From contig JBGFRZ010000042.1 in the NCBI GenBank assembly GCA_041694835.1, positions 1 to 36,389 on the forward strand: 36,389 nucleotides of DNA. Direction: 5' to 3'. Shown here one piece after another: positions 1 through 36,389 of the stretch; position 1 is the first letter of the stretch; the number at the start of each line of letters is the position of its first letter. This stretch comes from Ignavibacteria bacterium. Lineage in GTDB: Bacteria > Elusimicrobiota > Endomicrobiia > PHAN01. Under the pieces are notes generated by a model that had not been told where the DNA came from, made no database searches, and saw only the letters and a program-made list of their open reading frames with translations. The position numbers and the translations under genes were made by a program.

Positions 1-1
1 A

Positions 2-877
2 CGGCTGATGTGGTATCCTGCAAAAAGAGCCTTCAGAGCAGGTTTTGTTGCTACTACACAATGGGATGATGCAAATATCGGCACTTACTCAACCGCAATG
101 GGAGCGAACACAACCGCCAGCGGGGCCGCCTCAACCGCAATGGGAGATAACACAACAGCCAGCGGGCTTGGCTCAACCGCAATGGGAGTGCTCACAACAG
201 CCGGCGGGGTTAACTCAACCGCAATGGGAAGGGAAACAACCGCCAGCGGGGATTACTCAACCGCAATTGGTCAGTTTGTAACAGCAGGTCCTGCAGCTAA
301 TACTATTGCTATTGGTAAAGGTATTAGTGATGCGAGTCGTCTTACTAACAATACTGCAAAAACTTTTATGGTTGGGTTTGACAGAACCACACCGACACTT
401 ACGGTTTCATCATATAATGTGGTTATAGACGGTATTGCCGGAAATTCAGCAAACAACATTTTAGTCATTTCAACGGGCACAAAAAATATCGTTCGGATAG
501 ATGCGACGGGTAAGGGATTTTTTAATGGCGGTACTCAATCCGGCGGCGCCGACTACGCAGAATGGTTTGAGAAAGAGGAGAACGGCATAAATCCCGGCGA
601 TGTTGTCGGACTGAATGTTCAAACTGGTAAAGCAAGAAAATATGTTGTCGGTGATGTTATCGTAGGTATATGCTCGTCAAACCCGGGTTTTGTCGGTAAC
701 AGACCGATTGATAAATCTGACGAAGAGATGGAAAAGGACTTTGTTCTTGTCGGACTTGTCGGTCAACTTAACATTAACAAGGACCAGATAGATATAGTTG
801 GCAGAAAGGTTTCTACGAAAGACGGCAAACAACTCGGCTGGCTTTTGGCGAGCGGTAAAGTACTGATAAAAATGTAA
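2..877 (+). CDS. 5'-truncated surface adhesin/fibre-like protein with YadA-head-like 14-aa repeats and a C-terminal peptidase G2/intramolecular-chaperone-like domain
   Basis: Frame is open from the window edge (R-L-MWYPAKRAFRAG). Five STAMG/STAIG-x-T-x-ASG repeats. C-terminal ADYAEWFE...GDVVGL...VGLVGQL motif. Confidence 0.7.
   Translation, partial: RLMWYPAKRAFRAGFVATTQWDDANIGTYSTAMGANTTASGAASTAMGDNTTASGLGSTAMGVLTTAGGVNSTAMGRETTASGDYSTAIGQFVTAGPAANTIAIGKGISDASRLTNNTAKTFMVGFDRTTPTLTVSSYNVVIDGIAGNSANNILVISTGTKNIVRIDATGKGFFNGGTQSGGADYAEWFEKEENGINPGDVVGLNVQTGKARKYVVGDVIVGICSSNPGFVGNRPIDKSDEEMEKDFVLVGLVGQLNINKDQIDIVGRKVSTKDGKQLGWLLASGKVLIKM
88..270 (+). repeat. 42-nt coding tandem repeat (5 copies)
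   Basis: CTCAACCGCAAT core at 88, 130, 172, 214, 256 (exact 42-nt period), encoding the 14-aa STAMG repeats. Confidence 0.95.
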
Positions 878-984
878 GTGAGAAACCCGGTAAAAAACTA
901 CGCAATTTACGGTTAAGATATGTGAGAGTCTGCTTCAATTTTAATCGGAGCGACTAAACTCGAAGCATAACATGAAATAAATAG

Positions 985-1002
985 TCCCGATTAAAATCGG
1001 GA
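985..1002. repeat. REP-like palindrome TCCCGAT-N-ATCGGGA
   Basis: TCCCGATTAAAATCGGGA; same arms at 1744-1759 and 11693-11708. Confidence 0.7.
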
Positions 1003-1027
1003 TGAAAAGGATTTCATAGGGGATTTT

Positions 1028-1564
1028 ATGTATAAAAGAATCGGTTTAATTTTAAGTTTAATTTCCGTTACAGGAGTCGGCTTTGCCGTTGCCGTTGCAA
1101 TGACCGGCGGCGCTCTGTCGATATATTTCGGAAAGTTGGTAGGGATTTCTTCCCGCATTATCGGCGGCGAGTATGCCGCGGTGAGTTCTCTCGGCGAAAG
1201 TATCGGGACAACGAGAATGGCCGGCGGGGATTATGCGCTGGAGTCAACCGTCGGTGCATTCGCATCGGCGAAACTTGAAAACGATTTAACAAAAGCCCAT
1301 TGTTATCCGAATCCGTATAAACCGAATTCCGGTCTGGGGCATACAAAAATAACATTTTCCCGTCTAACAACGCATACGAAATTACGGGTGTATAGTATTG
1401 CCGGCGAACTTGTTCGCAGCACGGAAGAAGATACTCCGACGGGCGAGCTTTCATGGGATGTTGTCAACGACAGGGGAGAGAAACTGGCATCGGGGGTGTA
1501 TATCTATTTAATAACGGATAATTCCGGCAACAAAGCAAAGGGTAAGTTCGCAGTCATCAGGTAA
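1028..1564 (+). CDS. Secreted protein with T9SS type A sorting/FlgD-Ig-like C-terminal domain
   Basis: N-terminal signal peptide; YPNPYKP...LRVYSIAGELVR...WDVVNDRGEKLASGVYIYLI...KGKFAVIR. Confidence 0.8.
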   Translation: MYKRIGLILSLISVTGVGFAVAVAMTGGALSIYFGKLVGISSRIIGGEYAAVSSLGESIGTTRMAGGDYALESTVGAFASAKLENDLTKAHCYPNPYKPNSGLGHTKITFSRLTTHTKLRVYSIAGELVRSTEEDTPTGELSWDVVNDRGEKLASGVYIYLITDNSGNKAKGKFAVIR

Positions 1565-1660
1565 GCGAGTGAGCAATTAAGGGAGTAAGGGGGTTAGTGA
1601 AAAAACCACATAAAGTGAGTTGGATACACAAATTAAAGATATCCAAACGTTTAAATTTCA

Positions 1661-1838
1661 GGGTCTCCTCCATTTTTTGTTGTGCGTATAAAAACAAAGT
1701 GTTTGAGCGGGTTTAATCAAGTGTGAACGATTGATTACCTCGCTCCCGATTTATCGGGACGAGAATGAGCGAAAATACTTTGTTTTTAGGTATTGCAAAA
1801 TCCTTACCCAATGTTACAACAACATTTGGAGAAGAGCC
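1661..1838. mobile_element. MITE-like non-autonomous element (178 bp) with imperfect TIRs and 8-bp target site duplication
   Basis: Left end GGGTCTCCTCCATTTTTTGTTGT; reverse complement of right end GGCTCTTCTCCAAATGTTGTTGT; AAATTTCA directly flanks both ends (1653-1660 and 1839-1846); nested internal inverted repeats. Confidence 0.75.
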
Positions 1839-1931
1839 AAATTTCATATCTTCAGAGGATAATATATTTAAAAAAGTCGAAGAGGTCGGTATTTTTTTAT
1901 ATGGCTTAATAGGAAGCCGAAGGAGAAAGTC

Positions 1932-3266
1932 GTGAGAAATATTAAAATTTTTCTGTCGGTTTTGATTTTCACTTACTTCCTCACCTCCTTACTCGCTTAC
2001 TCGCTCTTTGCAAGAGGAGCAGGTACAACCACTGCATCGTTTCTGAAAATCGGCATAGGTGCAAAAAATATGGCGATGGGAGGCACGGGGGCGGTATCCG
2101 AAGATGTCAATTCAATTTACTGGAATCCCGCCGGTCTTGCGCATTTAAGCCGAGCCGAAATATCAGTTATGCATGCCATCTGGTTTCAGGACATAAATTA
2201 CGAACATTTGGCGATTGCGTATCCCGGTCGTTTCGGCACGATTGGAATCGGGGCGAATTATCTCTCAATGAAATCAATAGAAAAATACGATGTAAATGAT
2301 GTAAAGCTCAACGAAACCTACAAGCCGTACGATATGGCGGGAACGATTTCATATGCGCGGAAATTGCGGATTGCGGATTTCAGATTGCAAATGGGTGGAA
2401 ATATAAAATATATTTCTTCGAAATTGGAGAACGAATCTGATTGGGCAGTTGCGGTAGATATCGGCGGAATATACGATGAGTTAAAAGTTATGGGTAAAAA
2501 GTTAAAACTGGGGTTTGCGGTTCAAAACCTCGGGACGAAAATGAAGTTCGTTTCGGAGGAAGAATCGCTGCCTCTGAACATAAAAGCCGGATGTTCGTAT
2601 CCGGCCATCGTTTCGTCCGTTCATCGGTTGACCGTTGCCGTTGATGTTAATAAACCGTCCGACAACGATGTTTACGGAAATGTCGGAACCGAATATTTTT
2701 GCAAACTTTCACAAAATGCTTCCGTTGCGGCTCGTGTCGGATACAAAACGAATACGAAGGGCTACAATGCGATTGACGGTTTGTCCGCTGGTGCGGGATT
2801 TGTTTTTCAAAATTACGGGTTGGATTTCGCATGGGTGCCTTACGGTGATTTGGGCAATACATTTCGCTTCAGTTTAACGGCGTTATTAGGCAAGGCGAAA
2901 ACTGACGATGAGGCGGCGGCGAAACCGGCCACTCCACCCGCCGAAAATCGGTCCGAGCCGGTAAAAACGATTGAGCCGTTACTTCCCGTTAAAAAGCTGG
3001 AAAATTATATTGCCGGAAAAATTACAAGAGAAGGCGATAGGCCGATGTTTGAAACAGTTGTAAAAATTATGCGGGGAAATAACGAGTTGGCCCGGGTTTA
3101 TACCGACGACAACGGAAATTATCAAACCGACCTTTTACCGGTGGGAAAATATACCGTTAAAGTTTGGAAGTTCGGCTATATTGCCGAAGTGGTGGAAGTT
3201 GAAGTAAAAGAAGATCGTCCGGTAAAAGCCGACTTTAAACTTAAAAGAGAACTGAAAAAGAAGTAA
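1932..3266 (+). CDS. PorV/PorQ-family outer-membrane protein with C-terminal carboxypeptidase-regulatory-like domain
   Basis: AGGAG RBS, GTG start, signal peptide; FLKIGIGAKNMAMGG...SIYWNPAGLA motif; Pro-rich linker; then IAGKIT...TDDNGNY...GKYTVKVWKFGY. Confidence 0.8.
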   Translation: MRNIKIFLSVLIFTYFLTSLLAYSLFARGAGTTTASFLKIGIGAKNMAMGGTGAVSEDVNSIYWNPAGLAHLSRAEISVMHAIWFQDINYEHLAIAYPGRFGTIGIGANYLSMKSIEKYDVNDVKLNETYKPYDMAGTISYARKLRIADFRLQMGGNIKYISSKLENESDWAVAVDIGGIYDELKVMGKKLKLGFAVQNLGTKMKFVSEEESLPLNIKAGCSYPAIVSSVHRLTVAVDVNKPSDNDVYGNVGTEYFCKLSQNASVAARVGYKTNTKGYNAIDGLSAGAGFVFQNYGLDFAWVPYGDLGNTFRFSLTALLGKAKTDDEAAAKPATPPAENRSEPVKTIEPLLPVKKLENYIAGKITREGDRPMFETVVKIMRGNNELARVYTDDNGNYQTDLLPVGKYTVKVWKFGYIAEVVEVEVKEDRPVKADFKLKRELKKK

Positions 3267-3509
3267 TCCGAGAAAAGAACCGCGGTTTTAAAAAGTTGGG
3301 GGGTTTGGAAAAATTGGTAAAATAAGTTTGTTTAAAAACCCATCTTTTTCACTTAAAGGGCAGTTTCTTAACGGTTAAAAGTTTCAATCAGACCGCAAAA
3401 CTCCTCGCTTTGCTCGTCAGACATAAAAAAGTAAGAAAACCCGGTTACGGTATAAAGTAAGGAAAAGCCGGGGATTGAGGAAAAAAAAGAATCCCATTAT
3501 ACTAAATTT

Positions 3510-3536
3510 GGTGTCCAGTTTTTGGGGTACAGTCCA
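3510..3536. mobile_element. Orphan IS3-family (IS150-like) terminal inverted repeat
   Basis: Reverse complement TGGACTGTACCCCAAAAACTGGACACC has the TG start and CCCC-AAAAA-xTGGACA pattern of IS150-group ends; no transposase ORF is adjacent. Confidence 0.55.
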
Positions 3537-3638
3537 GTAGCCGCCAGATTGTAGATGGTGGGTGTTGAATAAGAGCACAAGGCACAAGGGCACAGGTTTT
3601 GACTAATGCACTTGTGTACTAATATCAGGAGGGTTGTC

Positions 3639-4049
3639 ATGAAAAGTAGATTTGTTGTAATGATGTTCTCGTTAGTCGCAGTCGCATTTTTAGGTTGTGC
3701 GCCCAAAGCCGAAGAAGCCGAGGTTCAAGAGGGTGTTCAACCAGCCGAAGTCGGAAGGGCTTTTACCGACGCCGACTTTATAGAATACAAGGCGCAAACA
3801 GCGGCTCTCTCGGCAATATACGAGAAAAAATCTCTCAAGTTGGGCGAAGAACTTGGAAAACTTCACGAAAAGTACGCGGGAATAGAAGAAAAATATGGTG
3901 AATGGGTTGCCAACTGGCAACAAAGAGCTATCGCCGAGCCCGAAACAGCAGGGAAACAATGGACTGAGATGATGAAACAAGTAGAAAAGCGCACATGCGG
4001 ATTAATATGCAAAGTAGACAAATCAAAATGCATAGTATGCAAAAAATGA
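3639..4049 (+). CDS. Hypothetical lipoprotein, helical, with Cys-rich C-terminal tail
   Basis: AGGAGG RBS before ATG 3639; MKSRFVVMMFSLVAVAFLGC lipobox; tail CGLICKVDKSKCIVCKK. Confidence 0.7.
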   Translation: MKSRFVVMMFSLVAVAFLGCAPKAEEAEVQEGVQPAEVGRAFTDADFIEYKAQTAALSAIYEKKSLKLGEELGKLHEKYAGIEEKYGEWVANWQQRAIAEPETAGKQWTEMMKQVEKRTCGLICKVDKSKCIVCKK

Positions 4050-4063
4050 AAAGGAGGGTTGTT

Positions 4064-4558
4064 ATGAAAAGCAGAACTGCCGTAATGATGTTTTTGTTAG
4101 TCGCAGTCACGTTTTTAGTCGGTTGTACAAGACCGGTGGTAAGACCCCCGGCGGTTGTTCAAGAAGCGCCAGTTGTAGAACCGGCCGCAGAAGTCAGGGC
4201 ATTTCCGCAGTTATTTGTGCCCGTGTTTCTTAAAGATCCGGCTACAACCAGGACACTTGATGTCGAGAGAATGAGTGTCGGAGCGTCCATCACCGTGCAT
4301 CTGCGCGCTTTGAGTCAGGATACTGCTACAAGAGGCGAATTGTTTACACTCCCCCCGGACGCAAGAGTGAACTGGAGAGCGACACCGGCCCCGCCGATGG
4401 GCGCCGAGTTAAGAATCACCCCGCTCGATAACCAATCGGCAAACATTGAAGTTGTCAGAGCGCCTCAAATTGAAATGCCAAGTTCAATCGGAGTCGTAGT
4501 TACTCTTGTGGACGGTACCACGAGAGAGGCGGCTTTTATAGTTGAGATTGCCAGATAG
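4064..4558 (+). CDS. Hypothetical lipoprotein (beta-rich mature domain)
   Basis: AGGAGG RBS before ATG 4064; MKSRTAVMMFLLVAVTFLVGC lipobox; Pro/Val/Ala linker. Confidence 0.7.
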   Translation: MKSRTAVMMFLLVAVTFLVGCTRPVVRPPAVVQEAPVVEPAAEVRAFPQLFVPVFLKDPATTRTLDVERMSVGASITVHLRALSQDTATRGELFTLPPDARVNWRATPAPPMGAELRITPLDNQSANIEVVRAPQIEMPSSIGVVVTLVDGTTREAAFIVEIAR

Positions 4559-4609
4559 TTAAACGAACAACCTTACCGCCGTTTAGCATAGCTCGGACTT
4601 TTCACAGGG

Positions 4610-4640
4610 TAGGGGGGAATTAATTCCCCCTATCGCTTTC
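4610..4640 (+). terminator. Hairpin, possible intrinsic terminator
   Basis: TAGGGGGGAATTAATTCCCCCTA followed by a weak T-rich tract, downstream of the lipoprotein pair. Confidence 0.4.
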
Positions 4641-4748
4641 TCTGAAGTCCTTGCTTTGATTATCTGCCACAAAAGACGATAGAAACATCGGGCGAAAAAG
4701 CAACAAGAAAGGAAATTTTTAACCACTGGTGTTTTCGATGGGGATATT

Positions 4749-5228
4749 ATGCTCGAACAAAAAGAGAAAATGACAATAATCCTTTTTTCGGGTGATCTGG
4801 ACAAAGCGATTGCAGCGTTCACACTTGCGACGACCGCTGCAGCGAGCAATATGGCTGTCTCTATATTTTTTACTTTTTGGGGACTTAATGTGTTGAAAAA
4901 ATCACGCTTTGCAACGACAAAATCGCAAAACATCCTTCAAAGAATGTTTAATTTTATGAGCACATCAAAACTTCCTATATCTAAACTGAACATTTTCGGA
5001 CTGGGCCCTGTGATGATGAAAATATTGATGAAAAAATCCAACATGGCGTCGCTCTCTGACCTAATGAAACTCTCACGACAATTGGGCGTAAAGTATATAG
5101 CGTGCACAACCAGTTGCGGAGTGCTCGGGCTTGACAGAGATGCTTTGATACCCGAAGTTTCCGAGTTTGCAGGTGCGTCGACATATCTCGCCGAAGCAAA
5201 AAATTCGAAAGTAAATCTTTTTATATAA
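4749..5228 (+). CDS. DsrE/DsrF/DrsH-like (DrsE_2) sulfur-relay family protein
   Basis: IILFSGDLDKAIAAF...IFFTFWGL...GVKYIACTTS...AGASTYL...NLFI. Confidence 0.9.
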   Translation: MLEQKEKMTIILFSGDLDKAIAAFTLATTAAASNMAVSIFFTFWGLNVLKKSRFATTKSQNILQRMFNFMSTSKLPISKLNIFGLGPVMMKILMKKSNMASLSDLMKLSRQLGVKYIACTTSCGVLGLDRDALIPEVSEFAGASTYLAEAKNSKVNLFI

Positions 5229-5233
5229 AAAAT

Positions 5234-5461
5234 ATGAAGGCGGATAGAACCATTGATTGTACCGGGCTATACTGTCCTATGCCCGTCGTGAAGACAAAAC
5301 TTGAACTTGAGAATATGCAATCCGGCGAAGTGCTTGAGGTACTTGCCGATGACCCCGGATTTGAAAAAGATCTCCCGAACTGGTGCGAACTCTCCGGTGA
5401 AAAGTTCCTCGGCATTTTCAAAGAGGGCAATAAACTCAAGGGCTATGTCAGAAAAAAATAA
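5234..5461 (+). CDS. tusA: Sulfurtransferase TusA family protein
   Basis: IDCTGLYCPMPVVKTK...GEVLEVLADDPG...DLPNWC. Confidence 0.85.
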   Translation: MKADRTIDCTGLYCPMPVVKTKLELENMQSGEVLEVLADDPGFEKDLPNWCELSGEKFLGIFKEGNKLKGYVRKK

Positions 5462-5906
5462 CTTAAAGAAATACACCAGGAAACGAAAATTCGCTCAAAC
5501 CCCCGAACCCGAATCTGCAACCACTGCGCAAACAACAAATCAAACTCCGATTTTTGTAATTCAAAAACACAACGCGTCGCATCTTCACTGGGACCTCCGT
5601 CTTGAAATAGACGGTGTGTTGAAGTCTTGGGCTATCCCAAAAGAACCCCCGACGACAGAAAATATCAAGCGACTCGCTATCCAAGTCGAAGACCATCCGC
5701 TTTCATACGCAAATTTTGAAGGCGTCATCCCGGAAGGAAATTACGGCGCAGGCACCGTCGAAATCTGGGATAAAGGCGAGATTTCATTTGAAAAAATTAA
5801 AGATAGGGAGATACTGCTCGAATTTTTTGGAAACAAACTTATTGGAAAATACGCACTAATAAATACAAACGGAAAAAACTGGCTATTTTTCAAGAGAAAA
5901 CAATAA
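5445..5906 (+). CDS. Stand-alone DNA ligase D 3'-phosphoesterase domain protein
   Basis: YTRKRKFAQTPEP, FVIQKHNASHLHWDLRLE, LKSWAIPK, RLAIQVEDHPLSYANFEG, GTVEIWDKG. Likely start is ATG 5445, overlapping the tusA end. Confidence 0.9.
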   Translation: MSEKNNLKKYTRKRKFAQTPEPESATTAQTTNQTPIFVIQKHNASHLHWDLRLEIDGVLKSWAIPKEPPTTENIKRLAIQVEDHPLSYANFEGVIPEGNYGAGTVEIWDKGEISFEKIKDREILLEFFGNKLIGKYALINTNGKNWLFFKRKQ

Positions 5907-5909
5907 ATG

Positions 5910-6004
5910 GGACGCGGATTTTCAGGATAAACGCAGATTAAATCACAAATCTTGTCTTTTCTGCGTTTATCCGCGTCCAATTAGATTTCTGTGTTCATCC
6001 GCGT
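5910..6004. repeat. Inverted ~9-mer-period repeat array forming a hairpin
   Basis: GGACGCGGATTTTCAGGATAAACGCAGA pairs with TCTGCGTTTATCCGCGTCC; a further degenerate right arm TCTGTGTTCATCCGCGT at 5988-6004. Confidence 0.75.
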
Positions 6005-6101
6005 GATAGATGTTTTTGGTTATTGAAACATAACCGCATAATTCGCTATGTTACCGATGATGTTAAAATTTCAAGCGAGCATGTATGTAAGGTAACAACT
6101 A

Positions 6102-7190
6102 ATGAAACTCTTACTTTTCGTTTTTATATCTTTGCTTGTTTTTTCTCCTTTAATTTTTTCCACTGAACAGGAAGCACCGACGAGAGAAGCGCTCTTCTAT
6201 CAGAAATTAAGAGGCGGCGCGGTCAAGTGTGAAATTTGTTTCAGAAAATGCGTGATATCAAGAGGCAGAAGGGGCTTTTGCAGAAACAAACAAAATGTGG
6301 GCGGAAAACTTGTAAACACAGTCCATAGCAGTCCGTCGGCGGTCCACATCGACCCCATCGAAAAAGAACCAATGCATCACTTTCTGCCTGGAAGCAATAT
6401 GCTTGCCGTCGGCACCGCCGGATGCAATTTCACATGCAGGCACTGCCAAAACTGGCATCTCTCTCAGAGTTCGGTTGAAGACCTCCAGACATACAAACTT
6501 TCCCCCGAAGAACTGGTAAGGATAGCGAAAAGAAAGGGATTGCCTACTATCTCATTTACTTACAACGAAGCAACATCTTTCTACGAATATGTGTACGATG
6601 TCGCAAAAATCGCAAAAAGGGAAGGGGTTAATATCATCTGGCACTCAAACGGCACAATGGCTCGAGAGCCACTTCTCGAACTACTTAAATATACGGACGG
6701 CGTGGCTGTCGACCTCAAGGGTTTTACCGCTCAATTTTACCGCGAGATTACTTCGGGAGAACTCGAACCAGTCCTTGAGACCTTAAAAACAATAAAAGAA
6801 AGCGGCGTCTGGCTTGAAATTGTTTATCTTGTCATAACGGACCACAACGATAATATGGAAGACATTAGAAAAATGTGTGTTTGGGTCAAGGAAAATCTTG
6901 GTCCCGATGTTCCACTCCACTTTTCAAGATTTTTTCCAAATTATCGTCTTACGAGTGTTGCCGCCACTTCGATTAAGACGCTTGAAGACGCTTACAAAAT
7001 AGCACGAGATATCGGAATAAATTATGTGAGTATCGGCAATGTTCCAGGGCACAAAAAAAATTCAACCTTCTGCCCTGAGTGCGACAGACGACTAATACAC
7101 AGAGTTCACTTTGGAATTTTGGAGAACAATATCAGAGACGGCAGATGCAGATTTTGCAAGCACACGATAGCAGGCGTTTGGGAGAAATAA
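6102..7190 (+). CDS. amrS: AmmeMemoRadiSam system radical SAM enzyme
   Basis: CEICFRKC...GFC, IDPIEKEP, GCNFTCRHCQNW (CxxxCxxC), TYNE, PLHFSRFFP, C-terminal CPEC...CRFC. Confidence 0.85.
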   Translation: MKLLLFVFISLLVFSPLIFSTEQEAPTREALFYQKLRGGAVKCEICFRKCVISRGRRGFCRNKQNVGGKLVNTVHSSPSAVHIDPIEKEPMHHFLPGSNMLAVGTAGCNFTCRHCQNWHLSQSSVEDLQTYKLSPEELVRIAKRKGLPTISFTYNEATSFYEYVYDVAKIAKREGVNIIWHSNGTMAREPLLELLKYTDGVAVDLKGFTAQFYREITSGELEPVLETLKTIKESGVWLEIVYLVITDHNDNMEDIRKMCVWVKENLGPDVPLHFSRFFPNYRLTSVAATSIKTLEDAYKIARDIGINYVSIGNVPGHKKNSTFCPECDRRLIHRVHFGILENNIRDGRCRFCKHTIAGVWEK

Positions 7191-7191
7191 T

Positions 7192-8190
7192 ATGCCTCTT
7201 GATTTTTTTCTTGACGGTCAAAACTACGAAAAAATAGCCGATACTGTCAAACCGTCCGCGGAAAAACTTTATGACCTCATTATACTGGGAGGAGGGCCGG
7301 CGGGAATGACGGCATCTGTCTATGCCTCAAGAAAAATGCTCGAGACGCTTCTCATAACGGAAAACATCGGCGGACAGCCGCTCCTTACGGTCGCCATAGA
7401 AAACTATATGGGGTATCAGTACATAACCGGAAACGACCTTTCTGAAAAGTTCTCAACCCAAATGAAGCAGTTTCCCATCGCTATTTTGGAAAAAGATATC
7501 GCCAAAAAAATTTTTGCGGAAAAACAAGGATTTTCCGTCGGCACAAAGAGTGGAAAAAAATTCAGGGCAAAAACACTCATCATCGCCACAGGCAAAAGAT
7601 ACAGAGAACTCGGCGTGCCGGGCGAAAAAAAACTCGTGGGAAAAGGCGTGGCGTACTGCACCGCCTGCGATGCCCCGCTTTTCAAAGATAAGGATGTCGC
7701 CGTAATCGGCGGGGGAAATTCCGCTCTTACCTCGGTAATCGATTTGATGAAAATCGCAAGGAAGATTTATCTAATCAACAATCTTGACACCCTTCAAGGC
7801 GACCCGATTTTGCAGAAAAAAATCAAATCAACTGGGCGAACAAATGTTCGCCCCGAACAAATGTTCGGTTATTCTGTGATTGAAATCGGCGGGGGAAATT
7901 CCGTCGAAAGTATAACGATAAAATCAAAATCTGGTGAAACAAAGACTCTACTGGTCAGCGGGGTTTTTATAGAAATTGGGCTCGTGCCGAACTCTGATTT
8001 TGCCGAAGGATTGCTGGAACTCAACGAAAACCGCGAGATTCTCGTCGACTGCAGCTCGAGAACATCGGCTGATGGTATCTTTGCCGCGGGTGATGTAACA
8101 TCAGTCACCGAAAAGCAGATAATCGTCGCCGCCGGCGAAGGTGCAAAAGCCGCGCTCGGCGCCTACAGATATTTGGTGAATAAAAAATAA
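7192..8190 (+). CDS. trxB: Thioredoxin-disulfide reductase (TrxB/AhpF C-terminal-like)
   Basis: GGGPAG FAD motif, YCTACDAP CxxC, VIGGGNSA NAD(P)H motif, FAAGD. Confidence 0.85.
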   Translation: MPLDFFLDGQNYEKIADTVKPSAEKLYDLIILGGGPAGMTASVYASRKMLETLLITENIGGQPLLTVAIENYMGYQYITGNDLSEKFSTQMKQFPIAILEKDIAKKIFAEKQGFSVGTKSGKKFRAKTLIIATGKRYRELGVPGEKKLVGKGVAYCTACDAPLFKDKDVAVIGGGNSALTSVIDLMKIARKIYLINNLDTLQGDPILQKKIKSTGRTNVRPEQMFGYSVIEIGGGNSVESITIKSKSGETKTLLVSGVFIEIGLVPNSDFAEGLLELNENREILVDCSSRTSADGIFAAGDVTSVTEKQIIVAAGEGAKAALGAYRYLVNKK

Positions 8191-8214
8191 GAAGTTTCTC
8201 TTGGCATAAAATTT

Positions 8215-8223
8215 TGATATAAT
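8215..8223 (+). promoter_or_regulatory. Extended -10 promoter element
   Basis: TG-A-TATAAT in the intergenic gap upstream of the oxidoreductase gene. Confidence 0.5.
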
Positions 8224-8276
8224 TCCGTCATAAAGCAACTTAATTGCATTCCTCGAAAACACCACTGATGAGGGAT

Positions 8277-8927
8277 ATGGCGATACTGAATGAAAAAACT
8301 ACAGAGCAACTAAAGAAAGATTTTGAATCACTCAAAGACGAGGTGAACTTGATTTTTTTTAAAGAATCGTCTGAAAAATGCGAACACTGTAAAGATACGG
8401 AAGACATGCTTGAAGAAATTGCGGCGATTTCGCGAAAGATAAAAGTGTCAGTTTTCGACATTGACTTGCAAAAAACCGAGGCGTCAAAATACAAAATAGA
8501 CAAAACCCCCGCGATAGCGATTCTTGATTCTGCAAAAAGAGATTGTGGCATAAGATTTTTTGGAATACCGGCGGGACATGAGTTTTCTTCATTTATAGAA
8601 ACTCTCAAGATGGTCTCATCGGGAGAGAGCGGGCTTCTCGCAAAATCGAAGGAAATTCTTAAAAAAATCTCAAAGCCAATCGACATAAAAGTATTCGTAA
8701 CATTGACCTGCCCTTATTGTCCACCAGTCGTAAAACTTGCTAATAAATTTGCTTATGAAAGCGAAAACATATCGTCGCAGATGCTCGTCGCTTCGGAGTT
8801 TATGGAACTTGCAATGAAGTATGATGTCCGCACTGTGCCCAAAATCATAATAAACGAAAAGGAAATTCTCGAAGGCGCTAAATCGGAAAAAGAATTTCTC
8901 AAAATAATAGAGCGAGTTTCGAAATAA
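8277..8927 (+). CDS. Protein disulfide oxidoreductase (two thioredoxin folds; AhpF-NTD/glutaredoxin-like)
   Basis: CEHC and CPYC motifs, GIRFFGIPAGHEFSSFI. Likely start is ATG 8277 after GAGGG. Confidence 0.85.
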   Translation: MAILNEKTTEQLKKDFESLKDEVNLIFFKESSEKCEHCKDTEDMLEEIAAISRKIKVSVFDIDLQKTEASKYKIDKTPAIAILDSAKRDCGIRFFGIPAGHEFSSFIETLKMVSSGESGLLAKSKEILKKISKPIDIKVFVTLTCPYCPPVVKLANKFAYESENISSQMLVASEFMELAMKYDVRTVPKIIINEKEILEGAKSEKEFLKIIERVSK

Positions 8928-8932
8928 AAAAA

Positions 8933-9541
8933 ATGAGAAAGTATGTAATATCGAGATGGAGTGTTCCTTTCGCTGGATTTCTTCTTACTCTTATGGGAGG
9001 ATTTTCCTACGCATGGGGCGTTTTTGTTGTTCCTATGATTAATAAATTTGGATGGACGAAAGCGGAAGTGTTACTTCCATTTACAATTTTTATGGTGGTA
9101 TTTGCTTTGGTTATGTTTCCCGCCGGAAAGATGCAGAATAAAATTGGTCCGAGAAAAGTTTCGATGGCCGGCGCAATTTTGTTTTTTGTGGCTTATGGAT
9201 TAGCGGCATTAGTGAGCCGTTTACCTTATTCGTGGTGGCTTGTGGTAACCTACGGCATTATCGGCGGAACGGCTTGTGCTTTGACTTACGCTTGCGTTGC
9301 TCCTCCCGACAGAAAATGGTTTCCCGCGATTACCCCTTCATGTTTTGGCACAAAGCATCTCGGAGCCAATTATGGAATGGTATTCACCGCTTTTGGTGTC
9401 GGCGCTCTATCTCCGACGATAGGCGCGGCAATATTTGATGCAACAGGAAGTTATGCACCGATTTTTATTTCCGCGGGAGTCATGGCCGCTGCGGGAATTA
9501 TTTTATGTTTGATTCCTAAGAATAAGTATGCTGTCGCATAA
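8933..9541 (+). CDS. Half-length (about 6 TM) OFA-like MFS transporter, internally deleted; possibly a pseudogene
   Basis: OFA-type N-terminus (GFSYAWGVF, AGKMQNKIGPR, ...KWFP) joined directly to a C-terminal motif (FGTKHLGANYGMVFTAFG...FDATGSY); only 202 aa. Confidence 0.7.
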   Translation: MRKYVISRWSVPFAGFLLTLMGGFSYAWGVFVVPMINKFGWTKAEVLLPFTIFMVVFALVMFPAGKMQNKIGPRKVSMAGAILFFVAYGLAALVSRLPYSWWLVVTYGIIGGTACALTYACVAPPDRKWFPAITPSCFGTKHLGANYGMVFTAFGVGALSPTIGAAIFDATGSYAPIFISAGVMAAAGIILCLIPKNKYAVA

Positions 9542-9632
9542 AATTTTATAGCGTCATAAAAATAATTAGGGTATGCTGACGCTGTGCTAAAATGCTAAAA
9601 AACGAGTACTCCGAGACATCATTTTTAGGCAA

Positions 9633-10160
9633 ATGCTCAAAAATCTTTTTATAACGGGAAATCCCGGTTGCGGCAAGACGACGCTCATAAAAGAAATTTT
9701 TTCGCTCTATCCAAAAAAACTCGGCGGCTTTTATACAGAAGAAATAATTGAAAATAATTCGCGGGCGGGTTTTTTGCTGAAAACTTTTGAAGGCGACTCG
9801 CAAATTTTTGCTCATAAAAAAATCCAGTCGCCCTATAAGTTAAAAAAATATAAAGTTGATTTAGATTGCCTTGAATTGCTCGGATTATCCGCCATGGAGA
9901 AAGCCGTAGAATCAGGAAAAATAGTGGTCATCGACGAAATCGGTTCTATGGAAGTTCTTTCGGAGAAATTCAGAAAAAGAATTTATGAACTGTTGCTTTC
10001 CCCGTCGAAAGTCATCGCCACAATCCGCCTGAAATCAAAACCATTCACAGACGAAATCAAAAATCTGCCCGACAGCCGAACATTCGTCTTGACAAGAAAT
10101 AACTATCATCAAATAAAAACCAAAATAATTGAATGGCTTAAATTAGTATGTAGTATGTAG
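9633..10160 (+). CDS. Nucleoside-triphosphatase (NTPase_1/THEP1 family)
   Basis: ITGNPGCGKTT, GGFYTEEI, VVIDEIGSME. Confidence 0.85.
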   Translation: MLKNLFITGNPGCGKTTLIKEIFSLYPKKLGGFYTEEIIENNSRAGFLLKTFEGDSQIFAHKKIQSPYKLKKYKVDLDCLELLGLSAMEKAVESGKIVVIDEIGSMEVLSEKFRKRIYELLLSPSKVIATIRLKSKPFTDEIKNLPDSRTFVLTRNNYHQIKTKIIEWLKLVCSM

Positions 10161-10228
10161 TAGGTAGGGGATAGTGGATGGGGGACGAATTTTGTTTTTT
10201 CTCCCTACATACTGTATACTACATACTG
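10144..10228. repeat. Inverted heptamer tandem arrays
   Basis: TAGTATG-like x6 (10144-10185) and complementary CATACTR-like units (10202-10228). Confidence 0.75.
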
Positions 10229-10234
10229 ATTTTT

Positions 10235-11671
10235 ATGGAAAAGATACCTGTAACCATAGATAAGTCGCATTTGGTCACTGTGGGGGAACGTCTTTATACG
10301 GAAAATGTCGAACTGCTGCGCGAACTTGTAAACAACGCCTACGATGCCGACGCTGAAAGAGTAAAAATAAACATCAGCGAGAATGAAATTGTTGTGGAAG
10401 ACGATGGTTCAGGGATGGATTTGGAAGGTCTCAAACAATACTTCAACATCGGCTCTCCTTTCAAGAAAGAAAATCCAAAAAGCCCCAAATTTGGCAGAAT
10501 GCGGATAGGCGAATTTGGCATCGGAAAATTTTCCGTGCTTTCAAATTGTGACCACTTTGAGGTGTTTACCAAAAAGAAAAAATTTGCCGCAACCGTAATA
10601 TTTAACAAAGAAGAATGGTCGCAGAAGTCAGCAGAATGGGAACTCCCACTAAAAATAGAAGACGCCCAATCTTCTGCCCTGTCCGACGGAACAAAGGTCA
10701 TTCTTAAAGGATTAAGAAAAAAATTCGATTTAGAAAATGTTGAGAGGCGACTGATTGAAACGCTACCACTGAAAACACCAAGTTTCAGTGTTTACCTCAA
10801 CGAAAAAAAACTATCGCCGCGGGCACTTACAGGGCGAAAACTTCCATTTCTCGAAGGCACCGATTATGGAATTGTTCACGGCGAAATAGTCATATTGCCC
10901 GAATCTCGCATCGTCTCACCCGACGAGGTGGGAATACTCGTTCGAGTAAAGCAGGTGGCAATCAGACGCTTGTCTTTTGGCTTGGAGCCGGATTTGCTTT
11001 CAAAAATCACAGGCGAAGTAAATGTTGATTTCTTGCCTCTTACTACTGACAGAAATGATTTTATAAAAGATGCTCCTGAATTTGAGACATTTAATGTCGT
11101 AATGAAAAAATATTTTTCTTGGGTCAACGATGAGTTCAGCAGACGCTCCGACGAAAAAGAAAACAGCAGAGTAAAAAGGGCGATGAGAGAAGTCACTCAA
11201 AAGATTGAGGTCGCACTTCTGAAAAATAAGGAGTGGTGTCCCCATGGACTTCTACCTATTGGAGACAGAGGGGAAAATGAAGTTGGAAATACAGCGGAGC
11301 AAACGAAAACGTCTCTGCAAGTGGAGTCATTGGAAAAATCGAAGAAAGAAAAAAGAGTTCGCGTTAAACGTCCTCGTCTGAAACAACTTTCTCCGAGTGC
11401 CCTCATAAAAAAAATCAAAATAGGGCAGATGAATCTTGCAATGATAATCGACCACTTCGGCTCTGACGGACCCGAGTCATTTCTTGAGGGAGAAATAATC
11501 TACATAAACCGAGACCATCCGCTTTATACAAGAGAGTCGAAATATCGCGAGCGTCATATAATGAACATCGCGCGTCTGCTCTGTCAGGAAATATCCCTTA
11601 TGAGCAAACCTAAAGACCCGAGACACGCTTATGAAAGGCAATCAAAACTCTTAAGAGACGCTTTTGTTTAG
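10235..11671 (+). CDS. GHKL (HATPase_c_3, MutL/MORC-like) ATP-binding protein
   Basis: RELVNNAYDADA, VEDDGSGM, IGEFGIGKFS, GTKV Bergerat motifs. Likely start is ATG 10235. Confidence 0.8.
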   Translation: MEKIPVTIDKSHLVTVGERLYTENVELLRELVNNAYDADAERVKINISENEIVVEDDGSGMDLEGLKQYFNIGSPFKKENPKSPKFGRMRIGEFGIGKFSVLSNCDHFEVFTKKKKFAATVIFNKEEWSQKSAEWELPLKIEDAQSSALSDGTKVILKGLRKKFDLENVERRLIETLPLKTPSFSVYLNEKKLSPRALTGRKLPFLEGTDYGIVHGEIVILPESRIVSPDEVGILVRVKQVAIRRLSFGLEPDLLSKITGEVNVDFLPLTTDRNDFIKDAPEFETFNVVMKKYFSWVNDEFSRRSDEKENSRVKRAMREVTQKIEVALLKNKEWCPHGLLPIGDRGENEVGNTAEQTKTSLQVESLEKSKKEKRVRVKRPRLKQLSPSALIKKIKIGQMNLAMIIDHFGSDGPESFLEGEIIYINRDHPLYTRESKYRERHIMNIARLLCQEISLMSKPKDPRHAYERQSKLLRDAFV

Positions 11672-11686
11672 AGCGAAGCGAACGTT

Positions 11687-11778
11687 GTAGTCTCCCGATT
11701 TATCGGGAGTTGAACACAGCGAATTATGTAGCCCCCGAATTCATTCGGGGGTGAGCCCCGCACAATAAATGTGCGGGG
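11687..11778. repeat. Cluster of GTAG-type REP palindromes
   Basis: GTAG-T-CTCCCGATTTATCGGGAG; GTAG-CCCCCGAATTCATTCGGGGG; CCCCGCACAATAAATGTGCGGGG. Confidence 0.75.
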
Positions 11779-11808
11779 GTAAACTTCGCGAATAGGAGGT
11801 GATACAGT

Positions 11809-12087
11809 ATGGCAAAGTATTTAATGCTTGGAAAGTATTCTACTGAGTCATTGAAAGAAATTTCTGCGGGGCGAACGAAACGAGCAATTGAAATGATTGA
11901 GAAATCGGGAGGCAAGGTTATATCCATCTATATGCTATTAGGCAATTACGATATAGCTCTAATCGTCGACCTTCCTTCAAACTCAGAAGCGACGAAGGTG
12001 TCTGTTTCACTTTCAAAATCCACTAACATCGGCTTTACAACTTTTCCCGCAATGACCGTCGAGGAATTCGACAAATTAGTCGGATAA
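11809..12087 (+). CDS. GYD domain-containing protein
   Basis: AGGAGG RBS; MAKYLMLGKYSTE...GGKV...LGNYDIALIVDLP...TFPAMTVEEFDK. Confidence 0.85.
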   Translation: MAKYLMLGKYSTESLKEISAGRTKRAIEMIEKSGGKVISIYMLLGNYDIALIVDLPSNSEATKVSVSLSKSTNIGFTTFPAMTVEEFDKLVG

Positions 12088-12249
12088 TCCGACACTTGAA
12101 GGGACGAAAAAAATTCTTATGGCGCTTTTATGCACCAACAGGCGTGGTATGTTTTGTCTTTGTCTGAATATTTTGTTTTTACTCACCACTACTGTTGTGT
12201 TAAGTCCTTGATAATGCCACCCTGCTCTCATTGCAATCACGAGCACGAA

Positions 12250-12296
12250 AAATCCCCCCTCCCCCCTTTACAAAAGGGGGAATAAAAGGGGGATTT
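12250..12296. repeat. Nested C-run/G-run palindromic dispersed repeat
   Basis: AAATCCCCC...CCCCCTTT-ACA-AAAGGGGG...GGGGGATTT; related copy at 14018-14126. Confidence 0.7.
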
Positions 12297-12455
12297 ACTA
12301 TCAATAACTTCTGTCACAGAACAATAGTATTTTGTTCGCATGGTAAAAATACACGCTTGTAAATTTGACATGCGGTTAAAATAATAATCTAAAAGCAACG
12401 AGAACATAACACATTCCATTTTTCTTGTTGCTCGTTACTTATTATTATCGCAAGT

Positions 12456-13565
12456 ATGAAAAGATATCTTTTTGAACAAATAAAAACTGACATCCGGCGG
12501 AAAATGGTTTTTCTTGGGGGGCCGAGGCAAGTTGGGAAAACTACGCTCGCACTTCAAATTTTAGGTGGTAAAGACGGATATCTCAACTGGGATGCGCCTG
12601 ACCATAGGGAGAATATCTTAAAACGCGAACTGCCATTTGGCAATACACTTGTATTTGACGAAATTCATAAATACAGAGCGTGGAGAAATTACTTAAAAGG
12701 TTTGTATGACTTCCGTCGTGGAAAAACAAAAATCCTTGTTAGCGGAAGCGCACGCCTCGATTTTTACCGTTTTGGCGGAGATTCTCTGCAGGGAAGATAT
12801 CATTTTTTACGGCTTCACCCATTGTCCGTAGGAGAACTTGGCATTGAGACGCAAAAGGACTTCATTGAACTTCTTGAACTCGGCGGATTTCCTGAATCAT
12901 ATTTGGGCAAATCGCGGGTTGAAGCGAAGAGATGGTCCCGTGAATACAGAACCCGTCTTATCAGAGATGACCTTATGTCTCTTGAGCGCGTCCATGACGT
13001 GGGAAATTTGGAATTGCTTATGCTCCGACTGCCCGAACTCGTGGGAAGTCCTCTTTCGCTGAACGCTCTACGCGAGGACTTGCAGGTAAGTCATAAAGTT
13101 CTATCCAAATGGATGAACATTCTTGAGCGACTCTATGCTGTTTTCCGACTTATGCCGTTCGGGAGTCCCCAAATCCGTGCCGTAAAAAAAGAGAAAAAAC
13201 ATTATCATTTTGATTGGTCGCTTGTTGCATCTATGCCGCAAAGGTTCGAAAATTTTATAGCGTCGCATCTTTTGAAAATGGTTCATTTTGAAGAAGATAC
13301 AAAAGGGCGTGATATGGAACTGCGGTATTTCAGAGATGTAGACGGACAGGAAGTGGATTTTGTAATAACTGAAAACGGTAAGCCCACATTGTTTATAGAA
13401 TGTAAATGGTTTGATGACGCAGTAAGCAAACCGCTCATTTATTTGAAGAAAAAATTTCCTGACATCCCCGCATGGCAACTCCATGCCGTCGGGAAACGCA
13501 ATTATCAGACGCCTGAAGGGATTCGGGTCGATTCGGCATTATCTTTCCTTAAGGACTTGGTTTGA
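12456..13565 (+). CDS. AAA-family ATP-binding protein (AAA_14 + DUF4143-like)
   Basis: GPRQVGKTT, FDEIH, SGSA, SLQGR, GGFPE, FEN, EVDF...IECK. Confidence 0.85.
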   Translation: MKRYLFEQIKTDIRRKMVFLGGPRQVGKTTLALQILGGKDGYLNWDAPDHRENILKRELPFGNTLVFDEIHKYRAWRNYLKGLYDFRRGKTKILVSGSARLDFYRFGGDSLQGRYHFLRLHPLSVGELGIETQKDFIELLELGGFPESYLGKSRVEAKRWSREYRTRLIRDDLMSLERVHDVGNLELLMLRLPELVGSPLSLNALREDLQVSHKVLSKWMNILERLYAVFRLMPFGSPQIRAVKKEKKHYHFDWSLVASMPQRFENFIASHLLKMVHFEEDTKGRDMELRYFRDVDGQEVDFVITENGKPTLFIECKWFDDAVSKPLIYLKKKFPDIPAWQLHAVGKRNYQTPEGIRVDSALSFLKDLV

Positions 13566-13602
13566 ATAATCTTTCCTGCATTTTCTAACTTGCCGATTTT
13601 TT

Positions 13603-13611
13603 TGATATAAT
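13603..13611 (+). promoter_or_regulatory. Extended -10 element positioned for a leaderless queF transcript
   Basis: TG-A-TATAAT ends 7 nt before GTG 13619; no Shine-Dalgarno sequence. Confidence 0.55.
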
Positions 13612-13618
13612 CTCACCT

Positions 13619-14005
13619 GTGCGGAAAAATAAATTTGAAAAACTTATCTTTAACAAAATTTCATCGCAATATCTTCATGCGATGCCTTACAATTACAGCG
13701 GAAAGAAGATTGAGATTGTTATAGAAACACAAGAGTTTACTTGCCTTTGTCCATGGTCGGGACTGCCGGATTTTGCACAATTAAATATCACATACACACC
13801 CGCTCAAAAAGTAATCGAACTCAAGTCACTAAAATACTACATCCACTCGTACCGCATGGTCGGTGTTTTGCACGAGGATGCCGTCAATAAAATTCTTGAA
13901 GACCTCGTAAAAAGAGTAAAGCCAAAATATATGAGAGTCGAGTTAATATTTAACCTACGCGGCGGCATAAAAACAACAGTGCTTGGGGAATATAAATCAA
14001 AATGA
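13619..14005 (+). CDS. queF: NADPH-dependent 7-cyano-7-deazaguanine reductase (preQ1 synthase), single-domain type
   Basis: EFTCLCPWSGLPDFA, IELKSLKYY, HE, FNLRGGI. Confidence 0.92.
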   Translation: MRKNKFEKLIFNKISSQYLHAMPYNYSGKKIEIVIETQEFTCLCPWSGLPDFAQLNITYTPAQKVIELKSLKYYIHSYRMVGVLHEDAVNKILEDLVKRVKPKYMRVELIFNLRGGIKTTVLGEYKSK

Positions 14006-14017
14006 GGTGGAACTACG

Positions 14018-14151
14018 AAATCCCCCTTAATCCCCTTCATTAAAGTGGGAAGCGACACACCCCGTTGTCTCCTCTTGACAGAGGGTAAATACAGGGGGAT
14101 TTAGAAGGGGGAATTAAAGGGGAATTGTTTCGTATTTTCGTGTCTTCGTCG
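14018..14151. repeat. Composite palindromic/short tandem repeat region
   Basis: AAATCCCCC (14018) pairs with GGGGGATTT (14094-14102); extra G-runs follow, then TTCGT units with about 9-nt period. Confidence 0.6.
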
Positions 14152-14178
14152 TCAAGGGTTTTCTATACAGGGAAAACA

Positions 14179-15549
14179 ATGTTTGAAAAAATAAAAAACA
14201 TTCATTTCGTCGGAATTGGCGGTTCGGGAATGTCCGGAATCGCCGAAGTGCTTCTTAATCTCGGATACAAGGTCACGGGAAGTGACATAAAAAAATCAGA
14301 GACAACCGAACACCTTAGAAAAGCCGGCGCAAAAATCCTTATAGGACACTCCAAAAAAAACATTAAAAACGCGGACGTTGTCGTGATTTCCACAGCCATT
14401 GACAAAAAGAATCCCGAAGTCAGCGAATCTCACCGTCTCAAGATTCCTGTCATACCGAGGATTGAGATGCTCGCTGAAATAGCGCGGATGAAATACACCA
14501 TAGCAGTCGGAGGCACTCATGGAAAAACGACAACGACATCCCTCGCTGCGCTTATACTTAAAGAAGGAAATCTTGACCCCACGATAGTTGTCGGCGGAAG
14601 ATTAAAAAACATCAAAAGCGGAGCCAAACTCGGAGGAGGCAAGTTTCTCGTCGCCGAAGCCGACGAATCCGACGGGTCTTTCCTGAAACTTTCTCCAACT
14701 GTTTCCATAGTCACAAATATAGATGATGATCACCTGGATTACTACGGCACTATGGAAAATCTCAACTCGGCATTCATTGAATTCATAAACAAGGTGCCAT
14801 TCTACGGTTGCTCAATACTTTGCGCCGATGATAGAAACATTCGCGCGCTTTATCCGAAAATAAAAAGAAGATTTGTGACTTACGGACTGAGTCCGGACGC
14901 TGACTATAATATAAGAAAAATAAGAAACTCGGGCGGTCTCACATCTTTTGAAATTTTCGGAAACAACAAAAAGCTGCTCAATATAAGATGGGGAGTTGCA
15001 GGTATACATAATACGCTGAACGCCACGGCCGCCGCTGTGTGCGGCATGGAGCTCGGGATAGACACAAAAAAAATCAAAAACGCTCTTGAGGGATTCAAAG
15101 GCGTTTCAAGACGGCTTGAAATAAAACACTCCAAAGGCGGGGTAGTCGTGATGGACGACTATGGACATCATCCGACTGAAATAGCCGCCACAATCGACGC
15201 AATAAAAAGACACAAAAAACCAAAAAGACTCATCGTTATATTCCAACCGCACAGATTTACGAGGACGAAATTCCTGTACAAAAAAATAGCGAAGGCTCTT
15301 AATCGGGCTGACTCTGTAAAACTTATGGAGATATATCCGGCTGGAGAAAAACAGATCGAAGGGATAAAAAGCAATCTGATATTCGATGAATTAAAAAAAC
15401 TCGGCGCCTGCGTGGAAATGTTCGAAAAAAACGACTTGAAGAAACTATCCTCGGAATTAAAGAATGGTGATGCAATGCTCACTCTGGGAGCAGGTGATGT
15501 CTACAGGCTTTCGGACGAAATCAGTAAACTCATCGTATATAAAAAATGA
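14179..15549 (+). CDS. murC: UDP-N-acetylmuramate--L-alanine ligase
   Basis: IHFVGIGGSGMSGIA, GTHGKTTTTS, EADESDGSF, DDYGHHPTEI, FQPHRFTRT. Confidence 0.97.
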   Translation: MFEKIKNIHFVGIGGSGMSGIAEVLLNLGYKVTGSDIKKSETTEHLRKAGAKILIGHSKKNIKNADVVVISTAIDKKNPEVSESHRLKIPVIPRIEMLAEIARMKYTIAVGGTHGKTTTTSLAALILKEGNLDPTIVVGGRLKNIKSGAKLGGGKFLVAEADESDGSFLKLSPTVSIVTNIDDDHLDYYGTMENLNSAFIEFINKVPFYGCSILCADDRNIRALYPKIKRRFVTYGLSPDADYNIRKIRNSGGLTSFEIFGNNKKLLNIRWGVAGIHNTLNATAAAVCGMELGIDTKKIKNALEGFKGVSRRLEIKHSKGGVVVMDDYGHHPTEIAATIDAIKRHKKPKRLIVIFQPHRFTRTKFLYKKIAKALNRADSVKLMEIYPAGEKQIEGIKSNLIFDELKKLGACVEMFEKNDLKKLSSELKNGDAMLTLGAGDVYRLSDEISKLIVYKK

Positions 15550-16436
15550 TTGACGGCGAAATCGAAAACGCTCTCAAAAAAATAGTCGGGAACCTAAAAA
15601 CTTTTGTTCCTCTATCGGAATATACTACGTTTAAGACGGGCGGGAGCGCAAAATATCTTGCCGAAGCCGAAAGCGAAGAAGAGCTAAAAAACCTGCACAA
15701 ATACATAAAAGAAAAAAACATACCTCACTTCCTCCTTGGATATGGCTCAAACACACTCGCAAAAGACGATGGATTCGATGGGGTAATAATAAAACTCTCG
15801 GGCGAATTCAAGAAAATATCGCATGAAGAAACAAAATTGAGTTGCGGGGGAGGGGTGTTTCTGCCAGCACTTCAGGCATATGCGACCAAAAACTCTCTTT
15901 CAGGTCTTGAACCTTTAAGCGGCATACCGGGGAGTGTCGGAGGGGCTGTTGTGATAAATGCGGCGACAAAATTTGGGAGCATCTCCGATGCTATGGAAAG
16001 CGTGAGGACGCTTGAAGAAGATCTGAATTATAAGACTCTGAAAAAAAAGGAAATTGTATTTTCGTACAGAAATTCGTCACTCAAAAACAACATCGTCGTC
16101 GGAGCGACTTTTGCCATGACACCGAAAAGGCCGGAAGAAATACTGAAAAAAATAAACAACTATATGGTCCACAGGTCTGTTACCCAGCCTCTGAAACCGT
16201 CAGCAGGCTCCATTTTCAAAAATCCTCCCGGACATTTTGCAGGAAAGCTTATAGAGGGATGCGGTCTTAAAGGCAAAAAAATAGGTGGGGCGATGATTTC
16301 AGAAGAACACGCCAATTTCATAATAAACAACGGGAATGCGAAATCGGAAGACATTCTTGAACTTATAGATATGGCGAGAAAAAAAGTGAAAGAAGAGTTC
16401 GGAATAAATCTGGAGCTTGAAATAAAGATACTATGA
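15546..16436 (+). CDS. murB: UDP-N-acetylenolpyruvoylglucosamine reductase
   Basis: TTFKTGG, LGYGSN, GIPGSVGGA, SAGSIFKNP, HANFIIN, LELEI. Confidence 0.95.
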   Translation: MIDGEIENALKKIVGNLKTFVPLSEYTTFKTGGSAKYLAEAESEEELKNLHKYIKEKNIPHFLLGYGSNTLAKDDGFDGVIIKLSGEFKKISHEETKLSCGGGVFLPALQAYATKNSLSGLEPLSGIPGSVGGAVVINAATKFGSISDAMESVRTLEEDLNYKTLKKKEIVFSYRNSSLKNNIVVGATFAMTPKRPEEILKKINNYMVHRSVTQPLKPSAGSIFKNPPGHFAGKLIEGCGLKGKKIGGAMISEEHANFIINNGNAKSEDILELIDMARKKVKEEFGINLELEIKIL

Positions 16437-17347
16437 GAAAAATTAAAAAAATGAGAATCGCGGTTCTTTACGGAGGCCCATCAACCGAGAGAGAAATTTC
16501 AATTAAGAGCGGGACTGCCGTAATAAATGCCCTCAACAAACTGGGAATAAAAAATGTTCCAATCATAGTAAACAAAAATCTTGAGTGGGTAGATAAAATA
16601 AAAAAATCAAAAGTGGATTTTGTGTTTATCGCTCTGCACGGCAAGTTTGGAGAAGACGGCACTGTCCAGTCCATACTTGAGTTTCTTGAAATTCCTTACA
16701 GCGGCTCTGGTATTCTTGCGAGCGCCCTTTCAATGAACAAACAAAAAGCGAAAGAAATAATGTTTGCGAATAATCTACCAACCCCTGATTGGCGTGTCAT
16801 ATCCGACGACACTTCACCTGCGGATTTTCGCTTTCCAATGCCTTGCGTCGTCAAACCAATTGACCATGGCTCGGCTTTGGGGGTATCAATAGTAAAAAAT
16901 AAAAACGAATTTATGAGTGCCATAAAATTGGCCAGCAGATACGGAAACAAAATCCTTGTTGAAAAATATATAGAGGGAACGGAGATTACGGTTGCGATAT
17001 TAGGTGAAAAAGCCCTGACGGCAATCGAGATAGTCCCCGCAGGCGAATTCTACGACTTCGAGTCGAAATATAAAGTCGGCATGTCGGAGCACATAATCCC
17101 CGCCAGGCTTCCGCACAAGATAATCAAGCGTGCCCAATCGCTTGCCGTAAAAACCTTCAAAACCCTCGGATGTAAAGCGTTCGGAAGGGTCGATTTGATG
17201 GTCAGCGCCAAAAATGAGATATTTCTCCTCGAACTAAACACTATCCCCGGGATGACCGCAACTTCACTCCTGCCCGACGCAGCGAAAGCATCGGGATTCA
17301 GTTTCGAAGAGATGATTCTCGAAATGATAAAATACTCTTTGCGCTAA
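16433..17347 (+). CDS. ddl: D-alanine--D-alanine ligase
   Basis: GGPSTEREIS, LHGKFGEDG, YDFESKY, LELNTIPGMT. Confidence 0.95.
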   Translation: MRKIKKMRIAVLYGGPSTEREISIKSGTAVINALNKLGIKNVPIIVNKNLEWVDKIKKSKVDFVFIALHGKFGEDGTVQSILEFLEIPYSGSGILASALSMNKQKAKEIMFANNLPTPDWRVISDDTSPADFRFPMPCVVKPIDHGSALGVSIVKNKNEFMSAIKLASRYGNKILVEKYIEGTEITVAILGEKALTAIEIVPAGEFYDFESKYKVGMSEHIIPARLPHKIIKRAQSLAVKTFKTLGCKAFGRVDLMVSAKNEIFLLELNTIPGMTATSLLPDAAKASGFSFEEMILEMIKYSLR

Positions 17348-17348
17348 A

Positions 17349-18140
17349 ATGAGAAAAAAACTCAAAGTGAAAGTGCGGTCGAAAATAAAGAAAAAAAGAC
17401 TCGCTCTTTTAAGAAAAATATTTTTGCTGCTTTTCGTCGCTTCGTCAATTTTTGCTTTGGGGTTGTTGGCTAAAAAAAATCTGACCGCCTATCTGAAATC
17501 TGAAAAATTCGCCATTAAAGAAATAATTCTGGAAGGCGCTATCAAAACAGATGCGGAAGAGCTTAAGGCGCTCGTCGGAGAGATGGCAAAGGGCGATTCC
17601 ATCTGGACCATTGACAAAAATAAGTTGAGGATGAAAGTGAAGGAAAAATATCCAAGAATAAAAAAAATTGCTGTTAAAAGGAAATTTCCCGATAGAATAA
17701 AAATTCTTTGCGCCGAGGCCGTGCCGATGGTCATATCAATCAACGGGGGAAAGAGAACTGCGATTGATAGCGATGGCAGGGAGTTTGCGCCTACAGACGA
17801 AGAATCCGAGATTCTTCCGGAGGTTTTGGGGTTAGATGTGTCGCAAATTCCATCGCTCTCGCTTTTTTTCAAAATGATGGACGAGTTTGCACCAGAAATC
17901 AAAAAAGAGGTTCGAACTGTGAAGATGGAGGGTCCGGGTTTCAGGACTGGTCTGGGCGACGGAACTGATGTAATCTGGGGCGATGTTAGAAACAAAAAAG
18001 AATTCGAGCGCAAAATTTTGTGTTTCAGAGCCGTCTACAGCGATTCAAAAGAAAGATTTGGTGAAATTTCTTACATAGACCTTGCCGACCTTGAGAAAAA
18101 TAAAAGAGCTGTTGTATTTCCGCTCAATAAAAAGATATAA
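17349..18140 (+). CDS. ftsQ: Cell division protein FtsQ/DivIB
   Basis: Basic N-terminus, single TM, POTRA-like VKRKFPDRIKI, C-terminal YIDL; position between ddl and ftsA. Confidence 0.8.
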   Translation: MRKKLKVKVRSKIKKKRLALLRKIFLLLFVASSIFALGLLAKKNLTAYLKSEKFAIKEIILEGAIKTDAEELKALVGEMAKGDSIWTIDKNKLRMKVKEKYPRIKKIAVKRKFPDRIKILCAEAVPMVISINGGKRTAIDSDGREFAPTDEESEILPEVLGLDVSQIPSLSLFFKMMDEFAPEIKKEVRTVKMEGPGFRTGLGDGTDVIWGDVRNKKEFERKILCFRAVYSDSKERFGEISYIDLADLEKNKRAVVFPLNKKI

Positions 18141-18233
18141 TAAAATGGTCGTTAGAGGAGAGGATAGGAACTGGCGCATAAGTGCATGAGTCAAAACTTG
18201 TGCTCTTATTCGCTAACATCAGGAGATGACAAA

Positions 18234-19475
18234 ATGCCGAAACATGAAATAGTAGGGAGTGTCGATATAGGAAGCAATCATGTCGCTTGCGTGATAGGAA
18301 GGCTTACCGACTCCGGAATCATAGAGGTGCTCGGAGGAGGGCGTTCGGAATGTTCGGGCATAAAAAACGGCGTCGTAACAAGCATGAAAGAAGCGAGCGA
18401 CGACATAAAAAACGCCATTGAGACAGCCGAGGAAAATGCCGGGGCGGATTTGAGAAAGATGTATGTGGCGTTGAGAGGCAGCCACATAGAGTCGCACAGT
18501 AGTCATGGCACTTTGGGCATATCAAGGACAGACAAGGAAATTACAACTGAAGATGTTGAAGGGGTAATCGACAACGCTAAAATGAACATAAGACTTTCTC
18601 ACGACAGGGAAATAGTCCATGCGATACCGCAGTCCTTCACGGTGAACGGGCAGGCCGGCGTAACAAACCCCGTAGGTATGGACGGAAGTCACCTTGAGGT
18701 GAACGTTCATGTGGTGACAGCGTCCTGCGTCCATATGAACACGCTTCAAAAAGCGATAGCGAGAGGAGGATTTGAAATCACAGAGTTCGTTTATGGAATC
18801 CTCGCTCTTGGCGAAAGCGTCGTAACGCAGGAAGAGAAGGAACTCGGATGTCTTCTCATCGACATCGGCGGCTATTCCACCGGTCTTGTGATATACCAGA
18901 GCGGACACATTCAGGCAAGCCGGGAAATGGAACTCGGCGGCGACTTCATATCTAAAGATCTTGCCCACAACCTAAGGACAAAAATTCAGACGGCGGCGCA
19001 GATAAAAGAAAAATATGGTGTCGCAGAAAAAAAACTTCTTAAAAATGGCGAGTCGAATCAAAAGATAGAATATATCAGCCTAGACGGTAAGACGATGAGG
19101 GATATAAAGAGACATGAACTTGTCCATGTTATTGAGGCCCGCGTGGACCAGATCGCGACCCTTGCCTCGGATACCATAGTAAAAGACGGATATTCCTTCG
19201 ATCTTTTTTCAGCCGGAGTAATAATCACCGGGGGCGCTTCCCAGTTAAAGGGAATTGACGCCTACTTCGAAGACGCTCTCAAAACCATAGCGCGCATAGG
19301 CAACGTCAACGATGTCGAAGGCGAAGCAAGCATAGTAAACAATCCATCATACTACACCGCCATCAGTCTACTTAAGTATCACTTCGGAGATTTGAGACAA
19401 ACTACGAAACAGCGCGTTGGCGCAAAAAAATCGATTTTATCATCTTTGACGAAGTGGTGGGATGAAACATTTTGA
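18234..19475 (+). CDS. ftsA: Cell division protein FtsA
   Basis: AGGAGA RBS; DIGS, GIKNGVV, NPVGMDG, IDIGG, ITGGASQLKG. Confidence 0.95.
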   Translation: MPKHEIVGSVDIGSNHVACVIGRLTDSGIIEVLGGGRSECSGIKNGVVTSMKEASDDIKNAIETAEENAGADLRKMYVALRGSHIESHSSHGTLGISRTDKEITTEDVEGVIDNAKMNIRLSHDREIVHAIPQSFTVNGQAGVTNPVGMDGSHLEVNVHVVTASCVHMNTLQKAIARGGFEITEFVYGILALGESVVTQEEKELGCLLIDIGGYSTGLVIYQSGHIQASREMELGGDFISKDLAHNLRTKIQTAAQIKEKYGVAEKKLLKNGESNQKIEYISLDGKTMRDIKRHELVHVIEARVDQIATLASDTIVKDGYSFDLFSAGVIITGGASQLKGIDAYFEDALKTIARIGNVNDVEGEASIVNNPSYYTAISLLKYHFGDLRQTTKQRVGAKKSILSSLTKWWDETF

Positions 19476-19491
19476 CGGAGGTTGAATAAAG

Positions 19492-20583
19492 ATGTCGCAA
19501 CATAGAGGTGATTTTTCAGACAATCCTGCCATAATTAAAGTTCTCGGGGTTGGGGGATGCGGTGGTAACGCTGTAAACCGCATGGTCAGGAGCAAAATGA
19601 CTGGCATAGAATTCATAGCGATGAACACTGATGTTCAGGCTCTCAGGGCGTCCGAGGCGAACGTAAAGATACAGCTGGGAAGAGATATATTAAAGGGTCT
19701 CGGCACGGGCGGATATCCCGAAAAAGGGAGGGAAGCCGCGTCTGAATCGAAAGAGCGGATAAAAGAAGTTTTAACTGGTTCGGATATGGTCTTTATTACG
19801 GCTGGTATGGGTGGAGGGACTGGAACCGGGGCAGCGCCTATCATAGCCGAGATGGCAAAAAGTATGGACATACTTACCGTCGGCGTCGTCACCATGCCGT
19901 TTGAATTCGAGCTTGCTTTGAGAAAACAGCAGGCCACAAACGGACTCAACGAACTAAAAAAACATCTGGACACTCTTATTACTATTCCGAACGACAAAGT
20001 GTTTTTCGTTATGGACGAAAGAACGCCTCTCGATGTGGCATACGCCATAATCGACGATGTCCTCCGCCAGGCCGTTCAGGCCGTGTCCGAGATAATAACC
20101 AAACCGGGCGAGATGAATAGGGATTTCAATGACGTCAGAAAAATACTGATAGATGCCGGCGAATCCCACATAGGCATGGGTGAGGCGAGCGGAGACGACA
20201 GGGCCCGCAAAGCATGCATGAAAGCCATGGAAAATCCGCTCCTTGAAAACGCCTCCATAAACGGGGCGAAGAAGATACTTGTAAACATAACCACATCAAG
20301 AAATGTTTATATGAACGAAGTTAGAGAGGCGATGAGTCTTGTGCAGGACTCGGTGGCCGCCGACGCCGAGCTTTTAATGGGAACCGTGGCTGACGACGAG
20401 ATGGATGACAGGATGAAAATCACGATAGTGGCGTCGGGACTGCCATCGGCAAATGCCAAGAAAATAAAACAACCAAAGCCATCGATATCGGTTTCGAAAG
20501 CCGTCGAAAAAGAGAGCCCCGACTCCAAAACGACATGGGACAAACCAGCATATCTCAACTGGAAACAGCGAAAAAGGTATTGA
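19492..20583 (+). CDS. ftsZ: Cell division protein FtsZ
   Basis: KVLGVGGCGGNAVNRM, NTDVQAL, AGMGGGTGTGAAP tubulin signature. Confidence 0.97.
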   Translation: MSQHRGDFSDNPAIIKVLGVGGCGGNAVNRMVRSKMTGIEFIAMNTDVQALRASEANVKIQLGRDILKGLGTGGYPEKGREAASESKERIKEVLTGSDMVFITAGMGGGTGTGAAPIIAEMAKSMDILTVGVVTMPFEFELALRKQQATNGLNELKKHLDTLITIPNDKVFFVMDERTPLDVAYAIIDDVLRQAVQAVSEIITKPGEMNRDFNDVRKILIDAGESHIGMGEASGDDRARKACMKAMENPLLENASINGAKKILVNITTSRNVYMNEVREAMSLVQDSVAADAELLMGTVADDEMDDRMKITIVASGLPSANAKKIKQPKPSISVSKAVEKESPDSKTTWDKPAYLNWKQRKRY

Positions 20584-20586
20584 ACT

Positions 20587-21687
20587 GTGAATTACAAAGA
20601 ACTTCTTTCAAAAATGCGTGAACTCAAAGCCTCGGATTTGCATATCCGCTCGAACTCTCCAGCGGCTTTTAGAGTAGACGGAAACATCGTAAAATTCGAG
20701 GATGCCGTCTTTTCGGATAAAGACCTCGATGGAATAGTCAAAGTTCTGCTCGACGAAAACAAAGAGAGGATATTAAAGGAAAATATGCAGTGCGATGCGT
20801 CGATTTCACTTGAAGACTCCGCCAGATACCGCCTTAACATATACAGACAAAAAGGCATGCTTAACATAGCGGTAAGGATTATCCCGAGCATTGTGCCCAC
20901 TCTCGAGGAAACGAGACTTCCTGCGATAATTTCCAAGATAGCGGAAAACAGACGGGGACTTGTGCTGGTAACTGGAACTAGCGGCTGCGGAAAATCTACT
21001 ACACTGGCGGCGATAATAAACCACATAAACGAAACAAGAGCGGCACACATAATAACGATAGAGGACCCGATAGAGTTCATCCACAACGACAAAAAATCGA
21101 TAGTGACCCAGAGAGAGATAGGCATAGACGCGCCGAACTATGCTGCCGCCCTCAAACACGTTGTCAGGGAAGACCCCGATGTTATACTAATAGGCGAGAT
21201 GCGCGACATAGAAACAATGGCAGTCGCGCTGACGGCGGCTCAGACGGGACATCTCGTCCTTTCAACCGTCCACACCATAGACGCCATTCAGACGGTAACA
21301 AGGATAATCGACATGTTTCCGCCCCACCAGCAGAATCAGACAAGGTTCCAGCTTGCCGACACCCTCAAGGCCGTTATATCTCAAAGGCTTGCGATTCATT
21401 CGTCGGGAAAAGGAAGAATGCCTGTCGCCGAGATACTCTCGGTCACGTCGCTTGTCAAAAAATATATAACCGAAAACAATCTGTCGGAGATAACAAACGC
21501 GATGAAGCAAGGGCAGTACTACGGCATGCAAACTTTCAATCAGGCTCTGCTCAAACTCGTTCAGACTCAGGAGATAAACCTTCAGGAGGCACTGGAGATA
21601 GCGACAAACCCCGAAGAGTTGATGCTTGCCGTAAGAGGAGTGGAGCCATCGACAACCAGCGCATCCAATATTCTTGAAAGATTTTGA
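20587..21687 (+). CDS. PilT/PilU-family type IV pilus ATPase
   Basis: ASDLH, GTSGCGKSTT, TIEDPIE, REDPDVILIGEMRD, TGHLVLSTVH, GMQTFNQAL. Confidence 0.9.
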   Translation: MNYKELLSKMRELKASDLHIRSNSPAAFRVDGNIVKFEDAVFSDKDLDGIVKVLLDENKERILKENMQCDASISLEDSARYRLNIYRQKGMLNIAVRIIPSIVPTLEETRLPAIISKIAENRRGLVLVTGTSGCGKSTTLAAIINHINETRAAHIITIEDPIEFIHNDKKSIVTQREIGIDAPNYAAALKHVVREDPDVILIGEMRDIETMAVALTAAQTGHLVLSTVHTIDAIQTVTRIIDMFPPHQQNQTRFQLADTLKAVISQRLAIHSSGKGRMPVAEILSVTSLVKKYITENNLSEITNAMKQGQYYGMQTFNQALLKLVQTQEINLQEALEIATNPEELMLAVRGVEPSTTSASNILERF

Positions 21688-22400
21688 TTCTTTCACAGAA
21701 AGGTTTTAATTCTTCCGCAAATATCAATAAACTCGAAAAAATGTGGGAAAGAGACGGCGATACTCTAACAGAAAAAAGTTTCATCAAATCCGGCGTCGAG
21801 ATGCTCTTTACGCTTAAAGACAAAGGCGACATGCTCGTCCTCGAAAATAGAAAATCCTTCGGCGACCTCGTCATAGGTGAACAGGTCCATGGCTCTAATG
21901 TGTACGAGGCTATAAAAACCGATGCAGGAAAGATGCTCCCCAAAACTGACGCCCTTATGACCGCCCAGACCGGTCTTTCCCTCGGAGTTTTCACGGCCGA
22001 CTGTCTGGCCGTCTATTTTTTTGACGAAAAAAATAGAAAAATATCGCTGGTTCACGCGGGATGGCGGGGCATTGAGAAAAATATAATAAAAAAAGCGATT
22101 GAGCGTTTTGACGATGCTAAAAATCTGTATGCAGCGATAAGCCCTCACATAAAAAAATGCTGCTATAAAGTTGGTGCCGATGTCGGAGAGATATTCCCTC
22201 GCTATTGGAAGGAAGGATTTCTTGATATGGAGTCCGCCGCTTTAGAACAGCTTGAAGAAGGCGGATTGGAAAAAGAAAGAATATCCGTAGCGGATTTTTG
22301 CACCTGTTGTGGCGAAATTTTTTTTTCATACCGCAGGGATAAGACAAAATTCCGTCACCTTGCACTGATAAGATTAAAAACGAGTGAGCGAAGCGAATAG
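21684..22400 (+). CDS. pgeF: Peptidoglycan editing factor PgeF/YfiH (laccase-domain) family
   Basis: QVHG, TADC, HAGWRG, CCYKVG, CTCC, FFSYRR. Start may be ATG 21741. Confidence 0.85.
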   Translation: MILSQKGFNSSANINKLEKMWERDGDTLTEKSFIKSGVEMLFTLKDKGDMLVLENRKSFGDLVIGEQVHGSNVYEAIKTDAGKMLPKTDALMTAQTGLSLGVFTADCLAVYFFDEKNRKISLVHAGWRGIEKNIIKKAIERFDDAKNLYAAISPHIKKCCYKVGADVGEIFPRYWKEGFLDMESAALEQLEEGGLEKERISVADFCTCCGEIFFSYRRDKTKFRHLALIRLKTSERSE

Positions 22401-22411
22401 GAGAGAAGGAA

Positions 22412-23479
22412 ATGAGCGACATAAAGAAACTTAGAGGAAAAATAGACACCATAGATGCCGAGATACTGAAACTCCTTTTAAGGAGGGGGGACATCGCAAA
22501 GAAGATAGGGGGCGTAAAAAAGGAAAGCGATGCCGATTTTTACGTACCATCGAGGGAAAAGGAGATACTTTTAAAGATAAAAAATAAGGACATATCTCCG
22601 TTTACTCCGGAGTCAATCGAAAGTATATTCAGGGAGATACTCAACGCATCTCGTTCCGTAGAGCGGAAAATTAGGGTGGCGTATCTGGGTCCCGCTGCAA
22701 CTTTTACCCATCAGGCTGCCATAAAAAATTTCGGCGTAAACGCGGATTTCATACCGGCAGAAAGCATATCGGACGTCTTCGCTGAAGTCGAGAGAAAAAG
22801 AGCGGACTACGGAGTTGTCCCTGTCGAAAACACCTCGGAGGGAATAGTTACGCACACTCTCGATATGTTTTTCAATTCCGATATGAAGATAGTCTCGGAG
22901 ATAAATCTGCAGATAGAACACTGCCTGCTTTCGAAATCAAAATGGACGGGTTCCGTAAAAGCCATTTATTCACATCCGCAGGCCTTCGCTCAGACAAGAA
23001 AATGGATACACAAAAACTGTCCCACAGCTAAACTCAAAGAAACGCTTTCGACAGCGATGGCGGCAGCTATCGCGCGAAATGAAAAGAACTCGGCCGCCAT
23101 AGCAAGTGCTGTAGCTGCAAAGTTATACAGCTTAAACATTATTGCTTCAGGAATAGAGGATATAAAAGAAAACTTCACGAGATTTCTTATAATCGGGCAC
23201 AACATATCGGAGTCCTCGAAAAACGACAAGACGTCTGTTATGATATCCCTCAAAGACAGGGTCGGAGCACTCCACGACATGCTCATCCCTTTCAAGAAAA
23301 ACAAGATAAATCTCACAAAGATAGAATCCAGACCGACGAAAAGAAAGGCATGGGAGTACGTCTTTTTCATAGATTTTCTCGGGCATATATCTGATGAAAA
23401 CGTAAAGGCGGCGCTCGGTGAGGTGGAAAAAAACAGTAACTTCATAAAAATACTAGGCTCTTACCCTAAGGCAGAATAA
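22412..23479 (+). CDS. pheA: Chorismate mutase/prephenate dehydratase (P-protein)
   Basis: LRGKIDTIDAEIL (CM), AYLGPAATFTH, PVENTSEG, NFTRF, ACT domain LTKIESRP. Confidence 0.95.
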   Translation: MSDIKKLRGKIDTIDAEILKLLLRRGDIAKKIGGVKKESDADFYVPSREKEILLKIKNKDISPFTPESIESIFREILNASRSVERKIRVAYLGPAATFTHQAAIKNFGVNADFIPAESISDVFAEVERKRADYGVVPVENTSEGIVTHTLDMFFNSDMKIVSEINLQIEHCLLSKSKWTGSVKAIYSHPQAFAQTRKWIHKNCPTAKLKETLSTAMAAAIARNEKNSAAIASAVAAKLYSLNIIASGIEDIKENFTRFLIIGHNISESSKNDKTSVMISLKDRVGALHDMLIPFKKNKINLTKIESRPTKRKAWEYVFFIDFLGHISDENVKAALGEVEKNSNFIKILGSYPKAE

Positions 23480-23523
23480 ATAATAAATGTGGCCTATGGT
23501 TCTAATCGGGGGGAGTGGAGCGA

Positions 23524-24633
23524 ATGATGGAAGTAAAAAAAATTATAAGACCTTGTGTAAGAAACTTATCGCCATACGTCGCGGGAATGCCCATAGCGGC
23601 CGTCAAAAAACAGTTCGGGATTAAAAAAGTGGTGAAGCTCGCATCAAACGAAAATCCTCTCGGACCTTCCAGAAAAGCTGTCGGCTTTTTGATAAAAAAC
23701 ATCAAAAAAATAAATCTTTATCCCGACAGTGATTCAGTTAATATAAGAAGCGCTATCGCCCGAAAATACGGCATCTCTCCTAAAAACATCATTGTCGGTT
23801 CCGGTTCAGATGAGTTAATAGAGATAATAGCAAAGACATTTTTCAACCCCATCGACGAGATAATCGTCTCAAAACACGCTTTTATCAGATATAAGATGGC
23901 GGGCGATTTGATGAACTGTAAAGTCATTGAAGTGCCGATGAAAAATTTTAAGCACGCTCTTGATGCGATGGCAAGCGCCGTTACAAAAAAAACAAAAGCG
24001 ATTTTTGTGGCAAATCCCAACAATCCAACCGGCACTTACAACACAAAAAAAGAAGTTGAAAAGTTTTTAAACTCACCTCTTACCTCTCACCTCTCGCCTC
24101 TTATTGTTATCGACGAAGCATATTACGAATACGCAAAAATCAACCGCGATTATCCTGAAACGCTCAAATATCTTAAAAAATATCCAAATCTAATAATACT
24201 TAGGACTTTTTCGAAAATTTACGGACTCGCAGGGCTCAGACTCGGATATGCGTTCACTTCAAAAGAAATAATTGATGAACTCAACAAAATCAAACCGCCC
24301 TTTAATGTGAGTTCATCCGCTCAATCTGCCGGCATTGCAGCACTCACCGATGAAAAACATCTCAAAAACTCTGTAAATCTCGTCGAAAAAGAAAAATCGC
24401 TTCTTTACAAAACTTTAGACAAGATGCGAATCAAACATGTAAAATCCGCCGGGAATTTTATTCTAATAGATACAAAACCATTTACAGGAAAAAAGATTTT
24501 TGAGCAATTGCTTAAAAATGGTGTAATCGTGCGAGCAATGGATGAATACGAACTTCCATATCATATCAGATTGACAATAGGACTACCTTCGGAAAATAAA
24601 TTATTCATAAAGGAGTTGAAAAAACTTATATGA
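23524..24633 (+). CDS. hisC: Histidinol-phosphate/aromatic aminotransferase
   Basis: KLASNENPLGPS, NPNNPTG, DEAYYE, RTFSKIYGLAGLRLGY. Start may be 23515, 23524 or 23527. Confidence 0.92.
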   Translation: MMEVKKIIRPCVRNLSPYVAGMPIAAVKKQFGIKKVVKLASNENPLGPSRKAVGFLIKNIKKINLYPDSDSVNIRSAIARKYGISPKNIIVGSGSDELIEIIAKTFFNPIDEIIVSKHAFIRYKMAGDLMNCKVIEVPMKNFKHALDAMASAVTKKTKAIFVANPNNPTGTYNTKKEVEKFLNSPLTSHLSPLIVIDEAYYEYAKINRDYPETLKYLKKYPNLIILRTFSKIYGLAGLRLGYAFTSKEIIDELNKIKPPFNVSSSAQSAGIAALTDEKHLKNSVNLVEKEKSLLYKTLDKMRIKHVKSAGNFILIDTKPFTGKKIFEQLLKNGVIVRAMDEYELPYHIRLTIGLPSENKLFIKELKKLI

Positions 24634-25643
24634 TAATCACACTTAAAAACGGAGCAACAAAAAATCAAATCGACGCCGTTGTAAACAAAATAAAAAAATT
24701 GAAGTACATCCCACATATATCCCGCGGCGTTGACAAGACAATAATAGGTATGATAGGCGAAAGGGCGGAGAAGTACCGCGATATATTCGAGGCGATGGAT
24801 GTGGTAGACCACATAAGCGAAATAGAAAAACCATATAAATTGGCGAGTCGCGAATTTAAAAAAGAAAATACCGTTATAAATGTAAGCGGCGTAAAAATCG
24901 GCGGGAGTGAAATCGTCATAATAGCCGGCCCATGCGCCATAGAAAAAAAGGAACTCATCGTAAAAATAGCCAGGATGATAAAGTCAGCGGGAGCGAAGGG
25001 ATTGAGAGGCGGGGCATTTAAGCCGAGGACTTCTCCGTATGCTTTTCAGGGTATTGGTGAAAAGGGGCTAAAATTACTTGCGGAAGCAAAAAAAACAACA
25101 GGTCTTCTTACCACAACCGAAGTGATGAATGTCACACAGGTAAATCTTGTTTCAAAATACGCCGACATAATACAAATAGGGGCAAGAAATATTCAAAACT
25201 ACGACCTTTTAAAAGCTGTCGGAAAATTGAAAAATCCCATACTTCTCAAAAGGGGAATGTCCACGACGGTCAAAGAACTCCTTCTTTCGGCGGAATACAT
25301 AATGTCAGGCGGAAATCACAAAGTGATTTTATGCGAACGAGGAATAAGAACTTTCGAGGATTCGACGAGGTTCACGCTTGACCTAAACGCGGTACCCGTC
25401 CTTAAAAAACTCTCGCATCTTCCTGTTTTCGTCGACCCATCTCACGGTATTGGCATAAGAGAACATGTGCCCGCCATGGCGAAAGCATCGCTCGCTGCCG
25501 GCGCCGACGGACTTGCCATAGAAGTCCATCCAAAGCCCGAAGAAGCCCTCTCCGACGGACCACAGTCACTCCTGCCAAATCAGTTCGAAAAGCTGATGAG
25601 CGAGTTAAAAATCCTCGCAAGGGCACTCGGAAGAAATTTATGA
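24630..25643 (+). CDS. aroF: 3-deoxy-7-phosphoheptulonate (DAHP) synthase, type I-beta with N-terminal regulatory domain
   Basis: IAGPCAIE, RGGAFKPRTSPY, IGARN, LCERGIRTF, DPSH, SDGPQSL. Confidence 0.95.
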   Translation: MIITLKNGATKNQIDAVVNKIKKLKYIPHISRGVDKTIIGMIGERAEKYRDIFEAMDVVDHISEIEKPYKLASREFKKENTVINVSGVKIGGSEIVIIAGPCAIEKKELIVKIARMIKSAGAKGLRGGAFKPRTSPYAFQGIGEKGLKLLAEAKKTTGLLTTTEVMNVTQVNLVSKYADIIQIGARNIQNYDLLKAVGKLKNPILLKRGMSTTVKELLLSAEYIMSGGNHKVILCERGIRTFEDSTRFTLDLNAVPVLKKLSHLPVFVDPSHGIGIREHVPAMAKASLAAGADGLAIEVHPKPEEALSDGPQSLLPNQFEKLMSELKILARALGRNL

Positions 25644-26710
25644 TAGTTTCAATTATAGGCGTCGGGCTTATAGGTGGCTCCATCGGGCTTGCTTTGAAGA
25701 AAATAGAGAAAAAAAGTGCCCTTAAAATAATCGGGGTTGGAAGAAATATTGAGAGGTTAAAGTTAGCTCAAAAACTCGGATCGGTCGACGAAATAACAAT
25801 CGACTTAAAAAAAGGCGTCAAAGACGCCGATATAATTTTTGTCTGTCTCCCCGTCGGTTTTATCGCCGATACAATAAAAAAAATCGCCTATTTCTGCAAA
25901 AAAAATGCCATAATAACCGACGTTGGCAGCGTCAAAGCCCCGATAGTTTCTGAAGTCGAAAAGTTTTTCACCAATCACCAATCACCATCCGCCAATCACT
26001 GCAGTTTTATCGGCGGTCATCCCATTGCCGGCTCCGAGAAGACCTCAGTAAAATACGCCGACAAAAATCTTTATAAAAATGCGACTGTGATATTGACGCC
26101 GTGCAAATATACGAGCAAAGTCGCTCTCTCAAAAATTAAATCTCTCTGGAAAAAAATGGGCAGTCTTGTAAAAATAATGTCTCCGTCAAAACACGACACA
26201 ATACTCGCAGAGACGAGCCATCTGCCTCACATAGTTGCTTTCGCTCTTGTAAATGCGGTAAAAAATCCAGACTACACCGGCAGCGGATTTAAAGATACGA
26301 CAAGAATCGCGTCATCAGACCCGAAAATGTGGGCTGGCATAATTTTCAATAACCGAACAAATGTTCGCTCTGCGATAAAAAGTTTCAAAAAAGAAATCTC
26401 AAAAATCGAAAAAGCGAGAAACTTAGACGATTTTATAAAAATTTTTAGGAGTGCGAAAGAAAAACGGGATATGTTACTAAAAAAAAGCAAACCTTTATAC
26501 GAAAGTGAACTCATCAAATTTATCAAAACTTCTTTTAATAAACGGAAAATCCCGCCTACTGTGAGAGAAGTTGCGAAATATTTTCAGGTCTCTATTTCAA
26601 CAGCATATAAACATTTAAATCGATTATCCGATAAAAATTTGATTTCCAAACGATTATCTCAGCATAGCAATAGGCATGTGGCCAGAGGAATACGTATAAT
26701 CAAGAAATAA
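25640..26710 (+). CDS. tyrA: Prephenate/arogenate dehydrogenase fused to a C-terminal LexA-like winged-helix DNA-binding domain
   Basis: GVGLIGGS, TDVGSVK, GGHPIAGSE, SHLPH, GFKDTTRIASSDPKMW; then about 75 extra aa with IPPTVREVAKYFQVSISTAYKHLNRL...ARGIRII. Confidence 0.88.
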   Translation: MIVSIIGVGLIGGSIGLALKKIEKKSALKIIGVGRNIERLKLAQKLGSVDEITIDLKKGVKDADIIFVCLPVGFIADTIKKIAYFCKKNAIITDVGSVKAPIVSEVEKFFTNHQSPSANHCSFIGGHPIAGSEKTSVKYADKNLYKNATVILTPCKYTSKVALSKIKSLWKKMGSLVKIMSPSKHDTILAETSHLPHIVAFALVNAVKNPDYTGSGFKDTTRIASSDPKMWAGIIFNNRTNVRSAIKSFKKEISKIEKARNLDDFIKIFRSAKEKRDMLLKKSKPLYESELIKFIKTSFNKRKIPPTVREVAKYFQVSISTAYKHLNRLSDKNLISKRLSQHSNRHVARGIRIIKK

Positions 26711-26713
26711 TCC

Positions 26714-26744
26714 CGAACATTTGTTCGGGGCGAACATTTGTTCG
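26714..26744. promoter_or_regulatory. Tandem CGAAC-ATTT-GTTCG palindromes (LexA/Cheo-box pattern) or REP-like doublet
   Basis: Two identical 14-mers at 26714-26727 and 26731-26744, between the tyrA stop and the aroA start. Confidence 0.5.
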
Positions 26745-26769
26745 CTATGTCGATGTTTGTTTTTTTGAT

Positions 26770-28035
26770 ATGAACAAATTCAGAAGAATAACCGGTGAAA
26801 TTTATGTTGCGCCGGATAAGTCGATATCACACAGGGCGATTATGATTGCTGCCATCGCCGAAGGGATTTCCCGCATAAAAAACTTTCTTTATGCCGACGA
26901 CTGCATATCGACTATTAAATGTTTTCAGAAACTCGGCGTCGAAGTTGTGGATGAAAAAAATGAAATAATTGTCAAAGGCAAAGGTCCAAACCTTGCCAAC
27001 CCTTTAGATGTTTTAGACGCTGTAAACTCAGGCACTACTGCGCGGCTGCTTTCCGGAATTCTCGCGGGACAAAATTTCTCGTCAAAAATTATCGGCGACG
27101 AGTCACTTTCGAAAAGGCCGATGAAAAGAATAATTGAGCCACTTGAAAAAATGGGTGCAAAAATCAGAGCGCGAGAAAATAATTTTCTTCCGATTGAAAT
27201 AACAGGGGGAAAACTTAAACCCATAAATTACAACTCTAAAATAACATCGGCTCAGGTAAAATCCTGCGTGCTTCTTGCCGGACTTTACGCCGACGGGGTC
27301 ACAAAATTTTCAGAACCGCATAAATCCCGCGACCACACAGAAAGGATGCTTGAAAACTTCGGCGCACAAATAGAATCAAACAAAAATACTATGACTATAA
27401 AAGGAATAGCGAAACTTAAAGCGTCTGATATTCTCGTCCCAGGCGATATTTCATCGGCCGCTTTTTTTGTGGTTGCGGCTACAATAATTAAAAATTCAAA
27501 ATTAAGAATTAAAAATGTTGGTGTCAACCCAACGAGAACGGGAATAATCGACATAATGTCAAGAATGGGCGCAAAAATTTTTTTTGAAAATGAAAAAACA
27601 ATAAACAACGAGCCGATAGCAGACATAATCGTAGAATCGTCCCAGTTGAAGTCCACCATCATAAAAGGCTCTGACATACCGCGCCTAATTGATGAAATTC
27701 CCGTCATAGCGGTTGCGGCAACTCAATCGGAAGGCGAGACACTCATCATGGAAGCAAAGGAACTCAGGGTCAAGGAGACGGACCGACTTAAAGCGGTCGC
27801 GTCTGAACTCAAAAAAATGGGAGCGGATATAGAAGAACTCGAAGATGGTTTAATTATCTGCGGCCCGACAAAACTAAAAGGTGCGAAAGTGGAGTCACGC
27901 AACGACCACAGAATGGCGATGTCACTGACCATAGCGTCGCTTGTTGCCGACGGAAAGACGACGCTCAAAAATCCCGAATGCGTCAATATTTCATTTCCAT
28001 TATTCTATGAAACGCTTAAAAAAATTACAAAATGA
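26770..28035 (+). CDS. aroA: 3-phosphoshikimate 1-carboxyvinyltransferase (EPSP synthase)
   Basis: DKSISHRA, NSGTT, RPMKR, SAQVKS, SRDHTE, ELRVKETDR, DHRMAM. Confidence 0.96.
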   Translation: MNKFRRITGEIYVAPDKSISHRAIMIAAIAEGISRIKNFLYADDCISTIKCFQKLGVEVVDEKNEIIVKGKGPNLANPLDVLDAVNSGTTARLLSGILAGQNFSSKIIGDESLSKRPMKRIIEPLEKMGAKIRARENNFLPIEITGGKLKPINYNSKITSAQVKSCVLLAGLYADGVTKFSEPHKSRDHTERMLENFGAQIESNKNTMTIKGIAKLKASDILVPGDISSAAFFVVAATIIKNSKLRIKNVGVNPTRTGIIDIMSRMGAKIFFENEKTINNEPIADIIVESSQLKSTIIKGSDIPRLIDEIPVIAVAATQSEGETLIMEAKELRVKETDRLKAVASELKKMGADIEELEDGLIICGPTKLKGAKVESRNDHRMAMSLTIASLVADGKTTLKNPECVNISFPLFYETLKKITK

Positions 28036-28083
28036 CGGGGGCGGATATAAAATCAAAGACATGTCAAAAGAGTATCTCGGCGA

Positions 28084-28614
28084 ATGTTTGATAAAATAAA
28101 AAAATTAAGAACTTTGATTTCTTTAGGCGTCATCGGACCGCTTGTTTTTTATCCTTTTGTATTTTGCCCTTTCCGTCTGCCGTATCTATACTGCTCTATC
28201 TGCCACTTAAAATGTGTTTGGGGAAGATACAGATGGTTTTTGCTTTTAGGAATATTGGGATTAAATTTGAGGAAAAAATTTTATTGTTCGTCCCTGTGCC
28301 CGTGCGGGACGATTCAGGATTTGGAGCATAAAGCAAAGACAAAAAAATTTATTTTGCCTTTATGGAGCCGTCACATCAGATATTTTATCTTGGGCCTGGT
28401 GATTGCATTTATGCTTGCAATCGGCAGGGGATATTTTTCGTCTTTTGTCAGCGACCAAGTTTTTTGGGGGGCTGTCGGCATTGTATTCGTGGTTTCGTTT
28501 TTTATCCATAGATTCTGGTGTCTGCTCTTTTGTCCAACATGGGCATTGAGTGATATAGTTTTAAAAGTAAAAAAATTTTTAGCAAAAAAAACAATGCCTC
28601 GCAACTATGAGTGA
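28084..28614 (+). CDS. Small Cys-rich membrane protein of the NapH/RdxA (4Fe-4S binding, Fer4_5-like) type
   Basis: Several TM segments; FYCSSLCPCGTIQD and RFWCLLFCP motifs; no C-terminal ferredoxin domain. Confidence 0.65.
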   Translation: MFDKIKKLRTLISLGVIGPLVFYPFVFCPFRLPYLYCSICHLKCVWGRYRWFLLLGILGLNLRKKFYCSSLCPCGTIQDLEHKAKTKKFILPLWSRHIRYFILGLVIAFMLAIGRGYFSSFVSDQVFWGAVGIVFVVSFFIHRFWCLLFCPTWALSDIVLKVKKFLAKKTMPRNYE

Positions 28615-29284
28615 CTATAAAATTAAAAACTTGCCGAAAGAAGAAAAACCGAGAGAAAAACTCATAAACTCGGGTCCCGAGTCGCTAAAAAATTATGAAC
28701 TTCTGGCGATTATCCTCGGCAAGGGTAACAAAAAAGAAAACGTTTTTGAAATCTCAAAAAGGGTCATCGAAGAATATGGTTCGGGAACCGCCGCTTCAGA
28801 GACAGGCGTTAAAAAAATAACGGGGTTGTTTTCTATCGGCACAGTGCAATCGTGTCAGATAGTGGCGTGTTTCGAACTCGGACGGCGGTTTTTCGGCAAA
28901 TCGAGGAAAGAAATATATATACGCTCGCCGAAAGACGCATACGAATATCTCGCCGATATGGGAAAACTTACCAAAGAACACTTCCGCGGACTTTATCTGG
29001 ATGTCAAAAATAAACTGCTTCATAACGAAAATATTTTTATCGGGACGCTTTCATCAACGCTCATTCATCCGAGAGAAATTTTTCAGCCGGCGATAAAACA
29101 CTCTGCGGCGGGAATTATACTTGCCCACAATCATCCGTCGGGGGACCCTGAACCGAGCGAAGATGACATCAAAATCACGCGCAAAATTTTAGATGCCTCA
29201 AAAGTGCTTGAGATAAATATACTCGACCATATAATCATCGGCGATGCAGAGTTTATAAGTTTGAAAGAAAAAGGTATAATCTGA
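28607..29284 (+). CDS. radC: RadC-family JAB domain protein
   Basis: KPREKL, ELLAIILG, HPREIF, AHNHPSGDPEPSEDD, LDHIIIG. Confidence 0.93.
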   Translation: MSDYKIKNLPKEEKPREKLINSGPESLKNYELLAIILGKGNKKENVFEISKRVIEEYGSGTAASETGVKKITGLFSIGTVQSCQIVACFELGRRFFGKSRKEIYIRSPKDAYEYLADMGKLTKEHFRGLYLDVKNKLLHNENIFIGTLSSTLIHPREIFQPAIKHSAAGIILAHNHPSGDPEPSEDDIKITRKILDASKVLEINILDHIIIGDAEFISLKEKGII

Positions 29285-29305
29285 TCAAGTAAAAGGTAGC
29301 CGGTT

Positions 29306-29983
29306 ATGAAAAAAAAGAACATCGTTGCTATTGACGGGCCGGCTGGGGCGGGGAAATCGGCGGTCGCAAAAATCGTCGCGAAAAAACTCGGCTTCCTATA
29401 CATTGACACAGGCGCAATGTATAGAGCAATTACATGGAAAGTCGTCAGAGAAAAAATTCCTTTGAATGACATCGACAGTGTGGTAGCCATGGCAGAAAAA
29501 ACTAATATCCAGTTGAAAAACGCTAACAAAAAACTGAGGATATTCGTCGATGGCTGCGATGTTTCAACGGAAATCAGAAAAGAAAAAATATCAAGGTTCA
29601 CCAACGAAATCGCGCCCATCGGCGGCGTCAGGAGCATTTTAAGACAAAAACAGCAGGAACTTGGGAAAAACGGCGAGGTTGTCATGGAAGGCAGAGACAT
29701 CGGAACATGCGTCTTCCCGGAAGCGAAATTCAAATTTTATCTTGATGCCTCTATAGAGGAAAGGGCCAAAAGACGATATTCCCAGCTTCTAAAAAAAGGC
29801 GACAGAGTCACTCTTAAAAAGATAAAGGAGGCGATCGCCGAAAGAGATTACAAAGACAAAAATAGGGGCATAAATCCCTTAAAGCAGGCTGATGACGCCG
29901 TAGTTATAGATTCGACTCATCTTACGCTTAAAGAAGTCGCAAAGACTATACTAAGTTATGTCAGGAAGAAGCATAAAAGATAA
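29306..29983 (+). CDS. cmk: Cytidylate kinase
   Basis: AIDGPAGAGKS, IDTGAMYRA, MEGRDIGT. Confidence 0.96.
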   Translation: MKKKNIVAIDGPAGAGKSAVAKIVAKKLGFLYIDTGAMYRAITWKVVREKIPLNDIDSVVAMAEKTNIQLKNANKKLRIFVDGCDVSTEIRKEKISRFTNEIAPIGGVRSILRQKQQELGKNGEVVMEGRDIGTCVFPEAKFKFYLDASIEERAKRRYSQLLKKGDRVTLKKIKEAIAERDYKDKNRGINPLKQADDAVVIDSTHLTLKEVAKTILSYVRKKHKR

Positions 29984-30569
29984 TTTTACATACTATATTG
30001 GCTGGAAACTCTGCAGGTTTTTGTTTCTCACGTTGAGAAGATGCAAAGCCGAAGGTATAGATAACATCCCGCACTCCGCCCCTTTCATAGTCGCATCGAA
30101 CCACGCGAGTTACATAGACCCGCCGCTCGTGGGTGCGGTCTGTAAAATCCCTCTGAACTACATGGCAAAAAAGGAACTCTTTTCCGTTCCTTTGCTCGGA
30201 TTCATCCTTCCCAGAATAAACGTCTTCCCCGTAAACAGGGAAGCGTCGGACGTAGGGGCAATAAGGACCGCCTTGAAAATATTAAAAGCATCAAAATCAC
30301 TCCTCATCTTTCCCGAGGGAACGAGGGGGAAAAACATATCGGAGGATTCTTCGATAAAAACGGGGATCGGATACTTCGCGTGCCAAATGCAAATACCGGT
30401 TGTTCCGGTTTATCTTAAAAATACAGCTCAATTTTTCTCCCTCAAACCGATAAAAGTTTTTTTCGGAAAACCTATCTTTCCGCCAAAAAATTATACGAAA
30501 TCCGACTACGAATCTTTCTCTAAAAAAATAATGAAAGAAATCGAAAATCTTTCAAAAACTGAAAAATAA
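29958..30569 (+). CDS. plsC: 1-acyl-sn-glycerol-3-phosphate acyltransferase
   Basis: NHASYIDP, MAKKELF, IFPEGTR, PVVPV. Confidence 0.9.
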   Translation: MSGRSIKDNFTYYIGWKLCRFLFLTLRRCKAEGIDNIPHSAPFIVASNHASYIDPPLVGAVCKIPLNYMAKKELFSVPLLGFILPRINVFPVNREASDVGAIRTALKILKASKSLLIFPEGTRGKNISEDSSIKTGIGYFACQMQIPVVPVYLKNTAQFFSLKPIKVFFGKPIFPPKNYTKSDYESFSKKIMKEIENLSKTEK

Positions 30570-30570
30570 A

Positions 30571-31434
30571 ATGATAAATATAACGCTTGCCAAAAACGCC
30601 GGTTTCTGCTTCGGAGTAAAGAGAGCCATCGACATCGTAGAAAAACTTTCAGAATCTGGCAAAAAAATATACACAAACGGCCCCATAATCCACAACCCCC
30701 AGGTTATAGAGAATCTCTCGCAAAAAGGCATCTGCTCGATTAATAATATAAAAAAAATTAGACCGGATGCGACGCTCGTAATCAGAACTCACGGAGTCAA
30801 AAAAAATTTTTACATGACGACGCCAAAGGATTTGAAAATCGTGGATGCAACATGCCCTTTCGTAAAGAGGGCACAGGATATAGTGAAGAAACTTTCAAGT
30901 CAGAGCTATTGTATCGTGATACTCGGTGACAAAAAACATCCGGAAGTCGAGGGGCTTGTATCCTACACGGATAAAGTGTCAAACAAAGCGATAATCGTAA
31001 AAGATCTGAAAGAAATAAAAAAAATTAAACTTCCTGAAAAAATAGGATTCTTAAGCCAAACAACGCAATCCATAAATGAATTTAAAAAAATAGCCTCTTA
31101 TCTAAAGAGAAAATGTAAAAATGCATCAGTATTCGACACGATCTGCCGCACCACATCTGAAAGACAAAATGAAGTTGAGAAAATTTCGAAAAAATCTGAT
31201 ATAATGATGGTTGCCGGAGGGAAAAACTCTGCGAACACCAAGCGTCTCGCCGCGATTTCGCGCAAGAACACAAAAACGCATCACATAGAAACCGCCGGGG
31301 AGCTGAAAAAAAACTGGTTTAAAGGCAAAAAAATTATAAGCGTTTCCGCGGGGGCATCTACTCCTGACTGGATAATAAATGATGTCGTAGAAAAAATAAA
31401 AAGCATATACAGAGGACAGACATGGAAGAAATAA
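30571..31434 (+). CDS. ispH: 4-hydroxy-3-methylbut-2-enyl diphosphate reductase
   Basis: AGFCFGVKRA, IHN, DATCPFV, QTT, TICRTT, SANT, AGASTP. Confidence 0.95.
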   Translation: MINITLAKNAGFCFGVKRAIDIVEKLSESGKKIYTNGPIIHNPQVIENLSQKGICSINNIKKIRPDATLVIRTHGVKKNFYMTTPKDLKIVDATCPFVKRAQDIVKKLSSQSYCIVILGDKKHPEVEGLVSYTDKVSNKAIIVKDLKEIKKIKLPEKIGFLSQTTQSINEFKKIASYLKRKCKNASVFDTICRTTSERQNEVEKISKKSDIMMVAGGKNSANTKRLAAISRKNTKTHHIETAGELKKNWFKGKKIISVSAGASTPDWIINDVVEKIKSIYRGQTWKK

Positions 31435-33080
31435 AGAAAAATGGGACAACTGAAATATCTCACATCGATGGCGAAAGTATCTCGATGGACGAACTTTTGG
31501 GAAAATCGGATATCAAGTTTCTTGAGTCGGGGACGGTTCTTCCCGCAATATTTGTAAGAAAAACTCCCGAAGGATATCTATTCGACATCGGACAAAAAAG
31601 GGAGGCTATCGTACCGAAATCTGAAAACATACCCGACGAAGTTCTTCTGTCCGCGATAAAGGTCGTGGTCGTAAAACCGAACGCCCCGGAATACTCGGGA
31701 CAGAGCGTCATATCATACAGAGCGATTGCAAAAAAAGAAGCTCTGATAAAAATCAAAGAAGCTTTTGAGAATAAAACCCATATAAGCGGGATTGTTACAA
31801 AGGTCGTCAATGGCGGATATCTGATCGACCTCGGCATTGACGCCTTCCTGCCGGCGACTCACGCCACGAAAAAGAAAGAAAAGATGCTTGCCAGAAAAAT
31901 AAATTGCATGGTGATAGATCTCAGAGAAGACAAAGTCGTGGTTTCAGAGAAGGAATATGTCGAAAAAGAAAGAGAGAGGGCACTTGCCGATATTTTGGGT
32001 AAACTTAAACCCGGAGATATCGTTGAGGGAACCGTAACATCAATAGCGAAATTTGGAGCGTTTGTGGACATAGGCGGAATCGACGGACTACTTCACGTAA
32101 ACGACATATCGTGGAACGGTGTGGAAAAAGTTGAAGATGTCCTTAAATCTGACCAGAAAATAAACGTAAAGGTTCTTTCGATAAACCCTGAAGAGAAAAA
32201 GATATCACTCGGACTTAAGCAGCTCACCGATGACCCGTGGAAGAAAGTTCGAGAAAAATACAAAGTCGGAGACATTGTAAAATGCAAAGTAAGTAATATC
32301 ACCAGCTTCGGAGTTTTTCTTGAGATAGAAAGTGGTATCGATGGTCTCCTCCATATTTCGGAGGTCGACTGGCAGAATCCAAATCCCGATCTTAGAAAAA
32401 CATTTACCAAAGGACAGAAAATCGAAGCGAAGATAATATCGCTTGACCCGGAAAAAAATAAAATCGCCCTTTCGGTGAAACAGCTAAAAGAGAGCCCGTG
32501 GGAGGCGGCGGCAAAGAAGATATCAAACGGTTCGGTTCTGGACGCCACCGTCTCAAATATCCTTCCTTTCGGAGCCGTACTAAGGCTTGAAGACGGCATT
32601 GCCGGAACGCTCCACATTAAAAACTTCGACTGGTTTAGAAGTTATTCAAGCCCCTCGGTGATTTTAAAAATCGGTGATGTCGTAAAAGTCTATGTTTTGG
32701 ATTTCAAGCCCGATAAGCAAACGCTCGAACTTTCACTTAAGCACCTGAAGGGGAATCCTTTCGAAAAATATAAATTAAAGACGGTAGCTGAAGGAAAAGT
32801 TGTAAAAATTTCAAAAGCCGGAGTAATCGTTTCTCTTGAAGAAGGCGTCGAGGCGTTCGTGCCAAAAATGGAGATTTCAAGGCAGAAGATAGAAAGCGTT
32901 GATTCGGTCATTAAAACAGGTGAGCGTGTTACGGGGATAGTGATAACGAGTGACCCGACAAAGAGAAAAATAGAGCTCTCTATAAAAAAATTCGAAATAG
33001 CACAGGAAAAAAAACTCATCTCAAAATACTCTTCCGAGAAACCCGGCCCATCCCTCAAGGATATCCTTGAAGAGCTGTGA
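31422..33080 (+). CDS. rpsA: 30S ribosomal protein S1
   Basis: Multiple S1 repeats (FGAFVDIGGIDGLLHVNDISW, FGVFLEIESGIDGLLHISE); position after cmk-plsC-ispH. Confidence 0.9.
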   Translation: MEEIKKNGTTEISHIDGESISMDELLGKSDIKFLESGTVLPAIFVRKTPEGYLFDIGQKREAIVPKSENIPDEVLLSAIKVVVVKPNAPEYSGQSVISYRAIAKKEALIKIKEAFENKTHISGIVTKVVNGGYLIDLGIDAFLPATHATKKKEKMLARKINCMVIDLREDKVVVSEKEYVEKERERALADILGKLKPGDIVEGTVTSIAKFGAFVDIGGIDGLLHVNDISWNGVEKVEDVLKSDQKINVKVLSINPEEKKISLGLKQLTDDPWKKVREKYKVGDIVKCKVSNITSFGVFLEIESGIDGLLHISEVDWQNPNPDLRKTFTKGQKIEAKIISLDPEKNKIALSVKQLKESPWEAAAKKISNGSVLDATVSNILPFGAVLRLEDGIAGTLHIKNFDWFRSYSSPSVILKIGDVVKVYVLDFKPDKQTLELSLKHLKGNPFEKYKLKTVAEGKVVKISKAGVIVSLEEGVEAFVPKMEISRQKIESVDSVIKTGERVTGIVITSDPTKRKIELSIKKFEIAQEKKLISKYSSEKPGPSLKDILEEL

Positions 33081-33221
33081 CTCTTATTGTCCTGTGCCAT
33101 GAATGGCTGTGCTTCCTTTGGGGACAAGATGTTCTTTATTTACCGCCATTTCTCTCCGTCAAGAAGTAAGGTGTTTCATAACTCCAACGGGATTAATCAA
33201 AAAATTTTCAGCGGACAAATT

Positions 33222-35960
33222 ATGATAGTTATTCTGCTTCTGTCTCTGATTCCGTCGTTTTTTTCAACTCAAGTCTTTTCACAAAACAGAGTCATCGTAA
33301 AGGACTTCAACTGGAAAATATACAAAACGGATAACGTCGATCTCTACCACTATGCCGACAGCGACGGCCTTCTTGAGTTCGCGGAAAAATTCATAAAAGA
33401 CGCGGAGCGAAGGGCGGCATACCTTAAGCCCAACTTCGAACACCGCATACCACTTTTTATTTACTCATCGCAAAATGATTTTGAACAATCAACTATAGCT
33501 AATATAACTGAAGGAGTGGGGGGACTGGCGGAGGCATTCAAAAACCGACTTCTTGTAGGACACCTCGGCTCTGTCAGACGACTTAACCATCTCATAGTTC
33601 ACGAATATGTTCATGCTGTACAATATTCCGTGCTTTTTGGGGGATGGTGGAGAAGCGCTCGTCTTTTAAAATTTATTTTTTATCCGCTCTGGCTGATGGA
33701 AGGTATGGCAGAGTATTCCTCAGGTGACTTAGATATACCTGAAAGAGAGATGTATGTCAGAGATGCTGTTTTAAATAATAGAGGACTTTCAATAATACAC
33801 CTGCATAACTTCGGACATCTTGAGCCTCATCAGATTACGCTCGCCTACAAGACAAGCGAGCTTCTTATGAGATTCATCGCAGAAGAATACGGCGAAGAAA
33901 AAATCGAAGAACTACTCAGAGTATATGCCGAAAACTACGACGCAAATACCGTCTTGAAAATAGTTTTAGGACTTGAACTTCATATGCTTGATTTTAAATT
34001 CAAAGAATTTCTAAACGAAAGATACGAAACCTATAAATCACTAAATAAGCCCATCGGTGAAAGATTGACAAAGAGTTATACCAAATATCCGACTTTCAAC
34101 TTTTCGCCGGCGATGACACCGGACGGGGAAAATCTGTTTTATCTTTCAGACAATAGGGGGAAAACTGAAATCTGGCAGAAAAACCTTATATCCGGAAAAT
34201 CAACACTCTTGATAAACAAGAATAAATTCGAACACATAAATTCCGAGGGCAGGGCACTTTCCGTTTCACCTGACGGAAATAAAATCATATTTGTCGCCGA
34301 AAGAAAGCAGAAGGACTTTATTGTCATATACGACATAAAAAAAAGAAGATATATAAAAAAAATGCCGCCGCTAAACTACTCGTCGCTTGCAACTCCCTCT
34401 TTTTTTTCGTGTGGAAATAAAATCGCCTTCTCGGCGATGGTAGAGAGTTTCAGGGATATATACATATACGACCTCAAAACTGAAGATTTACAGAGAATAA
34501 CCATAGATCGCTACGACGACATTGACCCGATTGTATCCCCCGACGGGAAATATATGGTCTATTCCTCCGAAAGACTGAGGGGGGACGACTTATGGGATTA
34601 CAATCTTTTTATGATAGACCTTAATACAAGAATGACCGAGCGCCTGACAGACATGGAGTGGGACGAACTCAACCCGTCTTTCAGCCCTGACGGAAAAAGA
34701 ATCATTTTCAGAGGCGAGCCGGACACTGTCAGAAACTTATATTCCATGGACCTTGAAAAAAAAGAAGTCCTCAGGCTCACCTCCTCCTCGGGAGGGATTT
34801 TCAATCCCGTCTATTCGCCTGACGGCGCATATATATTCTGTTCTCTTTTTCTCGACGGCAGGAAAGATATATACAAAATCAAATCGGAAGAACTTTACGC
34901 GGTGGAGCGACCTGAACTTTCCGAAATTCAAAAGGAGACGGAAACCGGGCACCCGCCGTCAACGGAAGTCCGAAATATAACACCTTATAAATTCAGGGCT
35001 TCGACGGATTTGTTTTATCCTTTTCTCTATTATTCGTCGTTAGACGGACTCTTTCTTGCAACCTACTTGCAATTTTCCGACATGCTTTCCCATCATAATT
35101 TCCAGATGGGTGTCCTTTACGCCGACCATGCGAATAGGCTCAGTTATATCGCCCGATACACTTTTACAAGATTCAGACCACAGTTCGTGCTCGGTCTTTC
35201 AGGTGACAATATGTACTACGACTGGATAAACGATAAGTTCGCGAGATATGACGAGATAATACTGGGTATGAGCTATCCTTTAGACAGGTTCAAAAAAATA
35301 GACATCATGGCTGACATCGTTTTTAACAAATTTGTTGACGGAGGGAAAACCGACATCTTAAGGGACGACATTTTGAATATAACATACACACACAACAGCG
35401 TGTCGAGGAAGTATCTTGAGCCGATAACCGGAAATCTCTTCAGGGCAAGCGGCATATTAGCGATGGACAGCTTTGGGGGTGCCACGAGAAAACAGTCTAT
35501 CTCCGTCGAAAACAGCAGTTTTTTTCAGCTAACAGGCGAATTTGTGTGCCTATGGAGAATGTTTGTAGCATCGACATTTGACAGGGACTCCGGACACTAC
35601 TCTCTCGGAGGCGATAGAATGGTAAGGGGCTTTCCTTACGGCAGCGTTTTAACCAAAAGCATGCTCGTAAACAACATCGAGTTGAGGCTCCCTGTGGTAT
35701 CGAACATCAATTACTATGTTTGGTATATGTTCCCGGATTTTTATTTCAAGTCATTTTTCGCGACGCTTTTTATAGACTCTGGAGTGGGCTACGATAGTGG
35801 CTTCGAGAATTTTGAAAAAGTATATTCGTTCGGCGCGGGACTGAAACTCTACAGCTTCATAATACAAACATTCCCGCTTGTTTTCAAGATTGAATGTGCA
35901 AAACCATTTTCACCCGAACCCTCAAGATGGTATTTTTCAATCGGCAGCTTTTTTTATTAA
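33222..35960 (+). CDS. Outer-membrane protein: peptidase-MA-like (HExxH) domain + TolB/PD40 beta-propeller + Omp85/BamA-like barrel
   Basis: Signal peptide after ATG 33222; HEYVH...WLMEGMAEY; repeated SPDG motifs; VRGF motif; aromatic C-terminus FSIGSFFY. Confidence 0.75.
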   Translation: MIVILLLSLIPSFFSTQVFSQNRVIVKDFNWKIYKTDNVDLYHYADSDGLLEFAEKFIKDAERRAAYLKPNFEHRIPLFIYSSQNDFEQSTIANITEGVGGLAEAFKNRLLVGHLGSVRRLNHLIVHEYVHAVQYSVLFGGWWRSARLLKFIFYPLWLMEGMAEYSSGDLDIPEREMYVRDAVLNNRGLSIIHLHNFGHLEPHQITLAYKTSELLMRFIAEEYGEEKIEELLRVYAENYDANTVLKIVLGLELHMLDFKFKEFLNERYETYKSLNKPIGERLTKSYTKYPTFNFSPAMTPDGENLFYLSDNRGKTEIWQKNLISGKSTLLINKNKFEHINSEGRALSVSPDGNKIIFVAERKQKDFIVIYDIKKRRYIKKMPPLNYSSLATPSFFSCGNKIAFSAMVESFRDIYIYDLKTEDLQRITIDRYDDIDPIVSPDGKYMVYSSERLRGDDLWDYNLFMIDLNTRMTERLTDMEWDELNPSFSPDGKRIIFRGEPDTVRNLYSMDLEKKEVLRLTSSSGGIFNPVYSPDGAYIFCSLFLDGRKDIYKIKSEELYAVERPELSEIQKETETGHPPSTEVRNITPYKFRASTDLFYPFLYYSSLDGLFLATYLQFSDMLSHHNFQMGVLYADHANRLSYIARYTFTRFRPQFVLGLSGDNMYYDWINDKFARYDEIILGMSYPLDRFKKIDIMADIVFNKFVDGGKTDILRDDILNITYTHNSVSRKYLEPITGNLFRASGILAMDSFGGATRKQSISVENSSFFQLTGEFVCLWRMFVASTFDRDSGHYSLGGDRMVRGFPYGSVLTKSMLVNNIELRLPVVSNINYYVWYMFPDFYFKSFFATLFIDSGVGYDSGFENFEKVYSFGAGLKLYSFIIQTFPLVFKIECAKPFSPEPSRWYFSIGSFFY

Positions 35961-35997
35961 TTTGTGTATTAAATAAAAATTTTTGTAAAATAAAAGC

Positions 35998-36252
35998 ATG
36001 GCGAAACGAAAAAAGCAAATACAAAAGGAACAGCCAAAGCCCCGCGGTATTTCAAAGAGAGGCAAAAAGACAATAGCCGCTGGCATCTTTATCGTGATAG
36101 TCGGATTCTTCGTTCTTTCATTCGCTGATCCTTCCGGAGAAAACTTTGCAGCTCACCTTTCACCTTTTCTTCTGATAGCCGGATACGCAACCATAGGCAT
36201 AGGCATAATCCTTCCCGAAAAAGACCACGAGCAGAAACATGCCCCCGCTTAA
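35998..36252 (+). CDS. Small two-TM hypothetical membrane protein
   Basis: Basic N-terminus and two hydrophobic helices; TAAAAT ends 6 nt before the ATG. Confidence 0.65.
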   Translation: MAKRKKQIQKEQPKPRGISKRGKKTIAAGIFIVIVGFFVLSFADPSGENFAAHLSPFLLIAGYATIGIGIILPEKDHEQKHAPA

Positions 36253-36276
36253 AACGTTCCGGTTAAAAAAGGTAAT

Positions 36277-36389
36277 GGCTAAACAATTCGGACTAATTTT
36301 TCATCAAAATGAGTGTGCTGTAACATCTTCAGTATAGTCGGAAAAAGGTCTTCGTCTCTATGATTAAATCTGAAAGAAATTTCACCCAA
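36277..36389 (-). mobile_element. 3' end of an IS1595-family transposase and its likely terminal repeat (runs off the window)
   Basis: Minus strand 36389-36279 reads LGEISFRFNHRDEDLFPTILKMLQHTHFDEKLVRIV*, containing the E-xx-FRFNHR motif of IS1595 DDE transposases. The stop overlaps a GGC-starting end (GGCTAAACAATTCGG at 36277). Confidence 0.65.

What the first reader, a model, noticed from the sequence alone, without database searches (positions are those of the whole stretch)
25640..26710. Prephenate dehydrogenase fused to a LexA-type DNA-binding domain: candidate enzyme-repressor
Seen: after a complete TyrA core (ending near AKEKRD, about aa 277) the ORF continues in frame with LYESELIKFIKTSFNKRKIPPTVREVAKYFQVSISTAYKHLNRLSDKNLISKR...ARGIRII. 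Known: this matches the LexA N-terminal winged helix (PPSVREI...STV..HL..L..KG.I.R...RGIRI), but the Ala-Gly cleavage site and S24 peptidase/dimerisation domain are absent. TyrA proteins are homodimers, and their usual C-terminal extension is an ACT domain rather than an HTH. Inference: TyrA could supply the dimerisation and a tyrosine/prephenate/NAD(H) sensor, making a 'trigger enzyme' (cf. BirA, NadR, PutA) that regulates the aro operon. An in-frame ATG at 26471 raises the alternative of a recent read-through fusion.
Basis: partly seen in the sequence, partly recalled or inferred. Interest (0 to 1): 0.85.

Follow-up and report, generated by a model that had tools for sequence, protein, structure and literature searches.

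The report
Tyrosine enzyme fused to LexA-type DNA binder
The only prephenate dehydrogenase of this Elusimicrobiota genome carries a conserved LexA-type DNA-binding tail, followed directly by two copies of a matching palindrome, and this tail-plus-site unit belongs to a rare family of tiny DNA-binding genes that each travel with their own binding sites.

Summary
ORF 25640-26710 encodes a complete TyrA core plus a C-terminal LexA_DNA_bind winged helix with no S24 domain. It is not a recent read-through: nine 90%-identity protein clusters carry the fusion, DNA for four fused loci is in hand, the tail is under purifying selection like the core, and M278 is not conserved.

New here: two CGAACA-NN-TGTTCG palindromes start 4 nt after the stop codon, before aroA. 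This pair is present in 4 of 4 fused loci and 0 of 4 unfused loci.

The tail belongs to a rare family of 70-100-aa "mini-LexA" genes wedged into unrelated operons. Of 23 such genes, 18 have a palindrome at their 3' end, and its half-site changes with the recognition helix. A predicted GGACA-box enrichment was confirmed.

Best reading (about 0.5): a TyrA dimer presents two winged helices to the adjacent boxes as an operon-local DNA binder, captured from a cassette.

Against a simple aro regulator: G000's 56 boxes lie beside unrelated genes, none lies upstream of the window's operon, the boxes fold as hairpins, and three genomes have boxes without a detected GAACA-type module.

No ligand response is shown.

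The parts
25640..26710 (+). tyrA-wHTH fusion gene, 356 aa; the only PDH_N match above cut-off in the genome
25688..26167 (+). PDH_N nucleotide-binding domain (aa 17-176)
   Evidence: 123.7 bits; one search gives the coordinates
26180..26416 (+). PDH_C dimerisation domain (aa 181-259); the predicted homodimer interface spans aa 188-280
26354..26367 (.). CGAACAAATGTTCG box inside the tyrA coding sequence, encoding R-T-N-V-R of the clade-specific NNRTNVR motif
26471..26503 (+). Linker (aa 278-288). It begins with the non-conserved M278, roughly where unfused TyrA proteins end
26504..26701 (+). LexA-N-type winged helix (aa 289-354; Pfam core 26507-26647)
26671..26700 (+). Promoter-like match TAGGCA-18-TATAAT (10 of 12), ending 14 nt before box 1. 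This is a consensus match only
26714..26727 (.). Box 1, CGAACATTTGTTCG, starting 4 nt after the stop codon
26731..26744 (.). Box 2, CGAACATTTGTTCG, 17 bp after box 1 and 26 nt before the aroA start
26770..28035 (+). aroA (EPSP synthase), the gene downstream of the box pair
22412..25643 (+). Upstream operon genes: pheA (CM_2-PDT-ACT) 22412-23479, class I/II aminotransferase 23515-24633, DAHP synthase 24630-25643. No box in or before them
7837..7867 (.). A second tandem pair of the same box, in frame inside a pyridine-nucleotide-disulphide oxidoreductase gene (7192-8190), read as RTNVRPEQMF

Best explanation
The gene encodes the organism's working prephenate/arogenate dehydrogenase, with a LexA-N-type winged helix added to its C-terminus. 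The tail and the two CGAACA-NN-TGTTCG palindromes that follow it form one unit of about 300 bp sitting in the tyrA|aroA junction. This unit is a captured member of a family of small 'mini-LexA' genes that each carry their own cognate palindrome.

Inferred mechanism: the TyrA core dimerises and holds two winged helices side by side, doing what the missing S24 domain does in LexA. The dimer then binds the palindromic boxes next to its own gene, and in relatives also boxes ahead of tyrA and of the aminotransferase gene. That would modulate transcription into aroA and the rest of the operon by blocking RNA polymerase or occluding an internal promoter.

Shown: the fusion, its conservation and selection, the LexA-type fold, the predicted dimer, and the strict co-occurrence of tail and box pair.
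Inferred: DNA binding to these boxes and the regulatory effect.
Speculative: control by tyrosine, prephenate or NAD(P)H.
For: 1. The fusion is real and maintained.
- 9 of the 120 listed homologues carry the tail.
- DNA is in hand for four distinct fused loci: the window, L137 (same sequence as L138), G148 and G129.
- Tail dN/dS is 0.16, 0.09 and 0.11 for the three unsaturated pairs, against 0.17, 0.16 and 0.14 for the core.
- It is the sole PDH_N above cut-off in a 97%-complete genome.

2. The tail is LexA-type.

3. Dimer prediction.
- Score 0.75, best of 3 controls 0.00.
- The mark was reached by 20 of 30 proteins solved as pairs of one chain and by 1 of 23 solved as single chains.
- Runs agree in at least 80% of contacts, and partner pLDDT is at least 81.
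- TyrA dimers are already solved, so the pass may come from the model's memory of them.

4. Boxes are far above chance.
- 5 in the window against 0.07 expected; 0 of 100 shuffles reach 5.
- A tandem pair begins 4-5 nt after the stop in 4 of 4 fused loci and is absent between tyrA and aroA in 0 of 4 unfused loci (G125, G140, G144, G150).
- Across these loci dS is saturated, yet both half-sites are invariant while the central NN and the inter-box spacer vary.

5. Module and site vary together.
- 18 of 23 module genes have a perfect xxxCA-NN-TGxxx palindrome within -30..+90 of their stop, against 10 of 79 other ORFs in the same loci and 30 of 1603 G000 ORFs.
- Half-sites (GAACA, GGACA, GTACA, GAGCA, AAGCA) change with the recognition helix.

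6. A prediction was tested. Genomes with GGACA-type modules are enriched in GGACANNTGTCC: G150 11, G142 17, G129 27, with controls 0, 0, 2. G000 has 2 and G001 has 1.

7. CGAACN4GTTCG is the published B. subtilis and S. aureus LexA operator (PMC9578287 Table 1; passage read).

8. In L137 all 8 boxes lie in the aro operon and none in the other 5.7 kb.
Against: - The window has no box upstream of pheA or the aminotransferase gene.
- G000 has 56 perfect boxes at 45 loci. The genes at its other 12 TyrA-type (C/G-flanked) loci have no aromatic theme: MTHFR, Fur/ExbB, pyruvate kinase, PurD/PurE and MobA/XdhC flank arrays, and boxes also fall within open frames matching CobA, ThiC, an amidohydrolase and a TrxR-like protein.
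- G140 (22 boxes), G142 (42) and G144 (7) have CGAAC boxes but no GAACA-type module at E <= 1e-17. G018 has a module and 0 boxes.
- On the sense strand the box pair folds into two stable RNA hairpins (-23.9 kcal/mol, z -5.1). In L137 one box is a terminator-like hairpin with a T-run.
- Canonical lexA loci of 28 relatives show no perfect GAAC-N4-GTTC within about 1.5 kb, so the box is not simply the class's SOS operator.
- The operator position, downstream of the regulator's own gene, is unusual.
- No binding, expression or ligand data exist.
Confidence: 0.5

Rival explanations
1. Mobile or selfish cassette reading. The tail plus boxes is a small inserting element (a wHTH gene bracketed by its own palindromic ends) that landed in frame behind tyrA. 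The winged helix serves the element, for example in site recognition, copy control or maintenance. Fusion to TyrA has no role in aromatic amino-acid control.
For: - Modules are wedged between genes of unrelated operons. They lie between parA and parB in G000, L140-L142 and L163-L165, with parA-wHTH also at the contig end in L139. They lie between two ABC permease genes in L162 and L167, between a CitMHS transporter and dapB in L171, and are fused to a LacI-family regulator in G018.
- Boxes bracket the module genes in G150, G142 and G129.
- There are up to 5 modules per genome, plus dozens of orphan boxes, some in frame inside genes.
- The TyrA tree needs at least 3 gains or losses of the tail (quick tree).
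- G000's TyrA is 62-67% identical to those of another class but only 48% to its own family's.
- Earlier notes describe other inserted repeats and cassettes in this genome.
Against: - An 80-aa winged helix has no catalytic domain. No longer protein with this domain was found in G000 (2 PF01726 matches only).
- The tail is held under purifying selection in frame with TyrA across saturated divergence.
- The junction is the same in all fused proteins, which fits one ancient capture followed by losses.
Confidence: 0.25
2. The boxes are structural hairpins (terminator, mRNA-stability or REP-like elements) that have nothing to do with the tail. The winged helix binds some other DNA, or has a role that does not involve DNA.
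For: - The box pair forms stable RNA hairpins.
- Terminator-like hits overlap the boxes: 8 found against 3.6 +/- 1.8 expected in L137.
- Most G000 boxes sit about 20 nt after a stop codon in short gaps between genes.
- Several genomes have boxes without a matching module.
Against: - Half-sites stay invariant while the loop and spacer vary across saturated divergence.
- Half-site type tracks the module's recognition helix, and the GGACA prediction held.
- The tail and box pair co-occur strictly: 4 of 4 fused against 0 of 4 unfused.
- The box equals a published LexA operator.
- The in-CDS box is kept at the DNA level: P = 0.0017 from codon usage, yet present in 5 of 8 distinct tyrA loci.
Confidence: 0.15
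3. A non-cleavable LexA substitute. With canonical LexA missing, the two LexA-N modules of G000 act as global SOS-type repressors, and the TyrA fusion is incidental.
For: - G000 has no canonical LexA: the only PF01726 matches are the tail and an 88-aa protein, and the only S24 match is a 114-aa ORF beside a radical SAM gene.
- The box equals the Gram-positive SOS box.
Against: - None of the 20 proteins examined at box loci is a DNA-repair protein.
- Without an S24 domain there is no RecA-dependent induction.
Confidence: 0.05
4. Artefact or split gene: an assembly or frameshift error, or the tail is translated separately from ATG 26471.
For: An in-frame ATG exists at 26471.
Against: - The same continuous frame occurs in nine independent protein clusters and four DNA loci.
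- M278 is not conserved.
- No stop or frameshift is present.
Confidence: 0.03

Closest known systems
LexA repressor N-terminal DNA-binding domain (Pfam PF01726; PDB 3k2z, 1lea, 3jso)
   Same: Sequence and predicted fold match: three helices plus a wing. The adjacent palindrome matches the published B. subtilis/S. aureus operator CGAACN4GTTCG.
   Different: The domain is C-terminal rather than N-terminal. There is no S24 peptidase or dimerisation domain and no cleavage site. No link to DNA-repair genes was seen among the neighbours examined, and dimerisation would have to come from TyrA.
Bifunctional enzyme-repressors ('trigger enzymes'): BirA, PutA, NadR (recalled from memory); archaeal riboflavin kinase/regulator RbkR (PMC5397151, abstract only)
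   Same: A pathway enzyme and a DNA-binding domain in one polypeptide, encoded among genes of its own pathway.
   Different: In those cases the DNA-binding domain is N-terminal (recalled) and ligand-coupled binding has been shown. Here the domain is C-terminal, the sites lie downstream of the gene, the same sites are scattered genome-wide, and no ligand coupling is known.
TyrA C-terminal fusions TyrA-ACT, TyrA-REG and TyrA-AroF (Song et al. 2005, PMC1173090; passages read)
   Same: An extension added to the C-terminus of the roughly 30-kDa catalytic core.
   Different: Those add allosteric or catalytic domains. 'DNA-binding' occurs 0 times in that paper's text.
Dispersed palindromic repeats: REP/BIME, Rickettsia palindromic elements, MITEs
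   Same: Short palindromes in many copies, in gaps between operon genes and sometimes in frame inside genes.
   Different: The units here are only 14-16 bp, often in 17-18-bp tandem arrays. Each subfamily is paired with a small winged-helix gene whose recognition helix varies with the half-site. No transposase is associated as far as I looked.

Membership tests
TyrA / prephenate-arogenate dehydrogenase | PDH_N Rossmann domain and PDH_C dimerisation domain, both full length | tested here: met
   123.7 and 73.4 bits, covering profile positions 3-151 of 154 and 1-87 of 102; prephenate dehydrogenase equivalog models align over aa 3-284 but score below their own cut-offs.
TyrA / prephenate-arogenate dehydrogenase | Conserved catalytic-core residues (GxGxxG; His of the GGHP motif; Arg of the TTRIA motif). 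The roles of these residues are recalled from memory. | tested here: met
   G7, G9, G12, H127 and R222 are invariant or nearly invariant across fused and unfused proteins.
TyrA / prephenate-arogenate dehydrogenase | Dehydrogenase activity and substrate preference | not testable with these tools
   It is the only PDH_N above cut-off in a 97%-complete genome, so activity is expected.
LexA repressor (TIGR00498) | N-terminal winged-helix DNA-binding domain | tested here: met
   Here the domain is C-terminal.
LexA repressor (TIGR00498) | C-terminal S24 peptidase/dimerisation domain with a self-cleavage site | tested here: not met
   No PF00717 match. TIGR00498 scores 25.5 bits against a cut-off of 110.95 and aligns only positions 9-69 of 203.
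LexA repressor (TIGR00498) | Operators upstream of DNA-repair genes and of its own gene | tested here: inconclusive
   None of 20 proteins examined at box loci is a repair protein. recA and uvr loci were not examined.
Trigger enzyme (functional class) | Enzyme and DNA-binding domain in one chain, with binding sites at genes of its own pathway | tested here: inconclusive
   A box pair lies between tyrA and aroA in 4 of 4 fused loci. Boxes lie upstream of the aminotransferase gene in 3 of 4 assessable loci, but not in the window. Binding has not been shown.
Trigger enzyme (functional class) | DNA binding switched by the enzyme's substrate, product or cofactor | not testable with these tools
   No data.
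REP/MITE-like dispersed palindromic repeat (for the boxes) | Many dispersed copies, palindromic, mostly between genes | tested here: met
   56 copies at 45 loci; 0-4 in genomes without modules.
REP/MITE-like dispersed palindromic repeat (for the boxes) | A cognate transposase (for example a RAYT; recalled from memory) | not tested
   No search for Y1 or DDE transposases was run.

The most novel reading that the evidence does not exclude
The tail is one captured copy of an undescribed class of self-contained 'mini-LexA' cassettes. Each is a winged-helix gene of about 80 aa, bracketed or followed by its own cognate palindrome. The cassettes move between and within Elusimicrobiota genomes, wedge into operons (parA|parB, permease|permease, tyrA|aroA) and seed dozens of orphan sites. 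Their DNA specificity has diversified in step with their sites (GAACA, GGACA, GTACA, GAGCA, AAGCA). By capturing one, TyrA gained dimer-dependent DNA binding and became a DNA-tethered enzyme-regulator.
Probability: 0.35. Interest if true: 0.85.

Novelty: new variant of a known kind. Interest (0 to 1): 0.7.

Why it matters
**New TyrA architecture.** A DNA-binding TyrA is a domain architecture that neither the TyrA family survey I read nor my three literature searches describe. If it binds DNA, it adds a biosynthetic dehydrogenase to the short list of enzyme-repressors. It would also show an enzyme's dimer interface replacing LexA's own dimerisation domain.

**Natural protein-DNA pairs.** The paired modules and palindromes give a natural series of closely related winged helices with different, readable half-sites. 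That makes the recognition code of the LexA-type domain directly testable.

**Origin of short palindromes.** It may also explain where some families of short dispersed palindromes in uncultured bacteria come from.

Tried and rejected
- **Genome-contig scan with the whole-protein alignment:** the patterns matched all TyrA proteins. Of 80 loci kept, only L004 was a close relative, later recognised as the same contig as G140:C91.
- **Tail searched against longer proteins:** found only the window's own protein and P0002, so it says nothing about other fusions.
- **Sequencing runs:** none was listed, so read laying was not used and the junction could not be checked with reads. No RNA holder was listed.
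- **Rfam on 26300-26900:** two matches far below their gathering scores (21.9 against 90; 20.9 against 50). Rejected.
- **Canonical lexA loci of 28 relatives:** no perfect GAAC-N4-GTTC box, so the idea that the box is this class's ordinary SOS operator was dropped.
- **'Aro regulon' in G000:** rejected after annotating 20 proteins at box loci.
- **Careful maximum-likelihood tree:** did not finish in 300 s. The quick tree (SH-aLRT only) was used. P0039 and P0041 were dropped as fragments, and only the first 70 of 120 hits were offered to the tree.
- **Full-length monomer model:** only moderate (pLDDT 70.7; the dimerisation region is below 50) and was not used for fold searches.
- **Literature:** no paper was found on a TyrA-HTH fusion or on LexA-N-only modules. 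This covers only the held library, supplements were closed, and InterPro architecture tables could not be consulted.
- **Ten longer hits of the exhaustive profile search:** 0 of 10 carry an enzyme domain other than S24.
Full report
**Observation**

Pfam on the whole protein gives:
- PDH_N, aa 17-176, 123.7 bits.
- PDH_C, aa 181-259, 73.4 bits.
- LexA_DNA_bind, aa 290-336, 29.8 bits against a gathering cut-off of 23.7. The tail alone scores 33.2 bits.

All other HTH families fall below their cut-offs. The NCBIfam lexA model aligns only its N-terminal positions 9-69 of 203. No S24 match is present.

A profile of ten tails hits LexA best among solved structures (3k2z, E 4.5e-10), and 9 of the 14 listed sequences are LexA. 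The tail model has pLDDT 76.7, and 9 of its top 10 Foldseek hits are LexA chains.

The gene sits in an aromatic operon:
- pheA (CM-PDT-ACT), 22412-23479.
- Aminotransferase, 23515-24633.
- DAHP synthase, 24630-25643.
- tyrA-wHTH.
- aroA, 26770-28035.

**Is the fusion real and maintained?**

Yes.
- Nine of the 120 listed homologues carry the tail: P0001-P0007, P0009 and the fragment P0041. Their identity to the window's protein is 58-81%, and all share the same junction.
- M278 is not conserved. The other fused proteins have S, N, A, D, K or R there.
- DNA is in hand for four distinct fused loci: the window, L137 (same sequence as L138), G148 and G129.
- For the three pairs where synonymous sites are not saturated, tail dN/dS is 0.16, 0.09 and 0.11, against 0.17, 0.16 and 0.14 for the core.
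- The fused gene is the only PDH_N above cut-off in this 97%-complete genome, so it should be the working enzyme.
- A homodimer prediction passes with score 0.75 against a best control of 0.00. The mark was reached by 20 of 30 proteins solved as pairs of one chain and by 1 of 23 solved as single chains. Runs agree in at least 80% of contacts, and partner pLDDT is at least 81.
- The predicted interface spans aa 188-280, so it ends at the linker and the two tails emerge together. TyrA dimers are already solved, so this pass may come from the model's memory of them.

**The boxes**

CGAAC-N4-GTTCG occurs 5 times in the window against 0.07 expected, and 0 of 100 shuffles reach 5. The five sites are:
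- A tandem pair at 26714 and 26731, starting 4 nt after the stop codon.
- One inside tyrA at 26354.
- A tandem pair at 7837 and 7854, in frame inside an oxidoreductase gene.

This is the operator listed for B. subtilis and S. aureus LexA (PMC9578287 Table 1; passage read).

At the tyrA|aroA junction:
- The pair is present in 4 of 4 fused loci and absent in 0 of 4 distinct unfused loci (G125, G140, G144, G150). In G125, G140 and G144 the tyrA and aroA frames overlap, and in G150 they are 13 nt apart.
- Among the fused loci the half-sites CGAACA and TGTTCG are invariant, while the central two bases and the spacer between boxes vary.

Elsewhere in relatives' aro operons:
- L137 has 8 boxes, all within the aro operon: three ahead of the aminotransferase gene, a pair between the DAHP synthase and tyrA, one in the CDS, and the pair after the stop.
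- L137 has none in the remaining 5.7 kb.
- G148 and G140 also have boxes ahead of the aminotransferase gene.

The in-CDS box:
- It encodes R-T-N-V-R.
- Given G000 codon usage, that peptide would be box-encoded with probability 0.0017. It is box-encoded in 5 of 8 distinct tyrA loci.
- The NRTNVR peptide occurs in only 20 of 120 TyrA homologues, all among the closest relatives.

**The tail belongs to a family of small modules**

In G000:
- The only other PF01726 match is an 88-aa protein between parA and parB. It is 35% identical to the tail, E 9e-14.
- G000 has no canonical LexA. Its only S24 match is a 114-aa ORF beside a radical SAM gene.

Taxonomic spread:
- In 122 genomes of the window's class, canonical-size LexA frames are common, but the close tail type (E below 1e-29) occurs only in G000 and G018.
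- In G018 the module is fused to a LacI-family regulator: LacI + Peripla_BP + LexA_DNA_bind at 67.6 bits.
- In 401 genomes of the phylum, modules at E <= 1e-17 occur in 9: G000, G018 and 7 of 11 sampled genomes of family f19. Those carry one to five copies each, mostly 77-100 aa.
- In 1.84 billion representative proteins, only 87 score E <= 1e-10.

Where stand-alone modules sit:
- Between parA and parB in G000, L140-L142 and L163-L165, with parA-wHTH also at the contig end in L139.
- Between two ABC permease genes in L162 and L167.
- Between a CitMHS transporter and dapB in L171.

**Module and site vary together**

| Gene set | With a perfect xxxCA-NN-TGxxx palindrome within -30..+90 of the stop |
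|---|---|
| Module genes | 18 of 23 |
| Other ORFs in the same loci | 10 of 79 |
| All crude G000 ORFs | 30 of 1603 |

Some of the 23 are close kin, so they are not independent. The five without a perfect palindrome are G018 and four par-type modules that instead carry an imperfect repeated ACTACAAATGT motif.

The half-site differs by subfamily, together with the recognition-helix sequence:
- GAACA: the tyrA tails, and the par-type modules of G000, L163 and L139.
- GGACA: L161, L162, L167, L168 and L171.
- GTACA: L169 and L145.
- GAGCA: L172 and L173.
- AAGCA: L170.

From this I predicted that G150, which has two GGACA-type modules but only one CGAAC box, would be enriched in GGACANNTGTCC.

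| Genome | GGACANNTGTCC count | Control |
|---|---|---|
| G150 | 11 | 0 |
| G142 | 17 | 0 |
| G129 | 27 | 2 |
| G000 | 2 | 1 |
| G001 | 1 | 1 |

The prediction held, and in G150, G142 and G129 these boxes bracket the module genes.

CGAAC-box counts:

| Genome | CGAACNNNNGTTCG count | Control |
|---|---|---|
| G000 | 56 | not run |
| G129 | 53 | 2 |
| G142 | 42 | 0 |
| G140 | 22 | 0 |
| G148 | 8 | 1 |
| G144 | 7 | 0 |
| G125 | 6 | 0 |
| G150 | 1 | 0 |
| G001 | 4 | 1 |
| G002 | 3 | 4 |
| G014 | 1 | 1 |
| G005 | 0 | 2 |
| G018 | 0 | 0 |

**What speaks against a simple enzyme-repressor of the aro operon**

- The window has no box ahead of pheA or the aminotransferase gene.
- G000's boxes fall into 29 T/A-flanked copies (the type next to the par-linked module), 23 C/G-flanked copies at 13 loci (the tyrA type) and 4 mixed.
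- The genes at the other 12 tyrA-type loci are unrelated to aromatic metabolism.
- G140, G142 and G144 have CGAAC boxes without a detected GAACA-type module, though G140 and G142 are 86% and 89% complete and G142's tyrA was not found.
- The box pair folds into two stable RNA hairpins, z -5.1. One L137 box looks like a terminator.
- Canonical lexA loci of 28 relatives carry no perfect GAAC-N4-GTTC box.
- The promoter-like match at 26671-26700, ending 14 nt before box 1, is only a consensus match.

**History**

- In a quick tree of 68 TyrA cores, fused proteins are interleaved with unfused ones inside a single clade. Well-supported branches force at least 3 gains or losses of the tail.
- G000's TyrA is 62-67% identical to those of family f19, which belongs to another class. 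It is only 48% identical to those of its own family, G001 and G002, which lack both modules and boxes.
- This fits lateral acquisition of the gene or the operon, followed by expansion of boxes in G000.
- Earlier notes on this genome describe other inserted repeats and cassettes between operon genes and in frame inside genes. I did not re-test those notes.

**Reading**

I commit to this reading: a real, selected TyrA-wHTH whose winged helices, paired by the TyrA dimer, bind the adjacent boxes and act locally on the operon. The tail-plus-boxes unit derives from a cassette-like module family.

Confidence for the separate steps:
- Fusion is real: about 0.95.
- Tail is LexA-type: about 0.9.
- Tail binds these boxes: about 0.6.
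- It regulates aroA or the operon: about 0.4.
- It responds to a metabolite: about 0.25.

**Comparison and novelty**

- The protein is a member of the TyrA family. It is not a LexA, because the S24 domain, the cleavage site and the N-terminal position are all not met. It carries only a LexA_DNA_bind domain.
- It would work like BirA, PutA, NadR (recalled from memory) or RbkR (PMC5397151, abstract only).
- The 2005 TyrA family survey lists AroQ, AroF, HisHb, ACT and REG as fusion partners and never uses the term 'DNA-binding' (PMC1173090; passages read).
- Searches found no description of this fusion or of LexA-N-only modules. Supplements and InterPro could not be consulted.

Noticed in passing
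G000:C54:38753-39019 (L001 1447-1713, minus strand): An 88-aa stand-alone LexA_DNA_bind protein (47.7 bits) lies between parA and parB, with a CGAACAAATGTTCG box 19 nt after its stop. The same parA-wHTH-parB order recurs in L140-L142 and L163-L165, with parA-wHTH also at the contig end in L139. It could be a partition or nucleoid-associated factor.
   Followed up: partly
window 7837-7867, inside ORF 7192-8190: A tandem box pair sits in frame in a pyridine-nucleotide-disulphide oxidoreductase gene and is read as RTNVRPEQMF. All 6 RTNVR peptides found in G000 ORFs are box-encoded. Boxes also fall within open frames matching CobA, ThiC and an amidohydrolase.
   Followed up: partly
L085 409-1734 (G018:C34): A LacI-family regulator (LacI HTH + Peripla_BP) carries the same C-terminal LexA-type module at 67.6 bits, giving it two DNA-binding domains. 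No palindrome follows the gene, and G018 has 0 CGAAC boxes.
   Followed up: partly
L162 1474-1746 and L167 1204-1461: In two genomes, GGACA-type modules lie between the two permease genes of an oligopeptide-type ABC transporter. Their last codons run through the palindrome, giving ...KRTNVRK.
   Followed up: partly
G000 genome-wide (29 copies; for example C54:36716, C84:112034): The T/A-flanked boxes are the core of an element of about 45 nt with conserved arms (...cagacgg-aaaatt-box-aat.tt-ccgacg...). It typically fills gaps of about 50 nt between co-directional genes. The arm resembles the leader just before parB in the par-type loci.
   Followed up: no
L003 1504-1848 (G000:C48): A 114-aa stand-alone Peptidase_S24-like ORF lies next to a radical SAM gene. 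A stretch of low-complexity repeats lies between the two genes.
   Followed up: no
L137 6331-6368: In L137 and G148 the two boxes after the fused gene are reverse complements of each other, so the pair forms a perfect 17-bp stem with a 4-nt loop. In the window the two boxes are direct copies.
   Followed up: no
P0121, P0123, P0125: Proteins of 689-818 aa match the HTH part of the tail profile in 8-12 repeated stretches. These appear to be long arrays of winged-helix repeats of unknown function.
   Followed up: no
L191, L192 compared with L175, L176, L187-L190: G000's TyrA is closer to those of a different class (62-67% identity) than to its own family's (48%), which suggests lateral transfer of the gene or the operon.
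   Followed up: partly
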